A stretch of 64,000 nucleotides of DNA from Gammaproteobacteria bacterium (GTDB taxonomy: Bacteria > Pseudomonadota > Gammaproteobacteria > JACCXJ01): positions 5,484-69,483 of the forward strand of contig JBOIDL010000001.1 of NCBI GenBank assembly GCA_050740435.1, in the 5' to 3' direction. Below, in pieces: positions 1 to 64,000 of the stretch. The notes under the pieces are model-generated. The model was not told the DNA's origin. It did not search any database and was given only the letters and a program-made list of their open reading frames with translations. The position numbers were made by a program, and so were the translations under genes. The first letter of the stretch is position 1. Every line of letters starts with the position of its first letter.

Positions 1-318
1 GCGTCCAGAACACTCTCAACCCACTCGTAAGGCACCTCGGCTCGATCAACAAACGCCACCCAAACGAGATGACGCCGAAGGGCATCACCAGAGCTTTGAG
101 GGCCAGCCAGTGACCACGTTGATCGAGCATCAGGATTCACGTCTGGATAAGATCGAACAGACGGCACGGATGATACGGCCGGAGAACGTCGATCGGGGAC
201 GCGCAGAGCTACCGGAGCCGATCGAGCGGACGGAAAGAACCGAACGGCCCGAGGTCGCGCGATTGGATCGGCCTGAGCGTAGCGAGCGGATAGAACGGGC
301 GGAACGACTCGAGCATAT

Positions 319-535
319 CGAGCGGATTGAACGACTGGTGCGACCCGAGCGGATTGAACGCCTAGTGCGACCCGAGCGGTTCGAGCGGATTGAACGCCTA
401 GTGCGACCCGAGCGGTTCGAGCGGATTGAACGCCTAGTGCGACCCGAGCGGTTCGAGCGGATTGAACGCCTAGTGCGACCCGAGCGGTTCGAGCGGATTG
501 AACGCCTATTGCGCTGAGCGGTTCGAGCGGGCGGA
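319..535. repeat. Tandem array of a 36-bp unit (gagcggattgaacgcctagtgcgacccgagcggttc), about 4 identical copies plus degenerate flanking copies
   Basis: Direct reading: identical 36-mers at about 346-381, 382-417, 418-453, 454-489, with degenerate copies either side. Both strands stay open through the array (ORFs 110..517+ and 130..552-), encoding ERIERLVRPERF x n or RSIRSNRSGRTR x n. No spacers, so not CRISPR. Confidence 0.8.
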
Positions 536-919
536 ACGCTGAGCGTAGACAATGAATCGCGCGAGCAGCGCTCAGAATAAGCCCTAGCGCCCGCAGGTAG
601 GTGTCGTCGCGCTGGCTAATGCCCAACAGCTTCGGCTTGCCCTCGCTCGAATCCTGCTAGGGGACCAGATCCAGCTAGGCCGCCCAGACTCGAAGGCTTT
701 ACCAGCGCCAAGTGAGGCCGCCATCGCACTCGCCGTGATCGGCCCAAAACCCCCGGCGCTTGACCTATCTTTCGGCACACCGCGCTGGCTTTAGGCTACG
801 AGTTCTGCCGTCACTTCTCCACTCGCGCCTCATGCGCGGCGAGCAGCTCCGCAATCTCGCGAAGCCCTGCCGTTCCGCGCCATTTTATTTGAGTTCTGAA
901 TCGTCAACCGCTAAAGTTA

Positions 920-1109
920 CCGCTCGAAGATCAACCGCAATCGCGAGCAGGCCCAGATGCGCGAAGCCGCGGAGCGAGTCGCGAGACATATCGGGTAGAT
1001 AGGCAAGCGACGAGCGAGCACGCGAAGACGCGGGGAGCGGCCCGGACGGCCGCGCTTTGAGGAGCGAGGAAAGCAGATGGGCTGCGCAGTAACTTTTGCA
1101 GAGCTTCCC
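920..1109 (+). mobile_element. MITE-like element, family A, longer copy with a 46-bp internal insertion and degenerate left end
   Basis: About 75 nt (951-1023) is near-identical to the reverse complement of 27485-27560. The right end ...AAGCAGATGGGCTGCGCAGTAACTTTTGCAGAGCTTCCC matches the ends of the copy at 27469-27611. It is followed by TAA, then the ATG of the AI-2E gene. Confidence 0.45.
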
Positions 1110-1111
1110 TA

Positions 1112-2263
1112 ATGTCTTCTGAACAAGTCATAAGCGCGCGTTCTTTTTTCTGGCTCGCGCTTGCCGTGGTCATTGCCGTTCTCATTTACCTCTTGAGCCC
1201 GATTCTGACGCCGTTTTTATTAGCTGCGATTCTGGCCTACATGGGCGACCCGCTGGTGGATGGGCTGGAAGCCAAAAAAATTCCTCGTACACTCAGCGTC
1301 TTGATAGTCATGACCTTGCTGATCGGCCTTATGATCCTGATCCTGGTCATTCTGGTGCCTTTGTTCGAACAGCAGGCGGCAACCTTGATGCAAAACTATC
1401 CGCAATATCTGGAAGCGTTAAGTTCTTACATAACGCCCTGGTTGCAGCGTTTCGGAATTGCTTTCGACTTTGATATCCAGGGAATCAAACAGGCGCTGAT
1501 GGAGAATCTCCCCGCCGCCAAAAGTTTCGCGGCCAAGCTGATACCTAGTTTGACAACCGGCGGTCTCGCATTAGCCGAACTCGTAATCAATCTGGTGCTC
1601 GTGCCGGTGGTGTTGTTTTACGTGTTGCGCGACTGGGACCTGATGATTGCGCAGATCGGCGAAACGATTCCAAGGCGCGCTCGAGAGGAAACCATTTCCA
1701 TGGCTCGCGATGTCGACAAAGTCTTGGGACAATTTTTACGCGGCCAATTGTCGGTCATGCTGTTGCAAAGCGTTTTTTACGTCACGGGCCTTTGGCTCGT
1801 GGGTCTGGACTTTGCGCTGCCGATCGGCATCCTGGCGGGGATGCTCACTTTTGTTCCTTATCTCGGCGCCATCGTCGGATTCGTGCTCGCAACCCTAGCC
1901 GGATTGATTCAATTCCAAAGTTTCGGAGGGTTGGTCCCGGTGTGGATCGTTTTCTTCCTCGGGCAATTACTGGAAGGAATGGTCGTCACACCTTGGTTGG
2001 TGGGAAACCGTATCGGGCTGCATCCGGTAGTGGTGATTTTTGCGTTGCTCGCTTTTGGCCAGTTGTTCGGGTTTTTCGGTGTGTTGCTGGCGCTGCCCGC
2101 GACTGCGGCGCTCGTGGTTGGGTTTAAGTATTTGCACCAGAAATACACCGACAGCGCACTTTACAGCGAACCGAAAGAGCGTCTCGTCATTTCTCCCCCT
2201 GAAGAACCGGAAAGGACGGCAAGAGGCCTCATCGATACGGGTCAGAAATCAGTTGAGAAATGA
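1112..2263 (+). CDS. AI-2E family transporter (PerM/YhhT-like, UPF0118) integral membrane protein
   Basis: 383 aa, 7-8 predicted TM helices, characteristic AI-2E motifs (…VPVVLFYVLRDWD…, …TFVPYLGAIVG…), C-terminal cytoplasmic tail. Confidence 0.85.
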   Translation: MSSEQVISARSFFWLALAVVIAVLIYLLSPILTPFLLAAILAYMGDPLVDGLEAKKIPRTLSVLIVMTLLIGLMILILVILVPLFEQQAATLMQNYPQYLEALSSYITPWLQRFGIAFDFDIQGIKQALMENLPAAKSFAAKLIPSLTTGGLALAELVINLVLVPVVLFYVLRDWDLMIAQIGETIPRRAREETISMARDVDKVLGQFLRGQLSVMLLQSVFYVTGLWLVGLDFALPIGILAGMLTFVPYLGAIVGFVLATLAGLIQFQSFGGLVPVWIVFFLGQLLEGMVVTPWLVGNRIGLHPVVVIFALLAFGQLFGFFGVLLALPATAALVVGFKYLHQKYTDSALYSEPKERLVISPPEEPERTARGLIDTGQKSVEK

Positions 2264-2365
2264 CACTGAATTTCGTATTCTGAAACGCAACTGAGCGAAT
2301 GCATCACCGGACGCCATCTCGCGAGCGCGCAACGATGGCATTCCAAACATCACTAGGAGAATAGA

Positions 2366-2647
2366 ATGGCAGCAAAGAAATCAAGCAAAGAAGCGTCTGC
2401 AAGCAAGCAGTCCGCGCGTAAGAAAGCCGGCACGAAGAAGGGCAGCGCTAGTTTAACCGCTAAGACGCAAATAAAGAAAACAGCGGCCAAAGTCCTGGCC
2501 GGAGCGGCTGCGGGCGCAGTTCGCGCAATCATCGGTCCGCTCCAAGAGGCTGCGGGTACGAGCGAAGAGGCTGCGGGTCTCAATAAGCAAGGCGGAAACA
2601 AGGGCGGGAAGTCTACCGGAAAGCCTGGCGGCAAATCTAGCAAGTAA
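2366..2647 (+). CDS. Small Lys/Ala-rich basic protein (histone H1-like or AlgP-like low-complexity protein)
   Basis: 93 aa, KKxxAKK/AAGAA low-complexity composition, good RBS (aggaga) 7 nt upstream of the ATG. Confidence 0.5.
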   Translation: MAAKKSSKEASASKQSARKKAGTKKGSASLTAKTQIKKTAAKVLAGAAAGAVRAIIGPLQEAAGTSEEAAGLNKQGGNKGGKSTGKPGGKSSK

Positions 2648-2709
2648 GCCTTCGGTCCTGACTCATGGTCGGGTGATAAAATATCGAATCCATAACGGAG
2701 GCATAAGGC

Positions 2710-3156
2710 ATGGCGGATATTAAAAGGCGCGCAGCCGGCGCGAACCCGGATGCGAGCGGCGAAAGCTTTGCCTCGCTGATTGGTCGCCTGGGCGAAGATA
2801 TAGTCGCTCTACTCGACACCAAACTCGGCCTGCTGAAGCTCGAGATCAAAGAAGATATAGACGCATATGTGCGCGGGCGCGTCTCTATCGGCGTGGGCGG
2901 TATAATCGCAGCCGTCGGATTATCGCTGCTGAACGTGGCCATAGCCTTCCTGGTTTCCGCGCTATTCGAAAAGACTCTGCTCAGCCAGCCGGTCAAGTAC
3001 GCGCTCGGCTTTATTATTACGGGCGTGATCTATCTGGTTATCGGAGCAGCCGTTATGATTAGAGCTAAGGACCGATTGGCGAAACAGAACCTCGTGCCCG
3101 AAAGGAGCATCGAAGAACTCGAAAAGGACAAGCGGTGGTTGAAGCGAGAGTCATAA
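2710..3156 (+). CDS. Putative holin-family/DUF1469-like (YqjE-like) inner-membrane protein
   Basis: 148 aa, two central TM helices (GVGGIIAAVGLSLLNVAIAFLV / ALGFIITGVIYLVIGAAV) flanked by charged termini; RBS ggagg upstream. Confidence 0.4.
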   Translation: MADIKRRAAGANPDASGESFASLIGRLGEDIVALLDTKLGLLKLEIKEDIDAYVRGRVSIGVGGIIAAVGLSLLNVAIAFLVSALFEKTLLSQPVKYALGFIITGVIYLVIGAAVMIRAKDRLAKQNLVPERSIEELEKDKRWLKRES

Positions 3157-4749
3157 CTCTTTCGTCTCATTACTCAGACTCTCTACGGTCTTCGCCGCCA
3201 TGCGCGCGCCGGTATCGAGGAGGATACGGCCGGCCTTCCGGGCCTGCTCTCGCAGGCGGTTCCAGTGATCCTCCCGCTTGAGCTCTCGCAGGCAGCGTAG
3301 ATATTTGACCCGTTGCGCGTGATCGAGCTTGCCGAGGATCGCCGGAATCACTCCTTCTTCGATATTGTATATCTGTTCAGGCAGCGGGTTGACCGCGATC
3401 ACATCGCTCGCATCGATCCCCAGGTCCTCGGCCGTTGCCTCCATGGCGCCTCGGATCGCCTGCTCCTTGGGCCGCTGGGGTTGGGCGATATTGTAGGGCG
3501 GATCCCATTCACGCAAGGGACGGAGCTGATCGACATGGGTCAGGACGCAGAGGAGCGGGGGCGCGATCAGGTCGGGACGGCGCTGAAACAGGGCATTGAT
3601 ATTATCAAGCAGCTGCCGGTCTGCGTGTCGGGCGGCGTTGGTGGCCGAGCACACGAGTAGGATCAGGTCGCTGCGCAAGAACTCGGCCTCTGCTTCATCG
3701 AATCCCTGATCTGCCGTCGGCCCGGCATAACCCGCGCTATCGAGGACGATCATCCGCCCCGTTTCCTGGCTCTCCAATACGTACGAGGTGATCCCGGAGG
3801 TTAGGGGTAGTACATCGGTCATGGCCCGAAGCTCACCGAAGAGGGCATTGATGAGGCTGGATTTACCGGCTTTGACCTGACCCAGCACGAGCACCCGCAA
3901 GGGTTCCTCAGCGGGCAGCTCGCGGCGCTCAAGATCTGTGCGGGAGTATCTAGTTATATATTCAGCCGTTGGCCGATCGCTCAAGGTCAAGGCCCCACTG
4001 TAAAGCTCGATCGCGTAGTAGGCGACCTGCTTCACATAGCTCTGCAATAACCAGCTCTTGATCTCGTCGGCGGGGTATCTCAGGGCCTGGTGCGCGGTCA
4101 GGTCGCGCAGCTCGCGCAGCACCGCTCCCACGGGATTGATGGCCAGGGAACCCAGCCGGTATACGTCGTAGCACTTGCCCGCGAAGCTCGCTAGGCTGTG
4201 CCCGCGCATGAGATCGTGGATGGTCAGCATATGACTGAAGGGGATGTTATCAAGGAGTATTCTCAGATCCTTGCTGACCAGCTCGATGATCATGAGGAAA
4301 TAGGGGATCGCGATCTCGAGCGGTGCATTTTTCGATTCCGGGTGATAATGCCGGGCGACGATCGTGATCGTCTCTCGGCCCAGCTCGATGAGTCTGGCGG
4401 GGTCGTCGAGCGGGTAGTCCGCGAGCGTGAGCTTCTTCGTGATCGCGGTGGCCTTATCCCAGGCGGCGCGATTGCGGTCCGGCCAGTGGGGGTCTGGCTG
4501 CACCTCGGGTTTGTCCGTGAGCGCGACCGTGTGCTTACGGTTCTGCCATACCAGCGCCAACCAAGCCGCCCCACCCAGGCACGCCAGTACCAGCAGCCAC
4601 TGCAGGATCAGCCCCTGTTGCCACAGCCACACGAGTCCCAGCGGCAGGAGGGTGATGGCAGGCAGCACGATCAGCGCAATCGCCACCAGCCAGCGGAGCG
4701 AGAACTTCATCGGTGAGGGCCGGGTGGTCATGACGGTGCGTTGATTCAA
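3151..4749 (-). CDS. Membrane-anchored P-loop GTPase of unknown function (N-terminal TM pair plus central G-domain; DUF2868/DUF3482-type neighbourhood)
   Basis: 532 aa; N-terminal hydrophobic hairpin; Walker A GQVKAGKSSLINALFG, DSAG (G3), THVD (G4-like). The start overlaps the stop of the upstream GTPase gene (ATGA), so likely an operon. Confidence 0.55.
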   Translation of the reverse strand: MNQRTVMTTRPSPMKFSLRWLVAIALIVLPAITLLPLGLVWLWQQGLILQWLLVLACLGGAAWLALVWQNRKHTVALTDKPEVQPDPHWPDRNRAAWDKATAITKKLTLADYPLDDPARLIELGRETITIVARHYHPESKNAPLEIAIPYFLMIIELVSKDLRILLDNIPFSHMLTIHDLMRGHSLASFAGKCYDVYRLGSLAINPVGAVLRELRDLTAHQALRYPADEIKSWLLQSYVKQVAYYAIELYSGALTLSDRPTAEYITRYSRTDLERRELPAEEPLRVLVLGQVKAGKSSLINALFGELRAMTDVLPLTSGITSYVLESQETGRMIVLDSAGYAGPTADQGFDEAEAEFLRSDLILLVCSATNAARHADRQLLDNINALFQRRPDLIAPPLLCVLTHVDQLRPLREWDPPYNIAQPQRPKEQAIRGAMEATAEDLGIDASDVIAVNPLPEQIYNIEEGVIPAILGKLDHAQRVKYLRCLRELKREDHWNRLREQARKAGRILLDTGARMAAKTVESLSNETKEL

Positions 4750-5945
4750 GACCGGAGCGCCTGCACGTAGCGCGCTAACAATTCTCGCCCCGCCCGCAAT
4801 TCCTCCGCGTAGATCCGCTCGAACACCGCCCTGTCAGGCACGTATCCCTTCTTTATCGAGCTGAAATACGCACACAGGGTTTTGCCCAGGGCATAGGTCA
4901 CGCCAGCGGTGTACACCGAGGCGACGGCTGTCCCGTACGCCGGGATGAACTTGATGATCTCCCTGCCGCCCCAGCGCAAAAGATAGCCCAGGCCCAGGGC
5001 GCTCGCGATCTCGGCAACGCGCTGGCGGTTGAGCTCCTGATTATAGATAGAGGCAATGGCCTGCAGCATCTTCGCCTGCAGTGACAATACGAACGGGACG
5101 CTGACTATCGGGATCGGAATCGCCTCCAGACCTCCGGCGAGGAAGGCATAGGTCAGGATGTGGGGGTGGGCGGTCCGGGCATAGATGTCGCGGAGCTGTT
5201 CCACGTGTTCAGTGCTCTGGAAGAGCGCCCGTAACCCCAAAGGCAGGGCGGCCTCGATCGCCGCCCATAATGCGTCGAGCCCGTAATGGACCGGCGCATA
5301 GCCGTCTTCGGGCAAGGTGAAATCTAGCGCCACAAAAGCCGCCTCGATATCGGCAAACCACTCCCGCTGCTTACCGAGCGAGCGTGCAAGATCCTTGGGC
5401 ACGGTCGGCGGCCAAGGAGTGCTGGCATAGGGATAGGGATCGAGATGCGGCGTAGCCCGGTTGGGATAGCCTTCATGCAGAGTGGTCTGAACCACGATCA
5501 CAGGCCACCTTGGGTGTTCCCTCAGGATCGCCCGCAAGGCCTGTAACACCTCCTGTTGCGCGTGATCCATCGCTCTCATCACGACCATCAAGAGATGCGC
5601 CTGCTGCCCGAATAAACGCATGTCCTCGGTCGGGTCGTAATGGACCTCGCCCAGACCCCGGGTGTCCAGGAAGCGGACGAAACAGTGCGTTGTGTCGGGG
5701 AAGTCGTAGTGGCGCGCGGTACGCGTGCAGGGTTGGAAGCCGTTGCCGATGGCGGCATCGTCGCGGCCCGTGAGCGCCCGGATCAGGGCGCTCTTGCCGG
5801 ACTGGGCCTTGCCGAGCACCCAGATCACCGGGACCGGCAGCGTCTGTTTGATGGCGTCGAGTTTTTCCGCCAGTTTTCTCTCGCTGATCTTGGGCGTGAA
5901 GATCGCCCTGGCCAGGGCATCGCGGAACTGTGTAGCTGTTGCCAT
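4746..5945 (-). CDS. P-loop GTPase with C-terminal membrane hairpin (DUF697/YcjF-like or DUF3482-like), unknown function
   Basis: 399 aa; N-terminal G-domain VIWVLGKAQSGKSALIRALTG, DTRG; C-terminal segment with two hydrophobic helices (…AIPIPIVSVPFVLSLQAKMLQAIASIY…). Confidence 0.55.
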   Translation of the reverse strand: MATATQFRDALARAIFTPKISERKLAEKLDAIKQTLPVPVIWVLGKAQSGKSALIRALTGRDDAAIGNGFQPCTRTARHYDFPDTTHCFVRFLDTRGLGEVHYDPTEDMRLFGQQAHLLMVVMRAMDHAQQEVLQALRAILREHPRWPVIVVQTTLHEGYPNRATPHLDPYPYASTPWPPTVPKDLARSLGKQREWFADIEAAFVALDFTLPEDGYAPVHYGLDALWAAIEAALPLGLRALFQSTEHVEQLRDIYARTAHPHILTYAFLAGGLEAIPIPIVSVPFVLSLQAKMLQAIASIYNQELNRQRVAEIASALGLGYLLRWGGREIIKFIPAYGTAVASVYTAGVTYALGKTLCAYFSSIKKGYVPDRAVFERIYAEELRAGRELLARYVQALRS

Positions 5946-6092
5946 TGCTGTTTCGTCGAATGTGCTTCGATGCTGCTCCGCCAGGGTGGCACTGCGGATC
6001 CGCCTTGCGACTCAGAGCAGACCACGAAACCACCCACCGGTGCAACAATAGGAAATCGAACGCGGTTTGTCGACTAAACAAAGAGTGACATC

Positions 6093-6116
6093 CGTCATAT
6101 ACAAGCGTATATTACG
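6093..6116 (+). promoter_or_regulatory. Candidate ModE operator (CGTCATATA-N6-TATATTACG palindrome) about 26 nt upstream of modA
   Basis: Imperfect inverted repeat resembling the E. coli ModE box CGnTATATA-N6-7-TATATAnCG. It lies in the divergent promoter region between the GTPase operon and modA, and modE is encoded in the same operon. Confidence 0.45.
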
Positions 6117-6141
6117 ATTTTCGACACAATGAAAGCGCCTC

Positions 6142-6885
6142 ATGTCGCACCTTCTCGTAGCTTTCTTTGGTTTACTTCTCAGTTGGCAGGTACTTGCCGC
6201 AGAACTAATCGTGTCGGCGGCAGCCAGCCTGACCAACGCCTTTCATGAATTGGCCCCACTCTTCGAGGCTCAAAATCCAGGGGTAAAACCGCAGTTCAAC
6301 TTCGGCGCTTCGGGGGCTCTGTTACAACAGATCGCCAAGGGCGCCCCTGCTGATGTATTTGCCAGCGCCGATCAAGAAACGATGAATCAAGCGCAAGCAC
6401 AGGGTCTTGTGAAAGCAGAAGAACGGCACAACTTCGTTTCCAACACGCTGGTCATTGTTGTGCCTGTGGATGGTGGCAACGCGCCGAAGGCGTTGAACGA
6501 CCTCTTGCAGGCGCATTACAAGCATATCGCCATTGGACTGCCGGCCAGTGTTCCGGTGGGCCGTTATACGAAAAGCGCCCTGGAGAAATCGGGGCTTTGG
6601 TCGGCCATCGAGCCGAAAATGATCGGCGCACAGACTGTGCGACAGGCCCTTGACTATGTGGCGCGCTCAGAGGTCGACGCCGGTTTTGTGTACGCGACCG
6701 ACGCCGCCATCATGCCCGACAAGGTTGAAGTGGCCCTTGCCGTAGCGACTGATATCCCGATTCTCTATCCCATTGCACCGGTCGCCGCCAGCGCCAACCA
6801 CGCAGTCGCAAAGAAATTCGTCGCCTTCGTCGATTCCCATCAAGCGCAAGCCGTGCTCGCGAAGTACGGTTTCGGAAAGCCTTGA
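6142..6885 (+). CDS. modA: Molybdate ABC transporter substrate-binding protein
   Basis: 247 aa with signal peptide; ModA family motifs (…SAAASLTNAF…FNFGASGAL…ADVFASAD…). Confidence 0.9.
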   Translation: MSHLLVAFFGLLLSWQVLAAELIVSAAASLTNAFHELAPLFEAQNPGVKPQFNFGASGALLQQIAKGAPADVFASADQETMNQAQAQGLVKAEERHNFVSNTLVIVVPVDGGNAPKALNDLLQAHYKHIAIGLPASVPVGRYTKSALEKSGLWSAIEPKMIGAQTVRQALDYVARSEVDAGFVYATDAAIMPDKVEVALAVATDIPILYPIAPVAASANHAVAKKFVAFVDSHQAQAVLAKYGFGKP

Positions 6886-6888
6886 TCT

Positions 6889-7569
6889 TTGTCGATGGAA
6901 AACGCTTGGGTCGCGTTGAGCCTGACACTCAAAGTCGCCGGTTGGGCCACTGCTCTCAACCTGGTCTTTGGTGTGTCCGTCGGTTTTTTGCTGGCGCGCA
7001 AGCGGTTTCCAGGTCGCGACCTGTTGGATGCGCTTCTGACGCTGCCCCTGGTCATGCCTCCCACTGTGCTCGGCTACTACCTGCTCGTGTTACTTGGGCG
7101 TCGCGGACCGATTGGCGGCTGGCTTCAGGAGAACTTCGGCATCAACCTCATTTTTACCTGGCAGGGAGCCGTAATTGCGGCCACCATCGTCGCCTTCCCG
7201 CTGGTTTTCAAGTCGGCGCGGGCGGCGTTTGAAGCCGTTGATCCTCAGTTTGAACAGGCTGCGCGCGTTCTCCGTATCAGCGAGGTCGCGGTTTTTTTTC
7301 GGGTGACTTTGCCCTTGGCATGGCGCGGCATTTTGGCTGGGGCATTGCTCGCCTTCGCCCGGGCGACCGGGGAGTTTGGTGCAACCTTGATGGTGGCAGG
7401 AAGCATTCCCGGGAAAACGCAAACCTTGTCCATCGCGGTTTACGAGGCGGCTCAAGCAGGGCAGGACAACGTTGCGAATTTTCTCGTGCTGGTGACATCG
7501 GTGACTTGCATCACGGTGCTGCTGGCCGCGGGGCGCCTCGCGCCGGGACGAATTGCAGGTCAGCCATGA
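6889..7569 (+). CDS. modB: Molybdate ABC transporter permease
   Basis: 226 aa, ABC permease EAA-type loop (…ARATGEFGATLMVAGSIPG…), 5 TM helices, immediately after modA. Confidence 0.9.
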   Translation: MSMENAWVALSLTLKVAGWATALNLVFGVSVGFLLARKRFPGRDLLDALLTLPLVMPPTVLGYYLLVLLGRRGPIGGWLQENFGINLIFTWQGAVIAATIVAFPLVFKSARAAFEAVDPQFEQAARVLRISEVAVFFRVTLPLAWRGILAGALLAFARATGEFGATLMVAGSIPGKTQTLSIAVYEAAQAGQDNVANFLVLVTSVTCITVLLAAGRLAPGRIAGQP

Positions 7570-8275
7570 GGATGACTCCATGATTTGGGATGTCGATGTG
7601 CGCAAGCATTTTGAGAACACCAAACGCAGCTTCAAGCTGGACGTGCGCTTTCGCAGTAATGCACGGCGGCTGGTTCTGTTTGGGCCATCAGGTGCAGGCA
7701 AGAGTCAGACGCTGAAGATGATCGCCGGTCTAAGCGCACCCGACGATGGGCATGTTCGACTGGAAGGGCTTTCTCTGTTTGATCATCGCGCACGCATCGA
7801 CCTGCCGCCACAGGAGCGTGAGCTTGCCTACGTATTTCAGGACTATGCGCTGTTCCCTCATCTTACAGTGCTACAGAACATTGCGTTCGCGCTGCATCCC
7901 GGACTGATGAATCCGAAACGCAATGTACGGCACGACTCCGTGACCCGCTGGCTCGAAGCATTCCGTCTTGCGCCCGTGGCGCATCAATACCCGGAGCAGC
8001 TGTCGGGTGGGCAACATCAGCGGGCCGCTTTGGCCCGTGCTCTTGTAGCCGAACCCCGCGCACTGCTGCTGGATGAACCGTTTGCCGCGCTTGATCGCGC
8101 GCTACGGGCGCATTTGCGCCAGGAACTGGCGGAGCTTCAAGCCCAGCTCAACATTCCACTGATTCTGATTTCTCACGACGAAGAGGATGTTGACTGCTTT
8201 GCAGGTGCCGTAATTCATATTCAAGACGGCCGAACGATTGAGAAAACAGTGGATCATAATGCGCTGGCAGCTTGA
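7553..8275 (+). CDS. modC: Molybdate ABC transporter ATP-binding protein (short form without C-terminal TOBE domain)
   Basis: 240 aa; Walker A GPSGAGKS, signature LSGGQHQRAALARAL, Walker B LLLDEPF; overlaps the modB stop. Confidence 0.8.
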   Translation: MQVSHEDDSMIWDVDVRKHFENTKRSFKLDVRFRSNARRLVLFGPSGAGKSQTLKMIAGLSAPDDGHVRLEGLSLFDHRARIDLPPQERELAYVFQDYALFPHLTVLQNIAFALHPGLMNPKRNVRHDSVTRWLEAFRLAPVAHQYPEQLSGGQHQRAALARALVAEPRALLLDEPFAALDRALRAHLRQELAELQAQLNIPLILISHDEEDVDCFAGAVIHIQDGRTIEKTVDHNALAA

Positions 8276-8337
8276 TAGCCTTGAGCGCCGCGCCATTGAT
8301 GCGCGACCGATACCCTAACAGTTTATCCGGAGTTCTC

Positions 8338-9162
8338 ATGGCCAAAACAGCCAACCAACCTAACGATCCGATCCATCTGGACGGCGCAGTCTGGATGAAA
8401 GTTGGTGACGAAAACCTAGGTGGCCGTGGTCGCGTGGGTTTGCTGCGCGCCATAGTCGAAAAAGGCTCGATCACCCAGGCGGCTAAGGCGATTGGCATGA
8501 GCTACAAGGCCGCCTGGGATGCGGTCGACACGATGAACAATCTGGCGGGTGAGCCGTTGGTTGAACGAAGCAGCGGCGGCCGAGGGGGAGGCTGGACGCA
8601 ATTGACACCACGAGGCCTTCAACTAATCGAGCGTTTCGACCAGATCGAAGCGGTCCATCGACGGTTCGTGAAACTGCTGAGCAATGAAGCCATCGATCTC
8701 ACGTCCGACCTTAATCTGCTGCGAACCTTGAATATGAAAAGCAGTGCCCGAAACCAGTTTTCCGGAGTCGTCACTGCCGTGAAGAGCGGTGCGGTCAACG
8801 ACGAAATCCAACTTACAGTGGGGAAGAACACTCGGATCGTGGCCGTTGTGACCCGAGAAAGCACGGAGTCGCTCGGAGTGAGAATCGGCAGCCAAGCGTT
8901 TGCACTAATCAAGGCATCTTCCATCATCATCGCCAGCGATTTTGATGGAGCCAAGCTTTCCGCCCGCAACCAACTCTATGGAACTGTTGCTTCTGTGATT
9001 CCCGGAGCGGTCAACGCGGAGGTGGTCTTAGAGATTGATGGCGGCGGGAGCATCGCAGCGATTGTGACCAATCCAAGTGTTCGGTCGCTTGGGCTTGAAG
9101 CCGGTAAACGGGCGGTTGCGATCTTCAAAGCATCCAGCGTCATTCTCGGAACGATGGCGTGA
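8338..9162 (+). CDS. modE: Molybdate-responsive transcriptional regulator ModE (N-terminal HTH plus two Mop/TOBE domains)
   Basis: N-terminal ModE-type HTH (…GSITQAAKAIGMSYKAAWDAVDTMNNL…) followed by two Mop repeats (…NQFSGVVTAV…, …NQLYGTVASV…). Start moved to the ATG at 8338 (MAKTANQ), which has an RBS. Confidence 0.8.
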   Translation: MAKTANQPNDPIHLDGAVWMKVGDENLGGRGRVGLLRAIVEKGSITQAAKAIGMSYKAAWDAVDTMNNLAGEPLVERSSGGRGGGWTQLTPRGLQLIERFDQIEAVHRRFVKLLSNEAIDLTSDLNLLRTLNMKSSARNQFSGVVTAVKSGAVNDEIQLTVGKNTRIVAVVTRESTESLGVRIGSQAFALIKASSIIIASDFDGAKLSARNQLYGTVASVIPGAVNAEVVLEIDGGGSIAAIVTNPSVRSLGLEAGKRAVAIFKASSVILGTMA

Positions 9163-9191
9163 TCTTGAGCGCGAAGTGCGAATCGAAAAAT

Positions 9192-9941
9192 ATGAAATGG
9201 AACTCATGTCTGTATGACCAAAAGCACTCTTTCGTATTCAAGTATGGAGAAGAGGTGCTTGCATTGCTCAACGCCAAGCGCGGGGAGCGGATCTTGGATG
9301 TCGGGTGTGGCACGGGTCATCTGACCAAGCTCATCGCCGAAATGGGAGCGGAGGTCGTAGGCATTGATAGCTCACCGGAGATGATTGAGGCGGCACGAAC
9401 AGCATGGCCGGATATTAACTTTGTTTTGGCCGACGCGGCGGATTTCTCGTTTACAGAGCCTTTCGATGCCGTTTTCTCAAACGCCGCGCTTCACTGGGTA
9501 ACCGAAGCGGAACGAGCTGTGGTTTGTATGGCCCAGTCCCTGAAGCAAGGCGGTAGGGTTGTCGTTGAGTTGGGTGGCAAAGGAAATATTGCCGCGATCA
9601 CGACGGCCGTTCGGGAGGCCATCTGGGAGGTGTTAGACGTCAAGGTTGAGCACGGCCGGTACTACCCTAGCATCTCGGAATACTCGGGATTGATCGAGCG
9701 GCATGGCCTCTTCGTAAGAAGTGCCGTCCTGTTTGACAGGCCGACAAAGCTCGAAGCCGGAGAGCAGGGCTTGCGGAACTGGATAGCGATGTTTGACCAG
9801 GGTGTGATGAGCCACGTCCCGGACCATAAAAAAGAGCAAGTACTACGAAAGGTAGAGGATAAGACGCGATGCAGCCTGTTTGCAGACGGGCATTGGTTCG
9901 CCGACTACAGGCGATTGCGAATCGTCGCGCATAAGGAATAA
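9192..9941 (+). CDS. Class I SAM-dependent methyltransferase (trans-aconitate methyltransferase-like)
   Basis: Motif I ILDVGCGTGHLT and the post-I acidic residue (VVGIDSSPEMI) are present. The longer ORF begins at 9159; 9192 (MKWNS) was chosen by alignment logic to Tam-like N-termini. Confidence 0.7.
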   Translation: MKWNSCLYDQKHSFVFKYGEEVLALLNAKRGERILDVGCGTGHLTKLIAEMGAEVVGIDSSPEMIEAARTAWPDINFVLADAADFSFTEPFDAVFSNAALHWVTEAERAVVCMAQSLKQGGRVVVELGGKGNIAAITTAVREAIWEVLDVKVEHGRYYPSISEYSGLIERHGLFVRSAVLFDRPTKLEAGEQGLRNWIAMFDQGVMSHVPDHKKEQVLRKVEDKTRCSLFADGHWFADYRRLRIVAHKE

Positions 9942-9952
9942 CCAAGCTCGGC

Positions 9953-10138
9953 TCATGCGGGTCTGGATGCGGCGCGCCTCGTGTGCCAGGTTTCGGTGCC
10001 GGGCCCCTTGACCCATCCGCATAGCCGTAGTCGTGATCCTGCAACAGCCGATCTATTCGCCAGACGGCCTGCGATATAGCCATCAAGACTCGTTGCGATG
10101 TACAGGATAACCTTGAGCAAGCCCGGAACGCTCCTCAA
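9953..10138 (-). pseudogene. N-terminal fragment of a dihydrofolate-reductase-family (RibD C-terminal-like) gene; remnant
   Basis: The translation begins …KVILYIATSLDGYIAG, the conserved start of RibD_C/DHFR-family proteins, then diverges into non-homologous sequence and stops after 61 aa. Confidence 0.25.
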
Positions 10139-10223
10139 GACGCTGAACGTGGCGGTTCACCCGCGCGAGGTACGAGCGTCGGCTGGAACGGCTGATTATG
10201 CAGCATGCTGACGCCCTCCTTTG

Positions 10224-11105
10224 TCAGTCTGAAGGCGCTGAATACTGCGCGAATACCTCGGCCCCGGTCAGGTTCTTCGTGTGGTTTGCGAACGAATAAA
10301 ACGATGGCTTCTCATCGATAAAAATCTGTTGATCAAAGACCCATTGTCCGTCATCGAGTAGACCAACAGGAACTGCGTAGTGCCCTTCTTTCTTTAGGCG
10401 GTAGAAAAGATGGCTTCCACACTTGCTACAGAAGCCACGCTCGGCCCAGTCGGAAGAGCTGAAGACAGATATACTGTCATTGTCTTCAAAATGAACGTCG
10501 CTACGGCACTCAATCGCGAGCAAGGGCCCACCTGTCCATTTTCTGCACATACCGCAATGGCAGGCGCCCACACTCTTGCTGATCGTCTTTATTAAAATCC
10601 GGACTGCGCCGCAAAGGCAACTTCCTCTTCGTTCGGTTTCGCCTGCCATATTCTTCCTCCTCAAATTGCGTAACGCCTGAATTAAGCCGAGCCGCGAACC
10701 GGGTTCGGCTTGAATGAATTGTTGGACGCCGTCCTTAACGCTGCCAGACGCTTGCTCTTTAAGTTCAGCGAGATATGAGGTCAAACGTTTGACTTTGGTA
10801 TTTTCCATTGCAAAAATATCGCAGAACACTGCGTTAAGAAAACCACCGTCTCTCCTCGCGCTGCGAACCGTGCCTTCGGCTATCACAACGTTATTCTCCT
10901 CGATCATGCGTGTGATCTTTATGGTTGGACTGCCTGTGAATGCATCATTCTCAATTTCTTTGTCAAAGGCGTCTTTTCCAACCAAATGAGATGCGCCCGG
11001 AATAAGCCACTCAATATCGTCAGCTAAGCAGGACAGAATTTGCTCATGATCGCTCTTATTAAAACCATCCATATATCTCTGTACAACCATTTTGTTCGGA
11101 CTCAT
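10224..11105 (-). CDS. Two-domain protein: N-terminal NTF2/SnoaL-like domain fused to C-terminal GFA (glutathione-dependent formaldehyde-activating / CENP-V-like) Cys-rich domain
   Basis: 293 aa; N-terminal …VVQRYMDGFNKSDHEQILSCLADDIEW… (SnoaL-like); C-terminal Cys ligand pattern CLCG…CHCGMCRK…CSKCGSHLFY typical of the GFA zinc domain. Confidence 0.55.
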   Translation of the reverse strand: MSPNKMVVQRYMDGFNKSDHEQILSCLADDIEWLIPGASHLVGKDAFDKEIENDAFTGSPTIKITRMIEENNVVIAEGTVRSARRDGGFLNAVFCDIFAMENTKVKRLTSYLAELKEQASGSVKDGVQQFIQAEPGSRLGLIQALRNLRRKNMAGETERRGSCLCGAVRILIKTISKSVGACHCGMCRKWTGGPLLAIECRSDVHFEDNDSISVFSSSDWAERGFCSKCGSHLFYRLKKEGHYAVPVGLLDDGQWVFDQQIFIDEKPSFYSFANHTKNLTGAEVFAQYSAPSD

Positions 11106-11252
11106 AGACTGGGCTCCTGTGGCAGTTAGTGATTGCGACGTATCGAATGCAAGGTGTCTAACGATGCGATTGACCGGGCCGAAAGAGCGGCGCGCAGCGG
11201 CACTGTTGAGGGTCCGGCTTTGTGTGCGCTTGGCTTGGTCAGATGTCAGTGG

Positions 11253-12001
11253 TCAGCCTCCGTCAAAGCGTTTCGGCGGCCCGGCCCTGCCTCTGCCTCC
11301 TACCAGTTCTCCCCAAAACGGTCTTGCTTCTATTTCGAAGGACCAGGCTGAGCGCTTTTGCCGTGTAAGCATGAAGGCGGTGTCGGCCAGTTCCTCGGGC
11401 TTGACGAAGAACTCGGCAGGCTTGTCAGGCATGCGCTCGCGGGTCTCGGGCAGATCGACTACACCATCGATGATGACTAGCGCCACATGGATGCCGAGCA
11501 GCCACAGATGACGAGCCATGGCTTCGGCAAGGCTGCGCTGAGCCGCCTTGGCCGGGGCGAATGCCGCCGTCTTGGCGCCGCCGCGGCGCGAGGCGGTGGC
11601 ACCGATGAAGAGGATCTTGCCCCCTCCCTTTTGTTTCATAGCCGGGATCACCTGTTGTGCCGCGATCAGCGCCCCCAGCGCATTGACCCGCCAGGACATA
11701 TCGAAATCATCAACGCTGATGTCCTCGACGGTACCCCAGGTGCCGAGCCGGCGTTGTAGATGAGCGCATCCACATCACCCAAATCCTGTCGGATACTGGC
11801 GACGGCGCGCTCCACCGAAGCTCGATCCGTGACATCGCATGCATAGGCGCGGGCATCGCCAATCTCGGCGGCGAGGTTACCGGTAAACTCGGTGGTGCGC
11901 GCGAGCAGCGCCACCGTGTAGCCTCCAGCGGCAAAGCGCCGGGCGAGCGGCGCACCGTTACCGGGACCGACCCCAATCACCGCGCAGATAGGTTTCGTCA
12001 T
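11253..12001 (-). pseudogene. Short-chain dehydrogenase/reductase disrupted by a frameshift (or sequencing error) near 11690-11760
   Basis: ORF 11666..12001 encodes the SDR N-terminus (ICAVIGVGPGNGAPLARRFAAGGYTV…DALIYNAGSA) and ORF 11253..11699 encodes the contiguous C-terminus (…VNALGALIAAQQVIPAMK…ATASRRGGAKTAAFAPAKAA…) in another frame. Confidence 0.6.
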
Positions 12002-12366
12002 GGTGCTCTCCTCACGCTGTTAAGATGAAGAACTCGCTAATTGGAACGTTTCCGGCCCAGAAGGCATCCAGAAAGCGGGCGATCTGGAAACGGCGAGGTG
12101 CACCAGGTACCGATCCGACGCTTTGCGTGCAAATTGCAGCTGTCACTTCGTTCACCCATCAATACTGACCAGGCTTTGAAACGATATGAATGATCGATGC
12201 CGGATTCGAGATCCAGAAGCCATCGAACCCTTCCGGCAGGGGTTCTATCTCATCGCAGCGCACGACACCCGCAGCCTTGAAATGAGTTGAAGCGGCCATG
12301 ACCTGACGATCTTCAAGTTGCACTTCGGCAAGCTGACTCTGAAGATGTATACCAAAGGCCGAGCGC

Positions 12367-12987
12367 GTGCTTCGTATCGAGGTCATTGTCCACAACACCC
12401 AAGCCCTTCGCTGCGGGCGGCCTCTAGAGCGCTTCCCGCAGATCGTCTTGCGGCTTCACCAGATCTTGGAGCAGTTCCTCGGCAACGTGTACTGCATGGA
12501 TGCGGCGTTCATCAGCGACGAGACGCTGAATCAGCTTCCCAACCCCTCTCGGGTCGGCAGGACCCGGCTCGGTGGCATCGATATCAATAAGCCGATAACC
12601 CGCCTCGTGCTGCGTGCGGTCCTCGCCTTGGCCTGTGCGCCCGATGGGTTTGCCGCAGGCCAATTGGCGCAGGCCGTATCCATGTTGGGGGCAACCCCCT
12701 CTACCTACGACACGCGTCGGGCCGCTTACGACCTCAAGAAGCTCCGCGGCAAAGACCTGGTGAGCAGGCGTGATAACTCTCGCCGATACTCCCTTACCCC
12801 GCAAGCCATCCGCACAATGGCGGCACTGGTAATCCTGCGAGAGAAAGTCCTACGCCCGATTCTGGCCGGTGTGGGCAAACCCCGGATGGGTCGCAAGCCG
12901 AAGACCTGGAGTCCCATCGACGAACACTATGAAGCCATTCGTCAAGACATGTTCACGCTCATGGAAGACCTGCGGATCGCCGCGTAG
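12367..12987 (+). CDS. Hypothetical protein, possibly a fragment of a larger (mobile-element-like?) gene; no assignable family
   Basis: 206-aa ORF with no convincing RBS; the N-terminus reads like an internal segment; sits in a patch of decayed genes. Confidence 0.25.
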   Translation: MLRIEVIVHNTQALRCGRPLERFPQIVLRLHQILEQFLGNVYCMDAAFISDETLNQLPNPSRVGRTRLGGIDINKPITRLVLRAVLALACAPDGFAAGQLAQAVSMLGATPSTYDTRRAAYDLKKLRGKDLVSRRDNSRRYSLTPQAIRTMAALVILREKVLRPILAGVGKPRMGRKPKTWSPIDEHYEAIRQDMFTLMEDLRIAA

Positions 12988-13029
12988 ATATCCACAACAT
13001 TTTGTCGATGTTACTTTTGTAAGCGCCTA

Positions 13030-13209
13030 ATGCAGGCCTATCGCGGCAGTGGTCTGCCGTTGGAACGCGCAATACTCGACCTGCATAGCGGTCGTATCGT
13101 GGGCCAATGGGGCATCTATGTGGTCGACGGCGCGGCGTTGCTGTTCTTGGCGCTGGTGATCACGGGGTTGTGGATGTGGGCCAAGCAGAGAAACAACGAC
13201 CTACGGTAG
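13030..13209 (+). pseudogene. C-terminal fragment (about 59 aa) of a PepSY-associated TM-helix (PiuB-like) protein gene
   Basis: Translation …ERAILDLHSGRIVGQWGIYVVDGAALLFLALVITGLWMWAKQRNN* matches the conserved LHxG…hydrophobic-helix…basic C-terminus of PepSY-TM proteins; no upstream body is present. Confidence 0.4.
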
Positions 13210-13911
13210 ACGACCCGCTGCAATCATTCGATTCTTCAGGATATGGGGTGAAATCCATACGACAAGGTCGTCAAATTCGCTGCCCGGATTTTGGCTGTAG
13301 CCTCTGGAAACAAAATCGATGTCATGTGGCGGCCGGTTCTCGGTTTCGTCTGCGGAGGTTAGGGCCAGATTTCCATTGGCTCCGTAGGAGACAACGATAG
13401 CCGGAATATTGGCTCCCACATTGCAGCCAACCGCATCGGTACTGCCTTTAACACAGATGGTACCGACCGAACACAACGCTATGGAGGTCGTCGGAGACGT
13501 CGAAATGCACCCCCCGCTGTTATTTTCGTCATTGTCGGCGAAATCGCCGGTTACTGCGTATGCGAACGGCTCGCCCCATGCGTCCGTCCCAGAAACTCCA
13601 AGGTCTGCTGATGGAAGGATGGATTTAGGGCTGGTAGAGGCCAAATTACCGGCAACTCCAACACACGCTTCGCCAGGCCCAGGATTTTGGGGATCTCCGT
13701 GACCATCATCATCGGTGTCCGGACATGGAAGTCGTCCGTTCGCCGCAGCGAAACCGTAAAGCGCCTCTTTGATATCATCGAGCAACTCTTGTGTTTTTTG
13801 CCGGTCTGCCTGTTCGATTCTTACCGATAACGGCCCGAGTAAACTACCCAGTAACAGTGCGATCACGACTACGGCGATCGCAACTTCGATCAGCGTAAAA
13901 CCGCGTTCCAT
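13201..13911 (-). CDS. Type IV pilin-like protein (prepilin N-terminal cleavage/methylation domain; MshO-like minor pilin)
   Basis: Starts MERG|FTLIEVAIAVVVIALLLG, a class III signal with G at -1 and the conserved TLIE motif; 236 aa, Cys-containing C-terminal region. Confidence 0.7.
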   Translation of the reverse strand: MERGFTLIEVAIAVVVIALLLGSLLGPLSVRIEQADRQKTQELLDDIKEALYGFAAANGRLPCPDTDDDGHGDPQNPGPGEACVGVAGNLASTSPKSILPSADLGVSGTDAWGEPFAYAVTGDFADNDENNSGGCISTSPTTSIALCSVGTICVKGSTDAVGCNVGANIPAIVVSYGANGNLALTSADETENRPPHDIDFVSRGYSQNPGSEFDDLVVWISPHILKNRMIAAGRLP

Positions 13912-13971
13912 ACGGCTCTGGTAGTGTCATCGGCTACTCCAGCAATGTGGATGCGGTAGGTAATCATGCCT

Positions 13972-15441
13972 TTATAGGCAACTCCCGTTAGTGCATACGA
14001 CGTCGTTAAACGTGGCGGTGGCGTTAACCGCTGTGAACGAATCGTCCATCGTCGGAGGGAGCGGCGTAGCATTATCATTTTCCAAGTAATTACTAACATT
14101 GCCCTTGTCAACAGCGGGATCGGTCCTAGGCTGGTCAACTGCTACGCCCGCGAGTCGTTTGCCCGCTGCGATAACGATGGTTTGTCTATTAGTGAGCGGA
14201 GCAAAGGGAGGCGGCCGATTAACGGTAAGGCAAGTGCTGGACGCGCAACTAGGTGGTGCAGAGCTAGTAGGCTTGTATGCGTCGGCCACTCCGTAAAAAA
14301 TTAACTCTTTCCAGTTAAGCCACCAATTGGTGCCCGCATCGACATTACAAGTGGTAGGCCAAGAACCGGTCATACCAGCGCTTTCGGTATCGTCAAGTTG
14401 TTCTGGTACGCGCCCGAAACGCGTATCGGTGGTGTCGTCGTAGTTCGGCGACGCCCCCCCTATCGGCACGGCCCACGGAGAGCGGCCTGAATTCGCGGGA
14501 TCCACAGCGTAATCTCTAAGGCACGTGAGCACTTCCGCCACGACTCGCTTTTCCAATAATGGCATTAGATCCTGATATGCTATCGGAAGCAATCTATCGT
14601 TAACAATCGCGTTACCGCTGCCATCAAAGACCTCGCCTTGGATAAATCCATTTGTCCTGCTTGAAATTGTATTTCCATCATAAAAGTTACCATTATCCTC
14701 CGTGAGCGTTGCATCAAGGTAGTTTTGCGGATCGCACCTCGGTGTCATAAATGGGAAAGGCGTGGTACAAACATCGCTTCCAGTCCGATCCTGATCGGTA
14801 CCAGATCCCCGCCTCAACACTGTTCCGGGTGCGAATAGGACGGCTATCGCACCGTTCCGCGCTAACGGATCTGAGTTGCTCGCGTCATATATCACAGTAT
14901 CGTTAGCGGTTCGGACGGTGATCCTTCCCTGTGCATCGCTGTTTAGACATCCAGATGAATCAGCATCAGGGTCGCTGGGATTGCAATTATACCGAGTGTT
15001 ATTTTTGAAATTTACTGAGATTGCGTACCACAAGCGTTCGCCGGCCCCATCGCGCAAATCTTGCAGTCCGAGTGTCTTCCAAGGCAAGCGCCCTAACCGT
15101 GTCCAGGAATCCGTTGCGACAGGGGGATAAGGCCCACAGGCTGATTCAGCAAAACCGTCGTTATTTCGATCAGGACAAGGCAAATCGCCGGGCCGCACAC
15201 AATCAATATCTGTTTGGTCTATGCAAGCGGGATTTAATAGTCCACTTACCGCATATCCAATTAAAGCCGCTTTCGCCTCCGCCAACGCACTCGCCGTCTG
15301 CGCGTCGCGGTAGGATTGAGTCGCCGCCGCGTTTAGCCCTCTAAGCAAAACAAATGCAGCCCCGGTTACAAGAATAAGGAGGAATGCGACGAGGGCAAAG
15401 CCGGAATGTTTTTTAATAGTGCGTCTTGCAAAACCGTTCAC
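13972..15441 (-). CDS. Pilus assembly protein with PilX-N-like N-terminus (MshP/PilX-like), large secreted/periplasmic domain
   Basis: 489 aa; N-terminal …KHSGFALVAFLLILVTGAAFVLL… (PilX_N-like hydrophobic segment) followed by a Gly/Asp/Thr-rich beta-type region. Confidence 0.45.
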   Translation of the reverse strand: MNGFARRTIKKHSGFALVAFLLILVTGAAFVLLRGLNAAATQSYRDAQTASALAEAKAALIGYAVSGLLNPACIDQTDIDCVRPGDLPCPDRNNDGFAESACGPYPPVATDSWTRLGRLPWKTLGLQDLRDGAGERLWYAISVNFKNNTRYNCNPSDPDADSSGCLNSDAQGRITVRTANDTVIYDASNSDPLARNGAIAVLFAPGTVLRRGSGTDQDRTGSDVCTTPFPFMTPRCDPQNYLDATLTEDNGNFYDGNTISSRTNGFIQGEVFDGSGNAIVNDRLLPIAYQDLMPLLEKRVVAEVLTCLRDYAVDPANSGRSPWAVPIGGASPNYDDTTDTRFGRVPEQLDDTESAGMTGSWPTTCNVDAGTNWWLNWKELIFYGVADAYKPTSSAPPSCASSTCLTVNRPPPFAPLTNRQTIVIAAGKRLAGVAVDQPRTDPAVDKGNVSNYLENDNATPLPPTMDDSFTAVNATATFNDVVCTNGSCL

Positions 15442-15455
15442 AATACCGATCCCAT

Positions 15456-15715
15456 CATGCCAGCGAAAGCTGGCATGCAGTCGTTATTAAAAACGCCCGG
15501 ATTCCAGCTCGCGCTGGAATGACAATGTGGCGATGGCCCCGCATCCACATAGGCTTCAATGTCATCATTCGTTTGAAACCGCGCGCCAGTTGTACCGCGA
15601 ACGGGCATAATTTTCCTAAGCATGGATATGACCCCCATATCACCGTCACCCCGGCGGACGCCGGGGTCCAGTGCGGCGCATGAAGGCTCGCCTGGATGCC
15701 GGTTTTCACCGGCAT
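15456..15715. repeat. Cluster of related short hairpins (REP-like) in a 410-bp intra-operon spacer of the pilus cluster
   Basis: CATGCCAGC-gaaa-GCTGGCATG (15456-15477), ATTCCAGC-tcgc-GCTGGAAT (15501-15520), CCCCGGCG-ga-CGCCGGGG (15649-15666), ATGCCGGT-tttc-ACCGGCAT (15696-15715). The first and last are reverse-orientation versions of one another with compensatory AGC/GCT to GGT/ACC changes. Confidence 0.45.
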
Positions 15716-15851
15716 GACGGAGGACAAAACGTAGATTATGACCGTTGCCTGTATACACAAGCCTGGACATGCGTATTGACCGATCTCGCTAACGTCTTGG
15801 TAGACGACCCGTCCTTAGTACCGGCGGTGGCCCGCGGAAAGCCCGCTCTAT

Positions 15852-16364
15852 CTACCGGGGCGACCCCGATGCCGGCGATGCGCTATCCGATGCCGCCTCG
15901 GCGTCGTTTGTCTCTTGATACAAATCAACCACGCGCGAAGCGGTCGGGTCGAACGTTTGACCGGGTTTCAAGCCAACTCCCACGGGAGAGTTCTGGACGC
16001 GAACCGGCACGGTTTGGCCGCGGATGCCTCGGACGTTAACATCGACCTGCTGCGATCCAAGGTCGCCCGTTAACGAATTGGTGCCGTTGATCCAAACGGT
16101 ATTGTCCCCGCGAGACCGCGATACGAAGCCGTCTACTCTGACACTTTGAACCGGGGGCGGCTCCGGTGCGAGGGCTTCAGGCTCCAGTGGCTCGGCCGGC
16201 GCTTCAGGGCTTGGGGGCTGATTCCGCAAGGCTTCGAGCCTCTGCCGCTCTTTCGGTGTCGTGAATAGGCGGCCGAGATCATCCGCGCGAATGCCGGGGC
16301 TCAGGAGCCCGAGCCCGACTAATGCAATGATTGTTTTCATGGCACGCCTCTTTTGCTTACCCAC
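15852..16364 (-). CDS. Secreted Pro/Ala-rich protein with signal peptide (MshK/PilP-like small pilus-biogenesis component, tentative)
   Basis: 170 aa, cleavable signal peptide (MKTIIALVGLGLLSPGIRA), proline-rich linker, beta-rich C-terminus; position within the msh-like operon. Confidence 0.4.
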   Translation of the reverse strand: MGKQKRRAMKTIIALVGLGLLSPGIRADDLGRLFTTPKERQRLEALRNQPPSPEAPAEPLEPEALAPEPPPVQSVRVDGFVSRSRGDNTVWINGTNSLTGDLGSQQVDVNVRGIRGQTVPVRVQNSPVGVGLKPGQTFDPTASRVVDLYQETNDAEAASDSASPASGSPR

Positions 16365-16406
16365 ACTTTACAAAAATTATCGCATTCAATGTAGGATGGG
16401 TTAGCG

Positions 16407-16523
16407 GCGTTGTTTGCGGCGTAACCCACCAACCTGACAAGCGTAGCTTGTCTCCTGACGCCTTTGCGGTATAACGAGTCGGCGTCCCGCCGACAGGATG
16501 GTGGGTTACGCCGCAAACAACGC
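16407..16523 (-). ncRNA. Structured RNA element in the 5' leader of the 15852..16364 gene: 24-bp perfect long-range stem enclosing nested hairpins
   Basis: Arms CGTTGTTTGCGGCGTAACCCACC (16408-16430) and its exact reverse complement (16500-16522) enclose GTCGGCG-gga-CGCCGAC and GACAAGC-tac-GCTTGTC hairpins. An AT-rich promoter-like stretch (16540-16640) lies upstream in the direction of transcription. Confidence 0.35.
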
Positions 16524-16656
16524 GGCTCTCAAGAAACACATTTTAAGTGATTGATTTTAAGTATATAACAAATTGATGTGTTTCTTTGTAAACGCCTTCC
16601 GTCACGGGCGGTTATTCAGCTAACCCGCCCTACATTTTGATACATTTTGCTAAGTT

Positions 16657-17277
16657 CTAAAGATCGATCCTCGCGCCGCTCGCGAGGCTTAGAGTAAACC
16701 AAAGCAAGTCACATTCCGCCTTGACGTTTTCCTCATCCGGATCCTCGGCGACTACATTTTGCGCCCGCTTGAGCGTACATTCCTTTACGGTATAGATCCC
16801 CGGCGCCTTCTCATCGAGATCTTGCAGCAAGGATGCAAGATCGGTCTCGTGTAACAACCCGAGGTCCAGTTTCATCGTGCTGGTACTGACTTGATAAGCC
16901 CCTGTAACAAGCGGAAACGCCGGGCTATAAGGTTCGCGGGAGGTGATCTCATAACGCAGGCCGGGAAGTTTAAGTGTCGCCGCGGCGTTTTTGAGGGTCT
17001 CCACCCAATCCAAGCGCATTTCATCTCCGACAATCCCGCGCCGGTATAGATTGACGAACCGCGGATACAGCTCTTTGATGATAAGCTCGTCCTGATCCAC
17101 CGACAGGTACTTGCGGCTTACCTCCAGAAACGTCTGGTTGTTGAGCCGATGGTCCTCCGCCATCTCGTCGCGGAAATAACCGCTGGCAATGATAAGCAAG
17201 GCGCTGATGATGAATGCTACCACCAGCGCCGCGAACGGCGCCCTCAACTGCGGCCATTCGATGTCAACCGTTCGCAT
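16657..17277 (-). CDS. PilO/MshJ-like bitopic pilus assembly protein
   Basis: 206 aa, single N-terminal TM (FAALVVAFIISALLIIASGYF) followed by a coiled-coil and periplasmic domain; start overlaps the upstream PilM/N-like gene. Confidence 0.5.
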   Translation of the reverse strand: MRTVDIEWPQLRAPFAALVVAFIISALLIIASGYFRDEMAEDHRLNNQTFLEVSRKYLSVDQDELIIKELYPRFVNLYRRGIVGDEMRLDWVETLKNAAATLKLPGLRYEITSREPYSPAFPLVTGAYQVSTSTMKLDLGLLHETDLASLLQDLDEKAPGIYTVKECTLKRAQNVVAEDPDEENVKAECDLLWFTLSLASGARIDL

Positions 17278-18856
17278 CTTCGGCTCCGAAAACGACCCGC
17301 AACGAGAACGCCGCTTTCTCGGGTATATTTAGGTCCTTGGTATCACCGCGCATTTGGCCGCTCGAGCGAGTATCGAGCGGGAGGTTCGCAGCCGTGACCG
17401 AATGGGCTTGGTACTTCGACCGCAACACGTCGCCGAAGCGGTTGATCTGATCTAAAGCGGCCCGGTAATTCCCGTCGAAGGGATAGACATTGGCGGTGAT
17501 CTCCGCGATTTCATAGTAACTGGGCGTTTGACCCGTGCGTGGAACGGGTGGCGCCTGCGGGGCGGCGGCGCCCGCGCTCGCTTGCGGGTCGGTGCTCACC
17601 GTCCACTGGATTTCTTCCAGCCGCAGGGTGGGGAAACCAGCGAGCGCCTGCCCGAGGACCCCCATCCGGCCGAGCGGCGCCGCTTTGTGTTGAGTAAGCG
17701 TATCGACGATGTCCACGGCGGCCTTGATATCGGCGGGGCTGACCGCGGTGGGAGGCAGCCGTCCTTTTTCCTTATCGTAGCGAGCTTGATAGAACGTGGC
17801 TTTTTGTGCCGCATCCCGAGCCAGTTGCCTGACCGACACGGCTTCTATCAGGTTGAACCAGCTCCACAGAGCGCTGCCGAGCAAGGCGATGACGCTCGCC
17901 GCATACAGACCGGCGCGGGTTTGGTGCAGCGTATAGTAACGGCGTTCTTCATTCGAGGCGAAATGGTTCTTCGGTTGGGTGCGCAGCAAGAGGTGCACGA
18001 AGATATGATCGCTAAACGGAGTGGTGAGCACTCCGTGGATCCCGAGACGCCTGGCGACATCGGCGACGTCCAGCAAGTGATAACGTACCGTTTCCGTGTT
18101 GCGGCACGCTTGCTCCAACTGGTCCAATGATTCGCCATGCGCGAGGATATAGGTATCGAGCGGCTCGCCTTTTAGGAGCTGCACGCTGGTGAGGTAGCGC
18201 TCGAACTTCCCCAGCTCCCCGAGGATATACGGGGCGAAGGGCACCGTGCCAAGCCTGGGCAGCTTGGCGAGCCGGCTCATCTTGAGTATCCGGTCGTTGA
18301 AAAAGGACTGCCGCAGCCCGCTCGACCCCTGCATGGTTACGAGCAGCACATGCCGAGACGGGACCTTCATCTTAGCGAGAAGTGACGCGCTTAGAATCGG
18401 CAAGGAGTAGATGCCCGCCAACGCAACCTTGTTTTGGGTGCAAAGCCGGACCCAGGGGATCACGATGTCCGGGTTGACGATGGCGGTGAACATAAGCTTG
18501 TCGTCGCGGCGGCCCTCCGCTTCACGCCCTTGCATCATGACGTGGCAATAAGGGGTGCCGCGGAAGAACCAGGCCTGCTTGCGCTCGATGACCGCTTGAC
18601 GGTCGGACCCGTAGAGATGCGGTATGTTTTCGTGACGGTATTCTTCTTCGACGACGTCGACCATCAGATAAATGGGAACCTTTGGCGTTTCCCTCAGATA
18701 GCGTTCAAAATTGGCCAGCCCGACATCATCGACATCAAACACGAAGGCGTCGGCAATGCCGCCCTTATCCCACTGATAGACCGACACGCCATCGGAGGCG
18801 ATGCAGAGGGCGCGCCGGCGCGCGGAGCTAAAACTTGATCTTAGTGATGAGATCAT
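17264..18856 (-). CDS. MshI-like protein (PilM-like actin-fold N-domain fused to PilN-like TM/periplasmic segment)
   Basis: 530 aa; central TM (LYAASVIALLGSALWSWFNLI) separates a cytoplasmic about 330-aa domain from a periplasmic coiled-coil domain; position and architecture as in msh/pil operons. Confidence 0.5.
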   Translation of the reverse strand: MISSLRSSFSSARRRALCIASDGVSVYQWDKGGIADAFVFDVDDVGLANFERYLRETPKVPIYLMVDVVEEEYRHENIPHLYGSDRQAVIERKQAWFFRGTPYCHVMMQGREAEGRRDDKLMFTAIVNPDIVIPWVRLCTQNKVALAGIYSLPILSASLLAKMKVPSRHVLLVTMQGSSGLRQSFFNDRILKMSRLAKLPRLGTVPFAPYILGELGKFERYLTSVQLLKGEPLDTYILAHGESLDQLEQACRNTETVRYHLLDVADVARRLGIHGVLTTPFSDHIFVHLLLRTQPKNHFASNEERRYYTLHQTRAGLYAASVIALLGSALWSWFNLIEAVSVRQLARDAAQKATFYQARYDKEKGRLPPTAVSPADIKAAVDIVDTLTQHKAAPLGRMGVLGQALAGFPTLRLEEIQWTVSTDPQASAGAAAPQAPPVPRTGQTPSYYEIAEITANVYPFDGNYRAALDQINRFGDVLRSKYQAHSVTAANLPLDTRSSGQMRGDTKDLNIPEKAAFSLRVVFGAEDANG

Positions 18857-20030
18857 AGATCGGGCCCAGTACCGATAAGGCCACCCAGCCTAAAAGCACT
18901 CCGAGCACCAGGGTCATCGCCGGTTGTATGACGGTCTGCAGGCGCTCGATCGACTCGCGTACGTCGCGCGTGTAAAAATAGCTTACGTTTTGCAACGCGG
19001 TCTCGAGCCCCCCGGTGTTCTCGCCCACCCGGAGCATCCGCAATACCAAGGCAGGAAACAAGCCGGTGGCCGCAAAACTGTTGCTTAGGCCGGCGCCGTC
19101 GCTGATGTGACGGGCGGCGCTCCGCAGCGCCTCTTCGATGGCTTTGTTGCCGGCGATCTCCTCGGCCACTTTCAAACACTCCAACACCGTTATCCCAGCA
19201 GCATACATGAGGGCAAAGTAACTGGCTATACGCGTCAGTATAAGTTTCTTGATGATCTGCCCGAATAACGGGATGCGCAGCACGGCGGCATCGAAGGCGA
19301 CATGAAACGCCGGGCTGCGCTTAATCCCGATCAGGATAAGGCTGATGATTAAGACAGGTACTGATACGAATACATACCAAAACTCGACCACGGCATTGGA
19401 GGTGAAGATCAGCACCCGCGTGTGCAGCGGCAGCTCCTGTCCCATTGTCTGAACGAATTTTAGCAGCTCGGGGACGACCAGAATCATCAAAAATACTAAA
19501 GCCGCCAGCGTGATCACGGCGACAAACGCCGGGTACATGAAAAGGCGCTTGGTATAGGCCGCTTGTTCGTCCTGCCACTTCAGGTTTTCGATAACGTTTC
19601 TTAGCACCTGGGTGATCTGGCCCGTGGTCTCGCCGGCTTTGATGAGATTGACGAACACCGCACTAAACACATAGGGAAAATCCCGCATGGCTTCCGAGAG
19701 ATTCTTGCCGCCTTGTATGGACTCGATCATGGCCGAGGTGATTTCCTGGAACCGCCGGTGATCGAGCGTATCGCGCAAATCCGTCAATGCATCGAGCATC
19801 GGCACCCCCGCCTCCAGGAGTTGTTCGAGGTGGAGGCAGAAGGTAATCAAGTCCTTGCGCTTGATACCCGCGCCCGCCGACAAACGAGTCGCTTGAACCT
19901 CCTTGCAATTAACCAGCTCCAATCCGAGGCGGCCGAGGCGCACTTCCAGATCGACCGGGTTGAGCGCATCAAGCTGCCCCTTGATGATGCGGCCGCCGGT
20001 GTCGACGGCTTTATATTGGAACAGATCCAC
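18828..20030 (-). CDS. Type II secretion/type IV pilus platform protein (GspF/PilC/MshG family)
   Basis: 400 aa; duplicated T2SSF domains with the characteristic conserved segments (…GLFPALVLRMLRVGENTGGLETAL…), 3 TM helices. Confidence 0.85.
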   Translation of the reverse strand: MDLFQYKAVDTGGRIIKGQLDALNPVDLEVRLGRLGLELVNCKEVQATRLSAGAGIKRKDLITFCLHLEQLLEAGVPMLDALTDLRDTLDHRRFQEITSAMIESIQGGKNLSEAMRDFPYVFSAVFVNLIKAGETTGQITQVLRNVIENLKWQDEQAAYTKRLFMYPAFVAVITLAALVFLMILVVPELLKFVQTMGQELPLHTRVLIFTSNAVVEFWYVFVSVPVLIISLILIGIKRSPAFHVAFDAAVLRIPLFGQIIKKLILTRIASYFALMYAAGITVLECLKVAEEIAGNKAIEEALRSAARHISDGAGLSNSFAATGLFPALVLRMLRVGENTGGLETALQNVSYFYTRDVRESIERLQTVIQPAMTLVLGVLLGWVALSVLGPIYDLITKIKF

Positions 20031-20032
20031 GA

Positions 20033-21733
20033 TTAGACGCGTTCGGTCAGGTCCACCACGCGCGACACCTCATCCAAGCTCGTCGTACCATCGACGATGC
20101 GGGCGATCCCCGCCTCGGCCAGCGGCTTGAAGCCGCGTTCCAACGCGCACCGGGCGATGTCGCGCATGGTCGCGCCCCGGGCCACGAGCTCGTCGAGGTC
20201 CGGATCGAATTTCAGGACCTCCATGATGGCGGTTCTGCCTTTGTACCCTTGCTGTTCGCAGTAGCCGCAACCGCTCGCGCGGTAGAGTAGAGGCCCCACG
20301 GCTTGCAATCCGAGCAAGCGGCGCTCGACATCGGTGGGGGCGTAAGGTTGCTTACATTTGGCGCAAAGTTTCCGCACCAGGCGCTGCGCCATGATACCGA
20401 TGATGTTTCCGGCCATGATATCGGGCCGGATCCCAAGATCGAGGAGCCTCGGTACGGCCCCGACCGATGAGTTTGTGTGCAAGGTCGAAAATACTTGGTG
20501 TCCGGTCATGGCCGCGCGAAAGGTCATGGAGGCCGTATCCTCGTCGCGGATCTCTCCGACCAGGATGATGTCCGGGTCTTGCCGCAGCATCGACCGTACC
20601 CCGGTCGCGAAATCGAGCCGCACCGATTCGTTCACCGAGGTTTGGCGGATCAAAACCATCGGATATTCCACCGGGTCTTCCAAGGTCATGATATTGGAGG
20701 ATTCGGTGTTGAGGTGATTCAACAACGAATAGAGTGTGGTGGTTTTCCCGCTTCCGGTCGGTCCGGTGATGAGTATAATGCCTTCGGGGCGCGCCACCAT
20801 CATGCGCAGGCGGTTCAACACCTCGGGATCCAGTCCGAGATCCTCCAAGGGAACGAGGCCCTTCTGACGGTCGAGGACTCGCAACACGATGTTCTCGCCG
20901 TGGACCGTGGGCATCGAGGAGACCCGAAAATCGATGGGCCGGCCGGATAAGGTCAAGGAAATGCGCCCGTCTTGGGGGGCGCGCGTCTCCGCGATATCGA
21001 GGTCCGCCATTACCTTTAGGCGCACGGCGATGGCGGACCAATAGTTTTTGTGCAGGCTCCTCACCTGGCGCAATACCCCGTCGATACGGTAACGAAAGCG
21101 TAAAAACCCTTGCTCGGGCTCGAAGTGGATGTCGGAAGCGCCGCGTTTGACCGCATCCGAGAGCAGCGCGTTGACCAAGCGCACGATGGGTTGACTGTAA
21201 GCCTCGCTTTCCGGGTCGAGGCTGTCATAGTCTATCTCCCCGGTTTCGATCTCCTGCAATATGCCATCGACGGATAGCTCGAAACCATAGAACTGATCGA
21301 TGGCCTTCTCGACTTCGTTTTCGCCCGCCAGTAGCGGGACGATCTCGACGTCCCCCCCCAGCAGCGCGTTCAATTGGTCCAGGGCGACGACATTAAAGGT
21401 GTCGGCCATCGCCACGGTTAAACGGTTTCGGTGGATATCGTAGGTGAGGGGAAGGACGCGGTAACGCCGCGCCATTTCCTTGGGAAGCAGCTTGATGGCT
21501 TCGCTTTCCACGACGACATTGGAGAGATCCGTGCTCTGCTGACCGAGCGCGCCGCCCACGACATCGCGAATGACGGCCTCGGTGGCGAAACCGAGACGTA
21601 CGAGAATCTTGCCGAGGTGCTCCTTGCGCTTTTTCTGCTCCGTTAACGCAATCCGTATTTGATCCGCACTGACAACACCCTTAAGTACCAGCAGTTCCCC
21701 GATGCGGCTTGGCGGCTCCTTGGTGAGATTCAC
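20033..21733 (-). CDS. MshE-type pilus assembly ATPase (GspE family) with N-terminal MshEN c-di-GMP-binding domain
   Basis: 566 aa; N-terminus has tandem MshEN motifs RIGELLVLKGVVSADQIRIALTEQ and HLGKILVRLGFATEAVIRDVV; C-terminal Walker A GPTGSGKT, Asp box, His box, and tetracysteine (CAKCK…CGYC). Confidence 0.9.
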   Translation of the reverse strand: MNLTKEPPSRIGELLVLKGVVSADQIRIALTEQKKRKEHLGKILVRLGFATEAVIRDVVGGALGQQSTDLSNVVVESEAIKLLPKEMARRYRVLPLTYDIHRNRLTVAMADTFNVVALDQLNALLGGDVEIVPLLAGENEVEKAIDQFYGFELSVDGILQEIETGEIDYDSLDPESEAYSQPIVRLVNALLSDAVKRGASDIHFEPEQGFLRFRYRIDGVLRQVRSLHKNYWSAIAVRLKVMADLDIAETRAPQDGRISLTLSGRPIDFRVSSMPTVHGENIVLRVLDRQKGLVPLEDLGLDPEVLNRLRMMVARPEGIILITGPTGSGKTTTLYSLLNHLNTESSNIMTLEDPVEYPMVLIRQTSVNESVRLDFATGVRSMLRQDPDIILVGEIRDEDTASMTFRAAMTGHQVFSTLHTNSSVGAVPRLLDLGIRPDIMAGNIIGIMAQRLVRKLCAKCKQPYAPTDVERRLLGLQAVGPLLYRASGCGYCEQQGYKGRTAIMEVLKFDPDLDELVARGATMRDIARCALERGFKPLAEAGIARIVDGTTSLDEVSRVVDLTERV

Positions 21734-21735
21734 AT

Positions 21736-23292
21736 TCAGTCACTGCTTGGCGGATGCGACAGGGTCTGTATTCTAGAGAGGACTTGGGAGGTATTGAAGT
21801 TAACCGATCGTCTGTCGGCCAGAACCAGCGCCTGGCGGTAATAATCCACGGCCGGCTTGGCCTGGCCCATCCGGTCCAGGCTGACCGCGAGATTGAATAC
21901 GTAATCGGGATTCCGGGATTCGGTGCCAAAGGCCTTAAAGTAGGCTTCCTGGGCTTCGGCCCAGCGTCCCTGCCGCGCATAAAGGTTGCCGAGGCTGAAA
22001 TGGATTTGTCCCGCCTGGGGGGCCTCGTCGAGCAAGAGTTTGAGCTTTGACTCGCTAAGCTCGTAGCCGGCCGCGCCTTGCAGTCCCGAAAGTGCGGCAT
22101 GCGCCACGCTATCGCGCGGGTTGATCTGAAGTAGCCGTCCGTAATAGCGCTGGGCTTGCGCGGTTTGGCCATGACGCGCGGCGACCGCGGCCATTCCCAA
22201 CAACGCATCGCGTTGTTCGGGTTGGCCGCTCAGCACGGTCCGATAGATGCGTTCGGCGCGGCGGTAGTCTCCGCGCTGGTAGGCCCGATAGGCATCGGTG
22301 ATATCGGAATCGACCAGATCACGGCGGCGGCTCTTGGTGATCTTGATCGCACTCGGTTCGGCAACCATTCCCGCCACGCTGGCCGGTAAGTCCGCTCGTA
22401 TTGGTAGCGGTTCAGGCTGCTGCTCCGGTGGTGCCATTGCGGAACGAGCGAGTGGCTCCTGTGAGCCTGCTGGAGCTTCTTGAGGCGGCGAACCTCGTTC
22501 CTGCGCCGGCTCGGCCAACCCGCCGCTGGCCTCCTCGGCCGGAGTAGATGAGATCGGGGGAGTAGCGGTGACAGGGTCGCTCACATCGGTCGGTGTAGAC
22601 ACCGGCCCTGCGGGCGGAGCCTGCTGCTCAGGTCTGGACGTGCTCATCGCGGTTTGGGGCGGCATAGATGTGCTGCTGTCGGGATCCGTAATCGAGCCGC
22701 CTTGCTCGATCTCGCCCCAGAACCACAACGCGCCTAATGACGCGCTCAGCACTAAAATCACCCCAAGACCTAGGCCGACCGTACTCGTAATCGGCGTACG
22801 CCGCGTCGCCGTGAATACGGTATCCGCGGAAACCCGGGCGATCGTGTCACCCGTCTTAAACGAGCCGCTCGTGGATAAGCCCGGTTCCGGACGCGAACGG
22901 TCGCCACTCTGCGAGGAGTCAAAATAATCCTTGAGCGACGCATTGATAGCGCGTTGCGACGGCAGGGTGGCTTCTTTATCGTAAGCGGTCGGGGGAATGT
23001 CACCGGAAATGCTTGGCGATGATCCCGAAAGGGGCAAGCTACTATCTAGCGAAACGTCCATCGGGTCGCCCATTAGCGTTAAATCGGACGCCTCTCCTGC
23101 CGGTATCTGTTCACCCTGACTCCTGTCGCCGGGCGGCTCGGCACCCGCCTCGGCAACGGGAATATCGAGGCTTGGCTCATCGTGCGTGCCGGCTCCGGCT
23201 TCCTCGCCGGCAGCGAGGTTCGCTTTTAAATCCTCCGCCGCCTTCTTTTTTTCTTGTTCGGCCCTTTTTAAGGCATCCATCAATAGGCTCAT
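21736..23292 (-). CDS. TPR-repeat pilus biogenesis protein (MshN-like) with long Pro/Ser-rich low-complexity linker and one TM
   Basis: 518 aa; begins MSLLMDALKRAEQ (MshN-like start), TM GLGLGVILVLSASLGALWFW, C-terminal TPRs (…AYRAYQRGDYRRAERIYRTVL…). Confidence 0.6.
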   Translation of the reverse strand: MSLLMDALKRAEQEKKKAAEDLKANLAAGEEAGAGTHDEPSLDIPVAEAGAEPPGDRSQGEQIPAGEASDLTLMGDPMDVSLDSSLPLSGSSPSISGDIPPTAYDKEATLPSQRAINASLKDYFDSSQSGDRSRPEPGLSTSGSFKTGDTIARVSADTVFTATRRTPITSTVGLGLGVILVLSASLGALWFWGEIEQGGSITDPDSSTSMPPQTAMSTSRPEQQAPPAGPVSTPTDVSDPVTATPPISSTPAEEASGGLAEPAQERGSPPQEAPAGSQEPLARSAMAPPEQQPEPLPIRADLPASVAGMVAEPSAIKITKSRRRDLVDSDITDAYRAYQRGDYRRAERIYRTVLSGQPEQRDALLGMAAVAARHGQTAQAQRYYGRLLQINPRDSVAHAALSGLQGAAGYELSESKLKLLLDEAPQAGQIHFSLGNLYARQGRWAEAQEAYFKAFGTESRNPDYVFNLAVSLDRMGQAKPAVDYYRQALVLADRRSVNFNTSQVLSRIQTLSHPPSSD

Positions 23293-23378
23293 ATGCTAGC
23301 CCCTTGTTTCTTACCGGCTCACGGAAACGATTCTATGAACGACTGGAATATACGACATTTCGCGTCACGTTAAACGGC

Positions 23379-25019
23379 TTAATACAGAGTATTCGATTCG
23401 ACGCGCTCCTCGAGGTACGAGCGGTAACCCGCGAGATCCCCCTCGAGGCTCGGATTCCGAATCACCAACGGCCGCAGGAAGATCACCAACTCGGACTTAT
23501 CGTAGTCGTTGGAGCGGCTGCGAAACAAACTGTCCCCGAGCAGCGGGATATCGGAAAGCAGCGGAATGCTGTTGGAAACCTGCTCCACCGTGTCCTGCAT
23601 CAAGCCGCCGAGCACGGCGATCTGGCCGTTATTGATCTGCAGCACCGATTCCATCTCCTGCACTTGAATCTCGGGAACTTGGTTTTGTATCGTGCCGAGC
23701 TCCGGGTTGGGATCGGGCACAAAACGCGATACCCTGGAGATCGTCGGTCTAACATTGAGCGTCACGGCATCGTTTTCGTTGATCTGCGGAGTCACCGTCA
23801 TCACTAATCCCACCGGTACGGTCTTCGCCGTGGTGTCTACGGCGGGGTCGGTCACGACCCCCAAGGATATCGCCCCAGCCTCGACATCCACCTCGAAATA
23901 GACGACGTTCTGGACCACCTTGAGCACGGCCGTCTGGTTGTTGAGGGTCATGATCTTGGGGCTCGAAAGCACCTTGATGTCGCCGAAGGTCCGCAGCAGT
24001 TGCACGGCGATACTGATGTTCTTCCCGCTGGCATCGCTATCCAAATAACCCAATATCAACGAAGCTGCAGCAGCCTGTGGAATAGCGCTGGACAGGGCTG
24101 TGAGGTTTGGATCAATCTGAATGCCAGAACCGCCCGGGGCGTTCTGTAACACCTGCCAATCGATTCCTTGTTGATACTGATCGTTCAAGGTCACCTCGAC
24201 GACCGTGGCTTCGACGAGAACCTGGCGCTGGGCATTCGCCAGCACCTTGTCTAGAAACGACTGCACGGCGGCATGCTGCTTCGACGTCGCGCGCACGGTC
24301 AGGATCCCGCTCTCCGGGTTGGGAATGACCGATCCGGTCACCGGTATATCGCCCTGGCCCGCGGCGCCCCCGGCGGCGGTCTCCCCGACCAGCGCTTGAA
24401 TATTGCGCGTCAGGGTCAGCCAAAACCGGTTGTTGGCGGTATTGGTGATCGAGCTCGTGGAGTTATTACTGCCCCCGCCCCCCCCGCCCCCACCACCGCC
24501 TCCGATGTCACTCGTCCCCGTGGTCGCGATCTGAGTGGCGACATCGATGGTGCCCTTGCTTTCGCGGGTGAGATTGACGTAATCCACCCGGTAGGTGCGG
24601 AGATAAGGCCGATCCGGGCTCACGATGATGTTCTTGCCCTGGATTTCAAACCGCACGTCCGCCTGGCGCGCGATGCGATCGAGGATCTGCGGCAGGGTCT
24701 GGTCGATTGCGTTCAGGGTCACGAACCCCTCGATCCCGGGATCGATATCGACATTCACTTGCGCGTCCCGCGCCAGTGCGAACAGCAACTCCTTGACCGG
24801 CACCTCATTCACCACGACCGTGTATTTCTCGAGATCGGGCGCCGGCTCGGGCCGAGGCAGCAACGGTACTTTGTCCACGACCGGTGGAATGTCTTGCGTT
24901 TGGCGGTTGTCCTCCACGCGCAGGTGCCCGGTCGACGGGACCGGAGGCGGCGGGACGAGGGCGCTGCAAGCCATGAGGCTCGCGAGGCCGGTGAGGGCGA
25001 CTATTCCCCGAATACTCAT
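23379..25019 (-). CDS. Secretin (GspD/PilQ/MshL family), probable lipoprotein
   Basis: 546 aa; lipobox LMAC; poly-Gly linker; C-terminal secretin domain (…IPLLSDIPLLGDSLFRSRSNDYDKSELVIFLRPLVI…). Confidence 0.85.
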   Translation of the reverse strand: MSIRGIVALTGLASLMACSALVPPPPVPSTGHLRVEDNRQTQDIPPVVDKVPLLPRPEPAPDLEKYTVVVNEVPVKELLFALARDAQVNVDIDPGIEGFVTLNAIDQTLPQILDRIARQADVRFEIQGKNIIVSPDRPYLRTYRVDYVNLTRESKGTIDVATQIATTGTSDIGGGGGGGGGGGSNNSTSSITNTANNRFWLTLTRNIQALVGETAAGGAAGQGDIPVTGSVIPNPESGILTVRATSKQHAAVQSFLDKVLANAQRQVLVEATVVEVTLNDQYQQGIDWQVLQNAPGGSGIQIDPNLTALSSAIPQAAAASLILGYLDSDASGKNISIAVQLLRTFGDIKVLSSPKIMTLNNQTAVLKVVQNVVYFEVDVEAGAISLGVVTDPAVDTTAKTVPVGLVMTVTPQINENDAVTLNVRPTISRVSRFVPDPNPELGTIQNQVPEIQVQEMESVLQINNGQIAVLGGLMQDTVEQVSNSIPLLSDIPLLGDSLFRSRSNDYDKSELVIFLRPLVIRNPSLEGDLAGYRSYLEERVESNTLY

Positions 25020-25197
25020 AATGTTATCCCCTCGAACCTGAGTTCGAGCTCTCGCTGAAGTTTAATAAACGAGAATCTTATTTATAAGCATAAAGTTAGT
25101 GTAATGTTTTTAGAACAAATATTAAATAGCACCGTCGCGCGCCCTTCGCGCCCGCGCCACGGGTGCGGGTAGCGCATGACGGGCGTGCCGTGCCTAA

Positions 25198-25680
25198 TTA
25201 ATCGTTACCGGCGAAGACTAAAGGCGCCAGTTCCGTTAGTGCCTTTTCGTAGACGGAGCGTTTAAAAAATACGACCTCTCGTAGGGGATGCCAATAATGC
25301 ACCCATTGCCAGCGATCGAATTCCGGCCGTGGGGCCACATCCAGGCGCACGTCCGTCTCCGTGCCAATGAGCCGTAACATGAACCAGATCTGTTTTTGGC
25401 CGATGCACACAGGCCTCTTATCGTAGCGGACATAGCGTTTAGGGAGCCGGTAGCGCAACCACGCGCGGGTGCATCCGGCGAGCTCCACGTGCTCGGGCTC
25501 GAGGCCCACCTCTTCCTTAAGCTCTCGAAACATCGCCATCTGGGGGGTTTCGTGGCGCTTTATGCCGCCTTGGGGAAACTGCCAGGCGTCCATGCCCACG
25601 CGCCGCGCCCAAAAGACCTGAGCGTCGCGATTGCTTAGAATGATTCCCACATTTAACCTAAAACCGTGACCGTCTATCAT
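25198..25680 (-). CDS. rppH: RNA pyrophosphohydrolase (Nudix)
   Basis: 160 aa; Nudix box [23 protein letters not shown]; N-terminus [15 protein letters not shown] typical of RppH/NudH. Confidence 0.85.
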
Positions 25681-25781
25681 GACTCACCGCCAGCATCCGA
25701 TTGAATTCGTCCGTAAATTCGCAAGCTTACACCTTGCTTGAAATTGTAACACACTTAATCCTTAGTCCTTAGTCGCAGGGA

Positions 25782-26435
25782 ATGACTTTAGCAATTTTCG
25801 ATCTTGATAACACGCTCATCGGCGGCGACAGCGACACACTCTGGGGAGAGTTCTTGACCGAGGAAGGTATCGTTCAAAAAGACGACTATGAGCGCCGCCA
25901 TGAACAGTATTACCGAGATTACTTGAACGGTGCGCTGGATATCTTCGCGTTTTTGGGTTTTCAGTTGGAAGTTTTAGCGCAGCATGATGCCGATACGCTG
26001 CGCGCGTGGCGCGGACAATATATCGAACGAAAAATCAAGCCGATCGTGCTTCCCAAAGCGCGAGCGTTATTGCACACGCATCGCGCCAAGGGCGACACGC
26101 TGCTCATCGTCACCGCCACCAATCGATTTCTCACCGAGCCCATCGCCGCATTACTGGACGTCGAGCATCTCATCGCGACCGAGCCTGAGATCATCGGCGG
26201 ACGCTACTCCGGTCGTGTGTGTGGAACGCCGGCATTTGCCGCCGGCAAGGTGGTGCGCTTATCCGACTGGCTGGTTAAACAGGGGACAAGCTATGCCGAG
26301 ACCTGGTTCTACAGCGATTCCCACAATGACTTGCCGCTGCTGCATGCGGTCACATATCCCGTCGCGGTGGATCCGGACGCGACGCTGGCGCAGGCCGCGA
26401 GCATCAATCGCTGGCCGGTGATTAGCCTGCGTTAA
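25782..26435 (+). CDS. HAD-IB family hydrolase
   Basis: 217 aa; motif I FDLDNTL, motif III/IV …YSDSHNDLPLL…; conserved neighbour of rppH in gammaproteobacteria. Confidence 0.75.
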   Translation: MTLAIFDLDNTLIGGDSDTLWGEFLTEEGIVQKDDYERRHEQYYRDYLNGALDIFAFLGFQLEVLAQHDADTLRAWRGQYIERKIKPIVLPKARALLHTHRAKGDTLLIVTATNRFLTEPIAALLDVEHLIATEPEIIGGRYSGRVCGTPAFAAGKVVRLSDWLVKQGTSYAETWFYSDSHNDLPLLHAVTYPVAVDPDATLAQAASINRWPVISLR

Positions 26436-26436
26436 G

Positions 26437-26467
26437 GCGTGCTCGCCACACTTTTGCAGAGCTTTCC
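26437..26467 (+). mobile_element. Solo right-end fragment of MITE family A (…GTGCTCGCCACACTTTTGCAGAGCTTTCC) between the HAD and mdh stops
   Basis: About 30 nt matching the right end of the 27469-27611 copy, followed by TAA. The mdh stop codon (TAG on the minus strand) overlaps its last base. Confidence 0.35.
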
Positions 26468-27450
26468 TAATGGCCTAAAAGCTTCTCGACCGCGTCCCGT
26501 TCTTCTTCCAGTTCCTTGCGGGTGATCTCCATGCGCGCGCGGCTAAACTCATCGATGCCGAGACCCTGGACAATGCTGTAGCCGCCGTCCCGCGTGGTCA
26601 CAGGGAATGAATAGATCAAACCGGGCGCAATGCCATAGCTCCCGTCACTCGCAACCGCCATGCTGGTCCAATCATCCGCCGGGGTTCCCATCACCCAATC
26701 GCGCATGTGCTCGATGGCCGCATTCGCGGCTGATGCCGCGCTCGAGGCGCCGCGCGCGGCGATAACCTCCGCTCCCCGTTTCGCGACCCGAGGAATGAAT
26801 TCATCCGCTAACCAGCGCTGCTCTATCGAGTCCTTGGCCGGCCGGCCGCGAATCAAGGCGTGGCTGATGTCGGGATACTGGGTGGTCGAGTGATTCCCCC
26901 AAATGGCTAGTTTCCTGATTTCCGTGACTTTGCAGCCGGCCTTTTGCGCCAACTGGGCGATGGCCCGATTGTGATCCAAGCGCGTCAGCGCCGAGAAGTT
27001 CGTCGCATTGATGTCCGGAGCGCTGCGCATTGCCGTTAAAGCATTGGTGTTCGCTGGATTGCCGACCACCAATACCTTGACCTCTCGCTGCGCGTGCTCA
27101 TTGAGGGCCCGGCCTTGTATCTGGAAGATCCCCCCGTTCGCGGCGAGTAGATCGCTGCGCTCCATGCCGGGACCACGGGGCCTGGCGCCCACGAGCAAGG
27201 CATAGGCGGTTCCCCGAAACGCGACCTTGAGATCGTCGGTAATGACGACGTCATCGAGAAGCGGAAACGCGCAGTCCATCAGCTCCATCGCGACGCCTTC
27301 CAGCACCTTCAAGGCGGGCGTTATGTCCAGTAACCGCAAGCATACCGGCTGGTTCGGTCCCAGCATCTCTCCGGCGGCGATGCGAAACAGCAATGCGTAA
27401 CCGATCTGGCCGGCGGCCCCAGTGACCGTAATTTGCACGGGTTGCTTCAT
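26467..27450 (-). CDS. mdh: Malate dehydrogenase (NAD-dependent, LDH-like 327-aa type)
   Basis: N-terminal Rossmann [17 protein letters not shown], catalytic …[12 protein letters not shown]…; full-length. Confidence 0.9.
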
Positions 27451-27468
27451 TGGCTCTCTCGCTTTTTA

Positions 27469-27611
27469 GGGAAGCTTACAAAAGTCACTGCGCAGCCCAT
27501 CTGCTTTGTCGCGTGCTCGCTCGTCGCTCGCCTATCTACCTGATATGTCTCGCGACTCGCTCCGCGGCTTCGCGCATCTGGGCTTGCTCGCGACACTTTT
27601 GCAGAGCTTCC
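27469..27611 (-). mobile_element. MITE-like element family A, full copy (about 143 bp) with imperfect terminal inverted repeats GGGAAGCTTACAAAAGT … ACTTTTGCAGAGCTTCC
   Basis: Its ends are inverted repeats of each other, and its core is the reverse complement of 951-1023. It is flanked by TTA on both sides (27466-68 and 27612-14), and the right TTA is the gltA stop codon (TAA, minus strand). Confidence 0.5.
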
Positions 27612-28913
27612 TTATTTTCTTTTTGCGACCGGCACATAGTCCCTGGTTTCGGAACCGATATAGATCTGGCGGGGACGTCCGATGCGGAAATCCGCATCCG
27701 TGATCATCTCCATCCACTGCGCCAGCCATCCGGCGGTCCGCGCTATGGCAAACAACACCGTGTACATACGGGTCGGTATTTCGAGCGCCTTGAGAATGAT
27801 CCCGGAATAAAAGTCCACGTTCGGGTAGAGTTTCCTCTCGATAAAATAGTCATCTTCCAGCGCGATGCGCTCCAGCTCCATGGCGATTTCGAGCATGGGC
27901 CGATGCGCGCCCGCGCCCATGGCGTCGAGGACGGCGTGACACGCCTTGCGGATAATCGCCGCGCGCGGGTCGTAATTTTTGTAGACGCGATGCCCGAATC
28001 CCATCAATCGATACGATCCATCCTTGTCCTTGGCGCGATCGACATACTTGCGTACGTTTTTAATATCCTGGATCTCTTCAAGCATATGCACGACCGCCTC
28101 GTTCGCGCCTCCATGTGCACGCCCCCACAAGGTCGCGATGCCCGCCGCGATACAGGTATAGGGGTTGCTCTCGGTGCTCCCCGCGAGCCGCACCGCGGAG
28201 GTGCTGGCGTTTTGCTCGTGATCGGCGTGCAGGATGAACAGCAGATCCAAGGCGTATACGGCGACCGGATTGGTGACAAAAGGTTGCGAAGGCTGCGCGA
28301 ACATCATCTGCATGAAGTTTTCTATGTACCCCAGGGCGTTGTTGGGATACACAAAAGGCTGGCCGACGCCATACTTGTAACACTTGGAAGCGATGTTCGG
28401 CATCTTCGCCAGAATACGGCGAGCGGTCGCATCGCGGTCACCCTGGTCGTAAATGTCAATCGAATCGTGGTAATACGAAGCCATCGCGCCGATCACGCCG
28501 ACCATGATGGACATCGGATGCGCGTCGTAGCGGTACCCGCCGTAGAATTTTATCAAGTGCTCGTGCACCATGCTGTGCTCTTTGACGGACGAATCGAATT
28601 CCGCCATTTGCCGGGCCGTCGGCAGTTCGCCATAAATCAGCAGGTACGCTACTTCCAGGTAGTGGCTGTGCTCGGCCAATTGCTCAATCGGGTAACCGCG
28701 GTACAACAAGATCCCCTTGTCGCCATCAAGGAAAGTAATGGCGCTACGGCAGCTTGCGGTCGTGACGAACCCGGGGTCCAAGGTAAACATCCCAAGCTCG
28801 CTGTAAAGGCGATTGGTATCGATGACGGCAGGCCCGTAAGTGCCGCGATAGACCGGACATTCGATCGTTTTACCGGTAGTATTGTCCCTAATCGTTACCG
28901 TGTCGGCTGTCAT
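27612..28913 (-). CDS. gltA: Citrate synthase (type II)
   Basis: Conserved citrate synthase motifs (…[14 protein letters not shown]…, …[19 protein letters not shown]…). Start set to the ATG at 28913 ([11 protein letters not shown]), which has an aggaga RBS; the longer ORF to 28985 is unlikely. Confidence 0.9.
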
Positions 28914-29244
28914 CGAACTCTCCTTGGGCCGCGGTCGTGTATTCGCGGTTGCGTTTCCAGGTTTCAACATAGCCTTATACCTCAATACACCCCCTGCGCG
29001 GTAAGCATAACGTTATTTTTCGCGCCGCAGCAAGTAGCGTCTCGGCGCCGCCGTGGCTGGACCGGATCATGGCAGCGGCTAAAACTCTTGGCCCATCCTT
29101 AGCTATTGGGTATTATTGCGGCGCACATTAAGGCTACCGTAATAACCGATCCCATGATCGCTTCGTTACCGTCATCATCGTGCGGCGCGGGCGCGCGGCG
29201 ATTCCCGTGTATGAGGAAACCGCCGCGTTTAATATTGATAAGTC

Positions 29245-32058
29245 ATGAAGCAGCGCAGAGCTACGGCCTTACATAGCGGAAACGCCGAGTTTATTGACTC
29301 GTTGTATGAGCAATTCATGCGCAGTCCGGAAACGATCGATGCGCATTGGCGATCGTTATTCGAAGATCTAACCCCCGGAGCGGAGCAAGCAGTGCCGGGA
29401 GGCGATGGGTCGGCCCTGGCGCTGGAGCGGACCGACGCCCTATCGGACGCCGGTCTCGACGCCCGGATCCAAAAACAAATCGCGGTCTTACAACTCATTA
29501 ACGCTTACCGGTTTCGAGGCCACCGGCAAGCCGATCTCGACCCCTTGCGCCAAATCGAGCGTCCGATCGTCGCGGAGCTCGATCCCGCCTTTCATGGGCT
29601 GAGCGAACGCGACTTCGGTGTCAGCTATAACACGGGATCGCTATTTGGCGCCGAGTACGCCGCCTTAGGCGAGATCCTGCGCCGGCTCCGGACAACGTAC
29701 TGCCGCACTATCGGCGCCGAATACATGCATATAAACGCCACCAATCAAAAACGCTGGCTGCAGCAACGCTTGGAACTGGACTGCGCCACGCCCGGTTGCG
29801 ACCTGCCAAAAAAGCGGAGGATCCTGGAACGGCTCGTGGCCGCCGTCACGCTAGAAGAATATTTGCACCGAAAATACGTGGGGCAGAAGCGCTTTTCCCT
29901 TGAGGGCGGCGAAAGCACGATCCCCTTACTCGACGAATTGGTACAGAGCAGCGGCGAGGGCGGGATCAAGGAAGTCGTCATCGGGATGGCGCATCGTGGG
30001 CGAATAAACGTGCTGGTCAACATCGTCGGCAAACATCCCGCGGAACTATTCGAGGAGTTCGAAGGCAAGGGCGGGAACGCCACCGGTTCGGGTGATGTTA
30101 AATACCATCTAGGCTACTCCTCCGATATCGCCACTCCGGGGGGGCCGGTTCATCTGACGCTGGCGTTTAATCCCTCACACCTGGAAATCATCAACCCGGT
30201 CGTTCAAGGATCGGTACGGGCACGCCAAGACCGGCGCCGCGATAGAAACCGGGACACGGTATTGCCCATCCTGATGCACGGGGATGCGGCGTTTGCAGGG
30301 CAAGGGGTGGTGATGGAGACGCTCAACCTATCGCAGACGCGCGGATATGCCACGGGCGGCACCATTCACATCATCATCAATAACCAAATCGGCTTCACCA
30401 CCAGTGATCCGCTGGATGCGCGCTCAACCTTGTATTGCACCGACGTGGCGAAGATGGTCCAAGCGCCGATCTTACATGTCAACGGCGATGATCCCGAGGC
30501 TGTCGTGATGATCGCGCGTCTGGCGCTCGATTACCGGATGGAATTCAACAAAGACATTGTCATCGATTTGGTCTGCTACCGCAGGCATGGCCATAGCGAA
30601 GCCGATGAGCCCCTGGCGACTCAGCCCATCATGTACCAAAAGATCCGGCAGCATCCTAGCGTCGTCAGCATCTATTCGGGAAAGCTGCAAAAGGAAGGTC
30701 TCATCCAAGAAAACGAAGCGGAGTCGATGGCCCGATCTTACATCGAGTCGCTTGAGGGCGATCAGATCGTTGCGGGGCCGGTCGTATACGACATCAGGAA
30801 CGAACTTAGGGTCAGTTTCACCGCGTACCACGGTACTCATTGGGATGCGCCTTGTGAAACCGCGCTCGCGCTGGAACGCGTTCAGGCGCTTAGCGAACGC
30901 TTCACGAGCATCCCCAAGGATATCGAGTTGCACCGCAGTGTAGAGCGCATCATCGAGCAACGCCGCCAGATGGGGCAGGGGCATTCGCCGATCGACTGGG
31001 GATACGCGGAAACCCTCGCCTACGCCAGTTTAGTCGATGAAGGTTATCCCATCCGGCTCGCGGGGCAGGACAGCGAGCGCGGGACGTTTTTTCACCGGCA
31101 TGCGGTCTTGCACGATCAAAACACCGGTGAAGGCTACGTTCCCCTGCATCATGTCAAAGAGGATCAGGCGCGATTCATGGTGATCAATTCGATCTTGTCC
31201 GAGGAGGCGGTTTTGGGCTTCGAATACGGGTACAGCAGTTCGGAACCCGATGCCCTGGTGATCTGGGAGGCGCAATTCGGCGATTTCGCCAATGGCGCTC
31301 AAGTCGTCATCGATCAATTCATCACCTCCTGCGAGTCCAAGTGGAGCCGTTACAGTGGCCTAGTCATGTTGTTGCCCCATGGATACGACGGACAAGGCCC
31401 CGAGCATTCCTCGGCACGCCTCGAACGGTACTTACAGCTCTGCGCGGAGGAAAATATACAGGTATGCGTTCCGAGCACGCCCGCGCAGATGTTTCATATG
31501 TTAAGAAGGCAGGCGCGCCGCCCCTACAAGAAACCCTTGGTCGTCATGAGTCCAAAAAGTCTACTCAGGCATAAGCTCTCGACTTCGACCCTGACGGATA
31601 TCACCGAAGGTGGCTTTCAGGTCGTTATCGACGAGATCGATCCCATCGATGGGCGGGCGGTAGATCGTGTTCTGATATGTGGCGGAAAGATTTATTTTGA
31701 TCTTTTGGAAGCCCGGCGCGCGAACAAAATCAAAGACATCGCCATCGTCCGACTAGAGCAATTGTATCCGTTCCCAACCCAAGAAATGGACGCCGTGCTG
31801 GCGCGCTGTCCGAACGCGCTCGAAATCATTTGGGTGCAGGAAGAGCCGCGCAACCAAGGGGCCTGGATCTACTTGCTGTCACGCCTGCATCTCTTCGGCC
31901 GCTTGCACGAACCGCAGCAACTGAGGCTGGTGGCGCGCCCGTACTCCGCCTCGCCGGCGGTGGGTTATACCTCGAAACATCTCGAGCAGCAACAGGCTTT
32001 GGTGAGCGAAGCTTTGAGGTTGAATCAGACCGCCGTCGCACACCAGAAGACTGCGTAA
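29245..32058 (+). CDS. sucA: 2-oxoglutarate dehydrogenase E1 component
   Basis: 937 aa; ThDP-binding and E1 transketolase-like domains (…GQDSERGTFFHRHAVL…), followed by sucB. Confidence 0.95.
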   Translation: MKQRRATALHSGNAEFIDSLYEQFMRSPETIDAHWRSLFEDLTPGAEQAVPGGDGSALALERTDALSDAGLDARIQKQIAVLQLINAYRFRGHRQADLDPLRQIERPIVAELDPAFHGLSERDFGVSYNTGSLFGAEYAALGEILRRLRTTYCRTIGAEYMHINATNQKRWLQQRLELDCATPGCDLPKKRRILERLVAAVTLEEYLHRKYVGQKRFSLEGGESTIPLLDELVQSSGEGGIKEVVIGMAHRGRINVLVNIVGKHPAELFEEFEGKGGNATGSGDVKYHLGYSSDIATPGGPVHLTLAFNPSHLEIINPVVQGSVRARQDRRRDRNRDTVLPILMHGDAAFAGQGVVMETLNLSQTRGYATGGTIHIIINNQIGFTTSDPLDARSTLYCTDVAKMVQAPILHVNGDDPEAVVMIARLALDYRMEFNKDIVIDLVCYRRHGHSEADEPLATQPIMYQKIRQHPSVVSIYSGKLQKEGLIQENEAESMARSYIESLEGDQIVAGPVVYDIRNELRVSFTAYHGTHWDAPCETALALERVQALSERFTSIPKDIELHRSVERIIEQRRQMGQGHSPIDWGYAETLAYASLVDEGYPIRLAGQDSERGTFFHRHAVLHDQNTGEGYVPLHHVKEDQARFMVINSILSEEAVLGFEYGYSSSEPDALVIWEAQFGDFANGAQVVIDQFITSCESKWSRYSGLVMLLPHGYDGQGPEHSSARLERYLQLCAEENIQVCVPSTPAQMFHMLRRQARRPYKKPLVVMSPKSLLRHKLSTSTLTDITEGGFQVVIDEIDPIDGRAVDRVLICGGKIYFDLLEARRANKIKDIAIVRLEQLYPFPTQEMDAVLARCPNALEIIWVQEEPRNQGAWIYLLSRLHLFGRLHEPQQLRLVARPYSASPAVGYTSKHLEQQQALVSEALRLNQTAVAHQKTA

Positions 32059-32072
32059 AGCATTAGCCCCTT

Positions 32073-33293
32073 ATGCTCCTAGAGGTCAAGGTTCCGATAC
32101 TTGCCGAATCGATCGCCGATGCGCGCGTGCTCGAGTGGCACAAGCAACCGGGCGATCGGATCGGCCGCGGCGAGCACCTGACCGATCTTGAGACGGACAA
32201 GGTGACATTGGAGATCACCGCCCCGGAAGCGGGAATGCTCAAGGAGGTCCACAAAAAAGCAGGTGAGACGGCATTGAGTCAAGAAGTCTTGGCGGTCATC
32301 GATACCGCTCACCAAGCTGAGCAGCCCGCGGATAAGGAGTCGAGCACGCCCAAACCGGCTACCGTGCCTAGGCGCCTAAGCGCGGAGGCGCCTTCCGAGG
32401 ACGTGACTCCGCTCAGCCCGGCCGTCCGCAGGCTGGTCACGGAGCACGCTCTCGATCCTAAGATCATTCCGGCGCGCGGGAAAAGCGGCCGAATCACCAA
32501 GCAAGACGTGCTCACTTATATTGAAGCCAAAGATACCGGTCTGGTTCCACCGCTGGCCCAGCAGAAGGATCTCGCGGACTCCGACACGGGTCAGCGTCCC
32601 GCGAAGCGCCTCGCCATGAGCCGCTTGCGCTTGCGCGTTGCCGAGCGCCTCTTGGCGGCGCAACGCGAGAACGCGATCCTGACCACGTTCAATGAAATCA
32701 ACATGCAGCCGGTCATGGCGCTTCGGGAGCGTTATCGCTCGGTGTTCGAGGCGCGCCATGGCGCGCGCTTGGGGTACATGGGCTTTTTCTGCAAGGCCGC
32801 GGTGTCGGCGTTGAAAAAGTTTCCGATTGTCAATGCTTCCATCGACGGTTCCGATGTCGTGTACCATGACTACTATGACCTCGGAATCGCGGTCAGCTCG
32901 GAGCGTGGGCTCGTGGTCCCCGTGCTTCGCGACGTTGACCGGATGGGCTTCGGCCAAATAGAAATCTCGGTCAAGGAATTCGCTGAAAAAGCGCGGGATG
33001 CGAAGCTCGGCATCGAAGAGCTTAGCGGCGGCACCTTCACCATCACCAACGGCGGCGTGTTCGGTTCGCTCTTATCGACGCCCATTATCAACCCGCCCCA
33101 GAGCGCGATCCTCGGCATGCACCGGATCCAAGACCGGCCCGTGGCGGAAGAGGGGCAAGTGGTGATCCGTCCGATGATGTACGTCGCATTGTCCTACGAT
33201 CACCGCCTCATCGACGGACGCGAAGCCGTGCAGTTTCTGGTCACGATCAAACAACACATCGAAGATCCGGCGCGGATCCTGATCGAGGTCTAG
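32073..33293 (+). CDS. sucB: Dihydrolipoyllysine-residue succinyltransferase (E2 of 2-oxoglutarate dehydrogenase)
   Basis: 406 aa; N-terminal lipoyl domain (…[13 protein letters not shown]…), Ala/Pro linker, C-terminal catalytic domain with DHRLIDG. Confidence 0.9.
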
Positions 33294-33296
33294 GGC

Positions 33297-34715
33297 GTGG
33301 ACCGCTACGACGTCGTGGTGGTGGGCGGCGGGCCAGGCGGTTATGTCGCGGCTATCCGCGCCGCCCAACTCGGTTTTACAACCGCTTGCATCGACGCATG
33401 GGTCGATGCCGCCGGTAAACCCGCCTTGGGCGGGGTGTGCCTGAATGTCGGTTGTATTCCTTCCAAGGCGCTGCTGGATTCCTCCCACCTCTACGAGACG
33501 ATCGGCCGCCATGCCAAGGATCACGGGATCGCGGTCAGCGGGCTCAGCCTCGACCTCCCGTCGATGATGCTCCGCAAGGATAAAGTCGTACGCACCCTGA
33601 CCCAGGGCATCGCCGGATTATTTAAGAAGAACAATATAACGTGGCTCGCGGGAGGAGCGCGCCTGTTGGGCGACATGCGCGTCTCGGTGACCGAACGCAC
33701 GCGCACCGATGCGTCCGTGATCACGGCCTCGCATATCATCATCGCCACCGGTTCGGTACCTGCCGCGCTGCCCGGCATCGAGATCGATAACGAGTTGATT
33801 TGCGATTCGACGGCGGCGCTAGCATTTTCGGAAGTCCCGAGGCGCTTGGGCATCATCGGCGCCGGCGCGATCGGGCTTGAGCTTGGAAGCGTGTGGCGGC
33901 GTCTTGGCTCGGAGGTCGTTATTTTGGAGGCATTGAGCGAGTTTCTGCCGGGCACGGATTTCGAGATCGCGCAAGCCACGGCGAAAGAACTGGCGCGGCA
34001 AGATCTGGCGATCCGCTTAGGCTGCACCGTGACCGGCGTGAGCGTGAACGGGACGGAGCTCCGCGTTGAGTACCAAAAGGATCAAGGGCAACACGATCTG
34101 GCCGTGGACAGACTGATCGTCGCGGTCGGACGGCGCCCGAATACCGAGGGGCTCGGTCTCGCGGAATGCGGAATTAATCTCGATGGGCGCGGCTTCGTCG
34201 AGGTTGACGATCGGTGCCGCACAAACCTGAGAGACGTGTTCGCCATCGGCGATGTCATTGGCGGGCCGATGCTGGCCCATAAGGCCTCCGAGGAGGGTAT
34301 GGCGGTGGCGGAAACCATCGCCGGTCACGCCACCGAGGTGAATTACGCTTGTGTCCCATCGATCATTTATACCTGGCCGGAGGTGGCTTGGGTGGGTCAA
34401 ACAGAACAGTCGTTGAAGTCGAATGGCACGCTGTTTCGGCGCGGGGTGTTTCCGTTCCTAGCGAGCGGACGGGCGCGCGCCATGGGCGAGACCGCGGGAC
34501 TCGTCAAAATCCTGGGCGATGCCGAAAGCGATGCCTTGCTTGGGGTGCATATCTTCGGCCCGAACGCCTCGGAATTAATCAGCGAAGCGGTGATCGCGAT
34601 GGAATTCGGCGCCAGCACCGAAGATCTAGCGCGCGCTATCCACGCCCATCCGACGCTCGCGGAAGCCATGCACGAAGCCGCGCTCGCCGTGGATAACCGC
34701 ACGATAAATCTATAA
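33297..34715 (+). CDS. lpdA: Dihydrolipoyl dehydrogenase (E3)
   Basis: 472 aa; FAD motif VVVGGGPGGYVAAI, redox-active disulfide GGVCLNVGCIPSK, C-terminal HAHPT(L/M)AEA interface motif. Confidence 0.9.
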   Translation: MDRYDVVVVGGGPGGYVAAIRAAQLGFTTACIDAWVDAAGKPALGGVCLNVGCIPSKALLDSSHLYETIGRHAKDHGIAVSGLSLDLPSMMLRKDKVVRTLTQGIAGLFKKNNITWLAGGARLLGDMRVSVTERTRTDASVITASHIIIATGSVPAALPGIEIDNELICDSTAALAFSEVPRRLGIIGAGAIGLELGSVWRRLGSEVVILEALSEFLPGTDFEIAQATAKELARQDLAIRLGCTVTGVSVNGTELRVEYQKDQGQHDLAVDRLIVAVGRRPNTEGLGLAECGINLDGRGFVEVDDRCRTNLRDVFAIGDVIGGPMLAHKASEEGMAVAETIAGHATEVNYACVPSIIYTWPEVAWVGQTEQSLKSNGTLFRRGVFPFLASGRARAMGETAGLVKILGDAESDALLGVHIFGPNASELISEAVIAMEFGASTEDLARAIHAHPTLAEAMHEAALAVDNRTINL

Positions 34716-34893
34716 ACCCCCGGGCCGCGGGTTGAACCTGGCGGCCCGCCCTCCGTGCATTGACACACTGCACAAAACCTGTAGACTCGGACGCTATGAA
34801 AGGATGAGCCGGGGGTAGGGAAGCGCGGTTCATGTTCGTGGATCCATCCCGGCGGGACATCCCGCGGTTGTAGCCTTCTTAGCGGGGTCCATC

Positions 34894-37800
34894 ATGGTAA
34901 AACGGCGCACAAAGAAACCACCGGCCGATCGACCGAGGCCCGGTGGGGATGAGGCACGCCCTGTGGCGGACGCATCTACCGATGCGGATGGGGCCGGGGA
35001 AGACTACCCAAGGGACTTCCCGGTGGTCGCGATCGGTGCCTCGGCCGGGGGGCTCGAGGCCTTGAAGAGGTTCTTCAGCGCCATGCCGGCCCAGAGCGGC
35101 CTCGGTTTCGTGGTGATCCCGCATCTCGATCCCACCCATGTGAGCCACCTGCCGGAGTTGCTGCGCCGGCATACCCCCATGCCGGTCGAACAGGCGCACG
35201 ATGGGGCGCCGGTCCAGGCCGAGCACGTCCACATCATCCCGCCGAACGCGTTGCTGACGATCAAGGGGGGCGTCCTGCATCTCGCGGCGGCGGTGGCTCG
35301 TCCCGGCATACCGCGGCCCATCGACGGCTTCTTGCGGAGCCTGGCGGAGTACCAACAGGAGCGGGCCATCTGCATCATCGTCTCGGGCACCGGCAGCGAC
35401 GGCACGCTCGGTCTCAAGGCGATCAAGGCGGAGGGCGGCCTGGTGATGGTCCAGAGCCCGGTCACCGCGGAGCACGACGGGATGCCCCGCAGCGCCATCG
35501 CCACCGGGCTCGTGGATTACGTGCTCCCTGTGGAACAGATGCCCGCGGCGCTGCTCGAGTATGTCGAGCATGCCCATCTGCGTGGCGGTCCGATCCCGGT
35601 CCCCGCCGGCACGCGGCACGACCCTCTGCACCCCATATTAGCCCTGTTGTGCACTCGGGAAGGGCATGACTTTCGCTGTTACAAGAAGGCCATGCTGTTG
35701 CGCCGTATCCAGCGGCGCATGGGCCTCAATCATATCGCCGCGATCAGCGACTACGGCCAGTACCTCGGGGACACCCCGGCCGAGCTCAAGGCCCTGGCCA
35801 AGGACCTCCTGATCGGCGTGACCGAGTTCTTCCGCGAGCCCGAGGCCTGGGCGGTCCTCGAAGCGGAGGTGATCCCAGCGCTCGTGGCGGCCAAGCACCC
35901 CGAGGCGCCCCTGCGCGCGTGGGTCACCGGTTGCGCCACCGGCGAGGAGGCGTACTCCATCGGCATGTGCTTCCTCGAACGTGTGGCGGAGAGCGAGCGC
36001 AACGGCAAGCTCCAGATCTTCGCGACCGACATCGATAGCCACGCGCTCGAGATCGCCCGCCTGGGGACCTACCCGGAGGGCATGGCCTCGTCGCTCGCTC
36101 CGGAGCGTCTTACTCGGTTCTTCACCAAGTCCGACCACAGCTATCGGGTCAAAAAAGAGCTGCGCGAAGCGGTGGTGTTTGCACCGCAGAACCTGATCAC
36201 CGATGCCCCCTTTTCGCGCCTGGACCTCATCATCTGCCGCAATCTGCTCATCTATCTCGAGCCCGAGTTGCAGCAGAAGGTCATCGCGCTGTTTCATTTC
36301 GCCCTCAACCGCAACGGCTATCTATTCCTGGGCAAGTCCGAGACCGTCGGCCAGCAACTGAGCCTGTTCGAGCCGCTCTCGAAGAAGTGGCGCATCTACC
36401 GGCGCAGCGGGCCGGTCCGGCACGTGCCGGCGGACTTTCCGCTCATTCCGGAGGCCCTGCCCGGCGAGCGCCCGGGCGGGCCGCGGCCACACAAGCCCAG
36501 GCCCGGCGACCATGGCGAGGTGATCCGGGCGCTCCTGCTGGCGCGCTATGCCCCGGCCGCCGTGCTGGTCAACCGTGACTGCCAGACCCTCTATTTCCAT
36601 GGCCAGACCGACGACTATTTGGTGCACCCGGCCGGGGAACCGACCGGCGACCTCTTGGCCATGGCCCGCGAAGGTCTGCGCCTCAAGCTGCGCGCCGCCC
36701 TGCATAGGGCCATGCGGGAGGAGCAGCCGGCGATGGTGGTGACCCAGGTGAAACGGGGCGGGACCTCCCTTCCGGTACAGGTGACGGTGACGCCCGTGGA
36801 GGACCAGAGGCAGGGCGTGGGGCTGTGGCTCGTGACCTTTTCGGCGCCACCGGCGGCCGAGGCCGAGCCGGCGCCCCGCGCCATCGAGGAGTCGGCGGCG
36901 GTGGGCCACCTGGAAGACGAGCTCGCCAGCGTCAAGAAAGAGCTGGAAAGCGTGGTCGCGGACCTGGAGAGCGCCAACGAAGAGCTGAAGGTCTCGAACG
37001 AAGAGGCCATGTCGATGAACGAGGAGCTGCAATCCACCAATGAGGAATTGGAGACCTCGAAGGAGGAGCTGCAGTCCCTCAATGAAGAGCTCACCACGGT
37101 CAACGCCCAACTCGAGGAGAAGGTCGCCGATCTGGAACGCACCAACAACGACCTAGACAACCTGCTCGCCAGCACCCACATCGCGACCCTGTTTTTCGAC
37201 CGCGAGTTCCGCATCAAGCGCTACACGCCCGCCTCCACCCGCTTGTTCAACCTGATCCCCTCGGACCTCAACCGGCCGGTGGCCGATATCGCCAATAAGT
37301 TTTCCGAGGGTCACCTATTATTCGACGCCCAGCAGGTCCTCGATACCCTCACCCCGATCGAGCGCGAGGTGCGCACGCTGGGGGGCGAGTGGTACATCCA
37401 GCGGGTGCTGCCTTATCGGACCCACGAGGACCGCATCGAGGGCGTGGTGGTGATCTACACCGAGATCACCGAGCTCAAGCGCGGCGAGGAGGCGCTACGA
37501 GAGAGCGAGGAGCGGTTCCGCACGCTGGCCGAGACGGTGCCGGACATCATCTTCACCCACCGGCCCGACGGCTTCAGTGATTACACCAATCCGAGGTTCT
37601 ACGATCTCACGGGACTTCCGCCCGGTGCGGCGGACGGCTTCGGCTGGACGCAGGCCCTGCACCCCGAGGACTGGGCGCGGGATCAATCCCGCTGGCGGCA
37701 AGCGCTTGCGGCGGAGCAGTCCTACGAGATCAAATACCGCCTGCAGAGCGCGGCCGGCGGCTACCGCTGGCACCTGACCCGTGTCCGCCCGATAGCCGAC

Positions 37801-39021
37801 GCGAGCGGCCGAGTGATCAAGTGGTTTGGCGTGTCTTCCGACATCGACGATCTGGTGCACGCGCAGGAGGCCCTGGCGCAGGCCCAGAAGATGGAGGCGG
37901 TAGGCCAACTGACCGGCGGTATTGCGCATGATTTCAATAACCTCCTCACCGTCATCGCGGGTAATCTTCAGTTGCTCGAGGCGCGGCTCCAGGACGACGC
38001 GGCCGGGCAAAAGCTGCGGGACGCGGCGGCGCGGGCGGCCGAGCGCGGGGCGGAGCGGGTGCACCGGCTCCTGGCCTTTGCCCGCCGGCAGGTCTTGCAA
38101 CCGCAAGCGGTCGATTTGAATGAAATCGTCGCCGGGATGATGCCGGTCCTGCGCCAGACCCTGGGGGAGCCCATCGAGATCGCGCTAGCGCCGGGCCTGG
38201 ATCTATGGGCGGCGCTCGCCGATCCCGGGCAGGTCGAGGCGGCGCTCCTCAATCTCGCCTTGAACGCGCGCGACGCCATGCCCGACGGCGGCCGGCTCGT
38301 CCTCGAGACCGCCAACGGCACCCTCGGCCAGGACGCCACGGCGCCGGAGACCGAGCTCGCGCCGGGTGACTACGTGCTGCTCTGCGTGAGCGATACCGGC
38401 GAGGGGATGTCGGAGGAGACCAAGAGACAGGCCTTCGAGCCGTTCTTCACGACCAAGACGACGGGAAGGGGGAGCGGGCTGGGACTCTCCATGGTCTACG
38501 GCTTTGCCAAGCAATCAGGCGGGCAGGTGAAGGTCCAGAGCGAGCGCGGAAAGGGCACCACCGTCCAGCTCTACCTGCCGCGGGCCAAGGACGCCCCGGC
38601 CGCTGCCGTCGCCCAGGACCCCCTGCCCCTGGAAGACTTGCGGGGCCGGGAGGCCATCCTGGTGGTCGAGGATGATGCGGACGTGCGGGCGCTCGCCGTC
38701 ACCTACCTGTCCGAGCTCGGCTACCGCGTGCTGGAGGCCGCCGAGGCCCAGGCGGCCCTCGCCCTCTTCGAGGACGGTGAGGCCATCGATCTGCTGTTTG
38801 TCGATCTGGTGCTGCCGGGGACCCTGGATGGGCATGCGCTCGCGCTGGAAGCCAACAGGCGCCGGCCGGCTCTCCAGGTGCTTTACACCTCGGGCTATCC
38901 CAGGACTACCATCCAGCGTGCAGACAAGCTCGACAAGGGCGCGCGGCTGCTGATGAAACCCTACCGGCGCGAAGACCTGGCGCGGGCGGTGCGCGGGATC
39001 TTGGATGCCCCACCGGACTGA
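34894..39021 (+). CDS. Multidomain signalling protein: CheB methylesterase + CheR methyltransferase + PAS + coiled-coil + PAS + HisKA/HATPase_c histidine kinase + C-terminal receiver
   Basis: 1375 aa. Domains in order: CheB_methylest (VVAIGASAGGLEAL…), CheR (…RAWVTGCATGEEAYSIGM…IFATDID…), heptad coiled-coil (LESANEELKVSNEEAMSMNEELQSTNEELETSKEEL…), PAS, H-box AHDFNNLLTVIAGN, G-boxes (…DTGEGM…GRGSGLGLSMV…), REC (ILVVEDDADVRAL…DLLFVDLVLPG). Confidence 0.85.
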   Translation: MVKRRTKKPPADRPRPGGDEARPVADASTDADGAGEDYPRDFPVVAIGASAGGLEALKRFFSAMPAQSGLGFVVIPHLDPTHVSHLPELLRRHTPMPVEQAHDGAPVQAEHVHIIPPNALLTIKGGVLHLAAAVARPGIPRPIDGFLRSLAEYQQERAICIIVSGTGSDGTLGLKAIKAEGGLVMVQSPVTAEHDGMPRSAIATGLVDYVLPVEQMPAALLEYVEHAHLRGGPIPVPAGTRHDPLHPILALLCTREGHDFRCYKKAMLLRRIQRRMGLNHIAAISDYGQYLGDTPAELKALAKDLLIGVTEFFREPEAWAVLEAEVIPALVAAKHPEAPLRAWVTGCATGEEAYSIGMCFLERVAESERNGKLQIFATDIDSHALEIARLGTYPEGMASSLAPERLTRFFTKSDHSYRVKKELREAVVFAPQNLITDAPFSRLDLIICRNLLIYLEPELQQKVIALFHFALNRNGYLFLGKSETVGQQLSLFEPLSKKWRIYRRSGPVRHVPADFPLIPEALPGERPGGPRPHKPRPGDHGEVIRALLLARYAPAAVLVNRDCQTLYFHGQTDDYLVHPAGEPTGDLLAMAREGLRLKLRAALHRAMREEQPAMVVTQVKRGGTSLPVQVTVTPVEDQRQGVGLWLVTFSAPPAAEAEPAPRAIEESAAVGHLEDELASVKKELESVVADLESANEELKVSNEEAMSMNEELQSTNEELETSKEELQSLNEELTTVNAQLEEKVADLERTNNDLDNLLASTHIATLFFDREFRIKRYTPASTRLFNLIPSDLNRPVADIANKFSEGHLLFDAQQVLDTLTPIEREVRTLGGEWYIQRVLPYRTHEDRIEGVVVIYTEITELKRGEEALRESEERFRTLAETVPDIIFTHRPDGFSDYTNPRFYDLTGLPPGAADGFGWTQALHPEDWARDQSRWRQALAAEQSYEIKYRLQSAAGGYRWHLTRVRPIADASGRVIKWFGVSSDIDDLVHAQEALAQAQKMEAVGQLTGGIAHDFNNLLTVIAGNLQLLEARLQDDAAGQKLRDAAARAAERGAERVHRLLAFARRQVLQPQAVDLNEIVAGMMPVLRQTLGEPIEIALAPGLDLWAALADPGQVEAALLNLALNARDAMPDGGRLVLETANGTLGQDATAPETELAPGDYVLLCVSDTGEGMSEETKRQAFEPFFTTKTTGRGSGLGLSMVYGFAKQSGGQVKVQSERGKGTTVQLYLPRAKDAPAAAVAQDPLPLEDLRGREAILVVEDDADVRALAVTYLSELGYRVLEAAEAQAALALFEDGEAIDLLFVDLVLPGTLDGHALALEANRRRPALQVLYTSGYPRTTIQRADKLDKGARLLMKPYRREDLARAVRGILDAPPD

Positions 39022-39070
39022 TGCCGGCTCGGCCCTACGGGTGCGCGGTAATCTACTGCGTGATCGCCCG

Positions 39071-39556
39071 TTACAAGTCGCTAAAAATTGGCTGGAAGGC
39101 GGCGCCGTGGTCACGCTGCCGGGTGCCGGCTCTGTCCTTGGCCGGTACATTTGGCCCGACCAACTCGAGTATGCGACCCAACAACGCCTCGATCTCGAAC
39201 GGTTTTGGAAAAAAATCGACGATGCCGAGCTTGAGCCCCTGGACCACTGTCGCGCTCTCGGCGCGGCCGCTCATCAGCAGCACCGGGAGGCGAACCCCTT
39301 GCGCGTTGAGCTCCTTCAGAAGATCGAGACCGCTCATTCCCGGTAAACAAAAGTCCAGCACCAGGCAACGGGCCCCGATAGGCTCGCAGCGGTAGGCGCT
39401 CAAGAACGACTCGGCGGAGTCATAGGCCTCGGCGGCCAGCCCAGCCGACTCGCACAGCGTAGAGAGCAGCTCGCGCACCCCGGGTTCGTCATCGACGACG
39501 CACACGGGGCAGCCGCGGGCCCGGGGGTGATCCGGATAAACCGTCGAAACGGTCAC
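39071..39556 (-). CDS. Stand-alone receiver-domain response regulator (CheY-like)
   Basis: Receiver fold: VCVVDDEPGVRELL…LVLDFCLPGMSGLDLL…PVLLMSGRAE…; no output domain. Confidence 0.7.
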   Translation of the reverse strand: MTVSTVYPDHPRARGCPVCVVDDEPGVRELLSTLCESAGLAAEAYDSAESFLSAYRCEPIGARCLVLDFCLPGMSGLDLLKELNAQGVRLPVLLMSGRAESATVVQGLKLGIVDFFPKPFEIEALLGRILELVGPNVPAKDRAGTRQRDHGAAFQPIFSDL

Positions 39557-39833
39557 GACGAGACGCGGCCCGCGGGCACGCCTCCCTCCGCATGCCCCCT
39601 GCGGGCGCCCTTTGCGAGAAGCCGGATCACAGTTCCCATCGTGGTATATATACCTCGCGCGTTTGTATTCACAGGGACCTCGTGTTGCGGCACAATGCCT
39701 CCGCGTCGCAGGCGCGGGATCGTCAAACGCCGGGCTTTCGCCCGACTCACCGGGGACGCGCCGGGTCTAGCAGTCCCATCGCAGATAGGCTAACCCGCGG
39801 GTGTAACGGCTTTGAAGTCCCGGCGTCGCCATT

Positions 39834-39862
39834 GCGTAACGGTGGGTAACAGTGTGTAACTC
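39834..39862 (+). promoter_or_regulatory. Three GTAAC direct repeats at 10-bp spacing upstream of the OmpR-type regulator gene (candidate response-regulator binding site)
   Basis: GTAACggtggGTAACagtgtGTAAC at 39836-39860, plus a fourth GTAAC at 39803; 60 nt upstream of the 39919 start. Confidence 0.25.
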
Positions 39863-39918
39863 CATCCTACAGAGCCGGATCAATTGAAAATCGGAAGCGA
39901 TAGCACCCCGTGTGAACG

Positions 39919-40650
39919 ATGATGAGCGTTGCGCCGCATATCCTGGTCGTCGACGATGAACCGGACGTCCGGGAATTGATACGAACCTACCTGGCGCAAG
40001 AGGGTTATCGTATCAGCACCCTCGGAGACGGACAGGCCTTGCGCCGCGTGCTGGCCGGCCAGTCCGTGGACCTCGTCATTCTCGATCTCGGCCTGCCGGG
40101 CGAGGACGGGCTCTCCCTCGCGCGCTACCTGCGCGAGCATTACGAGGTCGGGGTGATCATCGTAACCGGTAAAGGGCAGACCCTCGATCGGATCATCGGT
40201 CTCGAGATCGGCGCGGATGATTATCTAGCAAAGCCTTTCGATCTCCGGGAGCTGCTGGCGCGGGTGCGCAGCGTGCTTCGGCGCACCCGTGGCCCCGCGC
40301 GGCAGGAGGCGGGCGAGCTGGGTACAGCACGTTTCGCGGGATGGCAGCTCGATCTCGCGAGCCGCCGTCTGTTGGCCCCGGATGGCAAAGAGGTGCCGCT
40401 GACCACGGGCGAGTTCGATCTGCTCGCGGTCTTCGCGCAGCATCCCAATCGCGTGCTCTCCCGCGACCAGTTGCTGGCGCTTACCCGCCATCGTGAGGCG
40501 GGTCCGTTCGACCGCAGCATCGACGCGCAGGTCGGGCGGCTGCGCCGGAAGATCGAGTCGGATCCGGAACGGCCGGTGCTCATTAAATCCGTGCGTGCTG
40601 TGGGTTACGTCTTCACGTCGTCCGTAAAACGCGACGCGGACCTTGATTAA
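39919..40650 (+). CDS. OmpR/PhoB-family DNA-binding response regulator
   Basis: 243 aa; receiver (ILVVDDEPDVRELI…DLVILDLGLPGEDG…) plus winged-helix trans_reg_C (…VLSRDQLLALT…VGRLRRKIE…IKSVRAVGYVF). Confidence 0.85.
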   Translation: MMSVAPHILVVDDEPDVRELIRTYLAQEGYRISTLGDGQALRRVLAGQSVDLVILDLGLPGEDGLSLARYLREHYEVGVIIVTGKGQTLDRIIGLEIGADDYLAKPFDLRELLARVRSVLRRTRGPARQEAGELGTARFAGWQLDLASRRLLAPDGKEVPLTTGEFDLLAVFAQHPNRVLSRDQLLALTRHREAGPFDRSIDAQVGRLRRKIESDPERPVLIKSVRAVGYVFTSSVKRDADLD

Positions 40651-40911
40651 AGGGCCCAGGCGCCAGAGTAAGGTACGGTATTTTTCAATCCAAAAATGAG
40701 TCTGAGGGGGTTCCACTAGATTCTCCGAGCGTACTTTGCTACGCTGTTTATTGCATCGCAGCGATCCTCCTGCTTAGCGGATAGACAGCAGGGTCTAACC
40801 AAGGTCTAAACTTGCTGTACGGCTGCACCTCGTTCGAGCATCGTGGCTGACTGAGCGCCCGAGCAACAGGTTGGGTCAGTACCCGAACGCAGTGTCAGTA
40901 CGGAGAACTAG

Positions 40912-42093
40912 ATGGCTGAAAACGTAGTTATCGTGGCCGCCGGCCGGACGGCCATAGGAACCTTTGGGGGAACGCTCGCGACTATTCCGGCGGCGATGCT
41001 GGGCGCGAAGGTGATCTCCGCGCTCTTGTCCAAGACCGGGATTAAACCCGAGGATATCGAGGAAGTGATCTTGGGCCAGGTCCTGACCGCGGGCGTCGGC
41101 ATGAACCCGGCGCGGCAGGCGGCGCTGGGCGCGGGTCTGCCGCACTCGGTGCCGTGTATGACCATCAACAAGGTCTGCGGCAGCGGGCTCAAAGCGGTGG
41201 CTTTGGCCGCGCAATCGATTCGTGCCGGTGATGCCGAGCTGGTGGTGGCCGGCGGTCAAGAAAGTATGAGTCTAACGCCGCACGTGCTCCCCGCTTCGCG
41301 CATTGGCCAGAAGATGGGCGAATGGAAGTTAGTAGATACGATGATCAACGACGGCTTATGGGATGTTTTTAATAATTATCACATGGGCATGACCGCCGAA
41401 AACATCGTCAAGAAGTACGCTATCTCGCGCGAGGAGCAGGACGCGTTCGCGGCGCTCTCGCAGCAAAAAGTCGAGGCTGCGCAAAAGGCCGGGCATTTCA
41501 AGAAGGAAATCATCCCCATCGAAATTCCGCAAAAGAAAGGTAACCCGATCATCTTTGACACCGATGAATTTCCCCGTCACGGCACGACCGCCGAAGCCCT
41601 GGGCAAACTGAAACCCGCCTTCGACCGGGAGGGCTCGGTCACGGCAGGCAATGCTTCCGGAATCAATGACGGCGCGGCGGGCGTGATCGTCACCACCGAA
41701 AGCAAGGCCAAGGCCCTGGGCCTGTCACCGCTGGCACGCATTGTTGCTTATGGCACGGCCGGCGTCGATCCCGCCATCATGGGGACAGGTCCGACGCCGG
41801 CGACGCAACGGTGCTTGCGGAAAGCCGGATGGAAGGTTCAGGATATAGATCTTATCGAGGCGAACGAGGCCTTTGCTGCCCAGGCGATTTCGGTGAACCG
41901 CGATATCGGGTGGGATGTGGCCAAGGTGAATGTCAACGGCGGCGCGATTGCGCTCGGCCACCCCATCGGCGCCTCCGGGGCGCGTGTCTTGGTGTCGCTG
42001 GTGCACGAGATGATCCGCCGCGACGTGCGCAAGGGCCTTGCGACCCTATGCATCGGCGGCGGCCAAGGCGTGGCTCTAGCGGTGGAGCGATGA
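40912..42093 (+). CDS. phaA: Acetyl-CoA acetyltransferase (beta-ketothiolase)
   Basis: 393 aa; thiolase motifs (…[12 protein letters not shown]…, …[19 protein letters not shown]…, C-terminal CIGGGQGVA). Confidence 0.9.
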
Positions 42094-42106
42094 AAGAGAG
42101 CGAATA

Positions 42107-42856
42107 ATGAAGACAGATCTCAGCGGGCGCGTAGCGCTGATCACCGGGGGAACGAGCGGGATCGGCGCAGCCATTTGCAAACAACTTGCTACGTCCGGCG
42201 CCAAGGTCGCCACCAATTACCGCAACGAACGAAAAGCGCAGCAGTGGTTGGCGGAGATGCGTGCCGAAAGCTACGAATTTAAGACTTACCGTGTCGATGC
42301 AACGGACTTCAATGCCTGCGGCCGGATGATCGGCGAGATCGAAAAAGGCCTGGGCCCCATCGATATCCTCGTCAACAATGCGGGCATCACGCTGGATGTG
42401 ACGCTACGCAAGATGAGCAAAGAGCAATGGGACACGGTCCTGCGGACCAACCTCGACAGTGTCTTCAACGTCACGCGGCACGTTATTTCGGGAATGATCG
42501 AGCGTGGCTACGGGCGGATCATCAATATCTCGTCCATCAACGGCCAGAAAGGTCAGATCGGGCAAACGAACTACACGGCTTCCAAGGCCGGCATGCATGG
42601 TTTCACCATGTCCTTGGCGCAGGAAGTCGCGCGCAAGGCGATCACGGTGAACACTGTCTCACCTGGGTATATCGCCACTGAGATGGTGATGGCGGTCCCG
42701 GAAAATATTCGCAATCAAATAATCGCCCAGATCCCCGTGGGACGTTTAGGAACTTCCGAAGAAGTGGCTTACTTAGTCGATTTTCTGGTGTCCGAGCGCG
42801 CCAACTTTATTACCGGCGCCGATCTCACCATCAACGGCGGGCAGCACATGATGTGA
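42107..42856 (+). CDS. phaB: Acetoacetyl-CoA reductase (NADPH-dependent SDR)
   Basis: 249 aa; intact [13 protein letters not shown]…YTASK motifs; follows phaA. Confidence 0.85.
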
Positions 42857-43392
42857 TGGCGACGCATCCAAGTTCCATCGGCGATACCGGTGGCGCCGCG
42901 AAGGGTGACATGCGTGTCATCAAAAAGTACCCGAATCGCCGCCTGTACGATACCGTCGAGAGCAAGTACATCACCCTCGCGGATGTGCGGACGCTGGTGT
43001 TGGCCGGGATTGAATTCTATGTCACCGACCAAAAAACCGGCGAAGACATCACCCGCAGCATCTTGCTCCAAATCATCACCGAAGAAGAGGACCATGGGGA
43101 ACCGTTATTCACCACCCATGCTCTCCTCCGAATTATCCGTTTCTACGGAGACGCGGTCCAAGGCTTGGCGGGCAATTTTATCGAACGCAGCTTAGGGATG
43201 CTTACCGAACAGCAGAAGCTATTCCACACGCAGATTAGCGACGCTGTTAAAAGCAATCCCCTTACGGCCTTGACCGAGATCACCCAGCGAAACCTGGAAA
43301 TCTTCAAGAAAATGCAAGACAGCTTGTTCCGGGCCGCCGGTATGACTAATCCCACGCAGAGCGAAGGCGAGGCGGGTAAGAAGCAAGAGTAA
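42853..43392 (+). CDS. phaR: Polyhydroxyalkanoate synthesis repressor PhaR
   Basis: PHB/PHA_accumulation regulator N-terminal motif IKKYPNRRLYDTVESKYITLADV plus C-terminal PHB_acc domain. The true start may be the internal Met preceding RVIKKYPN. Confidence 0.8.
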   Translation: MMATHPSSIGDTGGAAKGDMRVIKKYPNRRLYDTVESKYITLADVRTLVLAGIEFYVTDQKTGEDITRSILLQIITEEEDHGEPLFTTHALLRIIRFYGDAVQGLAGNFIERSLGMLTEQQKLFHTQISDAVKSNPLTALTEITQRNLEIFKKMQDSLFRAAGMTNPTQSEGEAGKKQE

Positions 43393-43438
43393 TCAACCTC
43401 AACTACCGGCGCAGAAAACTAACGAAAAATCGGGAGGC

Positions 43439-44452
43439 GTGATAGCGATGTTTCTCGACACGATGCCACTGAGAGTCTTCGAATATTGGAGTCGAGCCTG
43501 GACCACGGCCTTCACCTCGAGCGTCCAGGCCGCCACGGTGCTCGGGCAATCGCTCGATGCTTTAGCAATACATCAGCGGGACGAATGGAATCGGATCGTT
43601 TCCGCGGCCGCCGCGGAGCTTCGCCACACCTGGACGCAGTTCCGCCCGTACCACCGGTTGCAGCACGGCGCGCGAGTGGCTTTAGTCACCTGCGGAACCG
43701 GCAACATCGGAACGGCGATTTGTCTGCGGCTTGCGGACGCGGGTTTTTTAGTCATCGCCACGTATCCTCGCCACGAATCGGCTGCCGCGCGCCAATGGCA
43801 AGCGGCGAGACGCCGGGCCGCCTATGAACTTGGTATCGTCGCGTGTGATGTCGCGCGATGCGATGACTGCGCCAGTATGGCGAGATGGATCGAAGGTCAC
43901 TACGGTCACGTCGATATCCTGGTCAACTGCGTCGGCATCACCCGCGGCGACGGAAAACAAGAGAACTGGCAGACAGTTCTGGACACCAACCTCGACAGTG
44001 TATTCAATGTTACGCGTACCGTGATCGCGGCGATGACGGAGCGGCACTTCGGCCGGATAATCAATATCTGCTCGGTTAACGGGCCTCCTGGGCAATTCGC
44101 GCAAACCGATGTTGCGGCCGCCAAGGCGGGTATGCTGGGTTTTACCAAGTCCTTGGCTCGGCAGCTCGCGGATCAGGGGATCACCGTCAATACCGTATCA
44201 GCGGGATACGGGGCGGGCATGGTGGCGGAAATCCCGGATGAAATCCGCAAAGCGATTAAGGCGAAGCTTGCCAAAGGGCGATGGGGTGAGCCTGAAGAGA
44301 TCGCCGCCGCGGTCGACTTTCTCGCGGCGGACGCCAGCGGGTACATCACCGGAACCGACATCGCGGTCAACGGCCTACGGTTGACCTTGGATCCTGGCGA
44401 AGACAAAGGCGGCCTAAGGCCCCCCTGGCGGGGATTATCTCGGCCATCATGA
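43439..44452 (+). CDS. PhaB-like SDR paralogue with N-terminal 85-aa extension and degenerate catalytic motifs (predicted non-catalytic)
   Basis: Residues 90-330 align colinearly with the adjacent PhaB. However TGGTSGIG is replaced by TCGTGNIG, NNAG by NCVG, and NYTASK by DVAAAK (catalytic Tyr to Val). The unique N-terminal extension MFLDTMPLRVFEYWSRAWTTAFTSSVQAATVLGQSL… has no obvious family. Confidence 0.7.
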   Translation: MIAMFLDTMPLRVFEYWSRAWTTAFTSSVQAATVLGQSLDALAIHQRDEWNRIVSAAAAELRHTWTQFRPYHRLQHGARVALVTCGTGNIGTAICLRLADAGFLVIATYPRHESAAARQWQAARRRAAYELGIVACDVARCDDCASMARWIEGHYGHVDILVNCVGITRGDGKQENWQTVLDTNLDSVFNVTRTVIAAMTERHFGRIINICSVNGPPGQFAQTDVAAAKAGMLGFTKSLARQLADQGITVNTVSAGYGAGMVAEIPDEIRKAIKAKLAKGRWGEPEEIAAAVDFLAADASGYITGTDIAVNGLRLTLDPGEDKGGLRPPWRGLSRPS

Positions 44453-44504
44453 CGGCGATGATGTTTACGTAGACGATTGCTGGCCGCCGAAGGGCGCTCT
44501 CGCG

Positions 44505-44726
44505 CTAGCCATCCGTGATCTCGAGCCGCCGCTCAATGCGCTCTATGCGCGACTCGATTACACGAAAGCGATCGTTGCTCGCCGGAATCATGGCTACCAG
44601 CGCCGCAAGATGCTGCTCGACAGCAATCAGCCGGCTATCCATAAAACCGAGCTTCTCATTGACGCGATCGAGGCGGCCGCGGATCGCGCGGAGCTGCTCC
44701 AGCACCAAGTTTTCGGTTTCGGTCAT
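44505..44726 (-). CDS. Small coiled-coil protein, unknown function
   Basis: 73 aa, heptad-rich (…LEQLRAIRGRLDRVNEKLGFMDSRL…IESRIERIERRLE…); the MITE-B copy lies 30 bp upstream of its start. Confidence 0.35.
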   Translation of the reverse strand: MTETENLVLEQLRAIRGRLDRVNEKLGFMDSRLIAVEQHLAALVAMIPASNDRFRVIESRIERIERRLEITDG

Positions 44727-44759
44727 AACGATAGCAGGCCTCCTTTTACGGTCCGCTGA

Positions 44760-44902
44760 GAGTTTGCGAAAAAACCGTCGCGAGCGAAGGGAGGTCGCGT
44801 TCCGCCGGAGCGCAGGAACCGGAGTGTATGTTGGAATACATGAGGATTCCGAGCACCGCCGGAATGCGAGATCCCGAGTGCAGTAGGTTTTTTCACAAAC
44901 GC
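44760..44902 (+). mobile_element. MITE-like element family B (143 bp) with about 17-bp terminal inverted repeats GAGTTTG(C/T)GAAAAAACC and 3-bp target duplication TGA
   Basis: About 93% identical to the reverse complement of 51492-51634; perfect-ish TIRs; TGA at 44757-59 and 44903-05. Sits between the pckG stop and the small coiled-coil gene start. Confidence 0.65.
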
Positions 44903-44916
44903 TGATGTCCGTCCTG

Positions 44917-46767
44917 CTACGTAGCGCTAGCGAAGCTCAAGTCCCAAACGGTAGGTGAGTGATGGAGGCGGGATAGCAGTAACTCTCTCTCGATTTCCAT
45001 CTCGCGCGGGAGATGATCTCCGAAACGCGTGAATAGCTCCTCTTGATCGTTCGCTTCCTGCCGCGCCCGCTCCCGGTCGATGTTCATGATCTCGTAGAAG
45101 CGATCTCTTGAAAACTCGATGCCGTCCAAGACTAATTCCTCGAACGGCGGCACCCAACCGAGGGGGCTCTCGACACCACGCGCCCGCCCGCGACAGCGGT
45201 CGACCACCCATTTCAGCGCCCGCATGTTTTCACCGTAGCCCGGCCAGATGAACTTGCCCTTGTCGTCTTTACGGAACCAGTTGACGCGGAACACCAAGGG
45301 CGGGGTAGCGACGCGCTGACGGCCGATACGCAGCCAATGCTTCCAGTAATCCGCCATGTTGTAACCGCAGAACGGGAGCATCGCCATCGGATCGCGCCGC
45401 ATCCCGGCCTGGCCCACGGCGGCGGCGGTCGCTTCCGATCCCATGGTCGCCGCGAGATAAACCCCATGTTCCCAGTCGTAGGCCTGCAGAACCAGTGGGA
45501 AGTTCTTACTGATACGCCCGCCGAAGATAAAGGCGCTGATGGGTACGCCGTTCGGGTCCTCCCAATTCGGATCGATCGACGGGCACTGATGGGCCGGCGC
45601 CGTGAAGCGCGCGTTCGGATGCGCCGCCGACGTGCCACTACCGGGTGTCCAGTCGTTCCCTTTCCAATCGATGAGATGCGCGGGCGGCTCCTTCGTCATC
45701 CCTTCCCACCACACGTCGCCGTCGTCGGTTAACGCGACGTTACTGTAAATGCAGTTCTCTTTCAGGGTTAGCATGGCATTGGGATTCGAATCCATGTTGG
45801 TGCCGGGCGCCACGCCGAAATACCCCGCTTCGGGGTTAATGGCATAGAAGCGGCCGTCCGCCCCGGGTTTGATCCACGCGATATCATCCCCGATGGTCGT
45901 TACTTTCCATCCATCCAAGGCCTTGGGCGGGATCAGCATCGCAAAGTTTGTCTTGCCGCAGGCGCTCGGAAAGGCCGCCGACACGTAGGTCTTCTCGCCG
46001 GCCGGGGATTCGACGCCGAGGATCAGCATGTGCTCGGCCAGCCAGCCTTGGTCGCGCGCCATCACCGATGCGATGCGCAGCGCGAAACACTTCTTACCGA
46101 GTAAAGCATTTCCGCCGTAGCCGCTCCCGAATGACCAGATTTCACGCGTCTCTGGAAAGTGCGTGATGTATTTGGTGTTATTACACGGCCACACGGCATC
46201 TTCCTGATGCGGCTGCAAGGGTGCGCCGATCGAATGCAAGCACGGTACGAAGTCGCCGTCCGGCCCCAGCACATCGAGAGCGGCCTGACCCATGCGGGTC
46301 ATGATGCGCTGATTCACCGCGACATAGGCGGAATCGCTGATCTCGACCCCGATATGGGAAATGTGCGATCCGATGGGTCCCATGCTGAAGGGAATCACAT
46401 ACAGCGTGCGGCCGCGCATACAACCCTGGAACAACTCAAGGAGTATGCCGCGCATCTTTTGCGGCTCCATCCAGTTATTCGTGGGGCCGGCATATTCCTG
46501 CTTTTCGCTACAGATGTAGGTTCGGTCCTCGACGCGCGCGACATCGGTCGGGTGAGAGCGCGCCAGAAAGCTATTCGGCCTCTTCTTCGGGTTTAAGCGG
46601 ATAAAGGTTCCTTTTTGCACCATCTCTTCGCATAAGCGATCGTATTCCGCCTGAGAACCATCACACCAATAGATGCGCTCGGGATTGCAAAGGCCGGCAA
46701 TCTCTTCCACCCATTGCAACAGCCGTTTGTTTTTTGTCCTCTTTGCTCCGTCGTGTGTCATCGTCAT
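44917..46767 (-). CDS. pckG: Phosphoenolpyruvate carboxykinase (GTP)
   Basis: 616 aa; GTP-PEPCK signatures (…FPSACGKTN…, kinase-1a motif, …WMAEHMLIL…). Confidence 0.9.
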
Positions 46768-46965
46768 GAATGCAACCTCTAATCTTCAGTTACGTAAAAG
46801 ATAATTTCCTGTTGTCACCGCAAACGCGTATTTTTTTTTGCATTTTACCGCGCCGGTCTCGCCTACGTCACGCGCTTCCTTGTCGTCTCGTGTTGACCGG
46901 CACGCCGCCTCACAGTAAGCTGCTTTTGATCCCCCGGCTTTTTACTTATCCACCGTCAACGACGA

Positions 46966-47352
46966 TTGATACCAGGAGATAAGTGTATGCAGCGAGAAAT
47001 GATCGACCAATGGGCCGCCTTGAGCAGAAGCGCCCTCGATTCCATGAAAGAGCTTGGTGCAATCAATGCCAAGCTATTGGAGAAAATGACGGCGCAGCAG
47101 GAAGCAATCCTCAGCACTTGTCTCGAGGCAAGCGCCAAGGAGGTGAATTTGATTAGCGTTGCTAAGGACCCGAAGGAATTACTGGCGCATCAAGCCGCTC
47201 TGGCCTCCGAATACGGCGCCAAGTTCGTCGAGATCGTCCGCGGCACCAACGATCTCCTCAGCGAGTGCAAGAATGAACTGAGCGCTTGGGCGGAACGGGG
47301 CATGGAGAAAACCGTCGCGCCGTTTGCCGACAAACCCGCGAAGGGCAAATAG
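46966..47352 (+). CDS. phaP: Phasin-family PHA granule-associated protein
   Basis: 128 aa, all-helical, phasin_2-like pattern (…LEKMTAQQEAILSTCLEA…); location in the PHA locus. Confidence 0.7.
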   Translation: MIPGDKCMQREMIDQWAALSRSALDSMKELGAINAKLLEKMTAQQEAILSTCLEASAKEVNLISVAKDPKELLAHQAALASEYGAKFVEIVRGTNDLLSECKNELSAWAERGMEKTVAPFADKPAKGK

Positions 47353-47539
47353 ACTCGCGATAAAAAATTCAATCATTGGCGTTACGCGACGTCATGCTCA
47401 CGGTCGTGGAGCAAGGGTTTCGTAGCTTGAACGGCTACGTTCTGTTACCGACTTGACAGTGAGATTTAGCCATAGTATGGTGCAGAGCAGCATTGCGATG
47501 TGCAATGCACAACGTCGGTAAATTTCGTGAGGTAACGTT

Positions 47540-47917
47540 ATGCAATTTGAAACTATGGAGCCTTGGGCTCAGTTTGGCAGCACCTGCTTTGCTTCTCTAA
47601 AGGAACTAGGCGAGATCAGCACCAAGACGTTCGAGAAGTTGGGCGAACAGCAACTCGGCCTGGTAAGCACCTATGTTGATACCGGTATCAAGGCCGTAAC
47701 CTTGATGACCGAATCGAAGGGTTATAAGGATCTCTTGGCGGGCCAAACCAAGCTCATGACCGAATACAATGAAAAGGTGCTTGACGCCGTGCGTAAAACC
47801 ACCGAGATCATGACAGATTCCAAGGATGAAATGGCGGCTTGGTTCGAGAAGACCCAGGAGAACGGGACCGCGCCGGTAAAGAAAGCCGCGCTCGCGGTAA
47901 AGAAAGCAACCGCTTAG
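47540..47917 (+). CDS. phaP: Phasin-family PHA granule-associated protein (second paralogue)
   Basis: 125 aa, same architecture as 46966..47352 (…FEKLGEQQLGLVSTYVDTGIKAV…). Confidence 0.7.
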   Translation: MQFETMEPWAQFGSTCFASLKELGEISTKTFEKLGEQQLGLVSTYVDTGIKAVTLMTESKGYKDLLAGQTKLMTEYNEKVLDAVRKTTEIMTDSKDEMAAWFEKTQENGTAPVKKAALAVKKATA

Positions 47918-47944
47918 CCTTTTCCCGATCACCTTTTTAGACCC

Positions 47945-47974
47945 GATCCACCCCGGAGGTGGATCCGGTTTTTT
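47945..47974. terminator. Rho-independent terminator (likely bidirectional) between the phasin gene and convergent phaC
   Basis: GATCCACC-ccgga-GGTGGATC stem-loop followed by cgg TTTTTT. Confidence 0.5.
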
Positions 47975-47998
47975 GCGAATAGCGTTCTTGGCGCGGTC

Positions 47999-49060
47999 TT
48001 ACCGGGCGGCGAGCCAGGATTTGACCGCGGGAGGGATCATCTGCTGCGCTTTGCCGCTCACATAGATCCCGATGTGTCCGCCGGGAAATTCGATCTCCGA
48101 ATAATCCGCGTTTCCCACGTATTTCCTTAACGCCTTCGAGGCAGCGGGTGGGACCAGGTGGTCGTCAGTGGCGAAGATGTTGAGCACCGGCATGGTGATG
48201 TTTTCGAGATCGACGTTTTTCTCACCGATCATCACCTCGCCTTTAATCAGCTCGTTATTCTGATAAAAATGTTTGATGAACTCCCGGAATGCTTCCCCCG
48301 CTTGATCGGGGCTGTCGAAGATCCACTTCTCCATGCGGATGAAATTCTTGCACAACACCGGATCGTCCAGGGTGTTGACCATATCGAGGTATTTTTGTCC
48401 CGAGAGCCGGAACGGTTTGAGCGATAGAAAGGTCCAGTTCAGCATCTCGCCCGGGATATTACCCATGGTCTCCGCCAGCAGATCGATGTTCACCTTCCGG
48501 ACCCAATGGCTGAGCAAATCCTGGGGCGTGTGGAAATCGACCGGTGTCACAGTGGTTATGAGATTCCGCACTTTATCGGCATGCATCGCGCTATAGCAAA
48601 GGCTAAACGTTCCCCCCTGGCAGATCCCCAAGAGATTAATCTTGTCCAGGCTATACCGTTTCCTGAGCACCTCCACGCAGCGATCGATGTAACCGTTGAT
48701 GTAATCGTTTAGTGATAAAAACCGATCGGCGCTGTCGGGATAACCCCAGTCGATCAAATACACATCGAGGCCGCCCGCCAGCAGTCCGCGCACGAGCGAA
48801 CGGTTCTTCTGTAAATCCGCCATGTAAGGGCGGTTAACAAGTGCGTATACGATCAGCACCGGCACCGGGTTCAGCTTCTCCACGAGCGGCTTAAACCGGT
48901 AGAGCGTGAGCTTGTCTTCGGTGTACACGGACTCTTTGTCCGTACACCCGACGTCGATATCACCGATTTCGTTCAGCGTCTGTAAACCTCGGCTGAGCTT
49001 AGCCCCGAACTCTCGGATTTCGAATAGGGCTTGATCCGGACGTATTTGAAATGGAAACAT
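47999..49060 (-). CDS. phaC: Class III PHA synthase catalytic subunit PhaC
   Basis: 353 aa; very close in sequence and length to the Allochromatium-type PhaC (MFP…RPD…; lipase box GICQGG; …DHLVPP…; …GGHIGIYVSGKAQ…). Confidence 0.9.
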   Translation of the reverse strand: MFPFQIRPDQALFEIREFGAKLSRGLQTLNEIGDIDVGCTDKESVYTEDKLTLYRFKPLVEKLNPVPVLIVYALVNRPYMADLQKNRSLVRGLLAGGLDVYLIDWGYPDSADRFLSLNDYINGYIDRCVEVLRKRYSLDKINLLGICQGGTFSLCYSAMHADKVRNLITTVTPVDFHTPQDLLSHWVRKVNIDLLAETMGNIPGEMLNWTFLSLKPFRLSGQKYLDMVNTLDDPVLCKNFIRMEKWIFDSPDQAGEAFREFIKHFYQNNELIKGEVMIGEKNVDLENITMPVLNIFATDDHLVPPAASKALRKYVGNADYSEIEFPGGHIGIYVSGKAQQMIPPAVKSWLAAR

Positions 49061-49063
49061 GAG

Positions 49064-50359
49064 CTATGCCCCCTTGCCGCGCTTTTGTGCGGTTTCGGCG
49101 CGCGCCGCCTGCTTGGGCCTAGGTCCGGCCACGGCAACCACGCCCACGGCGGACGCCGTTCTCTTCGCCGGGATTCGCTCGCCGCGGCCTTCGCGCCCCG
49201 TACCGTTGCGAAGCGCCGCCAGATCCTTCCGCAACCGGGCGACGTCGCGTTCCAGCACCGTGACCTTCTCTCTCATGTCCTCGATGCTTTCGGCTTGGGT
49301 GCGCTCCTTTTGCGTGAGGCCGTTCAGCGCCTCTGCCTGAGATCTTAACCGCGCCTGCATTCCTTCCATCACGCTCGGATCGAATAGCGATCGAAACCCC
49401 GCGATCTCGCGCCGCAATTCCTGCTGCCGCCGCTGTACGGTCGTGATCCCTTGGTGGGTCGGCAAATTCAATGATCCCGCGACTTCATCAACGGCGGTTT
49501 GGTTGTGATGCTTCAACGCCATTAGCGCGTTGACCAGCCGTGCGTAAATGTCGGCGTATTCTTCCGTGAACACAAAAGCGCTGTACGCCTCTTCGCCACA
49601 ATCGACCCACAGATCATAGACCTCTCGCAGGGTATTGATTTCCTTGCCTTGCTCCGCGCGTTCGATGATCTTGGCGGCCAGCCGTTCGAGTGCATCGACC
49701 CCGAGCCGTCCGTGCGCATGCAAGTATTCCTGAAGCGCCTTTTGGTAACCCATGGTGAGACGCACGCCTCCCTGAGTTTGCTCTTGCCATTCGCGCATAT
49801 AGCCGACCGCGGGGACCGACAAGACCTGATCCATGCGTTCGCGGATCTGGCCCGCGACGCCGCCCAAACCCTCGGGTTTCACCGACCGTAAGAAATCACC
49901 GGGCAGCAACGAGCTGCTCGAGAACATGCGCGACCAGGTGTCCATCGGCATTTCGAAAAACGGTAGCAGGCCGCGCAAGGCGCTGGTCACGTCCGAAGCG
50001 CTGCCGTGAGTGAAACCCGCTTTCAGTTCATTGAGCTTGGCCGCGAACAGATCCTTCCAGTTCGATCCGGCCTGCGCGCCTTCGGCCAGGTTGCGTGTCA
50101 GCTTGCTGAACTCCTCTCCTAGGCGCAGAAAGGTCTTTCCTTGCCGCACGATACTTTGAAAAAAGTCCTCTCCAGCTGCCGGGGCGGCAGGCGCCGCGGT
50201 TTTTGCCCACAGATCCAAAGCCGCCGTCCACGGAACCGCGAACGCTTGGGAGCTAGTCGATGGCTCCATGGAGTGCCTTAAAATATGTGACCAGGCGTCC
50301 CAAAAATTTTTCTGCGATGCCATCCAATCGTCTTTCGAGACGGGGCTACTATCAGTCAT
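49064..50359 (-). CDS. phaE: Class III PHA synthase subunit PhaE, with extended Arg/Ala-rich C-terminal tail
   Basis: 431 aa; N-terminus MTDSS…DDWMASQKNFWDAWS parallels the PhaE N-terminus; sits directly upstream of and co-oriented with phaC. Confidence 0.85.
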   Translation of the reverse strand: MTDSSPVSKDDWMASQKNFWDAWSHILRHSMEPSTSSQAFAVPWTAALDLWAKTAAPAAPAAGEDFFQSIVRQGKTFLRLGEEFSKLTRNLAEGAQAGSNWKDLFAAKLNELKAGFTHGSASDVTSALRGLLPFFEMPMDTWSRMFSSSSLLPGDFLRSVKPEGLGGVAGQIRERMDQVLSVPAVGYMREWQEQTQGGVRLTMGYQKALQEYLHAHGRLGVDALERLAAKIIERAEQGKEINTLREVYDLWVDCGEEAYSAFVFTEEYADIYARLVNALMALKHHNQTAVDEVAGSLNLPTHQGITTVQRRQQELRREIAGFRSLFDPSVMEGMQARLRSQAEALNGLTQKERTQAESIEDMREKVTVLERDVARLRKDLAALRNGTGREGRGERIPAKRTASAVGVVAVAGPRPKQAARAETAQKRGKGA

Positions 50360-50582
50360 GGTTCACGCAACCTCGGCTTGTTCAAAAACATTCTCCGATT
50401 CCTCGCCACACTTGGCTATTATTGCATTGCACCATGGGCGAAGCAATGTTTACCGGATAAACGGCCGCGCTTCGCATCTCGATGGCCTGAACCATGCCGG
50501 TCACGGTAGGCGCGCATTGTCTCGCTCGCGCGATGCACGGTTATAATGCCAAGAAAATCTTACCTTAAGGACGGACACGCCC

Positions 50583-51491
50583 ATGCAAGTAGAACGCGCG
50601 ACGGTCACGGCGATCGAAACAGCGCCGTGGGCCCGTAACTGGCTTAACTGCTTGCCGCTGTACCTGTTGCCTCACCACGCCTTGTCGCGCTTGATGCTGG
50701 TTGCGACACGCCTGCGTTTTCGACCGTGGAAAGATTGGCAAATTCGGTGGTTTATCCGCCGTTACGGGGTCGATATGGACAGCGTGGCCGAATCCGATCC
50801 GCGCGTCTACCCGGAATTCAATAGCTTCTTTACCCGCGCGCTCCGAGCCGATGCGCGCCCGATCGCGCCCGACCCTTGCTCATTGGCGTGCCCCGTCGAC
50901 GGTAGCGTGTCCCAACTCGGCGATCTCCGAGACGGGTCGTTGCTCCAGGCCAAAGGACAGCACTACAGTGTGTCCGGTCTGCTGGCAAGCATGGAGGCGG
51001 GAGCGTTCTTGGGGGGGCATTTCATCACCTTGTATTTAGCCCCGAGAGACTACCATCGAGTGCACATGCCAGTCACCGGGCGCCTGGTCCGATCGGTTCA
51101 TGTGCCGGGGCGCTTGTTTCCGGTGAAACCCAGCACGGTCCTGGGAATAAACGATCTCTTTAGCCGCAACGAGCGCATCGTTTGCCTGTTCGAAACCCAC
51201 GCAGGCCCGCTTGCGCTCATCATGATAGGCGCCATGTTCGTGGGCGCGATGGACCTTGTGTGGCGCCACGGTGGTGCGATGCACACGGCCGCGCGTCGTA
51301 TCTGCGTCTACGAACAACCCGAATCCTGCCCGGTGATCCTAAATCAGGGCGAGGAGATGGGCCGCTTTAACATGGGATCAACGGTCATCCTGCTGCTCGG
51401 GCCGGGCGCGATCCGCTGGTCGAAAACACTGCAACCCGGTACGCCCGTGACGATGGGGCAATCCATCGGAACCCTCGCCGGCCTGGGCTAA
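50583..51491 (+). CDS. psd: Phosphatidylserine decarboxylase proenzyme
   Basis: 302 aa; PSD motifs (…FFTRALR…, LGST cleavage/pyruvoyl site GSTV in …FNMGSTVILL…). The TAA stop at 51489-91 doubles as the left flank of MITE-B copy 2. Confidence 0.85.
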   Translation: MQVERATVTAIETAPWARNWLNCLPLYLLPHHALSRLMLVATRLRFRPWKDWQIRWFIRRYGVDMDSVAESDPRVYPEFNSFFTRALRADARPIAPDPCSLACPVDGSVSQLGDLRDGSLLQAKGQHYSVSGLLASMEAGAFLGGHFITLYLAPRDYHRVHMPVTGRLVRSVHVPGRLFPVKPSTVLGINDLFSRNERIVCLFETHAGPLALIMIGAMFVGAMDLVWRHGGAMHTAARRICVYEQPESCPVILNQGEEMGRFNMGSTVILLLGPGAIRWSKTLQPGTPVTMGQSIGTLAGLG

Positions 51492-51634
51492 GAGTTTGTG
51501 AAAAAACCTACTGCGCTCGGGATCTCGCGTTCCGGCGGTGCTCGGAATCCTCATGTATTTCAACATACACTGCGGTTCCTGTGCTCCGGCGGAACACGAA
51601 CTCCCTTCGCTCGCGACGGTTTTTCCACAAACTC
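51492..51634 (-). mobile_element. MITE-like element family B, second copy (143 bp), inverted relative to the 44760-44902 copy; 3-bp target duplication TAA
   Basis: TIRs GAGTTTGTGAAAAAACC / GGTTTTTCCACAAACTC; flanked by TAA (51489-91, the psd stop) and TAA (51635-37). The lptF stop codon (TAG, minus strand) spans the junction at 51634-36. Confidence 0.65.
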
Positions 51635-52731
51635 TAAGCCAACGCCTCGCGCCGGAACTGCCGCGCCCACCGCTTGCGCAAGAGCGGATAACCAAGGAGT
51701 GCAAGGATCACAAGGCCTAAGAGCGCATGCACCCACCATAAACCCAGATACACAGGCACGGCGCCCTGCTCGGCCAAGGTCTTCGCGATCCCCAAGAGAT
51801 TGCTGTAAGTGAAATAAATCAAGACCGCGCTCAAGAGCCCGAGGATCCGGTTCTGGTCAGATGCCGCTCGCACCAGCGCCACCGCGAGGAGCGTCAACAG
51901 CACGGTACTGATCGGCATTGCGATTCGCCACTGCAACTCAGCGGCCGCCTCCGGCGTGTTAGCCGACCACAAGCTTGCGGTGCTCGCCGCGCTCGCGCGC
52001 TCGCTCCCGTCCGCCGCCTCACTGCGGTCGATACGCACGCCGTATTTCTCGTACTCGACAATGGAATAATCGAGCCGTCCCGGGGAGCCCATATAGCGGC
52101 GCCCGGCGTAAAAGTTCACATAGCGAGATCCGGTTTTCTGGTCGAGCTCGATTTCCGCTCGGTCAGCGGCAAGCACCCCGAGGTGGCTGTCTTGCCGCCC
52201 TTGCAGGAACACATTGGACATGCTGCGCTTGTCGGGAGACAGCCGCTCCACATAGAGGATGCGGTTACCCTCATTGAAATCCTTGAATTGCCCCGGCGTG
52301 ATCCCGGTCAGGTCGGATTCCGATTTGGCCCGGTTTTCCACCTCAATCAAGCGCGCTTCCGCCCACGGCGCGACCGCGAGCGCGAGGATCGCGACGAGGA
52401 GCGCCACGGCGAAAGCAAGTCTGGCCGCCGTATCGAAAAGAAACCGCGAGCCCAAGCCCAAGCTTGCGATGGCGATAAGCTCGTTGTCGCGCGACAGCCG
52501 GTTCAAGGCGACATAGACGCTAATGTAGTGGCACAAGGGCAGCATCAGTACCAAGGAGTTCGCTATCTTTAAGGCCAGCAGCTCGAAGATCAGTCCGCTG
52601 TCGATCTTTCCGGCGGCAGCCGTCGCCAGGTACTGCGCGAAGCGGCTGCTGGCGTAGGTGAGTAATAGCAGGAGTTGCACGGCCCCGAACCACAATAAGA
52701 TCTCCCGGATGAGGTAGCGGTTTAACAGCAT
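51634..52731 (-). CDS. lptF: LPS export ABC transporter permease LptF (YjgP/YjgQ family)
   Basis: N-terminus MLLNRYLIREIL… (LptF/LptG-type start), 6 TM helices with a large periplasmic loop, divergent from pepA as in E. coli and Pseudomonas. Start trimmed to the ATG at 52729-31; the longer ORF begins at a GTG. Confidence 0.75.
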   Translation of the reverse strand: MLLNRYLIREILLWFGAVQLLLLLTYASSRFAQYLATAAAGKIDSGLIFELLALKIANSLVLMLPLCHYISVYVALNRLSRDNELIAIASLGLGSRFLFDTAARLAFAVALLVAILALAVAPWAEARLIEVENRAKSESDLTGITPGQFKDFNEGNRILYVERLSPDKRSMSNVFLQGRQDSHLGVLAADRAEIELDQKTGSRYVNFYAGRRYMGSPGRLDYSIVEYEKYGVRIDRSEAADGSERASAASTASLWSANTPEAAAELQWRIAMPISTVLLTLLAVALVRAASDQNRILGLLSAVLIYFTYSNLLGIAKTLAEQGAVPVYLGLWWVHALLGLVILALLGYPLLRKRWARQFRREALA

Positions 52732-52872
52732 GAGGATGCCCGTGCGCTTTGCTTTGCGGTATCGATAACAATACACTTGCTCGCCAAGACGCGATTCACC
52801 TTGATAATACGCGCGTTACCATTGAATTGCCGATTTCGCTTCGAGCGTTAACTATAACAGCATAGGGGGGCT

Positions 52873-54387
52873 ATGGAGTTCGCCATCATAAGCGGTGCGC
52901 CGGATAAACAGCGGGTTCCTTGCGTGGTAGCCGGGGTGTTCATTAAGCGCAAGCTTGCGGAGACGGCGGCGCAACTGGACCAAGCCAGTCACCATTACAT
53001 CAGCCGCATCATGAAGCGCGGTGATCTCGAAGGGCGATGCGGCCAAACCTTGATGCTGCATCAGATACCGGGCACGGCGGCCGAGCGCATATTACTCATA
53101 GGATGCGGGCCGGAGAACGAGCTGTCCGACAACAAGTATCGCGAGATCCTCGCCAAGGCGGTGACGACATTAAACGACGCGCGGGTGATCGAAGCCGTGA
53201 GCTACCTCGCGGAGATCCCGATCCCGGATCGCGGCCTCGACTGGAAGGTGAGGCAACTGGTGGAGGCCGCCGAGAGCACCCTCTACCGCTTCGATCGGCT
53301 GAAAAGCAAGCCTGACGCGTCCGCGGCGGCCCTTCGCTCGCTGCGGATCGCGATCGCAAAACCGCGCGCCGCGGCGGCCGCCGAAGAGGCTTTAAGAGAT
53401 GGCCGAGCCATCGCCGAGGGGGTCCGTTTGGCGAAGGATCTCGCCAATCTGCCGAGCAACCACTGCACCCCGGCCTATCTCGCGGATGAGGCGCGGCGGA
53501 TGCAGAAACGCTACCCGGCGTTAAAGGTTGCGGTCTTGGGGGTAGCGCAGATCAAGAGGCTCAGGATGGGAGCCTTCCTGGCGGTAGCTCGCGGCAGCCG
53601 CGAGCCTCCGGCGCTTATCATCGTGCAGTATCGGGGAGCGCGCGCGGCGCAAGCCCCGGTGGCCTTGGTCGGCAAGGGGATCACCTTTGATTCGGGTGGC
53701 ATTTCGATCAAGCCGGCCGCCGCCATGGATGAGATGAAATACGACATGTGCGGCGCGGCCAGCGTCCTCGGGACACTGCGGGCCGTTGCCGAGCTGCAAT
53801 TGCCGATCAACCTCGTCGGCCTCATTCCGGCGACGGAAAACATGCCCGGCGGTAACGCAGTGAAGCCTGGGGATATTGTGACTAGCCTCTCAGGCCAGAC
53901 GATCGAAATCCTTAACACCGACGCCGAAGGGCGGCTCGTTCTTTGTGATACCTTGACCTATGCCCGACGCTTCAAGCCCGCGGTGGTCATCGATATCGCG
54001 ACTCTGACGGGCGCCTGCGTGGTCGCCTTGGGTCAGCACGCCTCGGGGCTCTGGAGCAATCACGAGCCCTTGGCCGCGGCCTTGCTCGCCGCGGGCGGAC
54101 AGAGCGGCGATCGGGCTTGGCAACTGCCGCTTTGGGAGGACTATCAGAAACAGCTCGACAGTTCCTTCGCGGACTTCGCCAACGTCGGCGGCCGCGAGGC
54201 GGGTAGCATTACCGCCGCGTGCTTTCTCGCGCGCTTTGCCAAGGATTTGAAATGGGCGCATTTAGACATTGCCGGAACCGCGTGGCGTACGGGAAACAAG
54301 AAGGGGGCGACAGGCCGTCCGGTGCCGCTGCTCGTTCAATACCTGCTTGACCGGGTACGCAAGCCCGACGACCATGCCCCGGGTTGA
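52873..54387 (+). CDS. pepA: Leucyl aminopeptidase
   Basis: 504 aa; M17 peptidase signature NTDAEGRL, begins MEFAIISGAPDKQRVPCVVAGVF. Confidence 0.9.
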   Translation: MEFAIISGAPDKQRVPCVVAGVFIKRKLAETAAQLDQASHHYISRIMKRGDLEGRCGQTLMLHQIPGTAAERILLIGCGPENELSDNKYREILAKAVTTLNDARVIEAVSYLAEIPIPDRGLDWKVRQLVEAAESTLYRFDRLKSKPDASAAALRSLRIAIAKPRAAAAAEEALRDGRAIAEGVRLAKDLANLPSNHCTPAYLADEARRMQKRYPALKVAVLGVAQIKRLRMGAFLAVARGSREPPALIIVQYRGARAAQAPVALVGKGITFDSGGISIKPAAAMDEMKYDMCGAASVLGTLRAVAELQLPINLVGLIPATENMPGGNAVKPGDIVTSLSGQTIEILNTDAEGRLVLCDTLTYARRFKPAVVIDIATLTGACVVALGQHASGLWSNHEPLAAALLAAGGQSGDRAWQLPLWEDYQKQLDSSFADFANVGGREAGSITAACFLARFAKDLKWAHLDIAGTAWRTGNKKGATGRPVPLLVQYLLDRVRKPDDHAPG

Positions 54388-54820
54388 TTTCTACCTTCTG
54401 GAGGAGGCCGATGGTCGTACCCGCTGCCAAGTCGTGTGCACTCTCGTCGGCAAGGCCTTCGCGAGTGGCCGGCGGGTGTGCATTCTTGCGGAGTCCGCGC
54501 AGCAAGCGGAGCAGATCGATGACTTGCTTTGGACCCATAAAGACATCAGTTTTCTGCCGCATCAACGCTGGGATGAAGATCCCGATCCCGAAACCCCCAT
54601 CTTGATTGGATGGCAAGGCGAGCGGCCGGCCGCCGAGATCGTGGTCAATATGAGCGCTGCCGCGCCCAGCGGGCCATTCGAGCGCCTCATCGAGGTGGTT
54701 GATTGCGATCCCGCGCAACGTGAGGAGGCGCGAGGGCGTTATCGAACCTATCGGCAGGCCGGTTATACGCTGGAAACGCATCGCCTTAACGCTCCCCATG
54801 AGCGATCCGGCGCGTCCTGA
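54374..54820 (+). CDS. holC: DNA polymerase III subunit chi
   Basis: 148 aa from the ATG at 54374 ([13 protein letters not shown]…); chi-subunit family pattern; overlaps the pepA stop, in the conserved pepA-holC-valS context. Confidence 0.85.
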
Positions 54821-55175
54821 TGCTTCCCTGCCGGGGGCGGCCGGGGATGACGACCCACCACCCGATCGCCTAGCTGCGGAGTCGGCGCCAACCGACGGCG
54901 AGGCCGAGATCCCGGTGCTTAAGGATGTGGTGGTTCAAGATCGCGTTTCGGCTTTGCCAGCGATGCCGCCGTTGGACTCGCCGCAGCTCGAGGCGCTCGC
55001 GGTGCGCATTACCGGCCATATGCAGCGCATTGTTTCGGTTCAGATCGCGCACGCCACCCATCGCATTCTGACCGAGATCAGAGCCTTGCGCGGCCTGCCC
55101 GCCGCCGCGCCGGCGAGTGGCTCGGCACAAACCCGATCGATAGCACGAAATCCGCCCGCGATCCCGGCGATCACC

Positions 55176-57932
55176 ATGGACAAGACCTACGATCCCAAGG
55201 ATATCGAACAGCATTGGTACGACACCTGGGAAAGCCGCGGTTATTTCGCGCCGCACGGCTCCGGGTCCGCGTACTGCATCATGCTTCCACCGCCCAATGT
55301 CACCGGCAGCCTGCATATGGGGCATGCGTTCTCAGACACGCTTATGGACTGCTTGATCCGCTATCACAGCATGCGGGGTTACAGCACACTCTGGCAATGC
55401 GGCACCGACCACGCCGGGATCGCCACCCAGATGGTGGTCGAGCGCCAGATAGCCGAGCAAGGACGCACACGCCAGGAGATGGGGCGAGAAGCGTTCACGC
55501 AGGCGGTGTGGAGCTGGAAGGAGCGGTCGGGAGACACGATTACCCGTCAGCTTCGGCGTTTGGGCGCCGCGATGGACTGGTCGCGGGAGCGCTTCACCTT
55601 GGATCCCGGTTTATCCGCGACGGTGACGGAGGTATTCGTGCGCCTCTATGAAGAGGGGCTTATTTACCGCGGGCAGCGGCTCGTGAACTGGGATCCGGTG
55701 TTATTGACGGCCCTTTCAGATCTCGAGGTGATAGCCACCGAGGAGCAAGGTCATCTCTGGCACATCCGTTACCCGCTGGCCCATGGGAAAGGGCATCTGG
55801 TCGTGGCCACCACCCGGCCCGAGACGATGTTGGGTGATGTCGCGGTTGCGGTCCATCCGGAGGATGCGCGTTACCAGCCGTACATCGGTCAAGAGGTGCA
55901 ATTACCGCTCGCCGGCCGGAACATTCCAGTGATCGGCGATCCCTATGTCGATAAGGAGTTCGGGTCGGGGTGCTTGAAGATCACCCCGGCGCATGATTTT
56001 AACGACTATGAAGTCGGTCGTAGACACAATCTCCCGTTAATCAATATTCTCACTGATCGCGCTGTAATTAATGCTGAGGCGCCTCCCGACTATCGCGATC
56101 TTGATCGCTTCGAAGCGCGCACGCGCATCGTGCACGATTTGGAGCAACAAGGGCTGCTCGAAAAGGTCGAGGATCACAAGCTCACCATCCCGCGCGGGGA
56201 TCGCTCGAACGCGGTCCTTGAACCTTATCTCACCGACCAATGGTTCGTGCGCGTAGCACCTCTCGCCGAGCCCGCAATTCGCGCGGTCGAAGAGGGCGCC
56301 ATCCGCTTCGTCCCGGACGTTTGGGCCAAGACCTACTTCGAATGGATGCGCAACATCAAGGACTGGTGCATCTCGCGGCAGCTTTGGTGGGGACACCGGA
56401 TCCCTGCCTGGTATGACGATCAAGGCCATGTCTATGTAGGCCGCACCGAGGCCGAGGCACGCGCCCGCCATGGGATCCCCGACGGGCAAGCTCTGGCCCA
56501 GGATCCCGACGTGCTCGATACCTGGTTTTCATCGGCGCTCTGGCCGTTTTCGACCTTGGGCTGGCCCGAGGAGACCGATGAGTTGCGGCGCTTTTACCCG
56601 ACCGCTGTCTTGGTGACCGGGTTTGACATCATTTTCTTCTGGGTGGCCAGAATGATCATGATGGGGCTCAAGTTTACGCAGCAGGTCCCGTTCAAGGAGG
56701 TTTATATCCATGGACTGGTGCGCGACGCCGAGGGCAACAAGATGTCGAAATCCAAAGGCAACATCCTCGATCCGCTCGATCTCATCGACGGCATCGAGCT
56801 TGACGCTTTGGTCGCGAAACGTACAACGGGTCTGATGCGGCCCCAAGACGCCGCTAAGATCGAGCGCGCCACGCGCAAGCAATTTCCGCGGGGTATCGGG
56901 GCTTACGGCGCCGATGCCCTCCGCTTTACTTTCGCGGCGCTGGCCACTCAGGGCCGGGACATCCGTTTCGATCTCGGCCGTATCGAAGGCTACAGGAACT
57001 TTTGCAATAAGCTCTGGAACGCCGCACGCTACGTGCTGCTCGCCACCGGGGGCGAAGCGGCCTCTAGCGCGGACGGATCCTATGGTTTGGGGGAGCGCTG
57101 GATCCGATCGCGTTTGCTCCAGGCGCAACAGGCTGTCATCGAGGCCTTCGGGAGCTACCGCTTCGACCTCGCGGCCCAGGCGATCTACGAGTTTACCTGG
57201 GACGAGTATTGTGACTGGTACCTCGAATGGTCCAAGGTTCTGCTGAACCACGCTACTGACGAGCGGATGCGGCGCGGATGTTTAAGCACCCTGATCGAGG
57301 TGCTTGAGACCTTGTTGAGGCTGGCGCATCCGATCATTCCCTTCGTCACCGAGGAGATCTGGCAACGAGTCGCGCCGCTCGCGAGCTCTAGCGGCGATTC
57401 GATCCTATTGCAAGCTTACCCGGCGCCCGGGGCGCTCGAAATCGACACCGCCGCGGTAGAGGAATTCAATTGGGTGAGGACTTTTGTTCTCGCTGTGCGG
57501 CGTGTACGCGCGGAGATGGACATTGCGCCGGCGAAGCCCTTGGCGGTGCTGACGGAGCATGGATCCGGCACCGAGCATCAATGGCTGGAAAACAATCGCC
57601 TGTTTCTCATGCATCTTGGCCATATCTCATCACTGCAAACCCTCACGGGCACGCCTTCCGCGGATATGGCCGCGGCTTTAGCGGGAGGGCTGAGCCTTTT
57701 CATACCCTTAGCGGGCCTCATCGATCGCGAGGCGGAGGTGCGGCGGCTCAATGCCGAGGTCGAAAAGCTGGAACACGATCACACGCGGGCGACGCAAAAA
57801 CTCGAGAATCAGGAGTTTCTCGAACGCGCGCCGAGTGCGGTCGTAGCCAAGGAGCAACAACGCTGCGAAGAGTTGACGCGCGCCCTCACGCGGCTGCGGG
57901 AGCAACGCAGGCGCGTCGAGTCGTTGCGCTGA
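55176..57932 (+). CDS. valS: Valine--tRNA ligase
   Basis: Canonical start [19 protein letters not shown]…; HIGH ([15 protein letters not shown]) and KMSKS motifs, C-terminal coiled-coil. The same frame stays open for another 159 codons upstream; see the finding on 54798-55175. Confidence 0.95.
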
Positions 57933-57944
57933 CCAGCAAGTTGC

Positions 57945-57976
57945 TGCACTGGTGAGGTAACTTTTGCAGAGCTTCC
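57945..57976 (+). mobile_element. Solo right-end fragment of MITE family A (…GGTAACTTTTGCAGAGCTTCC) followed by TTA, between valS and tRNA-Leu
   Basis: About 30-nt match to the right ends of the copies at 1075-1109 and 27580-27611. Confidence 0.3.
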
Positions 57977-58031
57977 TTAGATGCTATCCTGGCCGGCGAT
58001 TCACTTTGGATGCGTGGACTTCTTGATGTCC

Positions 58032-58116
<85 letters not shown>

Positions 58117-58158
58117 GTTGCGTAAATCACGCCCCCGCTTCGTGACAGGTAGATATCA

Positions 58159-59490
58159 ATGCAGGTTTCATTGGAAACCACCGGAGCGCTCGAGCGCCGC
58201 ATCACCGTCGAGATCCCCGAGGAGAACATCGCCTCGGAGCTACAGCAGCGGCTCGTGAAGTTAACACGAACCGCCAGGATCGACGGCTTCCGCGTCGGCA
58301 AGGTGCCCATGAAGCTGGTGCAGCGCCGTTACGGCGAACAACTGCGTCAAGAGGTACTGGACGATATCCTGCGGTCCAGCTATGCGGAGGCGATTCGCAA
58401 GGAGAACGTTCGGCCGGTGGGAGATCCCGCCATCGAGCCGCTCGCTGCCGCACCCGGCCAGGGATTGATCTACAAGGCGACCTTCGAGATCTACCCCGAT
58501 GTCAAGCTGGTTCCGGCGGAAGATCTTCAGGTCACAAGACCGGTTTGCGACATTACCGATGAGGATGTGGATAGTGCGATCCATGCGCTGCAACAGCGCT
58601 ATCGCGCTTGGGAAAAAGTAGAGCGGCCGGCGCGACGCGGAGACCGTTTGGAGATTGATTTTCAGGGTAGCATCGCAGGCCTGCCTTTCGCAGGCAGCCA
58701 CGCGTCCGGTTTCACGTTAGAACTGGGCGCATCGAGTCTATTGCCTGGATTCGAGGACGCGCTGGTAGGGATTGAACCCGGCACGGAACGCAGCGTGGAT
58801 CTCACCTTTCCGGCGGATTTCCAGAATTCCGATCTCGCCGGGAAGCCGGCCCGGTTCCTGATCCAGTGCTTGAGTGTCTCAAAACCCGTGTTGCCTTCGT
58901 TGGATGAGGGGCTGCCCGAGCGTCTAGGAATCGACCCGGGTGGAGCGGAAGAGGTGCGCGCACGGGTGCGCGCGAGCCTCGAAAGCGAGCGCAATGAACG
59001 CCTGCAAACGCGGGTGAAAACTTGTGTCATGCAGGCGCTGCTCGAAGCCAACCCGATGGAATTGCCAAAGGCGTTAGTCCACGCCGAAGCCCGAAGTCTC
59101 CGAGATGAAGCCTACCGTGCTCTGGTGCTGCGAAGCGGCAAACAAGAACGGATTGAGATTCCCCCTGTCGAGCCTTTTGAGGAGCGTGCCCGGTGGCGGG
59201 TTGCGGTGGGCCTCATTATAGGCGAGTTCGTTAGAACTATCGGATTCGTGGTGAGCTCATCGATGCTGAGATCCGCCGTCGAAAGCATGGCCGCGGGTTT
59301 CGGAGACGCCGCGGCCGTGGTTAAATGGTATTACGAGGATCGCAAGCGCCTCGCTGGCGTCGAAGCCCTGATCCTTGAAAACCAGGTGGTAAACTGGGTG
59401 CTTAGCAGAGCCAAAATCAAGGAACAAGCGTTGACGTTTGACGCGCTGATGAATCCACGGCAGACTGACGACCAAGCGAAGAAAAGCTGA
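58159..59490 (+). CDS. tig: Trigger factor
   Basis: 443 aa; begins MQVSLETTGALERRITVEIP; PPIase domain in the middle; upstream of clpP-clpX-lon. Confidence 0.95.
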   Translation: MQVSLETTGALERRITVEIPEENIASELQQRLVKLTRTARIDGFRVGKVPMKLVQRRYGEQLRQEVLDDILRSSYAEAIRKENVRPVGDPAIEPLAAAPGQGLIYKATFEIYPDVKLVPAEDLQVTRPVCDITDEDVDSAIHALQQRYRAWEKVERPARRGDRLEIDFQGSIAGLPFAGSHASGFTLELGASSLLPGFEDALVGIEPGTERSVDLTFPADFQNSDLAGKPARFLIQCLSVSKPVLPSLDEGLPERLGIDPGGAEEVRARVRASLESERNERLQTRVKTCVMQALLEANPMELPKALVHAEARSLRDEAYRALVLRSGKQERIEIPPVEPFEERARWRVAVGLIIGEFVRTIGFVVSSSMLRSAVESMAAGFGDAAAVVKWYYEDRKRLAGVEALILENQVVNWVLSRAKIKEQALTFDALMNPRQTDDQAKKS

Positions 59491-59496
59491 TTAACT

Positions 59497-60135
59497 ATGT
59501 ACGAGAGTGAGAAATCCACCCTAAGAGGGCTCAATCTGGTGCCGATTGTTGTTGAACAGTCGGCGCGGGGCGAGCGCGCCTACGATATTTACTCCCGGCT
59601 TCTTAAGGAGCGGGTGGTGTTTCTCGTCGGGCCGGTGGTGGATGAAGTTGCCAACCTAATCGTGGCCCAGTTGTTGTTTCTGGAGTCGGAGAACCCGGAC
59701 AAGGATGTGCATCTGTATATTAATTCGCCTGGGGGTTCCGTTAGCGCGGGTCTCGCAGTCTATGACACCATGCAGTTTATCAAGCCCAGCGTCAATACCA
59801 TGTGCGTCGGGCAGGCAGCGAGCATGGGAGCGCTGCTGCTCGCCGGCGGCGCGAAAGGCAAGCGCCACTGTTTACCGCACTCGCGCCTCATGATTCATCA
59901 ACCGCTCGGCGGCTTTCAGGGCCAGGCATCCGATATCGACATCCACGCGCGCGAGATATTGAAAGCGCGAGAACGCTTGAATCAGATACTCGCGCGGCAT
60001 ACGGGGCAAACGCTGAAGAAAATCGAAGCAGACACTGAGCGGGATAATTTCATGGGGGCCGAGGAAGCCAAGGAGTATGGGTTGATAGATGATGTACTCT
60101 ATCAACGCGCGCTACGTCCGGTGGGTGGCTTATAG
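59497..60135 (+). CDS. clpP: ATP-dependent Clp protease proteolytic subunit
   Basis: 212 aa; catalytic Ser/His/Asp context (…[11 protein letters not shown]…, …IHQPLGG…). Confidence 0.95.
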
Positions 60136-60194
60136 ATTGCTATGGTTAACGATCAGCCCGGCAAGGTTAAATCCCAAATGCCTAGAGGTGGCCA

Positions 60195-61475
60195 ATGAAC
60201 GACGGCAAACAGTCTAGAAGCGGTGACGGAGAACGGCTCCTGTATTGTTCATTCTGCGGTAAGAGTCAGCACGAGGTGCGCAAGCTTATCGCCGGTCCGT
60301 CGGTGTTCATCTGTGATGAGTGCGTGGAGCTTTGCAACGATATCATCCGCGAGGAGATGCACGGTAAATCCGCCGCGGGAGGAAACAAAAAGCTGCCGGC
60401 CCCGCAGCAGATCCGGCACATACTAAACGAATACGTTATCGGTCAGGACCGGGCGAAGAAAATCCTGTCGGTTGCCGTGTACAATCATTACAAGCGACTG
60501 ACCTCACGCATCAAGCAAAACGATGTCGAGCTCGCCAAGAGCAACGTGCTGTTGGTCGGTCCAACCGGCAGCGGAAAGACTCTTTTGGCCGAGACCTTGG
60601 CGCGGCTTCTCAACGTCCCTTTTACGATTGCCGACGCGACGACCTTAACCGAAGCGGGTTATGTGGGCGAGGATGTAGAGAACATCATCCAGAAGCTCCT
60701 GCAAAAATGCGACTACGATGTCGAGAAGGCGCAAACCGGGATCGTTTATATCGACGAGATCGATAAGATTTCCCGCAAGTCCGACAATCCCTCGATTACG
60801 CGGGACGTATCGGGGGAAGGCGTACAGCAAGCGCTGCTGAAACTCATCGAAGGTACGATCGCCTCGGTACCTCCGCAGGGCGGCCGCAAGCACCCACAGC
60901 AAGAATTCCTGCAGGTCAATACGAGCAATATCCTGTTTATTTGCGGCGGAGCCTTCTCGGGCTTGGAAAAGATCATTCGCGCGCGTTCCGAACGGGGCGG
61001 CATCGGTTTCTCCGCGGAAGTCAAGAGTAAGGACGACAAGAAAAGCATGAGCGAGCTTTTGCACCAAGTCGAACCGGAGGATCTCATGAAGTATGGGCTG
61101 ATTCCCGAGTTCGTCGGACGGCTCCCCGTCATAGCCGTGCTGGACGAATTGGACGAAACGCAGCTTATCCAGATTCTTACGGAGCCGAAGAACGCGATTA
61201 CCAAACAGTATGCGAAGCTGTTTGAGATGGAGGGTTGCGCCTTGGAGTTCCGGGACGAGTCCTTGCGTGCCGTCGCCCGTAAAGCGGTTGAGCGCAAAAC
61301 CGGGGCGCGCGGATTGCGTTCGATCCTTGAGCACAACTTACTCGACACCATGTTTGAGTTGCCTTCGCTTGAAAATGTGGTCAAGGTGGTGGTCGACGAT
61401 GCGGTCATCAAAGGGGAATCGAAGCCTCTGTATATTTACGAGAATGCCGAGATCTCCAAAGCGGCATCGGATTGA
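60195..61475 (+). CDS. clpX: ATP-dependent Clp protease ATP-binding subunit ClpX
   Basis: 426 aa; N-terminal C4 zinc finger (CSFCGKS…CDEC), Walker A GPTGSGKT, sensor motifs. Confidence 0.95.
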
Positions 61476-61538
61476 GAGCGCAGCTTATTGTGAACGGTCC
61501 GAACTGCATCGTATCTAGGTGACGGAAGGCGAGACAAG

Positions 61539-63947
61539 ATGACTGAACAGACCATTGTTTCCGTATTGCCGCTGCGCGATGTGGTGGTCTACCCGCATAT
61601 GGTGATACCGCTGTTCGTGGGCAGGCAGAAATCGGTCAAGGCGCTTGAACAAGCGATGGATGGGGGCAAGCAAATCTTGCTCGTCGCCCAAAAGAGCGCG
61701 GCCGACGATAACCCGGATGCCGGCGATCTCCATTGGGTAGGAACCTTATCGAACATCTTGCAACTGTTGAAGTTACCAGACGGCACGATCAAGGTGCTGG
61801 TGGAAGGAGTTCGCCGCGCGCGGATCGTCGCTTTTATGGAGACCGAGCGTTTGTTCAACGCGAAGGTTGATTTTCCGATCTCCGAAGAGATCGACCCGCG
61901 CGAGGCGGAGGTGTTTTGCCGGACGCTGCTCGAGCAGTTCGATCAATACGTCAAGCTTAACAAGAGAATCCCCGCGGAGATCCTTGCGACCTTATCGTCT
62001 ATCGACGATCCGGAGCGGTTGGGAGACACCATCGCCGCACACCTGTCGATTAAGCTCGAGCAAAAACAAAAGCTCCTCGAGATCACCGATCTTTCCAATC
62101 GTCTGGAGCAGTTGGTCGGCGTCCTTGAGAGCGAGCTCGATCTCCTGCAAGTGGAAAAGCGCTTGCGAGGGCGGGTGAAACGGCAAATGGAGAAGAGCCA
62201 ACGCGAATACTACTTAAACGAACAAATGAAGGCCATCCAAAAGGAGCTTGGGGATATCGAAGAGGGCGGCAGCGAGCTCGATGAGCTGGCCAGAACGATC
62301 GGGAAGGCCGGAATGCCTAAGGAAGCCAAGGATCGGGCGCTGGCGGAGCTAAAGAAGCTCAAGATGATGTCGCCCATGTCCGCGGAAGCGACCGTGGTTC
62401 GGAATTACGTCGACTGGATGGTGAGCGTGCCCTGGAAAAAGCGCACGAAAATCAGCCGCGATCTGTCCCAGGCCGGGTCTATTCTCGAGGAGGACCACTA
62501 CGGGCTGGAAAAGGTGAAGGAACGGATCCTGGAATACCTTGCCGTACAGCAGCGGGTCAAGAAATCCAAGGGCCCCATCCTATGCTTGGTGGGTCCGCCG
62601 GGCGTGGGCAAGACTTCGCTAGGGCGATCGATCGCGCGCGCGACCAACCGCACCTTCGTGCGCATGTCGCTGGGCGGTGTGCGCGACGAGGCGGAGATCC
62701 GCGGCCACCGGCGCACCTATGTCGGTTCGATGCCGGGTAAGATCCTGCAGGTCATGGCCAAGGGGGGGGCCAAGAATCCGCTGTTGTTATTGGATGAGAT
62801 CGACAAGATCTCCGCGGATTTTCGCGGCGACCCCGCGTCCGCGTTGTTGGAGGTCCTCGATCCGGAGCAGAACCATACGTTCAACGACCATTATCTGGAG
62901 GTCGATTACGATTTGTCGGAGGTGATGTTCGTCACGACGGCGAACACTCTCAACATCTCTCCGCCCTTGCTCGACCGCATGGAGGTCATCCGCATCCCGG
63001 GCTACACCGAGGACGAAAAGGTCAATATCGCCGATCGATACCTCATTCCCAAGCAGAAGAAGAACAACGGGCTGCGTGATAACGAGATCTTGATTACCGA
63101 GCCGGCCGTCCGGGAGATGATCCGCTATTACACGCGTGAAGCGGGCGTGCGGAATTTGGAACGCGAGATCGCCAACATATGCCGCAAAGTCGTGAAGCGC
63201 GTGCTCTTGAAGCCCACCGAGAAGATGGTCGTCGTTACGCCGAAAAGCTTGCATAAATATCTTGGTGTAAAGCGCTTCCGCTACGGTTTGGCGGAAGAAG
63301 AGGATCGCGTCGGCCAGGTCACGGGACTGGCGTGGACCGAGGCCGGAGGGGATTTGTTGACGATCGAAGCCGCGGTCGTTCCGGGCAAGGGCAAGGAGAC
63401 CTATACCGGGCAGCTAGGCGAGGTGATGCAGGAATCCATCAAGGCCGCCATGACCGTGGTGCGCAGCCGCGCGGCGAATCTAGGCATCGATCCAGCCTTT
63501 TATCGCCAGCATGACGTTCACTTCCATGTACCGGAAGGCGCAACGCCCAAGGACGGCCCGAGCGCCGGTGTGGCCATGTGCGCGGCGCTGGTCTCGGCGT
63601 TGACGGGGATCCGCGTACGCTCGAGTGTCGCCATGACCGGGGAGATCACCTTACGCGGTGAAGTGCTGCCGATCGGCGGCTTGAAAGAAAAGCTGCTCGC
63701 CGCGTTGCGCGGCGGGATCAAGGTGGTCCTCATTCCCGCCGAGAACGAGAGGGAACTGGAAGATGTGCCGAAGAATATCAAGCAGAACCTCGATATAAAA
63801 CCCGTGACCTGGATCGACGAAGTCCTGACGCTAGCCTTGCAGCATATGCCGGAACCCGTGGCCTCGACGAGCGAGAATCTCGACGCCGCCATCACCCCGG
63901 AGTCAGCAGGCGCCGAGCCGGGCAAGGATGTCATCAGACCGCATTAA
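61539..63947 (+). CDS. lon: Lon protease
   Basis: 802 aa; LON N-domain, Walker [10 protein letters not shown], catalytic Ser-Lys dyad context (…[11 protein letters not shown]…). Confidence 0.95.
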
Positions 63948-64000
63948 ACTCAGACCAGCGAACCGGCAGCGGGGTGGCCGGGCCGCAAATTGCCTGCTTG

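Follow-up and report, generated by a model that had tools for sequence, protein, structure and literature searches.

Two copies of a mobile element beside PHA genes

The two inverted repeats that bracket a group of PHA genes in the window (the whole 64,000-nucleotide stretch of DNA analysed here) are real copies of a 143-bp non-coding MITE that is abundant in relatives of USC-gamma, bacteria that oxidise atmospheric methane. With high probability they go back to two separate insertions, mobilised in trans by a transposase, into a region whose gene block is ancestral and unrearranged. Part of this explanation is that the MITE family is specific to USC-gamma-type Gammaproteobacteria and that the copies are fixed. 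Neither event has a connection with the other or with the PHA genes.

Copy A (44760..44902, plus strand, 95.1% identity to the family consensus) is located in the spacer between the convergent genes phaB2 and pckG. Copy B (51492..51634, minus strand, 96.5% identity) is found between the convergent psd and lptF and is identical in L001. A search for the terminus pattern GAGTTTGYGAAAAAACC yielded four matches in the window with 0–1 mismatch, and these are the four element ends; when up to three mismatches were allowed, 0.19 matches would be expected from shuffled sequences. The 17-bp TIRs read GAGTTTGCGAAAAAACC (44760..44776, plus strand) and GCGTTTGTGAAAAAACC (44886..44902, read on the minus strand) in copy A, and GAGTTTGTGAAAAAACC (51492..51508, plus strand) and GAGTTTGTGGAAAAACC (51618..51634, minus strand) in copy B, beginning with GAGTTTG at either end. 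Copy A is flanked by TGA on both sides (44757..44759 and 44903..44905), copy B by TAA (51489..51491 and 51635..51637). The two copies, in mutually inverted orientation, agree in 133 of 143 positions (93.0%), with mismatches at element positions 8, 10, 35, 39, 53, 63, 75, 106, 120 and 142. Open frames inside the element are restricted to read-through frames of 48 codons, and there is no transposase gene. A sequence-only reading had proposed two inverted 143-bp copies of about 93% identity, with 17-bp TIRs and distinct 3-bp flanks, that had transposed independently with duplication of TNA. This was confirmed, and the further copies and the empty sites in relatives for which it had suggested looking were found, as detailed in the following two sections.

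Empty sites and the age of the insertions

In relatives of 93–96% nucleotide identity, both sites exist in an exactly empty state, in which the triplet occurs only once. Site A is empty in L192 and L193-L197, where the sequence is CAGGACGGACA-TCA-GCGGAC, and site B is empty in L064, L069, L070, L071 and L192, where it is GAGC-TAA-GCCAACGCC. Copy A is shared with the SD8037 lineage, and L058, L069 and L070 carry an ortholog that has its private substitutions. Copy B is absent from this lineage. The insertions are therefore independent and of different age. Neither copy bears the private substitutions of the other, and the only derived site that A and B share is polymorphic throughout the family. 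Copy A inserted between phaB2 and pckG, 11 nt beyond the pckG stop, before the window lineage separated from the SD8037 lineage, and copy B entered the TAA stop of psd afterwards.

A family with a defined target

Copies in which both termini are intact number 59 in 10 MAGs, including 32 in H1-B1 bin.5, 8 in SD8037 bin.6, 6 in MGR_bin175 and 3 in USCg_Taylor; further members occur among the listed matches in JGI metagenomes. At least 66 different sites of insertion are known in this way, some from desert or Antarctic metagenomes and others from MAGs with a relationship to 'Chromatiales bacterium USCg_Taylor'. The host genomes have a GC content of 0.58–0.65. Family copies are 92–100% identical to the consensus and their 17-bp termini are near-invariant over 62 copies, while the flanks are unrelated between different insertion sites. 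Variants with the same termini and TNA flanks comprise deletion forms of 50–89 bp, nested-module forms of 188–254 bp and forms with unrelated inserts. The family has the features by which prokaryotic MITEs are recognised: short length (less than about 500 bp) without a transposase gene, TIRs, a target-site duplication of fixed length, dispersed copies and both filled and empty sites.

At 59 of the 66 sites a perfect 3-bp TNA duplication was found (TGA 38, TCA 18, TAA 2, TTA 1). In the first 61 genome copies, position −4 is C in 51 of 61 cases and position +4 is G in 45 of 59. The target, for copies A and B as well, is 5'-C-TNA-G-3', of which the central three bases become duplicated. Among like-oriented copies TGA exceeds TCA by 38 to 18 (p 0.01), a skew that a symmetric insertion mechanism does not explain.

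Placement on stop codons

According to NCBIfam gene calls, copy A is followed by GTP-PEPCK (pckG, 44917-46767, minus strand), two phasins (phaP, phaP) and a class III PhaC with PhaE, while copy B lies between Psd (50583-51491, plus strand) and LptF (51634-52776, minus strand). It had been claimed that both copies sit exactly on stop codons. This holds for psd, whose TAA is the left duplicated triplet of copy B. It also holds for lptF, whose stop TAG is read from 51634-51636 on the minus strand, i.e., the last base of the element, which doubles as the third base of the stop, plus two bases of the duplication. The lptF stop is formed across this junction because the window lineage has lost about 60 nt and with them the original one; in the empty site the psd TAA overlaps the opposite-strand TAG at which the lptF reading frame of the window now ends. 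The claim does not hold for copy A, since the TGA beside it is the stop of no present gene in the window; in the SD8037 lineage the same triplet ends the phaB2 reading frame. The pckG stop codon (44917-44919), previously put at 12 nt from the copy, is 11 nt from the duplicated triplet and 14 nt from the element.

Placement on stop codons is a habit of the whole family. At 15 sites the duplicated triplet itself is the stop codon of a reading frame of at least 100 codons. Such frames end at offset 0 in these 15 cases and at the TGA within the terminus in 18, and only four other offsets occur within ±16 nt. A duplicated TGA or TAA would restore the stop codon that is hit, and the inward TGA in each terminus would close a second frame. 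Copies would remain at gene ends since inserting there does no harm.

The probable mobilising transposase

Mobilisation would occur in trans, through a DDE transposase that cuts with a stagger of 3 nt and most likely comes from an IS1031-type element of the IS5 family, binding the 17-bp termini GAGTTTGTGAAAAAACC. Termini of the IS1031 group begin with GAG in the ISfinder family table. The MITE matches the group in its GAG termini and in the 3-bp TNA duplication, and an IS1031-type enzyme is a plausible mobiliser. A search of about 1.2 Mb of loci and of the metagenome matches listed turned up no autonomous element that has these termini, and for this reason the assignment draws on the duplication and the termini only. 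Every terminus match at a contig edge that was checked for a partner IS continues as MITE sequence. An IS5-type transposase motif was likewise not found in the 1.2 Mb of loci; since the strict patterns also missed a Pfam-confirmed IS1182-type transposase in L152, this is weak negative evidence.

The lack of an IS5-type partner in these loci and at the contig edges gives some room to a mobiliser outside IS5/IS1031, for example an IS1182-type enzyme with the same 17-nt terminus, or to a partner since gone from the genomes, but we regard this as unlikely. At least six elements of 1.75 kb do end exactly in the same 17-mer and encode a transposase with DUF772 and DDE_Tnp_1_6 (IS1182 type by Pfam), and among the matches listed they are the only transposase-bearing elements with it. 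However, their hosts have a GC content of 0.40, their opposite end differs (CAGACTGTGAAAAAACT) and they are flanked by ACG(N), not by TNA. A three-nucleotide insertion site has, moreover, been reported for the IS1031 group (PMC2516522).

A possible role in RNA

The element folds into one long hairpin (z −6.5 to −10.7) that is stable on either strand, and 99.1% of the cells are paired in an alignment of 62 copies. The inner hairpin has an A6 tract on one side and a T6 tract on the other. The copies would be transcribed into the 3' ends of the neighbouring mRNAs as a long hairpin, and any effects on these mRNAs would be secondary. A stronger version is that the host has adopted them for a function in RNA. 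Carried at the 3' ends of the pckG, psd and lptF transcripts, they would act as a bidirectional A6-hairpin-T6 terminator, as an mRNA stabiliser or as a target of an RNase. Precedents are reported for ERIC in Yersinia and for the Correia elements of Neisseria (PMC2229807, PMC10969869), and the stability on either strand, the A6 and T6 tracts, the position of both copies between convergent genes and the clustering of family copies at the ends of reading frames would all agree with it. The same is true for the conservation of the apical core in distant hosts and for a match, below threshold, to sX9, an expressed sRNA of Xanthomonas.

Still, we consider a co-opted function doubtful. Neither copy is called by a consensus terminator scan; within the outer stem the T and A tracts pair with each other, and canonical intrinsic terminators have much shorter hairpins. 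In its empty state, site A already possesses a GC hairpin and T run of its own, and relatives manage without the elements at both sites. Double changes at four pairs, compared to 1.0 ± 0.6 in shuffled alignments, speak for it, but this is a small signal for which subfamily ancestry could account.

The gene block between the copies

Inverted copies of 93% identity would in principle have the geometry for inversion. The sequence-only reading had suggested that A and B may act as a unit, so that recombination could invert the 6.6-kb pckG-phaP-phaP-phaC-phaE-psd block, or that the block could move as a composite transposon. The interval from the end of A to the start of B (44903-51491, including the flanking triplets) is 6,589 bp. 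The order phaB2> <pckG phaP> phaP> <phaC <phaE psd> <lptF is, however, the same with no copy (L192), with one (L069/L070) and with two (L001), and the core order phaP-phaP-phaC-phaE-psd is kept even in an element-free relative whose Psd is only 61% identical. In all relatives retrieved the block occupies the same locus, element present or not, and across all assemblies retrieved it has a single orientation. The block is ancestral and was not rearranged in any of these relatives, which leaves neither inversion nor composite mobilisation with more than a very small probability. Each copy also has its own duplication, TGA or TAA, in place of a common outer one, and the two insertions differ in age. 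The longest uninterrupted identical run between A and B is 30 bp, which is about the lower limit for efficient RecA-dependent exchange, and according to the NCBIfam gene calls no site-specific recombinase gene adjoins either copy.

That A and B are native conserved intergenic structures, such as terminators or REP-like palindromes, and not mobile DNA is refuted to near certainty, for although they are palindromic, intergenic and at gene ends, both loci have exact single-triplet empty sites in close relatives, the duplications are perfect at 59 of 66 family sites and the flanks are unrelated between sites.

Comparison with other palindromic repeats

ERIC elements, or IRUs, of Enterobacteriaceae resemble the present MITE in their general mode, as MITE-like palindromes at gene ends. 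Reportedly, De Gregorio et al. found in 2005 that ERICs show an orientation bias where they overlap a stop codon and that the duplication is the dinucleotide TA. ERICs are about 127 bp long, co-transcribed with their neighbours and exert orientation-dependent effects on mRNA stability (PMC2229807, PMC10969869); TA at the termini and target-site duplications have been shown (PMC2229807 Table 1). This differs from the 3-bp TNA duplication of the MITE. While the 44-nt ERIC core has a 100% match in E. coli, at a median of 10 places per genome, comparison of the MITE profile with an ERIC locus gave no nhmmer match and pairwise blastn yielded only E > 1. The MITE is thus not an ERIC. Correia elements (NEMIS/CREE) of Neisseria are also an abundant MITE that forms a hairpin in transcripts, is often located beside genes and varies in its copies between close strains (PMC2229807, PMC10969869). 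Unlike the present family, they have a TA target and termini of 24–26 bp, and they are of unrelated sequence and from another host clade; a role of RNase III has been shown for Correia itself.

An unexpected homology connects the apical part of the hairpin with palindromic repeats between genes in Aeromonas, Yersinia and E. coli and, weakly, with Rfam sX9. The apical 70 nt or so (…CAGGAACCGGAG.GTA…TAC.TGAGGATTCCGAGCA…) are 80–86% identical to these repeats, with a blastn E of 1e-6 against 7.3 Gb and nhmmer scores of 33.8, 28.2 and 21.2 bits for the apical core. The E. coli repeat (about 140–150 bp, in the pyrH-frr spacer; with counterparts in the Yersinia xylA-xylB spacer and in Aeromonas) likewise folds into a single long hairpin, imperfect and of comparable length, and is located intergenically between genes of one transcription unit. 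It differs in its outer arms and termini (GTCTGGTTATAAGGC…), shows no evident TNA duplication at the copies examined, and consists of few and old copies. Every one of 5,426 genomes of E. coli has it, with a median of 5 places per genome. Judged by length and copy number, it is probably the 'RSA' of the original K-12 record; the RSA repeat of E. coli has 6 copies of 150/151 bp (PMC5172473).

The Rfam model RF02228 (sX9) scores 25.3 and 27.1 bits against the window copies, where it aligns along one arm between the apical loop and the subterminal motif GCTCGCGACGG, and 40 bits against the Yersinia repeat. At the gathering threshold no match appears, and as all these scores are below the 44 bits set for sX9, the window copies do not count as members. 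sX9 was described as a transcript, not as a transposon, namely a 75-nt sRNA of Xanthomonas (PMC3300014), and is among the sRNA families annotated most often across bacterial genomes (PMC9029176), which is as expected for a repeat.

With regard to MITEs derived from the IS5 family (IS1031 type, 3-bp duplication), the C-TNA-G target and the strong preference for TGA and TCA come from the present data and not from a described IS. These MITEs are likewise small and non-coding, with TIRs, many near-identical copies and insertion polymorphism among close relatives.

Two MITE copies at the PHA locus

From the sequence alone, two 143-bp MITE copies with 3-bp duplications had been proposed to lie in inverted orientation around a block of PHA genes, and both were recovered as proposed. 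Copy A (44760-44902, + strand) has TGA on either side, and copy B (51492-51634), inverted relative to A, has TAA on either side. The two are identical at 133 of 143 positions and each is closed by the 17-bp inverted repeat GAGTTTGYGRAAAAACC. These four ends are the sole matches to the terminus pattern in the 64 kb, for which 0.19 matches are expected in shuffled sequences when up to three mismatches are allowed. A profile of the family, run over the window, gave no third copy and no fragment besides A and B. The gene names assigned earlier agree with NCBIfam: an acetoacetyl-CoA-reductase-like SDR, here called phaB2 (43439-44452, + strand), GTP-PEPCK (pckG, 44917-46767, - strand), two phasins, class III PhaC and PhaE, Psd (50583-51491, + strand), LptF (51634-52776, - strand) and a leucyl aminopeptidase (pepA).

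The window also holds a second interspersed repeat of 85 nt (941-1025 and 27509-27593), which is unrelated to the 143-bp element and the two copies of which are 96% complementary. It is probably the 'MITE-A' of the sequence-only reading. Elsewhere it occurs at 92-94% identity in the retrieved contigs L066, L104 (twice) and L122, and as a 78% copy in L041. At the window start (242-538) there is a tandem array with a period of 27/9 nt, in which a 99-nt unit (CGAGCGGATTGAACG…) is repeated about 11 times with overlaps.

A MITE family of USC-gamma-related bacteria

Further copies were sought beyond the window in 185,579 species-representative genomes, with the two termini required at the correct spacing. 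This gave 62 loci; 59 are copies of the family and lie in ten MAGs labelled Gammaproteobacteria or Chromatiales, among them 'Chromatiales bacterium USCg_Taylor', an Antarctic upland-soil-cluster-gamma methanotroph MAG. The counts per MAG are 32 (H1-B1 bin.5), 8 (SD8037 bin.6), 6 (MGR_bin175), 4, 3, 2 and four singletons, one of the singleton copies being on a contig binned as Terriglobia; these numbers are lower bounds, since only copies with two intact termini were counted and many contigs break off within one. Scanning JGI metagenomes for a single terminus yielded at least 120 loci and added further copies, mostly from one sample series (Ga01366xx). Contigs ending inside a copy account for at least 29 of the metagenome matches and for several MAG contigs. 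USC-gamma methanotrophs are uncultured and known from fragmented MAGs only, and with dozens of copies of a 143-bp repeat in a genome, many of the contig breaks are explained.

Identity to the consensus ranges from 92 to 100% across the copies. A perfect T-N-A duplication of three bases is found at 59 of 66 distinct sites. Among the 61 genome copies of a first analysis the triplet is preceded by C in 51 of 61 cases and followed by G in 45 of 59, so that the target is a near-palindrome, C-TNA-G. With all elements oriented alike, the duplicated triplets are TGA (38), TCA (18), TAA (2) and TTA (1). The excess of TGA over TCA (binomial p 0.01) means that the central target base is correlated with element orientation, a bias which could stem from the mechanism or from selection relative to gene direction. 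The element folds into a single imperfect end-to-end hairpin (z -6.5 to -10.7), and over 62 copies 99.1% of cells are paired. A literature search gave no mention of MITEs or transposases in USC-gamma genomes. The reading as a MITE is correct; the kind of element is well known, and the 143-bp family is new.

Filled and empty sites in relatives

Looking up orthologues of Psd and PEPCK led to the same locus in four sister lineages, whose psd/pckG DNA is 92-96% identical to the window. Both insertion sites were found there in the empty state, with a single triplet between the flanks. Site B, at the psd-lptF junction, reads …GAGC-TAA-GCCAACGCCTCGC… in SD8037 bin.6, in GCA_975305705.1, in two Logan contigs and in the 715-kb contig L192, that is, the left flank of the window, one TAA and the right flank. 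Site A, in the phaB2-pckG spacer, reads …CAGGACGGACA-TCA-GCGGAC… in L192 and in five contigs of the USCg_Taylor lineage, again flank, one triplet and flank.

Copy A itself sits at the same place in SD8037 bin.6 and GCA_975305705.1, where it shares with the window copy the private substitutions G at 142, G63, G75, T106 and T120. Copy A is therefore older than the split between the SD8037 lineage and the window lineage, and copy B, absent from these two assemblies, is younger. Copy B was found in one other assembly only, GCA_050740555.1 (contig L001), which is 98% identical over window positions 47033-53815. A common origin of the two copies, or gene conversion between them, is ruled out by the private substitutions in each; beyond one site that is polymorphic throughout the family they share no derived change. 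Thus, the two insertions are independent, as had been claimed from their distinct flanks, and they differ in age. The practical value of the family is small but real; filled and empty sites, for instance, provide a ready-made strain marker.

In the USCg_Taylor lineage site B is occupied by a 97-bp rearranged relative of the element (L066, 3598-3697; also L067 and L068). On the left, 43 nt agree with the MITE, and the right end is similar to the terminus GATTTCTTCACAAGCCC of a second MITE family; the flanks are unequal (TAA, TCA), and the native spacer of 39-46 nt is missing. In the contig L064, whose psd is 97.8% identical to that of USCg_Taylor, site B is empty. The same C-TAA-G was therefore struck at least twice, and the 97-bp element looks like a second independent insertion followed by a deletion.

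Insertion at stop codons

Both copies had been described as sitting exactly on stop codons. This holds for copy B, as the left TAA is the psd stop codon and the lptF stop, TAG, is formed across the junction by the last element base and two bases of the right TAA. It does not hold for copy A in the window: the pckG stop lies 11 nt past the right TGA, and the TGA beside the element serves as the phaB2 stop in SD8037 and not in the window. Here a 311-bp insertion (44425-44735), absent from the orthologous locus in SD8037 bin.6 (L058/L070) and GCA_975305705.1, lies directly downstream of phaB2 within the loop of a GC-rich terminator-like hairpin, AAAGGCGGCC-TTA-GGCCGCCTTT, which it splits, and alters the C-terminus of the phaB2 ORF. 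It is bounded on both sides by AGGCC and contains a 73-codon ORF (44505-44726, - strand) with a GGAGG ribosome-binding site and weak coiled-coil-like Pfam hits only; a 57-nt piece of it is 88% identical to a site in the contig L042. At the 3' end of lptF (51638-51670), about 60 nt including the original stop (TCA on the + strand) are missing in comparison with L069 (SD8037 lineage), L192 and L066, and it is this deletion that lets the lptF ORF extend to the TAG at the junction of copy B.

The association with gene ends is a habit of the whole family. In a survey of ORFs (100 codons or more) that end no farther than 16 nt from a family copy, the stop lay exactly on the duplicated triplet in 15 cases, on the TGA within the terminus (GAGTTTG-TGA) in 18, and at any other offset in 4. 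Six copies have such ORFs ending on both sides, which are thus convergent genes, as for A and B in the window. The third reading frame is open across the element to the far triplet. A simple scan for intrinsic terminators flagged neither of the two window elements. The clustering is most simply read as target choice together with purifying selection. TGA and TAA fit the TNA target on either strand, a stop that is hit is rebuilt by the duplication, and a second reading frame is shut by the terminus. The data provide a clean natural example of why some transposons pile up on stop codons, where duplicating C-TNA-G as TGA or TAA gives the gene its stop back.

Conserved order of the PHA block

Inverted repeats on both sides of a PHA-synthase module had suggested that the module could be inverted by recombination or mobilised as a composite unit. 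The gene arrangement, phaA, phaB, phaR, phaB2> <pckG phaP> phaP> <phaC <phaE psd> <lptF pepA>, is identical with no copy (L192), with A only (L069/L070), with B (L001) and with both (the window). A relative whose Psd is only 61% identical has kept phaP-phaP-phaC-phaE-psd and carries no element. The same order with and without elements shows that the block is ancestral and was not delivered by them. An inverted block was seen in none of the assemblies retrieved, and no recombinase gene lies near the copies. A and B are nowhere identical over more than 30 bp at a stretch, a length that is marginal for RecA-dependent recombination. At the level of the assemblies, inversion or composite mobilisation has no support, and we drop the tempting story of a switchable or mobile module.

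A relative with 89% PEPCK identity has another arrangement and no element at site A. In this lineage (SD8035 bin.2; L198 6136-8679, L199 90-2633) an 847-residue gene without a Pfam hit lies between phaC and the phasins, and psd is not adjacent to phaE.

Variant forms and the mobilising enzyme

The element has no coding capacity and inserts at C-TNA-G with a 3-bp duplication. Judged by their near-identity, the 32 copies in one MAG, each 97-99% identical to the consensus, show that the family has recently been active. The same termini and TNA flanks are also found on deletion forms of 50, 54 and 89 bp, and on longer forms (188-254 bp) whose 143-bp backbone has one or two additional hairpin modules, of about 66 and about 45 nt, nested in either arm, the TNA flanks being kept (L114 5010-5263, L162 1563-1816, L078 2474-2682, L138 3368-3555, L126 2803-2996). 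They occur around unrelated interiors of 108, 158 and 273 bp as well. A second MITE family with the termini GAGCTTGTGAAAAAATC (L030 4698-4920, L053 203-379) has the same subterminal arms, its apex being replaced by tandem heptamers, (GGAGACT)n in one arm and (AGCCTCA)n in the other. Shared ends around varied interiors are the pattern expected of a transposase that acts in trans and recognises the termini.

In the ISfinder family table, GAG termini are given for the IS1031 type. From its own GAG termini and 3-bp insertion site, the element would be mobilised by an IS5-family DDE transposase of this type; the IS1031 group has a three-nucleotide insertion site (PMC2516522). The search for such a partner remained negative at several levels. 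Strict patterns for IS5-type transposase motifs had no match in about 1.2 Mb of loci, patterns which also missed the Pfam-confirmed IS1182-type transposase in the contig L152. Termini were paired at distances of 0.04-3.5 kb, and among the matches listed no GC-rich contig had a pair at IS-like spacing. All terminus matches at contig edges run on as MITE sequence, and inspection of orphan termini and adjacent ORFs gave no partner. A scan of viral contigs gave two matches, probably by chance, and blastn against plasmids gave no partner either.

Six elements of about 1.75 kb (L152 58-1806; L075, L154, L159, L160, L186) have one end exactly equal to the MITE 17-mer. They encode a 528-aa DUF772/DDE_Tnp_1_6 transposase of IS1182 type. 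We rejected them as the direct partner, as they come from low-GC hosts (GC about 0.40), their other end, CAGACTGTGAAAAAACT, differs, and their flanks are ACG(N) and not TNA. The shared 17-mer may be taken only as a sign that termini of this type are those of the IS4/IS5/IS1182 superfamily. Of some interest in the family are the clean relation between C-TNA-G and stop codons, the modular variants, the missing autonomous partner and a conserved apical core shared with repeats of distant Gammaproteobacteria.

Comparison with palindromic repeats of other bacteria

When the consensus was compared by blastn with plasmid records, its central 50 nt unexpectedly matched Aeromonas caviae (L202; 86%, E 1e-6, five places) and the xylA-xylB spacer of Yersinia (L203). 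The Yersinia element in turn matches a stretch of about 122 nt in E. coli, which all 5,426 complete genomes contain, with a median of five sites in each; the pyrH-frr spacer (L204/L206) is one example. All these repeats are single hairpins of about 140 nt, the apical 70 nt or so of which match those of the USC-gamma MITE, whereas the sequences of the outer arms and of the termini are different. The pyrH-frr copy has no repeat annotation in the current K-12 record. Its length and copy number make it a probable copy of the 'RSA' repeat in the original annotation of K-12, which has six copies of 150/151 bp (PMC5172473).

At the gathering threshold Rfam detects only a tRNA in the window. Below it, the model of sX9, a 75-nt sRNA of Xanthomonas (gathering score 44), reaches 40 bits on the Yersinia copy and 25-27 bits on the two window copies, where it aligns with a single arm, reaching from the apical loop down to the subterminal GCTCGCGACGG. 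The sequence links to the enterobacterial repeats and to sX9 suggest that several separately catalogued repeats and 'sRNAs' are one old element family. One could go further and regard the apical hairpin of about 70 nt as an old module under functional constraint, such as a small RNA produced by processing or a site bound by a host protein. It would be common to the USC-gamma MITE, to the repeats of Aeromonas, Yersinia and E. coli and to the sX9 locus of Xanthomonas, and would have spread through the Gammaproteobacteria on transposon backbones with differing termini. We consider this unlikely; if true, the MITE would be a vehicle for conserved cargo and not a plain deletion derivative of an IS.

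Membership in classical ERIC, suspected from the Yersinia match, was rejected: the ERIC core 44-mer, with a median of ten occurrences in an E. coli genome, is not detectably similar to the MITE or to the pyrH-frr element. Thus, the 143-bp element works like ERIC and the Correia-type MITEs and is a member of neither; judged by its apical hairpin, it is a distant relative of a family of gammaproteobacterial palindromes that is under-described.
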